IMG/VR virus record: IMGVR_UViG_2671180921_000023
Location: 1 to 34,489 of that record
Length of the DNA: 34,489 nucleotides
Reading direction: 5' to 3' (one strand)
Source: a virus
Taxonomy: Duplodnaviria > Heunggongvirae > Uroviricota > Caudoviricetes
In this document: positions 1 through 34,489 of the stretch, one piece after another
Position numbering within the stretch: the first letter of the stretch is position 1
Layout: each line of letters opens with the position of its first letter
Notes under the pieces: model-generated
Told to the model about the DNA's origin: nothing
Database searches by the model: none
What the model saw: the letters and a program-made list of their open reading frames with translations, nothing else
Program-made: the position numbers and the translations under genes

Positions 1-243
1 ATGTATACCTATAAAATGATTCAGGTGCCGCCGAATATTTCTGTAAAGGCAAAAGATAATAAAGCAGGGGTGGCTGCTGCATATCTTCAGAATGTTGTTA
101 ATGAACAGGCGGCGGATGGCTGGGAATTTCAACGGGTTGATACAATTGGTATAGAAGAGCAGCCAGGGTGTTTCGGTGGTGGAAAGGCTCAGTTTTTTCA
201 ATACTATGTGATTACTTTTAGAAAAAAAGTATCAGATGCTTAA
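1..243 (+). CDS. Small DUF4177-like hypothetical protein; flank gene, or prophage cargo if the element extends past the window edge
   Basis: 80-aa ORF at window start, overlaps the next ORF by 8 nt (operon-like). Fold-family guess only; ORF may be truncated upstream by the window edge. Confidence 0.45.
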   Translation: MYTYKMIQVPPNISVKAKDNKAGVAAAYLQNVVNEQAADGWEFQRVDTIGIEEQPGCFGGGKAQFFQYYVITFRKKVSDA

Positions 244-469
244 ATGGCTTAGTATACATCTGATTCTTTATTATCGTGCTCATGCGCCAGCAAGCATTCG
301 TAACAGATGTCGTTATAGCCCAAGCTGCTCAGCTTATACCTTGATTGCAATAAGGCGCTTTGGTTTTTTTGAAGGGTGGCGATTAGGATTGAACCGGATC
401 TATCGCTGTCGTCCGCCTAATGGTGGCGCTGATTATCCCCCGCATATTTGTAAATGTCGCAAATCGTGA
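236..469 (+). CDS. YidD-family (DUF37) small protein, membrane protein insertion efficiency factor-like
   Basis: 77-aa ORF with the cysteine-rich YidD-like pattern (CRYSPSCSAY ... FG ... G ... CRPPNGGADYPP). Followed by a hairpin plus T-run at 488-518. Confidence 0.55.
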   Translation: MLKWLSIHLILYYRAHAPASIRNRCRYSPSCSAYTLIAIRRFGFFEGWRLGLNRIYRCRPPNGGADYPPHICKCRKS

Positions 470-487
470 GTGCGTTGGAAAAAGAAA

Positions 488-518
488 CCCGCAGTTTTTA
501 CGCTGCGGTTTTGTTGTT
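488..518 (+). terminator. Putative rho-independent terminator after the YidD-like gene
   Basis: Stem ccgcag/ctgcgg with an 8-nt loop, followed by ttttgttgtt. Confidence 0.45.
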
Positions 519-598
519 CATGTCTGTGAGATAGGGTGCCTTATCGACCTTACCCTGGCAACCGATTGACGGGGGATTGCTCCCCCGTCGCGGTTTCC

Positions 599-739
599 TT
601 ACTGCTTACACTGTAAGAACGCCGCAAACTCCGCTCCCCAGAAGCTCATCCGTATTTCGCACAGCGAACCGTGCAGCATCCAGATGATGAGGATTACCGT
701 CACGCAGAACGTGATGGCTGTAAGCGATTTTTGCGACAT
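599..739 (-). CDS. hok: Hok/Gef-family type I toxin (46 aa; below the ORF-track size cutoff)
   Basis: Hand translation of the minus strand: MSQKSLTAITFCVTVILIIWMLHGSLCEIRMSFWGAEFAAFLQCKQ. N-terminal TM segment plus the Hok signature SLCEIR and EFAAF motif; AAGGAG RBS 8 nt upstream of the ATG; GC-rich hairpin just 3' of the stop. Confidence 0.65.
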   Translation of the reverse strand: MSQKSLTAITFCVTVILIIWMLHGSLCEIRMSFWGAEFAAFLQCKQ

Positions 740-955
740 AGCGCTTGCTCCTTTTTCGGAGAGGCGCTAACCTGTCACTTGCTTAGGGTAGACGGTTAGG
801 GCCTCGGTTAAACAGAGATGTTTTCCGGGGCCTTTCCACATCCGGCCTTCGGGTATTCCCTCCGACCATCAGCCGAAAGGCACCCGCGCGTAATTTACCG
901 TTTTCTGAGTTAATTCTCCAAATAAAATTCCAGAGTCAAAAACAGATACAGGCGA

Positions 956-1213
956 TCACATTACCGGAAACGGCAGTGACAACTGCGCATCACCCCGGTG
1001 AGACGCAGGCAGGCTTTGCCACGGAATATCCTGTGAAGTGCTGTCATAACGTTTAACAGTGATTTTGTCGAAACTCTCCAGCGTCGAGAAGGAGAGACTG
1101 CATTCCGGGTTGTTGCACTGGCAGAGTTTCCAGCGGACAGTTCCGGTATCGTTCGCTGCGCGACTGGTGCGGGTGCGGGTGCTCGCACCACAAAAAGGAC
1201 ACGGAAAAGACAC
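956..1213 (-). CDS. ogr: Ogr/Delta-type zinc-finger late gene transcriptional activator
   Basis: C4 zinc-finger pattern FPCPFCG ... CQCNNPEC; GTG start at 1213 preceded by AAGGAGG RBS. The longer ATG-initiated ORF (to 1285) would overlap the gpD 3' end. Sits downstream of D as in P2. Confidence 0.7.
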   Translation of the reverse strand: MSFPCPFCGASTRTRTSRAANDTGTVRWKLCQCNNPECSLSFSTLESFDKITVKRYDSTSQDIPWQSLPASHRGDAQLSLPFPVM

Positions 1214-1263
1214 GACGAAGACCTCCTTTTTCGTGAAGGTGAATCGTCGTGATTTTATTCCGG

Positions 1264-2397
1264 TTATTCCTGTTGCGCTATCCATTCAGGAATTTTTAAT
1301 TCCATCTCAAGCCGCGTGGTGAAGCCGCTGTCGTCGATGTTGTGCTCCACCTTCGCCAGCACCCAGTCTTCCGCGTCGATGTCGCTCTTGAAACCGGATA
1401 CCGTGCCGCGCATTTCGGGGTACAGGTCGGGGCGACCGCGTGCCAGTGTGATGGAGAACTCAGCCGCACCGCGCTGTAGCTGCTGCCACTTTGCCGCAGC
1501 GGCACGGCGTGCGGCCTCCTCGTTTTTGAAGGTTTGGCGCATGACGTACACATTGCCGTCTGCGCCCTCCATGTAATCCCCCTCGCGGCTGCTGCTTTTC
1601 TCTTTTTTTGTTTTTTGGGCAGAACCACGTTTCTTCACGCTGACTTTTTTCTTTTTGCCATAGTCCAGGTCCAGCCAGTAAGCGCGTACCCCCGTGTACG
1701 CCTGCCGGTCTGCAATGCGGAAGTGATGGCTGTCACCGCTGCTGCGGGTGATGGCGAATGAGGGCAGCGGCTTTCCGCTGGCGCTCACCCCCTGTCCGGG
1801 CACGATGAAAAGCAGTGCGCCGTTCTTGACGGTGGCTATGGCTCCCAGCATGTCTGCCATACGCGTGAGAAACGAGATGTCACTTTCCTCCGTCTGGTCG
1901 GCGTGGTCGATTTCCACCCCTGCCAGCGAAGCGCTGATTTGCGCTTTCAGCCCGTAACGATACGCGATGGCAGAAACAACCTGCCCCACCGTCACGTCAT
2001 GCCAGGACACTTCACGCTTCACGTTGAACTCCTGGCGGAAGTCTGCGCTGCTGGCCGTAATGGTGAGTCTGTCCGGCGGTCCCTCGTGTGTCACCTCGTC
2101 AACGATGAACGCTCCCTTGTCCGTCAGCGCCTCACCTTTCCAGCCCAGCGCCAGCCCCAGCTTCTGCCCGCGCTTCGGGAGACGCACGCCGCCGTCGCTG
2201 TCGTCAATCGTGAGGGTTAACTGGTCTGCTTCAAATCCCCGGTTGTCGGTCATTGCCAGCGAGATGACCCGTCGGGTTAACGCCTCGTTTTCCTCTTTTT
2301 TTCCGGTTTCCGCGTTGTCAGTCGTGACGGAAAAATCCGGTATCTTCACGCACTCTGCCAGCCCGGCGAGGTATCCGTTAATGCCCGAAAGGTTCAT
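1264..2397 (-). CDS. D: Tail protein gpD (late control gene D protein)
   Basis: Matches P2 gpD motifs (RVISLAMTDNRGFE, ADRQAYTGVRAYWLD, WQQLQRGAA). Start chosen at ATG 2397 (MNLSG); upstream ATG at 2430 is also possible. Confidence 0.85.
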   Translation of the reverse strand: MNLSGINGYLAGLAECVKIPDFSVTTDNAETGKKEENEALTRRVISLAMTDNRGFEADQLTLTIDDSDGGVRLPKRGQKLGLALGWKGEALTDKGAFIVDEVTHEGPPDRLTITASSADFRQEFNVKREVSWHDVTVGQVVSAIAYRYGLKAQISASLAGVEIDHADQTEESDISFLTRMADMLGAIATVKNGALLFIVPGQGVSASGKPLPSFAITRSSGDSHHFRIADRQAYTGVRAYWLDLDYGKKKKVSVKKRGSAQKTKKEKSSSREGDYMEGADGNVYVMRQTFKNEEAARRAAAAKWQQLQRGAAEFSITLARGRPDLYPEMRGTVSGFKSDIDAEDWVLAKVEHNIDDSGFTTRLEMELKIPEWIAQQE

Positions 2398-2560
2398 CCC
2401 GCTTTCTCCGTCTGTGTCTTCGTCCCGCAAATCATTTCACACACGCGAAATACACCGCGAGCCGCGCATGTTGTAGGAGAGCGGCGAGAAGGGGCGGCGC
2501 GTGAATGTCGGGGTGTTTTTCGGGAGGATAGTGCCACAGAAAAAACACCAGGAGGTGCTC
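2398..2560. promoter_or_regulatory. Divergent intergenic region between gpD and FI; presumed late promoters
   Basis: 163-bp gap between divergently oriented late operons. No clear Ogr-type TGT-N12-ACA site found by eye. Confidence 0.35.
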
Positions 2561-3742
2561 ATGAGTGAAACACGCTTTCACGGTGCGCGCGTCAAAGAAA
2601 ACACCGACCTCGTGACCGCGATTAATGACATTGATTCCAGTGTCATCGGTATCGTGGCCACGGCGGACGATGCAGACAGCGACGCGTTCCCGTTAAACAG
2701 GCCCGTACTGATCACCCGCGTGGTGAATGTGCTGGGTAAGGCAGGCACAACAGGCACGCTGTACAAAACGCTCAAGGCGATTTCCGACCAGACCAGCCCG
2801 AAGGTTATTGTGGTGCGTGTGGCAGAAGCCGGAGAGGAAGGTGAGACACAGGACCAGCTTGTCATCGGTGGCTCGCAGGCTGACGGCAGCTACACGGGCA
2901 TGTATGCCCTGCTGGTTGCCGAACAGGATGAGAGCATTGGTTACCGCCCGCGCATTCTGGCCGCGCCCGGCCTTGATACCGAAGCCGTCACATCTGCCCT
3001 GTGCGTCATTGCGGACAAGCTCCGCGCCTTTGTGTACGCCGGATGTAACGGCTGTGACACGATGGCGGAGGCAATCACCTACCGCGCGAATTTCTCTGCG
3101 CGTGAGCTGATGCTGCTGTGGCCTGACTTCATTGCCTACAACCCGGTGAGCGGAAATAACGAAACGTTTCCGGCAGCGGCGTATGCGTGCGGGTTGCGTG
3201 CGCGGATTGACAGTGAACAGGGCTGGCACAAGTCTCTGTCCAACGTGGCGCTGAAAAATGTGCTCGGTATGTCGCAGCAGGTGTTCTGGTCGTTGCAGGC
3301 CGAAGACAGTGATGCGAACAGCCTGAACAACAAGGAAATCACCACGATTATTCGCCGTAACGGCTTCCGCTTCTGGGGGAACCGTACTGCCGAAACCAGC
3401 GACTACATCTTTGAGGTGTACACGCGCACAGCGCAGATTCTGGCAGATACCATCGCTGAGGCGCAGTTCGAAACCATTGACGAACCGCTGACCCCGGCGA
3501 ACGTGAAGGACGTGATTAGCGCCATCCGCGCAAAACTCAATGCCCTGGTCACCGCCGGAAAACTTATCGGTGCGGAGTGCTGGTATGACGTGCTGGACAA
3601 CGGCACGACGGATTTACGTCAGGGGCGCGTGCGTATCCGCTACAAGTACACACCAGTGCCGCCGATGGAAGACCTGACGCTGTACCAGACCTTCACGGAT
3701 GAGTATTTCGACTCCGCTTTTGCAACGCTGGGAGGTGCGTAA
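2561..3742 (+). CDS. FI: Contractile tail sheath protein gpFI
   Basis: 393 aa from ATG 2561 with AGGAGG RBS; resembles P2 FI (FPLNRPVLITRV, tail sheath family). Confidence 0.9.
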   Translation: MSETRFHGARVKENTDLVTAINDIDSSVIGIVATADDADSDAFPLNRPVLITRVVNVLGKAGTTGTLYKTLKAISDQTSPKVIVVRVAEAGEEGETQDQLVIGGSQADGSYTGMYALLVAEQDESIGYRPRILAAPGLDTEAVTSALCVIADKLRAFVYAGCNGCDTMAEAITYRANFSARELMLLWPDFIAYNPVSGNNETFPAAAYACGLRARIDSEQGWHKSLSNVALKNVLGMSQQVFWSLQAEDSDANSLNNKEITTIIRRNGFRFWGNRTAETSDYIFEVYTRTAQILADTIAEAQFETIDEPLTPANVKDVISAIRAKLNALVTAGKLIGAECWYDVLDNGTTDLRQGRVRIRYKYTPVPPMEDLTLYQTFTDEYFDSAFATLGGA

Positions 3743-4258
3743 ATGGCTGTACCACGTTACGTTCGCCAGTTCACGCTGTTTGTGAACGGCAAAAACAAAA
3801 TCGGCACGGTGACAGGCGTCACTCTGCCTAAACTGACCCGAAAAACCGAAGCCTATCGCGGTGGCGGGATGCTGGGTGCGGTGCATATTGACCTCGGACT
3901 GGATGATGGCGCACTGGATGCCTCGTTCACCACCGGTGGGGTTGAAAAAGAGCTGCTCCAGGAATACGCCACTGAAATTAACGAAGTGGCGCTGCGCTTT
4001 GTGGGTGAGCTGTTCACCGATGGTGAGGAAAGTCAGCTCCTTGAGGTGGAAATGCGCGGGCGTATCACGGAAATCGACCGTGGCGAAACCAAACAGGGCG
4101 ACACCACACAGTACACCTTCGCCGTCAAAAACACCTACTACAAGGAGTCGGTGGATGACAGCGATGTGACAGAAATCGACCTGCTGAACTTCATCTACAA
4201 AAAAGACGGCCAGAACGTCTTTGGTGACCGCGTGAGTTCGGCGCTCGGTCTGAACTGA
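3743..4258 (+). CDS. FII: Tail tube protein gpFII
   Basis: 171 aa; ATG immediately after the FI stop, GGAGG RBS; P2 FII-like. Confidence 0.9.
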   Translation: MAVPRYVRQFTLFVNGKNKIGTVTGVTLPKLTRKTEAYRGGGMLGAVHIDLGLDDGALDASFTTGGVEKELLQEYATEINEVALRFVGELFTDGEESQLLEVEMRGRITEIDRGETKQGDTTQYTFAVKNTYYKESVDDSDVTEIDLLNFIYKKDGQNVFGDRVSSALGLN

Positions 4259-4304
4259 CAGCATTAACAGGGCGGCACATTGTGCCGCCACAGGAGAAAG
4301 AAAA

Positions 4305-4721
4305 ATGGCAGCAAAGAAAGATGACATCATGAACAGCGAAATCGTCGCAGGTGACACCACCACTGAAAACATCGATGTGGCAGAGGAAAACACTGCGGAT
4401 AACGCAGAAGCCGCAGAGGAAAAAACGGGGGTGAAGTTATCCTGCCCGGTGGTGCGTGGCGAACGCGTTATTGACTACGTGGAGATTGGCGAGGAAATCC
4501 GTCAGGCAGGCTCGTTGCGCGGGCTGTCGCTGATTGAGGTGCTGAACCTCAAAACGGACCCGATGATGACGCTGCTTTCGCGCGTGACCGCACCACGCCT
4601 GAAACTGGCAGAAATTCAGTCACTGTCCACCGGTGATTTCGTGGCGCTGGCGACTATGGCTGCGAATTTTTTTGCTCCCACGGAGTCTGCGAAACCGTCC
4701 GTGGCGGTGATGGAAGCGTAA
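4305..4721 (+). CDS. E: Tail assembly chaperone gpE
   Basis: 138 aa; gpE-like core (VVRGERVIDYVEIGEEIRQAGSLRGLSL); position between FII and the tape measure. Confidence 0.8.
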   Translation: MAAKKDDIMNSEIVAGDTTTENIDVAEENTADNAEAAEEKTGVKLSCPVVRGERVIDYVEIGEEIRQAGSLRGLSLIEVLNLKTDPMMTLLSRVTAPRLKLAEIQSLSTGDFVALATMAANFFAPTESAKPSVAVMEA

Positions 4722-4885
4722 TCACGCTGGCGAAGTTCGACAACGTTGAAGAACTGGTCGCTGATATAGCAGTCGTGTTTAACTGGTCGCCCGGCGAGAT
4801 ATTCTCAATGCCTCTCGTCGAGGTGATGAGCTGGCGTGAGCGGGCGGCGCAACGTAGCGGAGTCCGCAACAGTGAAATCCCTTGA
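4305..4885 (+). CDS. E': gpE+E' extended chaperone from a programmed -1 frameshift (slip at the T7G run 4667-4674)
   Basis: Seven T then G at 4667-4674 inside the E frame. The -1 frame stays open for 70 codons to TGA at 4883-4885, overlapping the start of T, as in P2-family E/E'. Confidence 0.6.
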
Positions 4886-7800
4886 TATTCGTGTCAGCTT
4901 TGGCGCAATTGACCGGCTGACACGCCCGACCGAAAACGCCCGCCGTCAGGTGGGCGCTCTCACTGAATCCCTTCAGAAGACGCAGGACAACATACAGGCG
5001 CTCGACAGGCAGTCGAAGGTGTTCGAACGTGCCGCCGGAAATCTCAGTAAATACCGCGAACAGATTGCCCGTGCGGAGCAGAGGCTCGCCGGGCTGCGAA
5101 AGGCAGAGCAGAACGGTAACATCCTCTCCGAAAAGCAGCGCGAAACGCTGGCGGCACTCTCCGCGCGGCTTGAGCGCCTGAACGAGCTGCGCACGCGCGA
5201 ACGCGAAAAACTTCAGGCGGCGGCAGGGGAAATGCGCAAACACGGCATTCTGCTTTCCGGCAGCAGCCGCACCATTGAAAGTGCCGTTCGCCGTACACAG
5301 CAGTACAACGAGCTGCTCGAGCGCGAACGGCAGGCACTGGCTCGCGTGACGCAGGCACAGAGCCGCTATGAGGCCGCGAAGGCACAGGCGGAAAAACTGC
5401 GCAACACAGGGGCTGTGGCGATGGCGGCGGGTACAGGCGGCCTGTATGCGGCGCAGCGTATGATGGCTCCGGCGATGGAGTCCGAACAGCACGGTGCGGT
5501 CATCGCAGCCGGTTCGGGGGAAGGCGCACAGGATGGCGCACGTTACACCCACATTATTCGTAACATACAGGCTGACGGTCTCGCTGATTTTGCCGGTGCT
5601 GCGGAGGCTGTGAGTGCGGTACGCAGTACGCTCGGCGCGCTGGGCGACACCGGCGACCGGGAACTGGAGCGCATCAGCCGTCGTGCGCTGGATATGCGGA
5701 CCGTCTTTGGTGTTGATGTGCCACAGGGCATTCAGGCCGCTGCCATCATGATGAAGAACGGGCTGGCTGCCAGCAGTGACGAGGCCACCAACCTGATGAC
5801 GGCAGGGATGCAGCGCATGTCCGCTGAAATGCGCGATGAACTGCCGGAAATTCTGCACGAGTATTCCACCCACTTCCGCAACATGGGTTTCACCGGCAGA
5901 GAGACAATGAGCCTGCTGGTTGAGATGGCAAAGCAGGGCAAGTTTGCGCTGGATAAAACCGGCGATGCCGTGAAGGAGTTCAGCATCCGGGGTTCGGATA
6001 TGTCGAAATCCAGTGTCTCAGCGTATGAGACACTCGGCCTGAATGCCGAACGGGTGTCTGCTGCCATTGCACAGGGAGGCAGCACCGCACGTCAGGCGAT
6101 GCAGGTGACCGCCCGTGCACTGCTGGCCATCCGTGACCCGGCAGAGCGGGCGAACACGGCCATTGCGCTGTTCGGCACACCCGTTGAAGACCTCTCCGTT
6201 GACCAGATCCCGCAGTTCTTAAAGGCGCTGGCCGATGTCCGTGACAACCTGGGTGATGTCAGCGGCGTGGCAGAGCGCATGGGGCAGACGCTGCGCGGTA
6301 ATCTTTCCGGCGATGTTCAGGCGCTGAGTGGCGCGTTCTCAGGGCTACGCACGGACATCTTCGGTACTGTGACCGAGGATTTGCGCGGGCTGGTTCAGAC
6401 GGTGAGCGCGTGGGTGACCCGGATGCGCGAATGGGTCGGAGAGCATCAGGCGCTGGTCAGAGTCCTGGTGCTGACCGGCGGGAGTGTTCTGGCGCTGTCT
6501 TCCACGTTCGGTGCGCTGTCACTGACGCTCGGGCTGATTGCGGGGCCGCTGGCAAAACTGCAACTGGGACTGGGGTTGCTGACGGGGGGCGGCGGCATTG
6601 GTGGGGCTGTCCGGCTTGTGTCCGCGCTGGCGCTGCGCCTGACGGGATTGTCTTCCCTGTGGGGACTGGTCACAGGGGCGGTGTCGGTACTGGGGGGCGC
6701 ACTGGGGGCGCTGTTCAGTCCGGTCGGGCTGATTGTTGCCGCCCTGGTGGGCGGCGCGGTTCTGGTGTGGAAATACTGGGATCAGATCAGCGCGTTTTTT
6801 TCCGGCTTTTTTGCCGGAGTGTGGGAGGCGCTGCAACCGCTGCGGGAAGCCTTTGCATCGCTGGCTCCGGTGTTCGGGCTGATTGGCGACGGCATCAAAG
6901 CCGTGTGGGAGTGGTTCACCCGCCTGCTTGAACCTGCGAACGCCTCAAAAGAGACGCTCGACAAATGCACCAGAGCCGGGGAGTTGTTCGGCAAAACGCT
7001 GGGGTGGGTCATTCAGAACATTGTGCTGGGGCCGCTGACGCTGCTCCTTGAAGGCCTCGGTACTGTGCTGAAATGGCTGGGTGTCATTCCTGACGGCATC
7101 AAAAATGCACAGAAGGAGACGCAAAAACTTCAGGAGAGCGCCGCACAGCAAAACGAACAAAAAGCGCCGGTTGCGTGGGAGTGGGATCCCGCACAGAAAA
7201 AAATGGTGCAGAAGTCGTGGGCGTGGTCATCAGATGCAGCGGAAAACAACGGCGACAATAAACCCGCAATACCTGCCCCTGCTGTTCCCGGAGAGGTGAA
7301 GGGAACGGCAGGCAATCCGGTCGGCAATCCCGGCAGCAAATCCCCGCTGGATGAGGCATGGTTCCGGCAGGGGATACAGAAAACCGCCAGCAATACAGGC
7401 GGGCTTCTTGAGGAAACAAAAAAACGTACTGGCCCCGGCGATATTGTTTTCAAAAATCTGCCCGGACCCGAAATCATTCACGGCGAGTGGAAAGCGCCGC
7501 AGGTTATCCGGACAGTGCAGGCGGTATCGGCGGGCGGAGGACTGGCGGATGTGCTGACAACGCTCTGGCAGAAACTCACCGGAAGACAGACTGTTTCGCC
7601 CGTTCCGGCAGTGAATGTGCCAGCACCGGTGGTGAATGTGGCGCGTCAGGTGTCCGCACTGCCGCAGCCGCGTAACGTGACGGCAGGCATGACAGGTGCG
7701 GTAATGGCTTCCGCTCCCGTCGCGGAGGCTATCCGGCCCCCGTTGCGACCGGAACCGGCCGGAAGGGAAGCTGCGCCACAGCCGCAGGCGGCTGCGTTTT

Positions 7801-7940
7801 CCGGTGAGATACATGTGCATCTGCACAACGTCAACACACAGAATCCGCGCGAACTGGCAAAACTGGTTGGAGAGGCTGTCCGCGAAGAGATGCGCAGACA
7901 GGCACGTACAGGCATGAACAGCTTCCGCGACAGGGACTAA
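4836..7940 (+). CDS. T: Tail tape measure protein gpT
   Basis: 1034-aa ORF with coiled-coil N-terminus, Gly/Ala-rich hydrophobic core, Pro-rich C-terminus. True start may be the GTG at 4872 (GGAG RBS) instead of ATG 4836. Confidence 0.85.
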   Translation: MSGRRNVAESATVKSLDIRVSFGAIDRLTRPTENARRQVGALTESLQKTQDNIQALDRQSKVFERAAGNLSKYREQIARAEQRLAGLRKAEQNGNILSEKQRETLAALSARLERLNELRTREREKLQAAAGEMRKHGILLSGSSRTIESAVRRTQQYNELLERERQALARVTQAQSRYEAAKAQAEKLRNTGAVAMAAGTGGLYAAQRMMAPAMESEQHGAVIAAGSGEGAQDGARYTHIIRNIQADGLADFAGAAEAVSAVRSTLGALGDTGDRELERISRRALDMRTVFGVDVPQGIQAAAIMMKNGLAASSDEATNLMTAGMQRMSAEMRDELPEILHEYSTHFRNMGFTGRETMSLLVEMAKQGKFALDKTGDAVKEFSIRGSDMSKSSVSAYETLGLNAERVSAAIAQGGSTARQAMQVTARALLAIRDPAERANTAIALFGTPVEDLSVDQIPQFLKALADVRDNLGDVSGVAERMGQTLRGNLSGDVQALSGAFSGLRTDIFGTVTEDLRGLVQTVSAWVTRMREWVGEHQALVRVLVLTGGSVLALSSTFGALSLTLGLIAGPLAKLQLGLGLLTGGGGIGGAVRLVSALALRLTGLSSLWGLVTGAVSVLGGALGALFSPVGLIVAALVGGAVLVWKYWDQISAFFSGFFAGVWEALQPLREAFASLAPVFGLIGDGIKAVWEWFTRLLEPANASKETLDKCTRAGELFGKTLGWVIQNIVLGPLTLLLEGLGTVLKWLGVIPDGIKNAQKETQKLQESAAQQNEQKAPVAWEWDPAQKKMVQKSWAWSSDAAENNGDNKPAIPAPAVPGEVKGTAGNPVGNPGSKSPLDEAWFRQGIQKTASNTGGLLEETKKRTGPGDIVFKNLPGPEIIHGEWKAPQVIRTVQAVSAGGGLADVLTTLWQKLTGRQTVSPVPAVNVPAPVVNVARQVSALPQPRNVTAGMTGAVMASAPVAEAIRPPLRPEPAGREAAPQPQAAAFSGEIHVHLHNVNTQNPRELAKLVGEAVREEMRRQARTGMNSFRDRD

Positions 7941-7953
7941 AGGAGACGCAATT

Positions 7954-8421
7954 ATGATGATGATTTTCGGCATGTTTGTGTTTGAACTGAAAACGCTTCC
8001 GCATCAGCAGATCCAGCAGAGCAAAACATGGCGACATGTGAAAAATGAGCGAATCAACCGTTCTGCGGCCTGGCAGTATATCGGTGCGGGTGATGACCAG
8101 ATCACGTTGTCCGGCATGTTGTATCCCGAAATTACCGGCGGGGAGGTGTCACTGACACAGCTGAACACTCAGGCCTACACCGGATGCCCCTGGCCGCTGA
8201 TTGATGGCACAGGGCAGATTTACGGAATGTACGTGATTACGGGGTTACAGACCACCCGTTCTGAACTGGATCGCTACGGGAAGGCGAAAAAAATTGAGTT
8301 CTCCATCAGCTTTCAGCGGTGTGATGAGGATATGAGGGAGAAACTTCAGTCTGCTTCTGCAGGCGAGCTGCTCAACAGTATGAAGAGCAGGGCTGCATCT
8401 GTTCTCAATTCAGTCTTGTGA
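7954..8421 (+). CDS. U: Tail protein gpU
   Basis: 155 aa directly after T with AAGGAG RBS; P2 gpU-like. Confidence 0.85.
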   Translation: MMMIFGMFVFELKTLPHQQIQQSKTWRHVKNERINRSAAWQYIGAGDDQITLSGMLYPEITGGEVSLTQLNTQAYTGCPWPLIDGTGQIYGMYVITGLQTTRSELDRYGKAKKIEFSISFQRCDEDMREKLQSASAGELLNSMKSRAASVLNSVL

Positions 8422-8425
8422 CCCC

Positions 8426-8459
8426 CAAAAAAGCCCACCGTCCAGTCCTGACGGCGGGC
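8426..8459 (-). terminator. Hairpin terminator in the convergent U/G intergenic region; T-run lies on the minus strand
   Basis: Stem cccaccgtc/gacggcggg with one mismatch; followed by a T-run on the minus strand (A-run 8426-8432 on plus). Confidence 0.5.
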
Positions 8460-8501
8460 ATACTGAACACCCAGCTAGTGTGTCTGTAAAGTGAGATTAT
8501 A

Positions 8502-9146
8502 TCACTGAATCGTACTTGTGAAGGTTTGCGTATCGGTGTTTGTATTTTCGTCGGGAATGTCAGGCCAGATAATCGCCTCAACGTCCGCTTTGTTGGCGAT
8601 GCTTGTGAAATCCAGTGCGTGCAGTGCGTCAACGTAGTCAAGCCACGCATCCAGTGATGCCTGCTCGTTTTCCGTCAGTGAACGGCCAAGCAGCAATTTT
8701 GTCTGGCTGATAACAAGCTGCTGGCGTGCGCTGTTGAGTAACGAATCACGCTTGGTTACCGCCGCTGTGACTGCGGCACTGCGCTGTGCTTCCGTATCCG
8801 TCACCCAGGATGTGCCGTTCCACTTCTGATATTCACCATCCGGGGATAACCAGGTGACATTTTCCGGTAATGGGCCAAGTTCAGAAATAAATAACGCATC
8901 TCCTGTGTCCACGTCATAAACTGTTTTACCCCGATGGTCTTCAACGAGATGCCACGATGCCTCATCACTGTTGAAAACAGCCACGAAGCCTGCCGGAATA
9001 ACTGGCGGTGCAATATCGGTACTGTTTGCAGGCAGACCTGTATGAGGTGGAATGTGTGCATCACCTTCACCAATAAATTCATTGGTTCCTGGCAGCAGAT
9101 TATAAATTTTTATGGTCTGTGGTTGTTCACTCATTCTGAATGCCAT
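8502..9146 (-). CDS. G: Tail fibre assembly protein (gpG/Tfa family)
   Basis: 214 aa downstream of H, Tfa-like. Start ATG overlaps the H stop (TAATG coupling); alternative start at 9134. Confidence 0.8.
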
Positions 9147-10852
9147 TATGCAAGCCTCACAATATAGTTAAATGCGATGTTTTTGACGGTGTTTTCCGCG
9201 TTGCCATAAGCGGCAATGGTAATGGTGTGTGTGTGCGAACCAATAGCGAGCGTATGTGCATGCGCACCTATTGCTACTGTGTGAGCATGAGCTCCTGCGC
9301 TTAATACGCGATTACTTGCTGTCTTGCTTGTGTTAGTTGCATGCATTCCACCACCGGTACCGGGAGTTTCTGCGTATGCTGAAGTATTGTTGTAAGCAAA
9401 GTTGTGTGTATGTGCTCCGGTGTTATTTGTGGATTTAGTACCGTAATCAAACGATGACGTGGTTTTCGTTCCCAAATCCGTACTGGATGCGCTGGCGCTG
9501 TGGGTATGCGATTTAATGCCATCCTGTTCCTGAGACAATACGGCACGACCACTGGCGGGCTTGCCCTTAATCGTCCAGCCACGCATATCAGGGATCACGC
9601 CTGACGGATAAGCGACTGCAAGTTTCGGGTAGGCAGATTTGTCAAAAGTCTGCCCCTGCATCAGGGCATAACCAGACGGAACGGTATCCGATGGCCACGG
9701 GATTGGTGCGCCAGGCGGATAAAACTGCTCTGATGGCGTATAGAGTGAATAAACTGTACCGTCCGTTAACCCTTCCGGCTTATTAGCAGAATATGCTGGT
9801 GACGTATGAATCGTTACGCTGGCATTACTGGTATAATCCCATTGAATATTTACACCAGTCGCATAATTTCCGATTGCAACGTAAATATCGTAAGTATCAC
9901 CAGATGTATTGACCCAGGCAAAATTTGTAAACCCTGTCGATGTGCGCTGCCATAAAGCACCAGTAATCCCCTTCGGATTACCATTACCTGCACGCAAAAC
10001 AAGTTCAGATATACCTGCCTGTTGAGGTGAACCGACGTTATATCCAGCCCCACCAATCAACGTAATTGAAACAACAGAACTCTCCTGTGGCATGGTTACC
10101 GTTGCTAATTTGAACCAACCAGCACCACCGCTGAATGACATTGTTGTTGAGTTAAGCGTACCAATATCTTTCGGCGTCAGTGTTATATCCGCTGAAAGCG
10201 CCTTACCATTCACCTTACGGGCAGAAGGTACCCGACCATTCGCATTGTCATTAGCTGCTTTCACTGCTTTCGGCGTTGCAGCCTGCGTTTCAGACACGCT
10301 GTTAGTGTCGCTACTGAGTTGAACAAAGCCTTTTGCGGTCAGCGAGGCGTCCGGGTGACGGCGGGACTGCTCGTGCTCTGCAAGTTTGTCATCCACATAG
10401 TCCTGCGTTGCCATAATGGTTGTGCTGTCCACTGACAGGCTTATGGCATTAACGTCACTGATGATAATAATCATGCGACAGGTCATGGCGCGCCCGGAGC
10501 CTTCCGTGAGCAGGGGCTTGTAGCTTTCCGCCATGCTGGCCACCGCAATCAGGCTACCGGTACTGTCATACAGTCCCAGCTCACGCATCCAGAAGCCGCC
10601 GACTTCCGGCGGAATAACCAGTTCCGCAATCACCTGATTCGGCGCTTTGCTGTTCTGTGTAATTTTATTCAGCGTCCCGCGCCAGACTTCATGGATCAGG
10701 GCGGTCTGTGAGGCTGATGGTTCCGGGAGATTTCCATTACCATCTCCCACGGCCATATGTGTGATGCTGACTTTCTGCCCCGATGTTGTGGTGGCGGCGG
10801 CCAGTTTTGCCGCACCGGCAGTGGTGATCACAGTTTTAAATCTGATGCTCAT
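9146..10852 (-). CDS. H: Tail fibre protein gpH
   Basis: 568 aa; conserved N-terminal fibre attachment region, Ser/Thr/Gly-rich shaft, C-terminal HxH repeats ([25 protein letters not shown]). Confidence 0.85.
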
Positions 10853-10858
10853 ACTGTC

Positions 10859-11392
10859 TTATTCCTGCGGATAAATCGTAATAACGTCACCGTCATACAC
10901 AACGCCGCCGGTATACAGGTATCCCTGAATATCCTGCATGATATTCAGGCCAACCAGATGACGGCTCACCGGGCGGGCATCGGCAATGAGTCTTTCCATT
11001 TCGGAGTACATTTCCTCTGTGATCCCCACATCCAGTACACCGATGTCCAGCCGGAAAGTCCCTGGCGTATCGCCGGTTTCCCACCATTCCGTCACGTTAA
11101 TGACATAGCCAAAGGGTTCAACCACACGCCTGATGGCGCTGATGGTTCCCTTATGGCGGTGGATTGCCCGGGCATCACGGATCACCTGGCGCTTTGTTTC
11201 TTCCGTCCAGTCACGATCCCACCTGTCCACGGACAGCGCCCACGCCAGATAAGGCAGCAGGGCCACCGGGCAGGTGTCAGGATCCCAGAGCTGGTTAAGG
11301 CTGACAGGTAATGCTGACAGCCGGGCCGTTCCCCGTTCCACGCAGCGCATGAAATCGCTGGCTGAAGGGGGGAGCAGTGACGGTTCACTCAT
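10859..11392 (-). CDS. I: Baseplate/tail protein gpI
   Basis: P2 gpI-like; start chosen at MSEPSLL (11392), overlapping the J 3' end by 8 nt. The ORF-track start at 11455 is less likely. Confidence 0.8.
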   Translation of the reverse strand: MSEPSLLPPSASDFMRCVERGTARLSALPVSLNQLWDPDTCPVALLPYLAWALSVDRWDRDWTEETKRQVIRDARAIHRHKGTISAIRRVVEPFGYVINVTEWWETGDTPGTFRLDIGVLDVGITEEMYSEMERLIADARPVSRHLVGLNIMQDIQGYLYTGGVVYDGDVITIYPQE

Positions 11393-12281
11393 TGGTTCCC
11401 CCTGCGCTGACCGTGAACGATGTGCAGTACGCTGACTGCACATCGCTGATAACAATATTCTGTGCGGGACTGGTCAGTTCCACGCGCTGAACGCCCTGAA
11501 CATGCAGCGCGGCCATGATGGCGGAGAGCGCCACATCGCGACCGATTTTGCCCTGTTCAGCAAGCCAGGCTTTCAGGTTATTTCTGGCAGCATTCAGGAT
11601 GGGTTCCGACTCCGGCCCCGGATAAAAGTAAAGCCGGGCATCAATCTGATACCGGATGATTTCTGCGCTCTGCACCGTCAGGCGGTCACCGACCGGGCGA
11701 ACGTCTTCGGCATTCAGCGCATTTCTGACCGTCGTCAGGAGTGCTTCGGTCGCCGTACCGTCGCCTTCCGTGGACAGCACCGCCACCACCACTTCCGCCG
11801 GTGCGGGGCTGGTAGCGCGTGCGTCCGCCACCTGACCGCTGGCACTGCGGGCAAAATATTCATACGCCCCGGTGGGACCGGCCACGCTGAGGCCATCAAA
11901 TGCAGACTGCGCACGCAGCCGCAGGGCTGTGTCGCTTTCCATGACGGCCTCCGCGGTGTCCGTGGCAGGTGTGATGACCAGTCGCGCGGTGTTCATGTTG
12001 GCGGCGAGGTTATCCAGGTCGTCACCTGTGGAATGGCTCAGCATACAGGCCGCCGCCCCTTCATTAATTCGCTGGCGAAGCAGCAACTCACGCAGTGCAA
12101 ATGCCTGAGCGATGACCGTGAGCGGTTCGGACTCCAGCGCCATGGCTGACCGGACGGCAGCCTGCTGTGTCTGTGGAAATGACGTAATGATGTCTTCTTT
12201 TACCTCCGCCAGGATGACTTCAAAATCCGGCGTTTCAATAATCTGTGGTGTCGGCAGTTCCGACAGGTCAACGGCTGGCAT
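11385..12281 (-). CDS. J: Baseplate assembly protein gpJ
   Basis: 298 aa, P2 gpJ-like N-terminus (MPAVDLSELPTPQIIE); overlaps the W stop. Confidence 0.85.
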   Translation of the reverse strand: MPAVDLSELPTPQIIETPDFEVILAEVKEDIITSFPQTQQAAVRSAMALESEPLTVIAQAFALRELLLRQRINEGAAACMLSHSTGDDLDNLAANMNTARLVITPATDTAEAVMESDTALRLRAQSAFDGLSVAGPTGAYEYFARSASGQVADARATSPAPAEVVVAVLSTEGDGTATEALLTTVRNALNAEDVRPVGDRLTVQSAEIIRYQIDARLYFYPGPESEPILNAARNNLKAWLAEQGKIGRDVALSAIMAALHVQGVQRVELTSPAQNIVISDVQSAYCTSFTVSAGGTNE

Positions 12282-12633
12282 TGTCGCTCCTGAGTGTCAG
12301 TGTGTTCTGTACGGTTTCCAGGCTTTCTGTCAGTGTGCCGGTGAGGGTGATAACGGCTTTTCCGCCCGCCTCCCACTGAATGTCAACGGCATTCAGGGCG
12401 ATGCGTGGCTCCCACTGTGTCAGGGCAATCACCACGGCACTCATGCACTGAAGGCGGGTTGTGGCATTCATCGGTGCATCCAGCAAATCCGGCAGCAGGC
12501 TGCCGTATTCCCGGCGCATCACCCGGCTGGCGAGCGGTGTCAGCAGAATATCCCTCACGCTGTTCCACAGATGGTCCGTATCGCTGAGCGTGCCGGTGGC
12601 CTCGGGGTTCATCCCCAGAAAACGTGCACTCAC
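12268..12633 (-). CDS. W: Baseplate wedge protein gpW (GPW/gp25 family)
   Basis: 121 aa with the conserved SRVMRREYGSLLPDLLD motif. Confidence 0.85.
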   Translation of the reverse strand: MSARFLGMNPEATGTLSDTDHLWNSVRDILLTPLASRVMRREYGSLLPDLLDAPMNATTRLQCMSAVVIALTQWEPRIALNAVDIQWEAGGKAVITLTGTLTESLETVQNTLTLRSDNASR

Positions 12634-13211
12634 TGCGGGCCTCCTGTGGTGTCGCCGCCGCTCTTCACGCCACTGTGTTTGTGCGTGTGCAGCGTCACAC
12701 CGTTGGAGGTGAAATCACCGCCGCTGTGCGAGATATTGCCACTCAGGGTTCCGCCTTCTGTCACCTCAAACGTTGCCGCTTTCAGATGGTTTGTGCAGGT
12801 GACGGTGGGGGTGTCCAGCGTCACGCCCGTTCCGGCCTGAATGGTGGCTGTTCTGATTCCGCTGGCGCTCAGCGCGCCTGCGTCCGCATCGTAGCGGAAC
12901 ACCGCGCCGTCAGGCGCTGTGACCACGATTTCCGTCAGGCTGCTACCGGGCGCAGGATGTTCGCTGCTCCAGAGACTGCCGATGACGGTGGCGGTTGCGG
13001 GGTCGCCATTGATACAGGCAATCATGACCTGTTCGCCCACGGCAGGCGGCAGCCATATGCTGAACGCGCCCGCGCGTGGTGTGTTCCAGCGCAGCCAGTC
13101 GGTTTCCAGCTCTCCGCTGCGCACACGAACGCGCCACGTGGTTTCGTCTACGGCAAAAATCACGCCCGTGCGGATGATGTTTGCAAGCAGTCGCATGATT
13201 TCCGCTGTCAT
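12630..13211 (-). CDS. V: Baseplate spike protein gpV
   Basis: 193 aa, P2 gpV-like (TDWLRW, Gly-rich C-terminus); start coupled to the S stop. Confidence 0.85.
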   Translation of the reverse strand: MTAEIMRLLANIIRTGVIFAVDETTWRVRVRSGELETDWLRWNTPRAGAFSIWLPPAVGEQVMIACINGDPATATVIGSLWSSEHPAPGSSLTEIVVTAPDGAVFRYDADAGALSASGIRTATIQAGTGVTLDTPTVTCTNHLKAATFEVTEGGTLSGNISHSGGDFTSNGVTLHTHKHSGVKSGGDTTGGPQ

Positions 13212-13846
13212 CGTGCCGCACTCCTCAGGGAGCGGATAATCGTGTCATGTACCAGGCGTTCGTCGGCTGCCGTGATACCCAGCAGTTCACGCACCGGGTA
13301 GGTGGTCATCACGCCCGGAGCCACCTCGTCGCGTAACCCTGCCTGATGCACGCGGGCAATCCGTGCCGCCAGGCCATCGAAGCCCACAACAGCGCCTTCC
13401 GCATCTGAGCGCATTTTTAACCAGCGGTATGTGCGAAGACGCGCGAACATCGGCGTGTTTTTTTTGCTGGTCTGGCGGGCAGACATGGACGATACCGCGA
13501 TGTATCGCTCAATATCATCACGGTAAAACGTCCTCAGCGCGCCGCCACGGTCAGGGTCGCGCCCGATAATGGCGCGGCCTTTCCGGTAACGCTTGTGTCC
13601 CCACTGGCGCAGCGTGCGGACCTCGCCGTTCCACACAAATTTCACTTCACGACGGGTGTGCATCACCTGCCGTTTTCGTGCCGGATACGGCGAGCCGTCT
13701 GCGTTCTTCTGTGCGCGGATGCGCGCCTGCTGGCTCCGGCGCAGCGCCTGCCCGACAGCCCGCGCCGTGCGTGCCCGTCCGGCGGCGGAAAGCCCGCTCA
13801 GGATGTCGCGAAAAACCGTGTCCGTTTCATGCGTCGTCGTGTTCAT
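13208..13846 (-). CDS. S: Virion morphogenesis / tail completion protein gpS-like
   Basis: 212 aa, basic, sits between R and V as in P2; overlaps R by 20 nt. Confidence 0.7.
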   Translation of the reverse strand: MNTTTHETDTVFRDILSGLSAAGRARTARAVGQALRRSQQARIRAQKNADGSPYPARKRQVMHTRREVKFVWNGEVRTLRQWGHKRYRKGRAIIGRDPDRGGALRTFYRDDIERYIAVSSMSARQTSKKNTPMFARLRTYRWLKMRSDAEGAVVGFDGLAARIARVHQAGLRDEVAPGVMTTYPVRELLGITAADERLVHDTIIRSLRSAAR

Positions 13847-14309
13847 CCGTCAAATCCTTAAAGGTCACATCCTCAACAATCAGCTCCCCCCATGTGCCCG
13901 TCAGTGCGGCAGGCGGGCGGGGTTCCGGCAGGTGCACCGGATACAGTTCACCCCGTTCATTGCGGCAGACTTTCACGCGCTCGCGCACGGGAATTTCCAG
14001 TAACAGGTCGGTGCTGTCGTCGTCATTGACGGCAACGGAAAACTTAACGTCCTTGTTTTTCTCCGGGTTGAGCAGCAAATCCGGCTGGTTGTGCATGAGC
14101 CAGACAATCAGCGGCAGCATCAGCTCGTCGATGTGTCCCGGAAAATCCATGACGAAGGCCACGAGTGTGTAACGGTAGACAAACGTCGGGGTTTCACCGG
14201 TGGTCTCAATATTTCCGCTTTCTGCAAACACGGTGAGTTTTTCCGGATTCGCGCGACACCACCGGGATGAGGCGGTGAGGGCTTCGCGCAGACGGTTCAT
14301 TTTCAGCAT
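13827..14309 (-). CDS. R: Tail completion protein gpR-like
   Basis: 160 aa, immediately downstream of the lysis cassette as in P2. Confidence 0.7.
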   Translation of the reverse strand: MLKMNRLREALTASSRWCRANPEKLTVFAESGNIETTGETPTFVYRYTLVAFVMDFPGHIDELMLPLIVWLMHNQPDLLLNPEKNKDVKFSVAVNDDDSTDLLLEIPVRERVKVCRNERGELYPVHLPEPRPPAALTGTWGELIVEDVTFKDLTDEHDDA

Positions 14310-14318
14310 GACTTCTCC

Positions 14319-14612
14319 TTACGGTCGCATCCGGCGTTGTTGTTCGGTTGCTTTAATGGCTGCCTTGTCGGTGTTGCAGCTCTCCAGCGCGTCCAGCAGC
14401 CGGTCACTCCAGACGGCCAGTCCGCCCCACGTCAGCGGGCGGGGCAGGGAGGGGACCGGCGTTGGCTGTGTCAGACTTTCCGGCAGCGGTGCGTGCTGCG
14501 TCTGAGTGACCACGACGGGCCGCGGCGCGCTGTTGCAGGCGGTCAGCAACAGCGGCAGGCACAGCAGCAGCCGCGCACGGATTTTCCCGGAGTGCGTTGC
14601 GTATCTCTTCAC
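14319..14612 (-). CDS. lysC: LysC / Rz1-like outer membrane lipoprotein spanin, embedded in a second frame within lysB
   Basis: GTG start with AAGGAG RBS; lipobox LLLTAC; proline-rich mature region; extends past the lysB stop. Not in the ORF track as an ATG ORF. Confidence 0.6.
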   Translation of the reverse strand: MKRYATHSGKIRARLLLCLPLLLTACNSAPRPVVVTQTQHAPLPESLTQPTPVPSLPRPLTWGGLAVWSDRLLDALESCNTDKAAIKATEQQRRMRP

Positions 14613-14850
14613 GGCGTTTTTCTCCTTCCTGATTCCGGTGCTGCTCTGCGGCGCGGACCTGCGCCAGCAGGCCGCTGATGCCCCGGAGTTCTGCATGAAG
14701 TGCATCCACGGCGGCATTCGTTCCCGCCAGCGCCTGTTCGTGATATTCACGACGTGCCCGTTCATGCCCTGCCTGCCAGGCCAGACGCAGCGACACCAGA
14801 TACAGCGCCCCTGAAAACAGGGCGACAACGGCGGCGGTGGTCAGTCTCAT
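14404..14850 (-). CDS. lysB: LysB / Rz-like inner membrane spanin
   Basis: N-terminal TM segment (LTTAAVVALFSGALYLVSL) followed by a coiled-coil, charged periplasmic domain. Start at ATG 14850 overlaps the endolysin stop. Confidence 0.65.
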   Translation of the reverse strand: MRLTTAAVVALFSGALYLVSLRLAWQAGHERARREYHEQALAGTNAAVDALHAELRGISGLLAQVRAAEQHRNQEGEKRREEIRNALRENPCAAAAVPAAVADRLQQRAAARRGHSDAARTAAGKSDTANAGPLPAPPADVGRTGRLE

Positions 14851-15389
14851 TTCTGTTTCTCCACATCCCGCAGACACCAGGCGCGAAAATCGCTGCGGCG
14901 GTTAACCAGTCCCTGACTGCGCTTCCCACCCGCATTCACAAAATCCGTGAGGCGGGCACACATCAGTGCCCAGTTATGCGCCTGTGCCTGTTTCCAGATG
15001 GTGGTGCGCTGGCGATTTCCGTTGCGGTCCTTAAACCACATCAGGCCGGAACAGCCCAGATTGAAGGCCGCATCCGTCATCGCCTCGAAGGCCGACTGCG
15101 GCATGGCTGCCCCCTGAAAATTCTGGTTAATACAGTTTTCAGCCCGCTGCATGTCATTCACCCAGCGACGGGTCACCTCCTGCTCGCTGTACAGGTGTTT
15201 CTGTACGTTTCCCGTGGAGCCGCAGCCCACGGTGGCAACACCCGCGATGTCCGTGTAGGGTGTGGCGCGGCAGTCTTCCCACGTGGCAATTTTTATCTGT
15301 GCCTCCTGTGAGGTGCGCAGTGCTTCTGGAGCCAGCGAGACACCCAGCGCCACAATCACGGCGGCGGCATATCGCTTAATGTTTTTCAT
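14847..15389 (-). CDS. Endolysin, T4-type (GH24) lysozyme with N-terminal signal or signal-anchor-release segment
   Basis: Catalytic region WEDCRATPYTDIAGVATVGCGSTG (Glu/Asp/Thr-type) preceded by hydrophobic AAAVIVALGVSLA. Start chosen at MKNIKRY (15389). Confidence 0.8.
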   Translation of the reverse strand: MKNIKRYAAAVIVALGVSLAPEALRTSQEAQIKIATWEDCRATPYTDIAGVATVGCGSTGNVQKHLYSEQEVTRRWVNDMQRAENCINQNFQGAAMPQSAFEAMTDAAFNLGCSGLMWFKDRNGNRQRTTIWKQAQAHNWALMCARLTDFVNAGGKRSQGLVNRRSDFRAWCLRDVEKQK

Positions 15390-15669
15390 CGTTATCCCGT
15401 TGCAGTGCGGCAAGCGCCCGTTGTTCACTTTCATGAAGCCCGCGCGTTCCGGCCTGCGCCAGAATCTGTGCAATCAGCGCATTGCGGCGTACCTGTGCAC
15501 GCTCCATGCGGCGGCGGTGAAGCCAGCCCTGAAAGAGTGAAAGCGCACCCAGCAGCAGCCCGGCCAGTGCGATTTTTTCGCTGATGGTCATCGCGCCAAT
15601 CGTGACCGCAGAGACGGAGGCGGCGAAGGCGATGTGGTCGTAAATACTGCGAAAAAAACCTAATCCCAT
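15376..15669 (-). CDS. Putative holin
   Basis: Small protein with two hydrophobic segments and a charged C-terminal tail, between gpX and the endolysin. Start ambiguous (15669 or 15591). Confidence 0.55.
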   Translation of the reverse strand: MGLGFFRSIYDHIAFAASVSAVTIGAMTISEKIALAGLLLGALSLFQGWLHRRRMERAQVRRNALIAQILAQAGTRGLHESEQRALAALQRDNDEKH

Positions 15670-15860
15670 AACTGCACCGTCTCCCGTGTTTTTTTCTCTT
15701 CCTGCTCCGGTAATTCCACTTCCTGTCCGGCTTCCAGAAAAATCTGTCCGCACAGCCCCGGATTGGCGGTCAGCACCTTTTCAGTCACGCCCTGCGTTGT
15801 GCCGTAGTGCCGGAAGCACAGCAGGTCAACGGTGTCGCCCTGTAATGCCTTCACCTTCAT
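15660..15860 (-). CDS. X: Tail protein gpX
   Basis: 66 aa MKVKALQGDTVDLLCFRHYG..., P2 gpX-like; ATG overlaps the L stop. Confidence 0.8.
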   Translation of the reverse strand: MKVKALQGDTVDLLCFRHYGTTQGVTEKVLTANPGLCGQIFLEAGQEVELPEQEEKKTRETVQLWD

Positions 15861-16354
15861 CAGCACAGCCCCGCAAAGATGCGCGGTGCGCCCTGAATAT
15901 CGGCAATGGCCCAGCGCACGTCGCGCCAGAGGTCACCGGTCTGGGCTTCCAGTGCGTCCGCTTTCCGGTCGCCCTGTTCGGTGGTGTCCACATCGCGTAC
16001 GCGCTCCAGTATCAGGGCGCGGGTGGCGGCATACACCGCAAGGCGGAAGCGGTGCACGTTGACGCTTTCGCCGTTCACGCGGGAGGCCGGAACGTCCGCC
16101 AGCGTGCGGTATCCTTCATTCATCTGCTGCGTCTGCCAGTTGCGCAGCTCACCGGTGACGTGTGCCACGGCTTCGGTTGCCGCGTGCATCAGACGCGACG
16201 TGGTGGTGCGACCGGGCAGGCGAACGGCAAGGCGCAGCGCACGCAGTTCTGTCTCCGGCCAGAAGTCGTCCGTGGTGATGCGTGCATCACCGTCGTCCGT
16301 GTCCGCGACATCCTCCGTCGCGGCAGTGATGCCGGGTTTTGCAATCATGCTCAT
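15860..16354 (-). CDS. L: Head completion/stabilisation protein gpL
   Basis: 164 aa, P2 gpL-like, position after M. Confidence 0.8.
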   Translation of the reverse strand: MSMIAKPGITAATEDVADTDDGDARITTDDFWPETELRALRLAVRLPGRTTTSRLMHAATEAVAHVTGELRNWQTQQMNEGYRTLADVPASRVNGESVNVHRFRLAVYAATRALILERVRDVDTTEQGDRKADALEAQTGDLWRDVRWAIADIQGAPRIFAGLC

Positions 16355-16477
16355 GACGAGCCTCCGTTAAAAAGTCAGGCGGTGGGCGAACGGTCAGAAG
16401 GTCGCGGAGTTAAAAACCAGGTGACCGTCCGCGCCGCCTGTCGCCGGGGCGAAGTCGTTATGTGTGAAAGCTGAATT

Positions 16478-17290
16478 TCACGCGGATTTTTTGCTTTTCC
16501 GTGTGGCAGTGGCTTTTGCGGCGCTCTTTTTGCCTGCCTTTTTCGTCACGGTTTTCGTGGTGGCGGTTTTCGCGGTGCTTTTGTTTTCCGCGTTGTTCTC
16601 CCCGCCATCACTGCTGGTCAGCTTTTTCACCGCGCGGGACAGCGTGGCAATCTCGCGCTTCACGCCCGCGTTCGGGTTCAGGTGCATCGCTTCGCGCAGA
16701 AGTTTCAGCGACAGGGTCACACTGTCTGCATCTGTCAGAGCACGACGGGAAAACGCGCGCGCCTTGCAGAGTTTGGCGCGAACCTCGTCCGGCATGTCCC
16801 GACCGGCGACAATTTCCTGTAGCGTGTCCAGCGGGGCGATGTATCCGGACAAATCCGCGTCCTGGTCCGTGCCTGCCAGCGTCAGCACCGGGTTACAGAT
16901 TTCCTCTGTCAGCAGCGTGGCGGCATCGCGCCCGAAGCTGTCCGGTGTGCTGAGGTTATGGCGCACCACGTACTCACCGATACGCAGCGCCAGCGGCAAA
17001 TCACCACAGTCAACGGCCCAGACCATGAGGGTGACAATCACCTCATCCTGGCGTCCGCTGTCGCTCTCCAGCATGCCGTCAATCCAGCCGGAAAAATCCG
17101 GCAGCAGTGTCTTTTTCAGTTCCGCTTTCGCCGCCTTTGACTGAATGCCTTTCAGTCGTGCCTGTGCCAGTCGCAGGCGATGCAGGATTTGTTCGTGAGC
17201 CGTGCGCACTGTCTGTGACTGACTGTCATCGGTCAGTCCGGCGCGTTGTGCCATCGTGCGCTGAAAATGCGCCTGTGCCGGTGTCAGCAT
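16478..17290 (-). CDS. M: Terminase small (endonuclease) subunit gpM
   Basis: 270 aa, P2 gpM-like with a Lys/Ala/Thr-rich basic C-terminal tail. Confidence 0.85.
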   Translation of the reverse strand: MLTPAQAHFQRTMAQRAGLTDDSQSQTVRTAHEQILHRLRLAQARLKGIQSKAAKAELKKTLLPDFSGWIDGMLESDSGRQDEVIVTLMVWAVDCGDLPLALRIGEYVVRHNLSTPDSFGRDAATLLTEEICNPVLTLAGTDQDADLSGYIAPLDTLQEIVAGRDMPDEVRAKLCKARAFSRRALTDADSVTLSLKLLREAMHLNPNAGVKREIATLSRAVKKLTSSDGGENNAENKSTAKTATTKTVTKKAGKKSAAKATATRKSKKSA

Positions 17291-17339
17291 TGTTCTCTCC
17301 TCTTACGGGCGGTCAGCGCCTGCCCGTAGCTCAGATAAA

Positions 17340-18401
17340 TCAGTCTTCGTGATTACTTTCATCAGCCAGTTTCAGCCCCGTGATAAGGGCGCACTTGCCG
17401 AAGTCTTCCACCACCCAGGCATCGTTGGAGGACTGATAGGTTGCGATGCGGTTGTAGTCCGGCTCTTCGCGCATCAGGCGACGCAATGCCCCCACCTGGT
17501 AGTAGACGGACAGGTTGTCGAACGAGGTGATGAGCAGTGCATCTGCCGGGAAGAACGGCGCGAGATATACCGGCAGACCACCAATCAGGCGGGAGGAGGT
17601 AATCAACTGACCGGCCATCAGTTCCGTGTTCGGCGCGGCGGCACTCATGGCGTTAATGAGCGGCAGGCGCAGCGTGTTGAACAGGTCGCGTCCCATCATC
17701 ACCACAAGGTCGGATGAATCCTTGTACCACTCGTCCAGCAGGGATGAGCGCGCATCCTGTACCAGCGCGTCCGGGTTGTTGTACTTGCCTTTGTGGGTGA
17801 CGGCGTTGTTCATATCGCGTGCCGTAATGGTGACATCAGACATCACGCGCTGGGCTGCATTCTGGCGGATGCTTTCCAGCCAGCCCACGGCGCAGTCCTG
17901 CAACAGCGGGTTACTGCTGCGGTCGGACTTCACGGCGCGGGACGTGCCGTTGAAACCAATCATGATGCGGTCAAGGGCGACACGGCGGGCAATCTGCGCA
18001 CTGACCCGTGCCTGAAAATCCGGGTGTGCGGACCACGCGTCCAGTTGCGCGTAGCTGATGAACGTGTCGTAGTTGATTTGCTCGCAGGCGTACTGGCGTG
18101 CCGTCAGCTCGTGGAGTGATGCCGGCTCGCGGCGCTCGCTTGTACTGGTGTTCACACTGGCGGACGGACCGTTGATGCCGATCAGGACTTTTTCGCCCTT
18201 CTGGTCGGTCACGCCGATGACGTTGATTCTTTGCAGCAGCTCGTCGCTCAGCTGAATGGCGTTTTCCATGCGCTGCTGCACGGCGGGCTGAACGTTAAAA
18301 CGCTGGGCAAGCGCAGCAGGAGAAACATTGTTCATGCCCGCCTGCTGCTGCATATACATCGCCAGGGCGCCACGGGTGGTGGATGAAAGAGTCAGGTTCA
18401 T
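17340..18401 (-). CDS. N: Major capsid protein gpN
   Basis: 353 aa, P2 gpN-like major capsid; AAGGA RBS. Confidence 0.9.
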   Translation of the reverse strand: MNLTLSSTTRGALAMYMQQQAGMNNVSPAALAQRFNVQPAVQQRMENAIQLSDELLQRINVIGVTDQKGEKVLIGINGPSASVNTSTSERREPASLHELTARQYACEQINYDTFISYAQLDAWSAHPDFQARVSAQIARRVALDRIMIGFNGTSRAVKSDRSSNPLLQDCAVGWLESIRQNAAQRVMSDVTITARDMNNAVTHKGKYNNPDALVQDARSSLLDEWYKDSSDLVVMMGRDLFNTLRLPLINAMSAAAPNTELMAGQLITSSRLIGGLPVYLAPFFPADALLITSFDNLSVYYQVGALRRLMREEPDYNRIATYQSSNDAWVVEDFGKCALITGLKLADESNHED

Positions 18402-18418
18402 GGTTAATTCCTTAATCC

Positions 18419-19288
18419 TCAGAAATCACAGGACTGATAAACAACACTGCCGCCGGTTGCACCAGTGCGGGCGGGTGTGTCCGCGCCCGTTGCGGAGAAG
18501 CGCTGATGCGGGTCGCCGTCCTGTGCCTGCAACTGTGTACGCAGCGTGGTCAGTTCGCGGGTCAGGCGGGTGACTTGTGCGCGGTCTTCGTCGCGCTGGC
18601 GTTCCTGTGCGTTGAAACGGTCAAGCAGGTCAGCGTGCGCAGAGGCCACGCGCTCAACGACATCACGCATCTGGCTGAACTGTTCGCTGTCCGTTTTACG
18701 CCCGCCGCTGATAAGGTTCATGACACGCGCGAACCACTGAACGCCTTCGTCGTTCTGGCGCTGGTTCAGGGCGATAATTTCAGCCTCAATGGCATCGGTG
18801 AACAGCGGCGGCTCGCACTGCTGATTGTTAAACGCCATCACCTGCGCGCGCTGTTGTGCGGCAAACTGCAGACGCTCAGTGCCAAGACTTGCCGGGGTGT
18901 CGGTCATCGCCAGTCCCTGAAGATACGGACCGCCCGTGATGAATGACTGCGGGTAAAGCTCGACGCTGGCATAAATCTTTTTGCCGTCATCCAGCAGTTT
19001 TTTCATGCGCTCAGTCGGTTCAATTTCAGCATACAGCGCCGTGCGCCCCGCCAGCGGCCCGTCAGTGATGTCCTCTGCGCTCAGTGCCACCACATCTCCC
19101 ATCGCCGCGAAGGCGCTGTCCGGATGCGGTGAAAGGATGTGTTCCACGTTCACACGTGCACCGTAGACGGACGGGTCATAACTGGCAGCAGCAGCTTTCA
19201 GCATATCGCCACAGATTTCGCGCCCGTCTGAGGTCGTACCGGAAACGGCCACGCGGAATTTTTTTCGTTCAGGTTTCTTGTCTGCCAT
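18419..19288 (-). CDS. O: Capsid scaffolding protein gpO
   Basis: Start at ATG 19288 (MADKKPERKK) with GAGGAGG RBS; the longer ORF to 19441 lacks an RBS. P2 gpO-like. Confidence 0.85.
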   Translation of the reverse strand: MADKKPERKKFRVAVSGTTSDGREICGDMLKAAAASYDPSVYGARVNVEHILSPHPDSAFAAMGDVVALSAEDITDGPLAGRTALYAEIEPTERMKKLLDDGKKIYASVELYPQSFITGGPYLQGLAMTDTPASLGTERLQFAAQQRAQVMAFNNQQCEPPLFTDAIEAEIIALNQRQNDEGVQWFARVMNLISGGRKTDSEQFSQMRDVVERVASAHADLLDRFNAQERQRDEDRAQVTRLTRELTTLRTQLQAQDGDPHQRFSATGADTPARTGATGGSVVYQSCDF

Positions 19289-19439
19289 ACGGCCTCCTCG
19301 AATATCGTTGTGCTCATGATGACGCGCCCTGTGGCCCGTGCTCAACGCGGTGGTGTTGTCGGAGCGTTGCGACAAAGTGCGGTGTGAATACAGGCGGGAC
19401 GTGCGCGTGTAGCCTGTATGGCAGGAGGTGACAGACGGC
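19289..19439. promoter_or_regulatory. Divergent late promoter region between O and P
   Basis: 151-bp gap between divergently transcribed capsid (O) and terminase (P) operons, as in P2. Confidence 0.5.
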
Positions 19440-21182
19440 ATGATTCAGGACGCATTCATCAGGCTGCGGGCAAAACAGCTTTACTGGCAGGGCTACCCGC
19501 CCGCTGAAATATCGCGGCTGATGGGTATCAGTCAGAACACGATTTATTCGTGGAAAAAGCGCGACGGATGGGATGAAACGCCGCCCGTGGAGCGGGTCAC
19601 GCAGTCGATTGATGCGCGACTGGTTCAGCTGACCTCAAAAGCTGAAAAGAGCGGCGGTGATTTTAAGGAAATCGACCTGCTGACACGCCAGCTCGCAAAA
19701 CTGAATGACAACAGGGGCGGAGCGGAAAAAAGCCCGCGAAAACGAAAGCTGAAAAACCATTTTTCCGAATCGCAGGTTGCCGCACTGCGCGAACACATCA
19801 CCGGTCAACTGGCAGAGCATCAGAGACGCTGGTATGAGGCACTGGACGTCTGCCGTCGTGCCGGTGTTGATATTCGCATCATTGTGAAATCCCGACAGAT
19901 AGGCGCGACCTGGTATTTTGCGCAGGAGGCACTGCTGCGTGCGCTGGATGAGAGCGTGAAATATCCGTACCAGCGAAACCAGATTTTTTTGTCAGCCTCA
20001 CGCCGTCAGGCCTTTCAGTTTAAAAGCGTGATTCAGAAGGCGGCACAGGCTGTGGACGTCGAGCTGAAAGGCGGTGACAAAATTGTGCTTTCTAACGGCG
20101 CGGAACTGCATTTTCTGGGGACATCCGCCGCGACTGCGCAGTCCTATACGGGCAATCTGTATTTTGACGAATTTTTCTGGGTGTCGAACTTCATCACGCT
20201 GCGCAAGGTCGCAGGCGCGATGGCCACGCTGAATGGCCTGACGCAGACCTACTTTTCCACGCCGTCATCGGAGATGCACGAGGCGTTTCAGTTCTGGAAC
20301 GGCGCGCGGTGGAATGCCGGGCGACCACGCAGTGAGCGCCGGGAGATTGATGTGTCCCATCATGCTCTGAAGAGTGGGGTGCTGTGCCCCGACAGCGCGT
20401 GGCGACAAATCGTGACGATTCAGGATGCGGTGGACCTGGGCTGGACGCTCACCAGTATCGACAAAATCCGCAACATGAACTCGCCGGATGAGTTCCGCAA
20501 TCTCTACATGTGCGAGTTTGTCAGCGACGGCGAATCCGCCTTCGACCTTAATGCCCTGCTGGGCTGTGGTGTGGACGGCTATGATGAGTGGAATGACTGG
20601 AAACCGTTCGCAGCACGTCCGGTGGGTAATCGTCCGGTGTGGATTGGCTACGACGCTAACGGCAGCAGCGGTAACGGCGACAGCGGGGCGCTGTCTGTTG
20701 TTGTTCCGCCTGCTGTCAGGGGCGGCAAATTCCGCACGGTGGAGACGTTACAGGTGCAGGGGCTGGAATTTGAAGAGCAGGCCCGTGTGATTGAGCAGTT
20801 CACGCACAAATACAACGTCCAGCACATTGGTATCGACGTGACCGGCGGTAACGGTGAGGCGGTGTACCAGATAGTGCGGCGGTTCTGGCCTGCCGCCGTG
20901 CCGTACACGTTCACACTGGCATCCAAACGCGCGCTTGTGCTGAAGATGTTGCAGATTATTCGTGCGGGGCGCTGGGAGTATGACCGGGGCGAACGTGAGC
21001 TGGTCAGGGCATTCAACGCTGTGCGCAAGGCAAAAACGGCGGGTGGGGCAATAACGTATGAAACAGACCGCACACGCGGCGTGAACCACGGCGACCTCGC
21101 GTGGGCAACCATGCTTGCCGTCATTAACGAGCCGCTGGGCGATGAGGACGGTGCTACAGGAATGCGGGTGATTGAGTTCTGA
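19440..21182 (+). CDS. P: Terminase large (ATPase) subunit gpP
   Basis: P2 gpP-like. ATG 19440 preceded by AGGAGG; the ORF-track start at 19428 is a GTG inside the RBS. Confidence 0.9.
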   Translation: MIQDAFIRLRAKQLYWQGYPPAEISRLMGISQNTIYSWKKRDGWDETPPVERVTQSIDARLVQLTSKAEKSGGDFKEIDLLTRQLAKLNDNRGGAEKSPRKRKLKNHFSESQVAALREHITGQLAEHQRRWYEALDVCRRAGVDIRIIVKSRQIGATWYFAQEALLRALDESVKYPYQRNQIFLSASRRQAFQFKSVIQKAAQAVDVELKGGDKIVLSNGAELHFLGTSAATAQSYTGNLYFDEFFWVSNFITLRKVAGAMATLNGLTQTYFSTPSSEMHEAFQFWNGARWNAGRPRSERREIDVSHHALKSGVLCPDSAWRQIVTIQDAVDLGWTLTSIDKIRNMNSPDEFRNLYMCEFVSDGESAFDLNALLGCGVDGYDEWNDWKPFAARPVGNRPVWIGYDANGSSGNGDSGALSVVVPPAVRGGKFRTVETLQVQGLEFEEQARVIEQFTHKYNVQHIGIDVTGGNGEAVYQIVRRFWPAAVPYTFTLASKRALVLKMLQIIRAGRWEYDRGERELVRAFNAVRKAKTAGGAITYETDRTRGVNHGDLAWATMLAVINEPLGDEDGATGMRVIEF

Positions 21183-22225
21183 TGAAAAAACAAAAACGAA
21201 AATATTCGCGCCGCGATGACGGCGTGGCGCTGGCAGAGGCACTGCGCCGCCAGCCGTCGTTAAGCGCCTTCTCGTTCGACGGCCCTTACGATGCGCACGC
21301 ACTCGACCTGCTGGATAACGCATACTGTCTGAGTAACGGCAGATACTACGAAACGCCCGTTGACTGGTACGGACTGGCGCGGGCATCCCGGCAGACCTCG
21401 TGGCACCAGTCGGCGCTGTACTTCAAGCGGAATGCCCTTCTGGGCTGCTTCATTCCGCACCGGCTGTTGTCCCGGCAGGCGTTCTCCGCCTTTGCGCTGG
21501 ACTGGTTTGTGTTCGGGAATGCGTTTCTTGAACTGCGCACCAACAGGCTGGGCGGAAAGCTGGAACTGCGGCACGCGCTGGCGAAGTACACCCGCCGAGG
21601 TGTGGAACCGGATGTGTACTGGTTTGTGCAGACGGGGGAGCAGGATCACGAGTTCCGTCAGGGGCGCGTCTGTCACGTCATGAATCCCGACATCAACCAG
21701 GAAGTTTACGGGATGCCGGAATACCTCGGCGGCCTGCTGTCTGCCAGTCTGTCTCACTCGGCGGACCGCTTCCGCAAACTCTACTATGACAACGGTTCAC
21801 ACGCAGGCTGCATCATTTACGTGGGGGCTGCACAGGTTGACCGCGAAAGCATGCAGGCACTCGAAAACGCATTACAGGGCGCAAGAGGCGGCGGGGCATT
21901 CAAAAACCTGCTGCTCCAGGCACCGAACGGCGGGAAGGACGGCGTGCAGATCCTGCCGTTTCAGCAGATCACCGCACGGGATGAGTTCATCAACGTGAAG
22001 ACCGCCTCACGTGATGATGTGCTGGCCGCTCACCGCGTACCGCCACAGCTGATGGGCGCAATGCCTGGTGGGGCCGGTTCTTTTGGTGATGTGGAGAAGG
22101 CGGCAAGAGTGTTCGCAATCAACGAACTGATCCCCGTCATGGAGGCGATGAAACACGTCAATGACTGGCTGGGTGAGGAGGTGATCCGCTTTAATCCCTA
22201 CGCACTGCTTGATGCGTCAGCCTGA
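21182..22225 (+). CDS. Q: Portal (capsid vertex) protein gpQ
   Basis: 347 aa, P2 gpQ-like; ATG overlaps the P stop. Confidence 0.9.
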   Translation: MKKQKRKYSRRDDGVALAEALRRQPSLSAFSFDGPYDAHALDLLDNAYCLSNGRYYETPVDWYGLARASRQTSWHQSALYFKRNALLGCFIPHRLLSRQAFSAFALDWFVFGNAFLELRTNRLGGKLELRHALAKYTRRGVEPDVYWFVQTGEQDHEFRQGRVCHVMNPDINQEVYGMPEYLGGLLSASLSHSADRFRKLYYDNGSHAGCIIYVGAAQVDRESMQALENALQGARGGGAFKNLLLQAPNGGKDGVQILPFQQITARDEFINVKTASRDDVLAAHRVPPQLMGAMPGGAGSFGDVEKAARVFAINELIPVMEAMKHVNDWLGEEVIRFNPYALLDASA

Positions 22226-22251
22226 CGCGCTCCGCTTGTCTGCTGCTTCGC

Positions 22252-22276
22252 CGGGGCATAAAAAATTTATGCCCCG
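22252..22276. repeat. Near-perfect 25-bp palindrome immediately after Q (cggggcataaaaaatttatgccccg)
   Basis: Perfect inverted arms ggggcataaa/tttatgcccc; no T-run follows, so it may be a protein-binding site rather than a terminator. Confidence 0.5.
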
Positions 22277-22597
22277 ACTCACCAGCTCCGGTGTGTCACG
22301 CACCAGGCATCTCAGGGATCTACAGGTTGAATAACCTGTCAGCACACGCCGCACCAAAGCGCATCACAGGGCGTGTGATGCATCAGCCCATACTTCACAC
22401 ACAACCAATAAAACATCGCGTCAGGGGCGCAATCAGCCGCATTTCTGGCGATTTCTGGGGATGCTTTCAGACCCCAAATTGCGGGCTGTTCCCCCGGCAC
22501 CCGCGCGCAACAAAAACGCGTTTTTTTGTGCACGCACGGATCCTCGACGGATCCAGCCGCTACGCGGGCTTAATGGCAAAAAATATGGCTGAAAAAA

Positions 22598-22624
22598 TTG
22601 TGCAAATTTGTGCACTATTGTGCA
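22598..22624. repeat. Three direct TTGTGCA repeats at exact 10-bp spacing; candidate protein-binding array in the presumed cos region
   Basis: TTGTGCA at 22598, 22608 and 22618; a fourth copy at 22526-22532. Lies in the convergent gap downstream of Q where P2-family cos is expected. Confidence 0.4.
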
Positions 22625-22664
22625 GCAGGGTGATGTGTGATTATCGCCCTGGTTTGTCGAGGAT

Positions 22665-23204
22665 CTAATAATCTTCTGTCTCCTGCCACGAGACTTTTCC
22701 GCCTGCCTTTATGATGGCTCGCTCAACATCCCGTTCGTATCGCAAAGGCTGGAATACGCCGTTAATGAAATACTCCTTTGGGTCCGGGATCGATACGGTA
22801 AATTTGTCATTCTCTGGTTTTGGTATTGGTGAGACTGGATGCTCGTTTTTGGCAAGTTTTTTTATGACTCCCTCGTATTTTTCTTTTGTACATTGCATCG
22901 CCTCTTCAAAAGAAAGCGCTTTGTTACGCATTAACACGGCGTACTTTAGTGCATCCTGTGCTTTCTGGAATTTAAGTGCATAGTCAGTGGCGATTTTTTC
23001 CAGTTCAGCAGCCCGCCTTCGAAGCCCTTCAATCTCACCATTGCGGGCGATGAGGTTGCAGCACATTCTTTCATTCTCATCCAGCAACGCCAGCACAACC
23101 GATGGTGTCACCTGTTCATGGAAAATATCCGCATCATATCCCCAGTCATCATGTATTGCCTGCTCTGCCGCTTCACGCAGTGCCTGATAGTCAATCTTGC
23201 TCAT
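22665..23204 (-). CDS. Hypothetical phage protein, possibly Ead/Ea22-like
   Basis: 179 aa; N-terminus MSKIDYQALREAAE and motif PSVVLALLDE. Last gene of the accessory operon; 4-nt overlap with the upstream gene. Confidence 0.45.
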   Translation of the reverse strand: MSKIDYQALREAAEQAIHDDWGYDADIFHEQVTPSVVLALLDENERMCCNLIARNGEIEGLRRRAAELEKIATDYALKFQKAQDALKYAVLMRNKALSFEEAMQCTKEKYEGVIKKLAKNEHPVSPIPKPENDKFTVSIPDPKEYFINGVFQPLRYERDVERAIIKAGGKVSWQETEDY

Positions 23205-23725
23205 TGGATGACTCCTTTGTGTTGCGTCAGCTCTTCCTGTGCCTGCATCATGCGATTGACCTGAACGCGTGTGCGTCGAACGGAAAAAACAAACAGATTC
23301 AAAAGGCGGCGCATCTCTTTGTCCTCATGTCGCGCATGACGGATAAAGGCAAGTCGGTAGAACTCGGATTCGGCAGCGCGTTGAATCAACGACAGAGCAA
23401 AGTGAAGTGCGGGTCTGGTGCATTTTGCACATCTGGCGGCAAGCTCTGGCATCAATCTCTTAACGAAGGTGTTTTGCACCGCTTTGTTGAGACGCACCTG
23501 CATCCGAAGCGCAAAGGCCAGCGAACGCATGAGCCGGATTGCGTCGGGCAACGGCAGATAGATCATGCTGGCGGTTTTGGGTAGCGGATGAATCATTTTT
23601 ACGGAGATGCGATTGCGCAGCGTTCGAAACATCGTGCTCCCGACAACAGACTCCACGGAGATGGGGCAGGGAGCCATACCAACCCGCAACGCGTTCGTCA
23701 TGAACAGATATTCATCTTTTTTCAT
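23201..23725 (-). CDS. Hypothetical protein (174 aa), accessory operon
   Basis: Start chosen at ATG 23725 (MKKDEYLF) with AAGGA RBS. A GTG start at 23788 would abut the upstream stop. No recognisable domain. Confidence 0.4.
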   Translation of the reverse strand: MKKDEYLFMTNALRVGMAPCPISVESVVGSTMFRTLRNRISVKMIHPLPKTASMIYLPLPDAIRLMRSLAFALRMQVRLNKAVQNTFVKRLMPELAARCAKCTRPALHFALSLIQRAAESEFYRLAFIRHARHEDKEMRRLLNLFVFSVRRTRVQVNRMMQAQEELTQHKGVIQ

Positions 23726-23788
23726 CGTGTTTTCCTTAGTGCGGGGCGACAGTGCCCCGATAAAATTAAAAGCCGTCAAACTCGTCAC

Positions 23789-24121
23789 TCATCTTCCTAC
23801 TCCCTGCGTTCCTTGTTTTTCGCGGATAACTTCGTTGCACAGTTCCACACACTCGTCGCAGATGAAAACGTCGTCCCCGGCAATTAACTGTTTGACGGCG
23901 TGCTGTGGTTTCTTGCAGAAGCTGCAATAAAGCGTTTGCCTGACAGATACGGATGATGTGTAGGATGTCAGCCTCGCGATGTCGTTCTTGCGGCGCAACA
24001 TCACACGGCAGCACTCAACCAGTTTCTCCGGGGCGATTTCTTCCTCTGTGGCGAGCGCCTCCAGTCGTTCGAGTATGTGGAAGGCTTTTTCCTCGGTAAT
24101 TGCAGAATGCGATGTGGTCAT
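23789..24121 (-). CDS. Small protein with a C-terminal ClpX-type C4 zinc-binding domain
   Basis: C-terminal [39 protein letters not shown] closely resembles the ClpX N-terminal zinc-binding domain. Start at ATG 24121 with AAGGAG RBS. Confidence 0.65.
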
Positions 24122-24132
24122 CTCTTTCTCCT

Positions 24133-24333
24133 TCAAAGTTCAGTGTGCTGACAGAGGTGTCCTTTGCGACAGACCAGGACGCTTCCCTTACTTGAGTCGG
24201 TGATTGTCACCGTGCCGTCATCGCACTGGACAACGATGACGGTGTTGCTCTTTTCCGTTGCGCAGTTCGGCGTGGTTGAATGCGCCAACGGAATGAAAAA
24301 CAGCGAAAAAAGTAATGTCAGTCTTTTCATCAT
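24133..24333 (-). CDS. Small secreted cysteine-containing protein (66 aa) with N-terminal signal peptide
   Basis: [19 protein letters not shown] signal-like N-terminus; short Cys-containing mature part; overlaps the start of the ClpX-ZBD gene. Confidence 0.4.
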
Positions 24334-24407
24334 GGATGCCTCATGCTTACTGTTCTGAAGGCATGACGCACTAAATAAAACAGTCCGCCATGCCTTATCA
24401 CGTCGCC

Positions 24408-24719
24408 TTATTCGGGGAATAAGGCCCTGATGTTTGCGGCCATCTGGCTGGGTGTCTGCACCTCTGGCGCAACCTGTACTTTGGGGCTTTCCGCCCTGAG
24501 CTGTGTCACGGGTAACGGCTCATCGTCAGCCCATGCAGCCAGCCGGTAAGCCTCTGCCGGATTCGTCTTCAGAAGTGCCAGCCCGGCCAGAAAAGCCACA
24601 CGTTGCCCGCTTTTGCGGGCTTCCGGTGTAAGGCTGTCCAGCCAGGCACATGCTTCGTTTTCGTTCTTGACTGCGGCTGGCTTCAGATAGAAACTTATCC
24701 GCCTGGTTGATGTTGTCAT
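24408..24719 (-). CDS. parR: ParR/StbB-like partition adaptor
   Basis: 103 aa, immediately downstream of parM; N-terminal RISFYLKPAAVKNE ... AFLAGLALL resembles plasmid R1 ParR. Confidence 0.65.
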   Translation of the reverse strand: MTTSTRRISFYLKPAAVKNENEACAWLDSLTPEARKSGQRVAFLAGLALLKTNPAEAYRLAAWADDEPLPVTQLRAESPKVQVAPEVQTPSQMAANIRALFPE

Positions 24720-24723
24720 TGGT

Positions 24724-25683
24724 TCACTCCCTGTTCATGTCATGGAGTCCATTAACCAGGGCAAACTGTGGCTCCGGTGTTGTGTGAATGTTTGCGTTGA
24801 GGCCGTAAGCGTCATGTACCGCCGGAGCCACAATCTCCGCCCCTCCACCGACAATCATCACCCGACCGTATCCCGAAAAGCCCGCCAGTGCGCGGATCAC
24901 GCGTTGTTTCAGTGTTTCTTCCTTTTCACGAATAACCGCCATCAGGCTGGCGTAATGCGCGTCATTGTGGATGTGCTGGCGCAGCCAGGCTTCATCGTGG
25001 CGATGTTCGATAATGGTATTGGCGATGTGGTGACTGGTACGCATACCGTTAGTGGCCATCACCGACAGTACGGCATCGGTCATCAGTGAAACGCCTACGT
25101 GTGGATCGCAAAATACCTGGCTGATGCCTGCCAGTTGCCCCTGAACCTTTGCCACATCCAGCGTGGTTCCGCCTAAATCCACAATCAGCAGGGATTCAAA
25201 CGGACTCATGTCAGCCAGTGCTTTAAAACCAGCCGGAATGGATTCAGGCATAACCCGTACGTTACGGATAGTGAATGCTTTTCCGTTCTGGTACGCCACC
25301 GGGCGCATGACGTTTGCTTTTTTGCGGTTGATGTTGGCCATGTCCGGCTGTGCGTTTGTGTCGAAATACTCGCTCAGTGGCAGGGTGACAACCACATCCA
25401 CTTCCTGTGGTGTGATGCCTGATTTGACCAGCGCGTGATGAATGGCAATGACATTCACATCGCTGTACTGGTATTGCGTGTCGGTCGTCTGGACAAAGCG
25501 ATCGCTGACCGGATCAAAACCATAGCGCACGCCATCAAGCATGTAGTTCGCGGGCTGCGTGCCACCGAACGGCGCAGACCATTCCGACTTGAAGCTGTTC
25601 GGGCTGATGGCGTTGCGGCGTTCGCCGTTCTCAGTCCATGCCAGCTTGATGTTGGTGGAGCCGTCATCGATACAAATTTTCAT
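24724..25683 (-). CDS. parM: ParM/StbA actin-like segregation ATPase
   Basis: 319 aa with ParM phosphate-binding motifs: IDDGSTNIKL, FTIRNVRVMPESIPAG, LLIVDLGGTTLDV, VMIVGGGAE. Co-linear with R1 ParM. Confidence 0.85.
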   Translation of the reverse strand: MKICIDDGSTNIKLAWTENGERRNAISPNSFKSEWSAPFGGTQPANYMLDGVRYGFDPVSDRFVQTTDTQYQYSDVNVIAIHHALVKSGITPQEVDVVVTLPLSEYFDTNAQPDMANINRKKANVMRPVAYQNGKAFTIRNVRVMPESIPAGFKALADMSPFESLLIVDLGGTTLDVAKVQGQLAGISQVFCDPHVGVSLMTDAVLSVMATNGMRTSHHIANTIIEHRHDEAWLRQHIHNDAHYASLMAVIREKEETLKQRVIRALAGFSGYGRVMIVGGGAEIVAPAVHDAYGLNANIHTTPEPQFALVNGLHDMNRE

Positions 25684-25714
25684 GTCGCTTTTCCTTATGT
25701 TGATTAATTAATCG

Positions 25715-25827
25715 TTTACGGGATTCTGAAATCCCGTTTTTGCCTGTTTTGTGCGCGCTTCATATATCGCTGCGCGTTTTTTGCTCATTTACGGGATTCG
25801 TGAGTCCCGTTTCTGTCTGTTTTTTGT
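25715..25827. repeat. Two 40-bp direct repeats, each a hairpin plus T-run; candidate parC centromere/promoter or origin-associated element
   Basis: Copy 1 at 25715-25753 (intergenic, upstream of parM); copy 2 at 25788-25827 (inside the last codons of gene A). Each has an ACGGGATT-type 8-bp stem. Confidence 0.5.
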
Positions 25828-28600
25828 TTCCGCTGGTCAGGCCACCCCGCAGCAGGTCTGCTTTGCGGCTGGCGCGTTCAGTGGTTTCACTGATTCTCTG
25901 TGCGTGCTCTGCGTCGCGGATGGCGCGCAGCATGTCAGAAAGCACGGTAACGGGTGTTTTCATGGTGTTCTGGTCCTGCTGAAGTGTGGATGCCAGGCGT
26001 GCGGCGGCTTCAGGGTCTGATGCCCCCAGCTGTGCCAGATAGCTGGCGACCGGGTTATGGCGGATCTCCGTGCTGCTTACGCCATGATTACGGCTCAGGC
26101 GCTGCCAGAGCTGCGTGATTCGGCTGTCCGGGCGGGTATCCGGTTTGCGTACAATTTCAAATCCCTGCGGTGCAATGATGCTGCCGTCAACGTACAGACT
26201 GCCGCCCCGTAACAGGTGCTGCATCTGTTGTTCACCGATATGCAGGCCGAGAGATTCAGCAGACTCCCGCCATTCTTTAGCGAGTAATTCGTGGTTATCA
26301 GGCAAAGGCCGCTGCTGTTTGCGGCTCTGTGTCCAGCTCTGCATTTCATCACTGCTGTTTTTTGCCTGTTTGTCACGAAGCGAACGCATCAGCGCCCGGC
26401 GTTCGTGCCGTTTCAGTGAGCGCATCCATTCGTTCACTTCAACGCCGTCAGGGAGCTGCGGCCACGGTGCTGGCCGTTCTTCCGGCTGTTCTGTCCCGTT
26501 GTTGTCCGTTTCCTGTACACGGGGACAGTTATTGCCACGAGTCCAAGGGGCGGCAGGGCCGCCCTGAAGGTCAAAACCATTTTCGCGGGAGCTGTCTTCC
26601 GCTTCCGGTTTACGTCTTACCAGCTTCCAGTTATCCGGGTGCGTGCACACACGGGAGGATTCCCCGATGAGTGGTGACCAGATCCCGTAAATCTGTACAC
26701 TCTGTTCGCCGTAATCGTTCAGCTCATCTGCGAGGTCGTAGGCGGTGCGAATCAGGTAGTCTTTACGTGGAACAAGTACTCCGCCCTGTTTCTCAATGTA
26801 GGTGGCAAAACATCCGGCATCAGCGGCAGCAAGAACCGCATCCATTGCGTCATCCTTCAGCCGTTGTGGGCCTTCCGGGTTGCGTGCCATCTGGCTGGCA
26901 AGGCGGCGCAGTTCACGCCATACCTGACGGGAGGGGATACCAAAGAACTGGAACTGGCGGACCCGGTGAAGGCGCGCCCAGCCGATGGCGCGCTCCACGC
27001 TCTCGGCCATTGATTTTCCGGTTTCGTGGTCAACGCGTGGCTTGCCCGTTTTCGGGTCGATGCCATCCACGGCGCGGCTATCCAGGTTCTTTCCGATGTA
27101 GGTGGCGATGTAGCTGGTTGGCGTGCCTTTCGAACCGTCGACGTACTCTGCCTTAAAGCGCGGAGTAATATCATTGCCCAGCTCGTGGCGGTCTTCCTGA
27201 ATGGCAATATCGCAGACGTGGGACACGATGGTTTCAATCTCGTCCGGATGTGCAAAGACCATCATATGCCAGTGCACCGTGCCGTCATGGTGAGGCTCCA
27301 CCGTGCGGATGCCATACCAGCGCAGACCGTCGCGGTTCAGTTTTTTGCGGACCGCCGCAAAAAACGTGTTAACCAGGTAATCGCTGGAGTCGCGCATGGT
27401 GGCTCCGTTCCATTTGGGGTTCGGATGACCGTTCTCCGTTGTTGCGTGGTATTTTGACGGGCAGGTGACAGTCAGAAACACCGCTCTGTCGCCACGGGCT
27501 TCGGCCAGAAGTTCCAGCCCCTTCATGGTGGCCATCATTTCTGCCTTACGGTGAACCGGGTTACTTACTCCCGCGTAATACACTGTCTCGAGATCAATCG
27601 TGAACCCGTCTTCATTTTCCAGCATGAAACTTTTCAGGAAATCGCGTGTTTTCTCGCGCTGTGCGCGAAACTCGCTTAACGCGTCCTGGCTCAGATAGGG
27701 TGATGTTTTTCTGGAAACCAGACAGGCGGCGCGGAGTTGTTCTTCTCTCCACTCGCAACGTAACAGCCACAGTTTGCGTTTCCACCATTCCGCACAGGTC
27801 AGGCGAAGGATTGCGCCCGGCAGCAGCTCCGTGTCCGGTTCGTTCCTCCGGTCTTTGTCTGTTGTCAGTGCGTCATAATGTGGAGGCATGGCGTGCAGGT
27901 GTAACGCCATGCGGGCCAGCATCTGATACGCCTTCAGCGTTACATCCATGGTCAGTTCGCCATCAGTAGCGCCAAAGCCATCGCAGAGTTTTTCGAAGGT
28001 GCTGCTGAACATCGCCGCCGTCATGGTGGCCAGCGTCTGTATCTGGTGTTTGTTGAGCTGCGGCAGGTAAAGCAAATCGTCCAGGCGTTCGCGTCCGGCA
28101 AGGGAGCGATAACCCGGTGTCAGCCAGCGGTGATCGGTGCGGTCCAGACGTTCGAATATTTTGCGCAGGGTTCCGCGCGCGTAGCGTTCAGCCTGCCAGC
28201 TCTTTTTGCCTTTCTGGCGATCGGCTTCCTGTTTTTTGCGCAGGAAAGAGAGGTGGCGGCTCAGAGGTTCACGCAGATAAACGGGAAGCACCTTCAGTGT
28301 GGCAAAAGCACGGGCCACCGGGTCTTGTTCTGTTGCCTGACGCTTGCTGATGATGCTTTGTGCCAGCTTTTCACGCTGTCCGGCTTCCTCAAGGGATGCC
28401 ATGAGTTTTTTACCCATGGCGGATTGTGCGAAAAAGGCTTCCTCCTTCGCTTCCTGTTCTTCCTGGGCCTTTTTGTCTGCCTCAAGGTAGTAACGGATGG
28501 CGCGTTGCAGGTCGGTTTCAGTTTCCTGCCTGCACTCCGTAAATCTGGCCGGATCAATGGCTGGCCGCGGTTCATTCCAGCTCCATGCAAACTCACTCAT
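25760..28600 (-). CDS. A: Replication initiation protein gpA (rolling-circle HUH endonuclease)
   Basis: About 946 aa, P2 gpA-like with HUH motif (VHWHMMVF). Start at ATG 28600 overlaps the upstream stop (ATGA coupling). Confidence 0.85.
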   Translation of the reverse strand: MSEFAWSWNEPRPAIDPARFTECRQETETDLQRAIRYYLEADKKAQEEQEAKEEAFFAQSAMGKKLMASLEEAGQREKLAQSIISKRQATEQDPVARAFATLKVLPVYLREPLSRHLSFLRKKQEADRQKGKKSWQAERYARGTLRKIFERLDRTDHRWLTPGYRSLAGRERLDDLLYLPQLNKHQIQTLATMTAAMFSSTFEKLCDGFGATDGELTMDVTLKAYQMLARMALHLHAMPPHYDALTTDKDRRNEPDTELLPGAILRLTCAEWWKRKLWLLRCEWREEQLRAACLVSRKTSPYLSQDALSEFRAQREKTRDFLKSFMLENEDGFTIDLETVYYAGVSNPVHRKAEMMATMKGLELLAEARGDRAVFLTVTCPSKYHATTENGHPNPKWNGATMRDSSDYLVNTFFAAVRKKLNRDGLRWYGIRTVEPHHDGTVHWHMMVFAHPDEIETIVSHVCDIAIQEDRHELGNDITPRFKAEYVDGSKGTPTSYIATYIGKNLDSRAVDGIDPKTGKPRVDHETGKSMAESVERAIGWARLHRVRQFQFFGIPSRQVWRELRRLASQMARNPEGPQRLKDDAMDAVLAAADAGCFATYIEKQGGVLVPRKDYLIRTAYDLADELNDYGEQSVQIYGIWSPLIGESSRVCTHPDNWKLVRRKPEAEDSSRENGFDLQGGPAAPWTRGNNCPRVQETDNNGTEQPEERPAPWPQLPDGVEVNEWMRSLKRHERRALMRSLRDKQAKNSSDEMQSWTQSRKQQRPLPDNHELLAKEWRESAESLGLHIGEQQMQHLLRGGSLYVDGSIIAPQGFEIVRKPDTRPDSRITQLWQRLSRNHGVSSTEIRHNPVASYLAQLGASDPEAAARLASTLQQDQNTMKTPVTVLSDMLRAIRDAEHAQRISETTERASRKADLLRGGLTSGNKKQTETGLTNPVNEQKTRSDI

Positions 28601-29016
28601 GGCTGGTATCCCGTCACGCGCTGCCACTCCTGCGAGAAGAGGGTGGAAAGGCGGTTAAACTCAGCGGTGTATTCACTCAGCGAGGCACACCCGCCAGCAG
28701 TGTGATGCGCCAGCATTGCCGCAAATACGGAGGCCGGGGAGTCGTAATACGCCAGCAGTGATTCGCCGTGTGGTGTCAGGCAGTGCAACGCCAGCCCGTG
28801 TGGTGTCAGGCAGTGCAACGCCAGCCCGTGTGGTGTGAAGTCCACGCGGTAGCAGTCGTCTACTGTGAAATAAAGGGTGTCCGCATTCTCCGGTTTTGTG
28901 GTGCGTGCTCTGTTGTCACGACCGCGGATGTAGAGATCAAATAATCCCTGAAGAACGGGAGCCAGACGGGTGTCCTGTGTGCGCACCCATCTTGTGAAGT
29001 CATGAGCGTCAATCAT
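28597..29016 (-). CDS. Hypothetical early protein (139 aa) with an internal in-frame tandem duplication
   Basis: Protein repeat TPHGLALHCL x2 plus a partial third, encoded by a perfect 30-bp tandem repeat; translationally coupled to A. Confidence 0.5.
   Translation of the reverse strand: MIDAHDFTRWVRTQDTRLAPVLQGLFDLYIRGRDNRARTTKPENADTLYFTVDDCYRVDFTPHGLALHCLTPHGLALHCLTPHGESLLAYYDSPASVFAAMLAHHTAGGCASLSEYTAEFNRLSTLFSQEWQRVTGYQP
28767..28836. repeat. Perfect 30-bp tandem direct repeat (2 full copies plus a 10-bp partial) inside a CDS
   Basis: cgtgtggtgtcaggcagtgcaacgccagcc repeated at 28767-28796 and 28797-28826, then cgtgtggtgt. Confidence 0.9.
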
Positions 29017-29088
29017 GCTGCAATTCTCTTTACTACAGATGTGCGAAGGCCTCCCGCCGCAAGGTGCAGGAAAGGCCCGGAACAGGAA

Positions 29089-29319
29089 TTAATGGAGTTT
29101 GTTTTGCTGCTGGATGAGATCCTGAAGAGACAGGAGGTCTTCCGCCAGATAGCTGAATACAGCGGCGCAGTAGTCGGCTGAAATAGTGCTGTTGAGTCTG
29201 TGCAATGTGTTGGATTGCATGATAAAAGCGATGTGTGCAGCGCGGGTGAGTCTGCGGTTGATTTCAGTCTGGATGTGACGACGCTCCGCGATAGCGCGGT
29301 GCTGTTTGCGGTTTGCCAT
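29089..29319 (-). CDS. Hypothetical early protein (76 aa)
   Basis: Helical-looking basic small ORF; preferred over the overlapping low-complexity 205-aa ORF in another frame. Confidence 0.4.
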   Translation of the reverse strand: MANRKQHRAIAERRHIQTEINRRLTRAAHIAFIMQSNTLHRLNSTISADYCAAVFSYLAEDLLSLQDLIQQQNKLH

Positions 29320-29496
29320 GATGTGGCCTCTTTGGTTGTAAGTTTTGAAAACTCACCATCCAGAGCTGCGAAACTGTGGGTGGCGAGACGTACGAGGTTC
29401 GCAGTACCGGCAACCAAAGAACCCGGCCCGACCGAAGTCGGCCCCGTACGTCCCGCCATAATTCGTGTGCGAAAAAGACGTGGCAATACAGTACGC

Positions 29497-29520
29497 ACAA
29501 AAAAACCGCTGGCGCGGTTG
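29497..29520 (-). terminator. Putative intrinsic terminator/attenuator inside the early operon
   Basis: Minus-strand hairpin aaccgc-gcca-gcggtt followed by 7 T; lies in a 320-bp non-coding gap. Confidence 0.35.
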
Positions 29521-29639
29521 TGTGCTTTGGTTGTCAGCAGGCTGCGAAACCCGGCATCCGTTTTATGAGATGCAGCGGAAATGTAACCTGACTGATTGCG
29601 GCATGGCAAGCGGTTTTTTTGTGTGTACATAGTGGTTAC

Positions 29640-30191
29640 TCAGTCCGGTAGTAGTTCGCAAAGCACGGTATCAGCGGCGGTATATCGTGCGTAAAGCCTG
29701 GCGGGGACCCATCTTTTAAGGGATATCCCGGTCGTGTCCCGGATGTGCTTCCTGATTTCGCTGAATGTCATCCCCTTCTCATCACGCAGTTCAGTTACCA
29801 GCTCCACCAGGTGATCGCTGTATCTGGTTCTGTGGTGGAGTTCCCCGTATTTCCTGAACCGATACCCTCTTTTTCTCAGGTTCAGTTCTACCGTGGATGG
29901 CGAGCGCCCCAGCTCATTCGCGAGTTCCCGGATGGTTTTTGTGTGGCGATTCCTGATGAGCATGCTGAGTTCTTTTGTACTCAGTGGAGTTTGTTTGGCG
30001 TGAATAATCCCCTGAGAGAGCAAAAGACGGATGCGGCTTCGTATTGCTGACTCGGTTCTCTGAAAGTGCTTTGTCAGCTCCGGCGCTGTGTGGGAGTGGT
30101 ATAACGTGGCTAAAAGTTCATCCTCCTGCTGTGTCCATGGCTTTACATGTGCCGGAGCCACACCAGGCGTACCCATTGGTTTGAGTTTCAT
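29640..30191 (-). CDS. Multi-helix-turn-helix DNA-binding early protein (183 aa)
   Basis: Three HTH-like segments (for example LSTKELSMLIRNRHTKTIRELANELGRSPSTV); function unknown, possibly replication or regulation. Confidence 0.5.
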   Translation of the reverse strand: MKLKPMGTPGVAPAHVKPWTQQEDELLATLYHSHTAPELTKHFQRTESAIRSRIRLLLSQGIIHAKQTPLSTKELSMLIRNRHTKTIRELANELGRSPSTVELNLRKRGYRFRKYGELHHRTRYSDHLVELVTELRDEKGMTFSEIRKHIRDTTGISLKRWVPARLYARYTAADTVLCELLPD

Positions 30192-30205
30192 TGTGATTTA
30201 CTCCC

Positions 30206-30505
30206 TTACTGGTTAAGGAAAAAATCGAAAACGTTGTCGATGCGTTGCAGCAGCTCCTGCTGCATCGCTTCCGGCGTTTCTGATTCACCTGGTGACTCCA
30301 GCGGTGCGCAGAAATCCTTGATTTCATGATGGAGCGTCAGGCGAATGGCAGGAGCCATGGTTCTGGCGTGCTCCAGCTCATCCAGAAGCGCCAGCACGGC
30401 AGACGGCGAGAGCATTGCGCAAAACGCCAGTAATTTTTGATGTGTTGCCATTCGTTGCAGGTCAGTCGCCAGTTCGCGTAATTTCTGGTGGTTGATGGTG
30501 CTCAT
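30206..30505 (-). CDS. Hypothetical early protein (99 aa)
   Basis: Contains PSAVLALLDE, shared with the 179-aa accessory protein; 4-nt overlap with the upstream gene. Confidence 0.45.
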   Translation of the reverse strand: MSTINHQKLRELATDLQRMATHQKLLAFCAMLSPSAVLALLDELEHARTMAPAIRLTLHHEIKDFCAPLESPGESETPEAMQQELLQRIDNVFDFFLNQ

Positions 30506-30741
30506 GCTCTGGCTTCCTTCAGTAGCTGGTTAAACATGTGGGTTAGTGGGTTGCCACACCCGAACGGCAGCGTGTTCACCTCGTAGCAAAACTCCGATGC
30601 GCGTTCTTTCCTGTTAACGTGACCATCGCTCCAGAGTTGGCGTAGCCCTCTAGTGATAACTTGTTTTGGCATATTCAATGCGGCTGCAATCTCGCTACTG
30701 GTGCATCCCGGATGGGCTGCGATGTAGTCCAGAATGGTCAT
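30502..30741 (-). CDS. Small winged-helix-like DNA-binding protein (79 aa)
   Basis: MTILDYIAAHPGCTSSEIAAALNMPKQVITRGLRQL resembles a wH/HTH recognition module. Confidence 0.45.
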   Translation of the reverse strand: MTILDYIAAHPGCTSSEIAAALNMPKQVITRGLRQLWSDGHVNRKERASEFCYEVNTLPFGCGNPLTHMFNQLLKEARA

Positions 30742-30941
30742 CTGCGTGGCTCCTGTACCTGTCGGATAAGATTCACCCGTGCCACGTTGGTGGCGCAGAA
30801 GTAAGTGCCGTCAGTGAGATAGATGTGATGTGCATCCTTTTCTGAACGGTGTTTGTCGATTGTGGTAATCAGGCGTTCGTCAACTTCGTATTCACGTCCT
30901 CTGGAGGTGAAACGAACGACAGGAAAATGCTTAATTGCCAT
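30738..30941 (-). CDS. Hypothetical early protein (67 aa)
   Basis: Start at ATG 30941 with AGGAGG RBS; the ORF-track start at 30992 is less likely. Confidence 0.45.
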   Translation of the reverse strand: MAIKHFPVVRFTSRGREYEVDERLITTIDKHRSEKDAHHIYLTDGTYFCATNVARVNLIRQVQEPRR

Positions 30942-31027
30942 TACGCCTCCTGGGGGTGTGCGAATACCTCCGCGAATGCGGATTTTTTTCACATTTTCTT
31001 ATTTAAACTGGTGTTTTATTGGCGCTG

Positions 31028-31141
31028 TTATTCGCCAGTGAAAAAACGTTCAATCTTTTTCACGGAATCAATAATTCGCACAATGCCAATGGCGCAGAAC
31101 ACCGAAATAACCAGGACAAGCCAGGATATAAATATACTCAT
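31028..31141 (-). CDS. Putative 37-aa single-pass membrane peptide, translationally coupled to the upstream gene
   Basis: Hand translation: MSIFISWLVLVISVFCAIGIVRIIDSVKKIERFFTGE. ATGA overlap with the stop of the 80-aa gene. Below the ORF-track size cutoff. Confidence 0.35.
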   Translation of the reverse strand: MSIFISWLVLVISVFCAIGIVRIIDSVKKIERFFTGE

Positions 31142-31380
31142 GCGATATTCCCCAGTGTGTACGGCTTAATATAATCCCCGTTTTCTGCGGCGCAGACGAG
31201 TTCGGAAAGTTCGTCGAGTGCATCGAAATCGTCAGCGTAAAAAGCTGCGTCGTACAGACTCCTGATGGCTCTGGTCAATGACTCGCGGGCTGCACGTTCA
31301 GCATGAACCCCTGATGCGCTTAAACGAAAATAAAAACGCTCAAGAGCTTTGTTGATGAGGGTTTTGTATTCTGTACCCAT
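31138..31380 (-). CDS. Hypothetical early protein (80 aa)
   Basis: Acidic helical small ORF in the early operon. Confidence 0.45.
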   Translation of the reverse strand: MGTEYKTLINKALERFYFRLSASGVHAERAARESLTRAIRSLYDAAFYADDFDALDELSELVCAAENGDYIKPYTLGNIA

Positions 31381-31401
31381 CTGGCGTTATCCCGAAAATA
31401 A

Positions 31402-31659
31402 TTAAAGAAGATGCTCGATTGATTTACCGGATTTAATCTGTTCAATCATTTCGTTAATCATGAAGAACGGTGGATAATCATTTGCGACTGCGGCAACCTC
31501 TCTTAATGACTCCAGTCCGTTAATCAGTTGGCGTTTTGCTTTGGCTGGACTTCTTTCTCCGTTAAGCATTTTGAAAGCGCAGTGCGTGACTACTCGATGA
31601 GCAAGACATCGGTAGACCGCCTCCGGTGTTGCTTTTTCGCCTGTTGTTGAGGCTGTCAT
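31402..31659 (-). CDS. Hypothetical early protein (85 aa)
   Basis: Small ORF in the early operon; no recognised domain. Confidence 0.45.
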   Translation of the reverse strand: MTASTTGEKATPEAVYRCLAHRVVTHCAFKMLNGERSPAKAKRQLINGLESLREVAAVANDYPPFFMINEMIEQIKSGKSIEHLL

Positions 31660-31662
31660 TGG

Positions 31663-32013
31663 TCAATGGCTCCACGGGTGCTGAAAACTACGGCCTGCAA
31701 TTAAGCGGTCAACGGTGCGCAGTGCTTCGTATAATGTGAAATCCTGTCCGAACTGATTGTCGCCGTTGCTCAGTGCAAAAATGCGGTTTCCGGTAAACGG
31801 ATTACGTGGGCATTTGTGGACCACGATTCCAGCTTTCTCAATCAGCCAGGCATGTTCGCCGATTTGTTTTACAACGTGACCATCTGGTGTCGCGTGTGTA
31901 TTGCTCAGGCTGTAGCGGATGCTATTGCGCGATGCGCTGGTAGCGAAACGGTTGGTGTGGCGTTTCGTTCCGTTGTGGAAGCGCTGCTGTGAAGAATTGC
32001 GCCGTTCTTTCAT
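31663..32013 (-). CDS. Hypothetical early protein (up to 116 aa; start uncertain)
   Basis: ORF in the early operon directly after the cox-like gene. Confidence 0.4.
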   Translation of the reverse strand: MKERRNSSQQRFHNGTKRHTNRFATSASRNSIRYSLSNTHATPDGHVVKQIGEHAWLIEKAGIVVHKCPRNPFTGNRIFALSNGDNQFGQDFTLYEALRTVDRLIAGRSFQHPWSH

Positions 32014-32050
32014 ATCAAAATACTCCGCCTAAAATGAATTATTGTTTGAG

Positions 32051-32476
32051 TTATGCTGCTTTACCGCTGATATTTCTGTTTCGCCTGCCACTTGTTGGCT
32101 TAAATAAAAACAGACGGTTTTCCCAGTCGTGCCATTCCTGAGGTGCGTTTTCGATGAGTCGATCGCATGCTTCATCCCACGCTTTTCTGTTGATGTAGAG
32201 TTCAGCGTTTCCGCCTGGTTTGAGAGGGTCCGCCATATACACCGCAGGTAGCTTTCCTGCTTTGGCCATGCTTACGATGGCGTCAACGGTCTTTCCGATA
32301 TATATCGCAAATCCTTCTTTTGACAGGAGATGCGAGGGATTTTCTGAAAGTCGAATTTCTTCACGTTCACGTGCTTTGCGTCCTGTTTTTTGATGCTCCC
32401 CTTCTGGCATTTTTGGCTGGTGATCGCATCGTGTTTCGCAAAGTGACTCAGGCGCGTTTTGAGTGCTTTCTTGCAT
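32051..32476 (-). CDS. cox: Cox-like early regulator/excision directionality factor (start uncertain; likely shorter than the 141-aa ORF)
   Basis: First gene of the operon divergent from C; C-terminal part (KEGFAIYIGKTVDAIVSMAKAGKLPAV) resembles the Cox HTH family. Confidence 0.5.
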   Translation of the reverse strand: MQESTQNAPESLCETRCDHQPKMPEGEHQKTGRKAREREEIRLSENPSHLLSKEGFAIYIGKTVDAIVSMAKAGKLPAVYMADPLKPGGNAELYINRKAWDEACDRLIENAPQEWHDWENRLFLFKPTSGRRNRNISGKAA

Positions 32477-32505
32477 CTGATATCCTCCGCCATTGGTGCT
32501 TTCTT

Positions 32506-32533
32506 CTAACTAGCACCATTTAGAACTAGTTAG
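32506..32533. promoter_or_regulatory. Candidate operator in the C/cox divergent promoter region
   Basis: Perfect inverted repeat CTAACTAG-N12-CTAGTTAG, with internal direct repeats of AACTAG. Confidence 0.45.
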
Positions 32534-32584
32534 CGCAATCCATCGTGTGTTAATTGATGCATAAACCAAGTGAGTTAACTTACT

Positions 32585-32884
32585 ATGTCAACTACCGTAG
32601 CTATGAAAATTCGCATCATGCGGAAGTCAGAAATGCTTACGCAAGAAAAAATGGCAGAGATTACTGGGCTTACTCTTGCTGCATTAAGGCAATATGAGCA
32701 AGGACGAAATGAACCCAACCTTGAGTCAACAAAAAAGCTTCTGAAAGCTCCCATGTTCCGTAAGTACCGCGACTGGTTTCTGTTTGATGAAGTTGACCCC
32801 AAGGCCGGGCAGGTTGTGCCGGCTCTCGCACACATTGGGCAAGGCGAAGCGGAATTATCCCGCTCCGGCAAGAAAACTGGTTAA
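32585..32884 (+). CDS. C: P2 C-type immunity repressor
   Basis: 99 aa; IMRKSE ... PALAH ... GQ ... SGKKTG pattern and length match P2 C; position upstream of int. Confidence 0.8.
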   Translation: MSTTVAMKIRIMRKSEMLTQEKMAEITGLTLAALRQYEQGRNEPNLESTKKLLKAPMFRKYRDWFLFDEVDPKAGQVVPALAHIGQGEAELSRSGKKTG

Positions 32885-32950
32885 CGGTTCACCAGGCATT
32901 TTTTTCCCAGAGCTGTGATCAAGATGATGTTTTCATTGGAGGGCTTCCTT

Positions 32951-33946
32951 ATGTCGATTAAGAAGCTCGCTAATGGCAAATTTTGTGTGGACGTGCGGCC
33001 TGCTGGATCGGAAGGAAAGAGATTCAGACGGCGATTTGATACTCGTGGTGAGGCTGTTTTGTATGAGCGTCATGTATTGCAGCATTACCACGACAAAGAC
33101 TGGGTTGATAAGCCAACAGAACGGCGCTCGCTGAGGGAGTTGCTGGATTGTTGGTGGCTATACCACGGGAAAAATCATCCTTACGGTGCGATGGAGCGAG
33201 TGCGTATTTCTGCGGTCATTAGTGATCTTGAAAGTATTAATGTTACACGCAGTGACCAACTTACTCGTAAGAACATAATTAATTATCGCTTATTGCTGCT
33301 TAACCGCGGAATAAAACAATCCACGGTTAATCGTTATTGTGCAATGATGAGTGGTTTCTTCACAAAACTAATTGACGCAGAGGAATATTCTGGGGCTAAT
33401 CCGTTTCATGATGTAAAAAAACTTAATATCAAACAGCCTGAAATGGCTTATTTGTATCATGAAGATATTCCACGATTACTGGAGTTGTTATCTGGTGATG
33501 AATTAAAAGCCGTCTTGTTGTGTCTGGCAACAGGTGGAAGATGGAGTGAGGTTGCAAATATCAAGGGGGAGCATGTTATTAGCGGCAAAGTCATTTTTAT
33601 GGAAACCAAAAATGGGAAGCGTCGCGTTATACCTATATCGTCAGAACTGGAGTGCATGATTAAAACAAAGGCCACTGGTCGTTTAATTTATCCAAGTTAT
33701 GCAGCTGTCAGAGCTGCTATCAGAAAGGTGAGGCCCGATCTTCCTGAAGGGCAGTCGATACATGTTTTACGGCATACCTTTGCCACTCACTTCATGATTA
33801 ATGGTGGGAATATCATCACTTTGCAGAGAATACTTGGACATAGCACTATTCAGCAGACGATGACTTATGCCCATTTTGCACCGGATTATCTACAGGATGC
33901 TGTGCGCTTTAATCCTGTGGCTGAGTTGTCCAGATATTGCCCATAA
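32951..33946 (+). CDS. int: Tyrosine integrase (P2 Int-like)
   Basis: Start at ATG 32951 (MSIKKLANGKF) with GGAGGG RBS; catalytic R ... HVLRHTF ... GHSTIQQTMTYAH signature. Confidence 0.9.
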   Translation: MSIKKLANGKFCVDVRPAGSEGKRFRRRFDTRGEAVLYERHVLQHYHDKDWVDKPTERRSLRELLDCWWLYHGKNHPYGAMERVRISAVISDLESINVTRSDQLTRKNIINYRLLLLNRGIKQSTVNRYCAMMSGFFTKLIDAEEYSGANPFHDVKKLNIKQPEMAYLYHEDIPRLLELLSGDELKAVLLCLATGGRWSEVANIKGEHVISGKVIFMETKNGKRRVIPISSELECMIKTKATGRLIYPSYAAVRAAIRKVRPDLPEGQSIHVLRHTFATHFMINGGNIITLQRILGHSTIQQTMTYAHFAPDYLQDAVRFNPVAELSRYCP

Positions 33947-34008
33947 AATAGGACTAAATAAGCCGACTTAAGACTATGTGTATTGATGTAACTAATTGAT
34001 ATATCAAA

Positions 34009-34060
34009 GGGAGGCCAGTGTGCTCGGCCTCCTTCATGTCACCTTCGGGTGGCGTTGTTT
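34009..34060 (+). terminator. Two hairpins after int (the second followed by a T-rich run); terminator and/or att-proximal structure
   Basis: gggaggcc-loop-ggcctcc at 34009-34032; caccttcgggtg at 34040-34051 followed by gcgttgtttta. Confidence 0.4.
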
Positions 34061-34237
34061 TATGCGATGTATCTCGCGATTTTTTTTTGTAACTTTTCCA
34101 TCTTTTGCTTTTCTCTCCGAGCCGCTTTCCATATCTGCAATCGCATAAAAAACTCTGCTGGCGTTCACAAATGTGCAGGGGTAAAACGTTTCCTGTAGCA
34201 CCGTGAGTTATACTTTGTATAACTTAAGGAGGTGCAG

Positions 34238-34489
34238 ATGCGTATTACCATAAAAAGATGGGGGAACAGTGCAGGTATGGTCATTCCCAATATCGTAATG
34301 AAAGAACTTAACTTACAGCCGGGGCAGAGCGTGGAAGCGCAGGTGAGCAACAACCAACTGATTCTGACACCCATCTCCAGGCGCTACTCGCTTGATGAAC
34401 TGCTGGCACAGTGTGACATGAACGCCGCGGAACTTAGCGAGCAGGATGTCTGGGGTAAATCCACCCCTGCGGGTGACGAAATATGGTAA
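34238..34489 (+). CDS. chpS: ChpS (ChpBI) antitoxin of the chpB-chpS toxin-antitoxin pair
   Basis: 83 aa MRITIKRWGNSAGMVIPNIVMKELNLQPGQ ... GDEIW, complete; the stop TAA is the last 3 nt of the window. The ATGGTAA ending suggests an overlapping chpB start just beyond the window. Confidence 0.85.
   Translation: MRITIKRWGNSAGMVIPNIVMKELNLQPGQSVEAQVSNNQLILTPISRRYSLDELLAQCDMNAAELSEQDVWGKSTPAGDEIW

Follow-up and report, generated by a model that had tools for sequence, protein, structure and literature searches.

A conserved gene for a predicted 37-residue membrane protein behind DUF4754 in the early operon of P88-type prophages

The peptide gene and its setting in the early operon

The stretch of DNA analysed here (the window, 34,489 nucleotides) is a nearly entire P2-like prophage of E. 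coli, of the P88 type (Peduoviridae, Xuanwuvirus). On its minus strand, at 31028..31141, lies an open reading frame of 37 codons, with its ATG at 31141-31139 and its TAA at 31030-31028. Translation of this segment gave MSIFISWLVLVISVFCAIGIVRIIDSVKKIERFFTGE, which matched exactly the 37 residues of an initial annotation that had described a small reading frame starting in an ATGA overlap on the stop codon of an 80-aa gene; we confirmed this arrangement. The overlap (31138..31141, minus strand; tcat on the plus strand) joins the ATG of the peptide gene to the TGA of the gene for an 80-aa DUF4754 protein (31138..31380, minus strand), which matched Pfam PF15946 over its full length (E 8e-49).

A Shine-Dalgarno-like GGGGA lies at 31149..31153 (minus strand), 7 nt upstream of the peptide start codon and within the last codons of the DUF4754 gene. 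Its calculated duplex with the anti-Shine-Dalgarno sequence was -5.5 kcal/mol, within the range obtained for the other genes of the same operon (-4.1 to -10.3 kcal/mol), and the corresponding values in five sequence classes of the family were -4.2 to -8.5 kcal/mol. The motif was kept in all five classes, despite differences between the overlapping C-termini of their DUF4754 proteins, and the RNA around the start of the peptide gene showed no masking or unusual structure (folding z -0.59). With the ATGA retained in every relative and the Shine-Dalgarno-like motif located in the 3' end of the DUF4754 gene, the set-up for translational coupling that had been suggested from the sequence was borne out.

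The peptide gene is the fifth gene of the repressor-controlled early operon (Pe-type, cox to gpA). It is preceded, all on the minus strand, by cox (32051-32476; Pfam Phage_Cox), a DUF4761 gene (31663-32013; Pfam DUF4761), a gene for an 85-aa protein (31402-31659) between the DUF4761 and DUF4754 genes, and the DUF4754 gene itself; the next gene after it, also on the minus strand, encodes a 67-aa protein with its ATG at 30941. Past that gene, the operon continues with genes for a MarR-type winged-helix protein, an Ead/Ea22-like protein and a 183-aa HTH protein, and further on with the gpA replication endonuclease gene. The 85-aa protein weakly matched phrog_2549, the PHROG that holds DUF4754 (E 1.6e-4), and may be a diverged tandem paralogue of DUF4754.

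Divergent from this operon, on the plus strand, are a C-type repressor gene (32585-32884) and an integrase gene (32915-33946), whose homologous positions in P88 are occupied by the 'C protein' and the integrase. The early-gene order (cox, DUF4761, DUF4754, peptide and so on to gpA), with the divergent C and int genes, was as in P88 and P2, and the order of the genes upstream of the peptide gene was also shared with E. coli strain 2-1. P2 has the same layout, with Pe between C and cox and an operon that runs from cox to A. Crude consensus scans of 30600-32700, which may miss an atypical promoter, found no promoter-like site on either strand (2.7 were expected in shuffles) and no terminator-like site on the minus strand. 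Because these scans were empty and the layout is that of the P2 Pe operon, we infer by homology with P2 that the peptide gene is internal to a repressor-controlled early transcript. Its earlier placement, as a small membrane-protein gene inside an early operon, thus proved real, the operon being the early lytic operon of a P2-like prophage.

Two structured RNAs were found by Rfam elsewhere in the window: a C4 antisense RNA (29376-29463, minus strand, 85 bits) and an isrK Hfq-binding RNA (29499-29573, minus strand, 65 bits). They lie side by side in an ORF-poor gap (29017-29639) between the gene for the 183-aa HTH protein and a 139-aa gene at 28597-29016. This pair looks like an antirepressor control module, of the P1/P7 c4 type or the Salmonella IsrK type, carried by a P2-like prophage, and a gene for a 'derepression protein' occurs nearby in related prophages.

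Conservation and distribution of the peptide gene

Conservation of the reading frame was examined in 82 related loci, consisting of 80 IMG/VR contigs fetched via DUF4754, E. coli strain 2-1 and phage P88, which together with the window made 83. The ATG start, the ATGA overlap, an open frame and the TAA stop were present in 83/83 loci, the peptide being 37 aa long in 77 of them and 45 aa long in the other six. Among the 35 distinct 114-nt alleles, variable sites were distributed over codon positions 1, 2 and 3 as 11, 4 and 18, and pN/pS was 0.27 in the peptide frame, compared to 1.5 and 1.2 in the other two sense frames. A frame of 37 open codons is expected by chance with a probability of (61/64)^37, or about 0.17, and is not unusual alone; it is the conservation of this one, in the 83 loci, in pN/pS and in dN/dS, and not its openness, that places it above chance.

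Comparison with diverged classes of the family, whose peptides are 41 aa long, gave dN/dS values of 0.08-0.32, with synonymous sites near saturation. The hydrophobicity of the transmembrane segment, the length and eight invariant residues persisted at 51-62% identity, and peptide identity was still 46-56% where that of DUF4754 fell to 30-40%. Among close relatives, in the P88-type class, the peptide was less constrained than DUF4754 (pN/pS 0.23 vs 0.058). The DUF4754 gene stood directly before the peptide gene in every locus examined, including four divergent peptide classes and plasmid-borne copies. These results show that the reading frame is a real protein-coding gene under purifying selection, fixed directly behind DUF4754. 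An antisense reading frame at 30849..31169 (plus strand) also had a low pN/pS, 0.34; we rejected it as a gene, since it contains stops in 65/83 loci and owes the low ratio to geometry, sharing the wobble phase of the peptide frame.

When we looked for interruptions of the frame in close relatives, a test named in the initial annotation, we found two exceptions only, and the gene was not refuted. The first was a -1 slip at codons 33-34 in the six loci with the 45-aa form (L034, L035, L062, L078, L079 and L081), which lie on several different backbones and in which the T-run of CG(T/C)TTTTTC (31040-31045 in the window) is one base shorter. Residues 1-33 are unaffected by the slip, after which 12 new residues stand in place of the usual last four; phages PhiR44_2 and Chuche matched the peptide at residues 1-33 only. 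The shortened run could reflect homopolymer slippage or sequencing error. The second exception, phage record 503458 (NC_049341.1, 125-470), was the only relative with a broken frame, and contained several frameshifts. As its DUF4754 gene is frameshifted too, we read this break as decay or sequence quality and not as evidence against coding; the record may contain indel errors or represent a decaying prophage.

The spacer between the peptide gene and the gene for the 67-aa protein contains a hairpin at 30969-30982, about 45 nt beyond the stop codon of the peptide gene. Its sequence on the coding (minus) strand was TCCGC-N4-GCGGA in 61/83 loci, and the remaining 22 had either TCCGT-ATTA-ACGGA, with a compensatory change from C-G to U-A, or G-U wobble pairing that is possible only on the sense strand, and the hairpin was also kept in the diverged loci of the 41-aa class. 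The terminator scan picked it up in plus-strand orientation, with a T7 run, as a terminator-like site; the folding z of the region was -1.88. A short frame, of about 14 codons in many loci, crosses the hairpin; the window has it joined to the following gene in an 84-aa ORF. The hairpin could have a role in mRNA processing or stability, or could mark a module boundary.

The peptide belongs to a small family. In an all-against-all HMMER search, 1.84 billion representative proteins yielded no more than seven clusters, with E values of 2e-9 to 6e-5 for the representatives of the 37-, 41- and 45-aa clusters; three of the seven were the 41-aa forms, at 51-62% identity. These 41-aa forms occupy the same slot, with an ATGA after an 80-aa DUF4754 gene (loci L083-L088 and L093), in P2-like prophages with differing downstream genes. 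Identity to phage and prophage copies was 75-89% (tblastn E down to 5e-13), the closest named homologue being P88 gp07, a 'membrane protein' (YP_009113050.1) with 89% identity to the window peptide (E 5e-13), in the same slot and with an ATGA after DUF4754. Hypothetical proteins called by PGAP, for example WP_139501117.1, are homologues of the same family and slot in Xuanwuvirus prophages, 37-45 aa in length. The window allele carries V11, F15, V21 and D25, where most alleles of the family have I, A or V, M, and H or N. Judged by its sequence and its position, the window peptide is thus a member of an unnamed, P88 gp07-type family, from which it differs in nothing essential.

Although the gene had been called hidden in the initial annotation, it was unlisted only in the ORF list behind that annotation: P88 gp07 carries its 'membrane protein' label, and PGAP calls the gene as a hypothetical protein. 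The exact window peptide occurs under the name 'MULTISPECIES: hypothetical protein [Escherichia]' on 385 public contigs. For annotation the consequence is small, since existing annotation includes the gene, and the present results leave the accepted biology of P2-like phages unchanged.

The 201-nt locus region was found in 1365/5426 complete E. coli genomes (about 25%); of 40 of these hits, picked at even intervals from the ranked list, 39 had a hypothetical protein called next to DUF4754. The family is otherwise narrow, being found in Escherichia with sporadic copies in Salmonella and Citrobacter. A scan of 185,579 species representatives with the peptide alignment detected two loci only, one in E. 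albertii and one, at 89% identity, in a contig titled Vagococcus sp. WN89Y, a Firmicute (NZ_JBQPOM010000071.1); the likeliest source of the latter copy is enterobacterial contamination of the assembly. The species-representative genomes gave no matches to DUF4754. Searches of Pfam, NCBIfam and PADLOC with the window peptide returned no matches, PHROGs returned weak matches only (best E 0.028), and a PDB sequence search returned nothing at E up to 10. A literature search found no paper mentioning DUF4754 or the peptide string.

Predicted architecture and possible modes of action

The peptide is predicted to form one helix, very hydrophobic over its N-terminal 20-24 residues and followed by an amphipathic, net-basic tail. 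The transmembrane core comprises codons 3-21 (31079..31135, minus strand; IFISWLVLVISVFCAIGIV), with S6, W7, L10, A17 and G19 listed as invariant, and has the best 19-residue Hessa sum of the peptide, -3.28 kcal/mol, at a mean Kyte-Doolittle value of 2.84. This segment was the second most hydrophobic among the 380 window ORFs of at least 30 aa, and a Hessa sum of -1 or below was reached by only 2 of the 207 small window ORFs. The tail comprises codons 22-37 (31031..31078, minus strand; RIIDSVKKIERFFTGE), includes the invariant residues I23, I24 and K28, and is predicted to be cytoplasmic. Its residues 23-35 have a hydrophobic moment of 2.04, compared to 0.94+-0.46 in shuffles, 1.7% of which reached that value. 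The net charge after the transmembrane segment is positive in all classes, the 41-aa forms ending in ERRK, KRHK or KHHK, and on the positive-inside rule an N-out/C-in topology would be expected. AlphaFold modelled one continuous helix over residues 2-35 (pLDDT 93). One transmembrane helix with a charged tail, as the sequence had first been read, was therefore supported by both approaches.

Eight residues (M1, S6, W7, A17, G19, I23, I24 and K28) were invariant in 38 distinct peptides, and conservation was concentrated on one helical face, with a conservation moment of 0.21 vs 0.09+-0.05 in shuffles (reached by 1.2% of them), a result that comes from few independent lineages and has modest statistical support. 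The conserved face, S6-L10-S13-A17-I20-I24-K28-E31, forms a heptad stripe of small residues, as is typical where helices pack tightly.

We have high confidence that the locus contains a gene for a 37-residue protein with this architecture. Considering the explanation in full, we lean towards a single-pass inner-membrane protein that would act as an accessory modulator of the early lytic phase by helix packing. Synthesis of the peptide would be limited to the time after infection or induction and would depend in amount on the translation of DUF4754, and the peptide would insert N-out/C-in in the inner membrane. There it would act as a non-enzymatic modulator, packing its Ser6-Leu10-Ser13-Ala17-Ile20-Ile24-Lys28-Glu31 face against a membrane partner, the likeliest of which would be a host protein of the inner membrane with a part in envelope or division physiology. 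This choice of partner was proposed by analogy with the early host-takeover genes that occupy the same slot in other phages. Taken separately, this mode of action, in which an accessory early-lytic modulator binds a host inner-membrane partner through the conserved face, is tentative; the Ser/Ala face would serve self-oligomerisation or the binding of DUF4754 equally well.

Binding of DUF4754 is the basis of a possible, less probable explanation, in which the peptide is a membrane anchor or small subunit that works with DUF4754: the ATGA overlap would match the amounts of the two proteins, and the cytoplasmic tail would tether the DUF4754 protein to the inner membrane. The strict adjacency of the two genes in every locus, across divergent peptide classes and plasmid-borne copies, and the universal ATGA overlap are consistent with this arrangement, as is DUF4754 itself, which has no other recognisable function and was modelled by AF2 as a small helical hairpin with a floppy C-tail (pLDDT 89). 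Foldseek matches of this model in the PDB all had E > 1 and were generic helical hairpins. However, two junctions further downstream in the operon also overlap by 4 nt, so that such overlaps appear generic here and the ATGA says little about a special partnership between the peptide and DUF4754. The tail of the peptide can, moreover, carry a frameshifted end, and peptide and DUF4754 types appear to be exchangeable, as seen in the pairing at locus L084.

That locus (3762-4126) is a natural recombinant, which combines a P88-type DUF4754 (78% identity to that of the window) with a 41-aa peptide; the same peptide, identical in sequence, occurs at locus L083, where DUF4754 is only 40% identical. 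This places a recombination junction at the ATGA overlap or close to it. Some database entries for 'long' DUF4754 proteins (103-128 aa) had the appearance of fusions between DUF4754 and the peptide; we rejected this interpretation, as they are frameshift read-throughs. They are mostly singletons or small clusters from raw assemblies.

It is unlikely that the peptide is instead a membrane-damaging toxin, similar to type I toxins or to viroporins and holins, whose oligomers, formed through the Ser stripe, would depolarise the inner membrane and shut down the host. A small size, one hydrophobic helix and a polar or charged end are familiar properties of type I toxins. In being shorter than 55 aa, with a single hydrophobic helix and a polar or charged end, the peptide is like Hok, Ldr, TisB, Ibs, ShoB, DinQ and ZorO (toxin properties in part from PMC12648545), and the very hydrophobic helix and charged C-end are as in Hok, TisB, Ldr and small holins, with the polar residues Ser6 and Ser13 on the conserved face. 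The type I toxins, in contrast, are encoded at stand-alone loci that have their own promoter, a structured leader and an antisense sRNA, whereas the peptide gene is internal to an operon and joined to its neighbour by a 4-nt overlap, with no long leader, no promoter of its own or antisense to it, and no sRNA match in Rfam at the locus. Sequence similarity between type I toxins and the peptide was not found, and neither a holin nor a toxin nor a PADLOC profile matched it. The peptide would also be made early, while the phage still needs an energised cell. The initial annotation's description of the peptide as type I toxin-like thus stood for its size and hydrophobicity and failed for its genetic organisation: of the features that define a type I toxin-antitoxin system, we found the small hydrophobic peptide and neither an antisense sRNA with its own promoter nor a stand-alone mRNA with a structured leader.

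A role in superinfection exclusion or anti-defence, in which the peptide would keep the DNA of other phages from crossing the inner membrane, also seems improbable to us. Phages are known to make small exclusion proteins of the inner membrane, and this gene is accessory, lineage-specific and common, as its presence in a quarter of the complete E. coli genomes illustrates. It lies, however, in a C-repressed early operon and not in a lysogenic-conversion cassette like that of P2 old/tin, no promoter-like site was found inside the operon, and PADLOC was negative for the peptide, three relatives and four neighbours. The C-repressed operon and the lack of a match to any defence model make exclusion in a lysogen unlikely, and this suggestion of the initial annotation was not upheld.

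Finally, it is very implausible that the reading frame has no function as a protein, and is conserved for an overlapping DNA or RNA element or translated as a spacer for downstream expression: the frame is short enough to be open by chance and a conserved hairpin lies just downstream, but substitutions fall mostly at third codon positions, pN/pS is low only in this frame and in the wobble-matched antisense frame that is broken in most loci, hydrophobicity, length and the eight residues persist in the most diverged forms where synonymous sites are saturated, and there was no RNA family match or unusual folding.

We therefore return to an accessory early-lytic modulator as our preferred reading of the locus. 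The initial annotation was partly supported, being right in kind, as a small membrane-protein gene in an early operon, and unsupported in its specific analogies. Of the classes of early genes in phages, that of small single-pass membrane proteins is the least understood, and the member described here is common.

Comparison with known systems

Several known families that share a property with the peptide could be set aside. Holins and antiholins were rejected, since the gene is located in the early operon and not in a late lysis cassette, and no holin family in Pfam, PHROGs or NCBIfam matched. TatA and TatE resemble the peptide in that a short N-out transmembrane helix is directly followed by an amphipathic helix, and one relative (P0004) had a faint match to the NCBIfam TatA model (E 0.004, 16.9 bits vs a cut-off of 104). 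Membership was rejected because this match was below the cut-off and came from one relative only, there is no Gly hinge, and AF2 predicted a single straight helix.

With regard to gene position, the closest counterparts are in phages 186 and lambda. The fil and dhr genes of 186 (annotated as inhibitors of cell division and of host DNA replication, respectively) are non-essential, host-directed genes in an analogous slot, and these two genes and lambda kil are small non-essential genes that, like the peptide gene, follow cox or apl in an early lytic operon. The proteins themselves are unlike the peptide: 186 Fil (75 aa) and Dhr (66 aa) lack a hydrophobic segment, with best Hessa sums of +9 and +15. 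We found no small transmembrane ORFs in the early operons of P2 and 186, tblastn with the peptide at E up to 10 matched neither 186 nor lambda, and no Pfam or PHROG match connected the peptide to Kil or Fil. The proposed likeness to Kil consequently had no sequence support, the Fil protein in the analogous slot having no transmembrane segment. As Fil and Dhr are soluble and unrelated to the peptide, the argument from a host-takeover slot is one of position.

The E. coli protein Blr (b4409, 41 aa), which is associated with the divisome, has a similar size and N-out single-pass layout and has the stretch W[IL]VLV[IV]SV in common with the peptide. Its Smith-Waterman score against the peptide was 44, which 0.14% of segment-preserving shuffles reached; scores against other family members were lower, with shuffle fractions of 1-6%, and a profile comparison by hhalign gave a probability of 36.6% over 12 columns only. 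Blr was absent from the matches of the all-database HMMER search, and a control of this resemblance with natural transmembrane segments comprised 10 windows only, too few to be useful. We did not accept homology with Blr on the basis of these mixed shuffle tests and the short profile alignment, and regard the resemblance as a lead only. Contacts of Blr with the divisome were reported from two-hybrid experiments (PMC7648144). As a long shot, the peptide might be a putative phage mimic of divisome-associated peptides like Blr, whose W-LVLVISV helix would dock onto late division proteins and transiently arrest or re-tune septation early in the lytic cycle of P88-type phages. The peptide would in that case be an equivalent, embedded in the membrane, of the soluble Kil and Fil inhibitors, and roughly one in four sequenced E. 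coli strains would carry it.

For the proposed mode of action, Gp11 of staphylococcal phage PhiNM1 is the nearest precedent in function: this small membrane protein, the product of an early gene, binds the membrane-associated host proteins MurG and DivIC and blocks division (PMC11237401). Its host and phage are unrelated to those studied here, and a relationship in sequence would not be expected. As Gp11 led to MurG and DivIC, a conserved 37-residue peptide with a clear interaction face could provide a compact handle on a host membrane target.

Follow-up and report, generated by a model that had tools for sequence, protein, structure and literature searches.

The 291-bp gap between int and chpS at the right end of a P2-family prophage is an ordinary prophage-host junction, and the attachment core it holds is not new but already published. 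Similarity edges place this core, the 14-bp sequence CACCTTCGGGTGGC, at positions 34040 to 34053 of the window (the whole 34,489-nt stretch of DNA analyzed here). We consider it very probable that the gap is the int-proximal junction of a P2-family (Peduoviridae) prophage with the integration module of coliphage P88. The P2-family prophage takes up the window, with ogr at its left end and the lysogeny module, cox and C-int, at its right end. The features on which the argument draws are the following.

956 to 1213, minus strand: ogr/Delta late-gene activator, the last core phage gene on that side (Pfam Ogr_Delta match on the called gene of the identical locus L013).
32051 to 32476, minus strand: cox, 141 aa.
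32951 to 33946, plus strand: int, P2-family tyrosine integrase of 331 aa (Pfam Int_N and Phage_integrase; alignment with P2 Int).
33926 to 33946, plus strand: putative arm-type Int site TTGTCCAGATATTGCCCATAA (motif TTGTCCAGATATTGCC at 33926 to 33941), predicted from its likeness to the ogr-side arm and to P2 sites.
33947 to 34039, no strand assigned: phage-derived int-side arm of attP, present in the P88 genome record and missing from the empty ytfP-chpS site.
33989 to 34001, minus strand: candidate IHF site, its function suggested by an exact match to the consensus WATCAANNNNTTR (TATCAATTAGTTA) in a pattern scan of the reconstructed attP.
34010 to 34032, no strand assigned: phage hairpin GGAGGCC-N9-GGCCTCC downstream of int (hairpin and terminator scans).
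34036 to 34063, plus strand: hybrid terminator with an 8-bp stem and TGTTTTAT, its left stem from the phage, its loop and right stem from the core, and its T-tract from the host ytfP terminator.
34040 to 34053, plus strand: att core CACCTTCGGGTGGC, 14 bp, the crossover sequence (similarity breakpoints at both junctions; published P88 attP).
34054 to 34237, no strand assigned: unaltered host ytfP-chpS intergenic DNA with a hairpin at 34063 to 34078 (100% identity to prophage-free MY1-8; terminator scan).
34193 to 34237, no strand assigned: 21-nt imperfect inverted repeat spanning the chpS ribosome-binding site (repeat scan).
34238 to 34489, plus strand: chpS antitoxin gene (Pfam MazE_antitoxin, PF04014; 100% DNA identity to the annotated chpS of MY1-8).

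The start of int was taken as the ATG at 32951, which aligns with residue 1 (Met1) of P2 Int, and its stop codon TAA occupies 33944 to 33946. A preliminary description of this DNA had placed the end of int 291 bp before chpS and the int-side attachment site within 33947 to 34237, and both statements hold: int ends at 33946, chpS starts at 34238, and the core lies between them. The same description counted two hairpins in the gap. Those hairpins are real, but the number is three: the phage hairpin downstream of int is followed by a second with an 8-bp stem (34036 to 34055, then TGTTTTAT) and by a terminator-like third with a 5-bp stem (34063 to 34078, then a T run).

The boundaries of the core were drawn from comparison of occupied and empty sites. 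When window positions 33900 to 34489 were queried against 5426 complete E. coli genomes, the same int-chpS junction was found in 13 of them, and in nearly all of the remaining genomes the match began at query base 141, which is window position 34040. In the prophage-free strain MY1-8 the site reads ytfP-TAA-taataaaagcacgc-CACCTTCGGGTGGC-gttgttttatgcg... and runs on into chpS, such that the chpS upstream region comes directly after ytfP, without hok or yidD. The preliminary description had pointed to an uninterrupted chpS-upstream region as the informative comparison, and similarity to the empty site indeed starts exactly at 34040. The opposite edge came from a 141-nt ytfP-side junction queried against the same 5426 genomes: the match reaches precisely the final base of the 14-mer in every genome (5426/5426), and in 35 it extends into the phage arm. 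attB is thus present in 5426 of 5426 complete E. coli genomes and occupied in 35 (<1%), and the similarity edges on both junctions define the common core as CACCTTCGGGTGGC.

The left junction lies outside the window, and its position is taken from genomes that are identical over the first 4.5 kb. Two draft E. coli loci, L013 and L016, were retrieved by an exact-protein look-up with the YidD-like ORF; they have no mismatch to window 1 to 4469 and read ytfP ...aaaagcacgc-CACCTTCGGGTGGC-acgaaaactg..., with 147 nt between the 14-mer and window position 1. Because these loci are identical to the window over that length, the left attachment site lies beyond the window, with its core 148 to 161 bp ahead of position 1, which makes phage cargo of the DUF4177, YidD-like and hok genes. 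An earlier exact-protein look-up with the 80-aa ORF had returned only a 98.2% relative (L008), and in the species-representative genome collection no match was found to the core plus ogr-side arm or to the first 50 nt of the window. Within the window the 14-bp core is present in a single copy, and the left flank holds no copy of it at up to 3 mismatches. The preliminary description had offered either a left attachment site outside the window or a short core, and both turned out to be the case: at 14 bp the core falls just below the 15-bp repeat length that the description had set against its own reading, no repeat of at least 15 bp occurs at both ends, and chpS is at its chromosomal locus.

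Copies of the core were located as attR at window 34040 to 34053, as attL in L013, L016 and L005 to L011, as attB in L001, and as attP in the P88 record. In its passages on attP, the P88 paper gives attP as "a 14-bp fragment (GCCACCCGAAGGTG)" (PMC5285337), which is the reverse complement of CACCTTCGGGTGGC. The passages also report excision and circularization at the core, and they leave ytfP and chpS unnamed (PMC5285337). The P88 genome (KP063541; Peduoviridae, genus Xuanwuvirus) is annotated as circular; the record opens and closes at the att core, with the ends joining as ...catgtCACCTTCGGGTGGC followed by acgaaaactgctg... (acgaaaactg...). Our search of the literature on ytfP as a prophage integration site found no report.

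Strain cq9 carries a related prophage at the same site, with its ogr-side junction between ytfP and an 80-aa ORF that matches window 1 to 243. Its ytfP-side junction (L003:9771-9784) has the core as CACCTTCGGGGGGC, with T changed to G at core position 11. All other loci examined at the ytfP site have T at this position and cq9 alone differs; given this, and given several frameshifted phage genes in cq9, the variant is probably an assembly error or a SNP.

The sequence that the integrase recognizes could extend beyond the 14-mer. An imperfect recognition site of some 19 bp, CA(c/t)G(c/t)CACCTTCGGGTGGC, of which the 14-mer would be only the perfect-identity part, is a possibility that we hold to be unlikely on balance, and it is largely compatible with the main explanation. 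When attB, attL, and attR are aligned, 17 of the 19 positions prove common to attP and attB, and occupied alternative sites match the core at 13/14 (bcsC) and 12/14 (mug terminator) positions, with the CACC/GGTGGC arms kept and the loop varying. On the other hand, both the published description and the exact similarity edges give 14 bp, and the additional matches, at three of five positions, could be due to chance.

These alternative sites are of some interest in themselves. In the E. coli draft JAPXBA010000001.1 (L004:2838-2851), the ogr-side phage arm is joined to CACCTTCCGGTGGC within the bcsC coding sequence, and nearly all E. coli genomes have this core-like sequence as a native part of bcsC. 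bcsC, the cellulose-synthase outer-membrane gene, appears to contain a secondary att site and to be disrupted when that site is used. In LK931336.1 (L006:2820-2837), which is not E. coli and whose mug is only 77% identical, the same phage arm runs into the terminator hairpin that follows mug, CGCCACCTTGCGGTGGC. Because the differences from the core at the mug site are confined to the loop, they suggest that the integrase recognizes the CACC/GGTGGC stems and tolerates loop changes.

Returning to the 14-bp core at the ytfP site, folding of the empty site shows that it makes up the loop and the upper part of the stem in an 8-bp hairpin, ACGCCACC-TTCG-GGTGGCGT, which in the attB locus (L001) is preceded by an A-run and followed by TGTTTTAT. 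This hairpin is a rho-independent terminator immediately after ytfP, and it is probably bidirectional. A tRNA gene as the target was rejected: the core coincides with the ytfP terminator hairpin, and an ARAGORN scan of the window gave neither a tRNA nor a tmRNA. Integration into genes for dyad-symmetric RNA structures is known among temperate phages from the tRNA-targeting integrases, such as those of 186 and HP1. As in integration of the 186/HP1 type, the crossover here falls within sequence that encodes a hairpin, in its loop and stem, and the half that is lost is replaced by one from the phage, such that a hairpin is rebuilt at a junction; the difference is that the target is an intrinsic terminator rather than a tRNA. 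At the chpS-side junction the stem of the rebuilt hairpin has 8 bp, two of them G-U pairs (AUGUCACC/GGUGGCGU), and the T-tract of the host is kept. At the ytfP-side junction (fold of L005) the stem is down to 6 bp and is followed by ACGAAAAC in place of the T-tract. The ogr-side phage arm has a stem-loop and T-run of its own (AGCCCGC...GCGGGCTGTTTT, found by eye rather than by folding) ahead of the cargo genes.

In the mechanism that we propose, the tyrosine integrase (32951 to 33946) would have recombined attP, ...CATGT-CACCTTCGGGTGGC-ACGAAAAC..., with attB, ...CACGC-CACCTTCGGGTGGC-GTTGTTTT.... The junction in the window comprises the phage arm (33947 to 34039), the core, and intact host DNA up to chpS, and the other junction, just left of window position 1, comprises ytfP, the core, the 147-bp phage arm, and the DUF4177 gene, such that the sequence expected upstream of position 1 is ...GATAAGTAATAATAAAAGCACGC-CACCTTCGGGTGGC-ACGAAAACTG.... 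By analogy with P2, Int may bind TGTCCACA-like arm motifs on both arms as well as the dyad-symmetric core (CACC/GGTG arms), IHF would bend the DNA while Int bridges arm sites and core, strand exchange would occur within the central 6 to 8 bp of the core, and Cox would direct excision. Integration leaves a hairpin and T-tract at the chpS-side junction.

Several observations bear on the protein and on the predicted arm sites. Int has the Pfam domains PF24624 (Int_N) and PF00589 (Phage_integrase), and its alignment with P2 Int spans 327 aa at 46% identity and brings the conserved catalytic-region motifs RHTFATHF and TYAHF into register. The putative int-side arm site overlaps the int stop codon, and its motif matches TTGTCCACATATTGCC at 15 of 16 positions in the ogr-side arm of L013, 48 to 63 nt beyond the core; a match this good in a 20-nt window was equaled by 1 of 300 shuffles. 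Both putative motifs can be aligned with the arm sites, Int P and P', annotated in phage P2. Further, P2 and the window prophage have in common the gene order ogr, att, int, C, cox, as well as TGTCCACA-like repeats on both arms, of which the int-side repeat overlaps the 3' end of int in both phages. In other respects the two differ. The P2 core, annotated at 27 bp, is unrelated in sequence to the core in the window; the stretch from ogr to att holds no cargo genes in P2, unlike in the window prophage; and P2 cox has 276 nt (about 91 aa), compared with 141 aa for Cox in the window. The annotated IHF site of P2 is on the ogr-side arm, whereas the consensus match in the window is on the int-side arm, so that the arm architecture would not be a simple copy of that of P2.

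The likeness to P88 lies in the int/early region and in the att-proximal cargo. Int and the int-side arm have 98.8% DNA identity to P88 and the ogr-side arm sequence is the same, with 86% to 97% identity in the early/lysogeny region. The aligned ends are 1 to 907 and 24408 to 34053, and 14.9 kb of the 34.5-kb window aligns. The late (structural) region in between (908 to 24407), which includes the tail and head genes, is about 74% to 78% identical to P88 or does not align. Given the partial alignment and the diverged tail and head genes, the window prophage is a mosaic relative of P88 and not P88 itself, and the integration module has passed between Peduoviridae lineages by exchange. Because its structural genes have diverged from those of P88, the inducibility of P88 cannot be assumed for the window prophage.

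Two other features of the prophage were recorded. At 29376 to 29573 (minus strand), in the early region, the Rfam scan gives two adjacent matches, both over the gathering score, to C4 antisense RNA (85 bits) and the Hfq-binding RNA isrK (65 bits). At 24408 to 25683 (minus strand), where identity to P88 is 95.7%, ORFs of 319 aa and 103 aa have the lengths and relative positions of cq9 genes annotated as a ParM plasmid segregation protein and a partitioning/stability protein; this ParM-type likeness is one of length and position and makes the pair a candidate plasmid-type partition module, which would be unusual in a P2-like integrating prophage.

Between the ogr-side arm and ogr lie the following cargo genes.

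1 to 469, plus strand: DUF4177-like ORF (1 to 243) overlapping a YidD-like ORF (236 to 469); phage cargo (Pfam; homologous region in P88).
479 to 907, minus strand: hok/Gef-type cassette; phage cargo (annotated Hok/Gef; present in P88).

The DUF4177-like assignment is below the Pfam cut-off, and the YidD-like ORF is a paralogue of the membrane-protein-insertion factor; the overlapping pair, placed between att and hok, is found at a coverage of at least 80% in only about 20 complete E. coli genomes. The hok/Gef cassette is present in 1563 of the 5426 genomes, in up to 7 copies each and mostly at other loci. Window positions 1 to 907 match the P88 genome record at 91.4% (91% for the DUF4177 and hok cargo in the genome comparison). 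The preliminary description had reasoned that a left attachment site outside the window would make hok and the YidD-like genes cargo, and their homologues in the P88 genome bear this out.

The gene order tamB-ytfP-[prophage]-chpS-chpB-ppa-ytfQ is the normal chromosomal place of chpS, and the synteny ytfP...chpS-chpB-ppa is seen in cq9 and MY1-8. A MazE/AbrB-type antitoxin gene, an overlapping chpB (of which the first 7 nt alone are inside the window), and the ytfP-ppa locus identify chpSB as the type II toxin-antitoxin system of that name. Identity and synteny thus agree with the earlier view of a complete, chromosomal-type chpS downstream of the prophage. chpSB is itself a variable cassette, of which 34189 to 34489 is the part in the window. 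In strains without chpSB, such as MRSN346647, ppa comes directly after ytfP and 34040 to 34188 is still shared with the window; similarity ends near 34188, roughly 50 bp before chpS, so that the cassette, including the promoter/operator palindrome, starts at about 34189. The inverted repeat at 34193 to 34237 is likely this promoter/operator, and it is inside the chpSB cassette. A sigma-70 consensus scan of 33800 to 34489 found no promoter, so the position of the chpS promoter is one that we infer.

It had been suggested that insertion close to the chpS promoter could alter expression of the toxin-antitoxin system. This suggestion is not supported: recombination took place in the ytfP terminator hairpin and not in the chpS promoter, leaving 184 bp to the chpS ATG and about 135 bp to the left edge of the chpSB cassette, and the terminator scan finds two terminator-like hairpins with T-tracts between int and chpS. 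With these hairpins in the way, altered chpSB expression seems unlikely, and chpSB is probably unaffected by integration. A broader proposal is that integration rewires its neighbors, with int read-through into chpSB or, after loss of the T-tract, tamAB-ytfP read-through into the phage cargo. Int and chpS do have the same orientation, and the hairpin on the ytfP side does shrink to 6 bp with ACGAAAAC instead of the T-tract. However, the chpS side keeps its two terminator-like hairpins with T-tracts, the 184 bp next to chpS are unchanged, and the ogr-side arm has its own stem-loop and T-run (by eye) upstream of the cargo, and we consider such rewiring improbable. We give still less credence to the split terminator being regulatory, with tamAB-ytfP reading into the prophage arm, or to a P88-type prophage being functionally linked to chpSB in stabilization or defense; no observation here requires either of these readings.

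There remains the short repeat within the window. The preliminary description had found no convincing repeat of the gap in the ogr-side flank, with a best shared string of 9 bp, and the repeat search gave the same picture. The longest direct matches between 1 to 1300 and 33801 to 34489 are three 9-mers, with about 3.4 expected by chance (1300 x 689 position pairs x 4^-9). One of these, CCTTCGGGT, occurs at 846, within the hok cassette, and at 34042, where it overlaps the true core (34042 to 34050). If this exact 9-bp match were the core, the prophage would start at about 846 and the hok, YidD-like and DUF4177 genes would be chromosomal, but we regard this as almost certainly wrong, given that such matches are expected by chance, that 479 to 907 is a hok cassette found at many loci in the 1563 genomes and adjoins ogr, that 1 to 907 has counterparts in the P88 phage genome, and that the identical genomes put ytfP and the full 14-mer upstream of position 1; it is refuted by the empty site, where hok and yidD are missing and the region upstream of chpS directly adjoins ytfP. 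The match at 846 is due to chance.

The junction formed by the 14-bp P88 core has little importance beyond annotation. For the annotation of this prophage, it fixes the right end at 34040 to 34053 and the left end 148 to 161 bp before the window. The published attP of P88 corresponds to the ytfP terminator hairpin, and the DNA of chpSB and its promoter region are untouched by the prophage.
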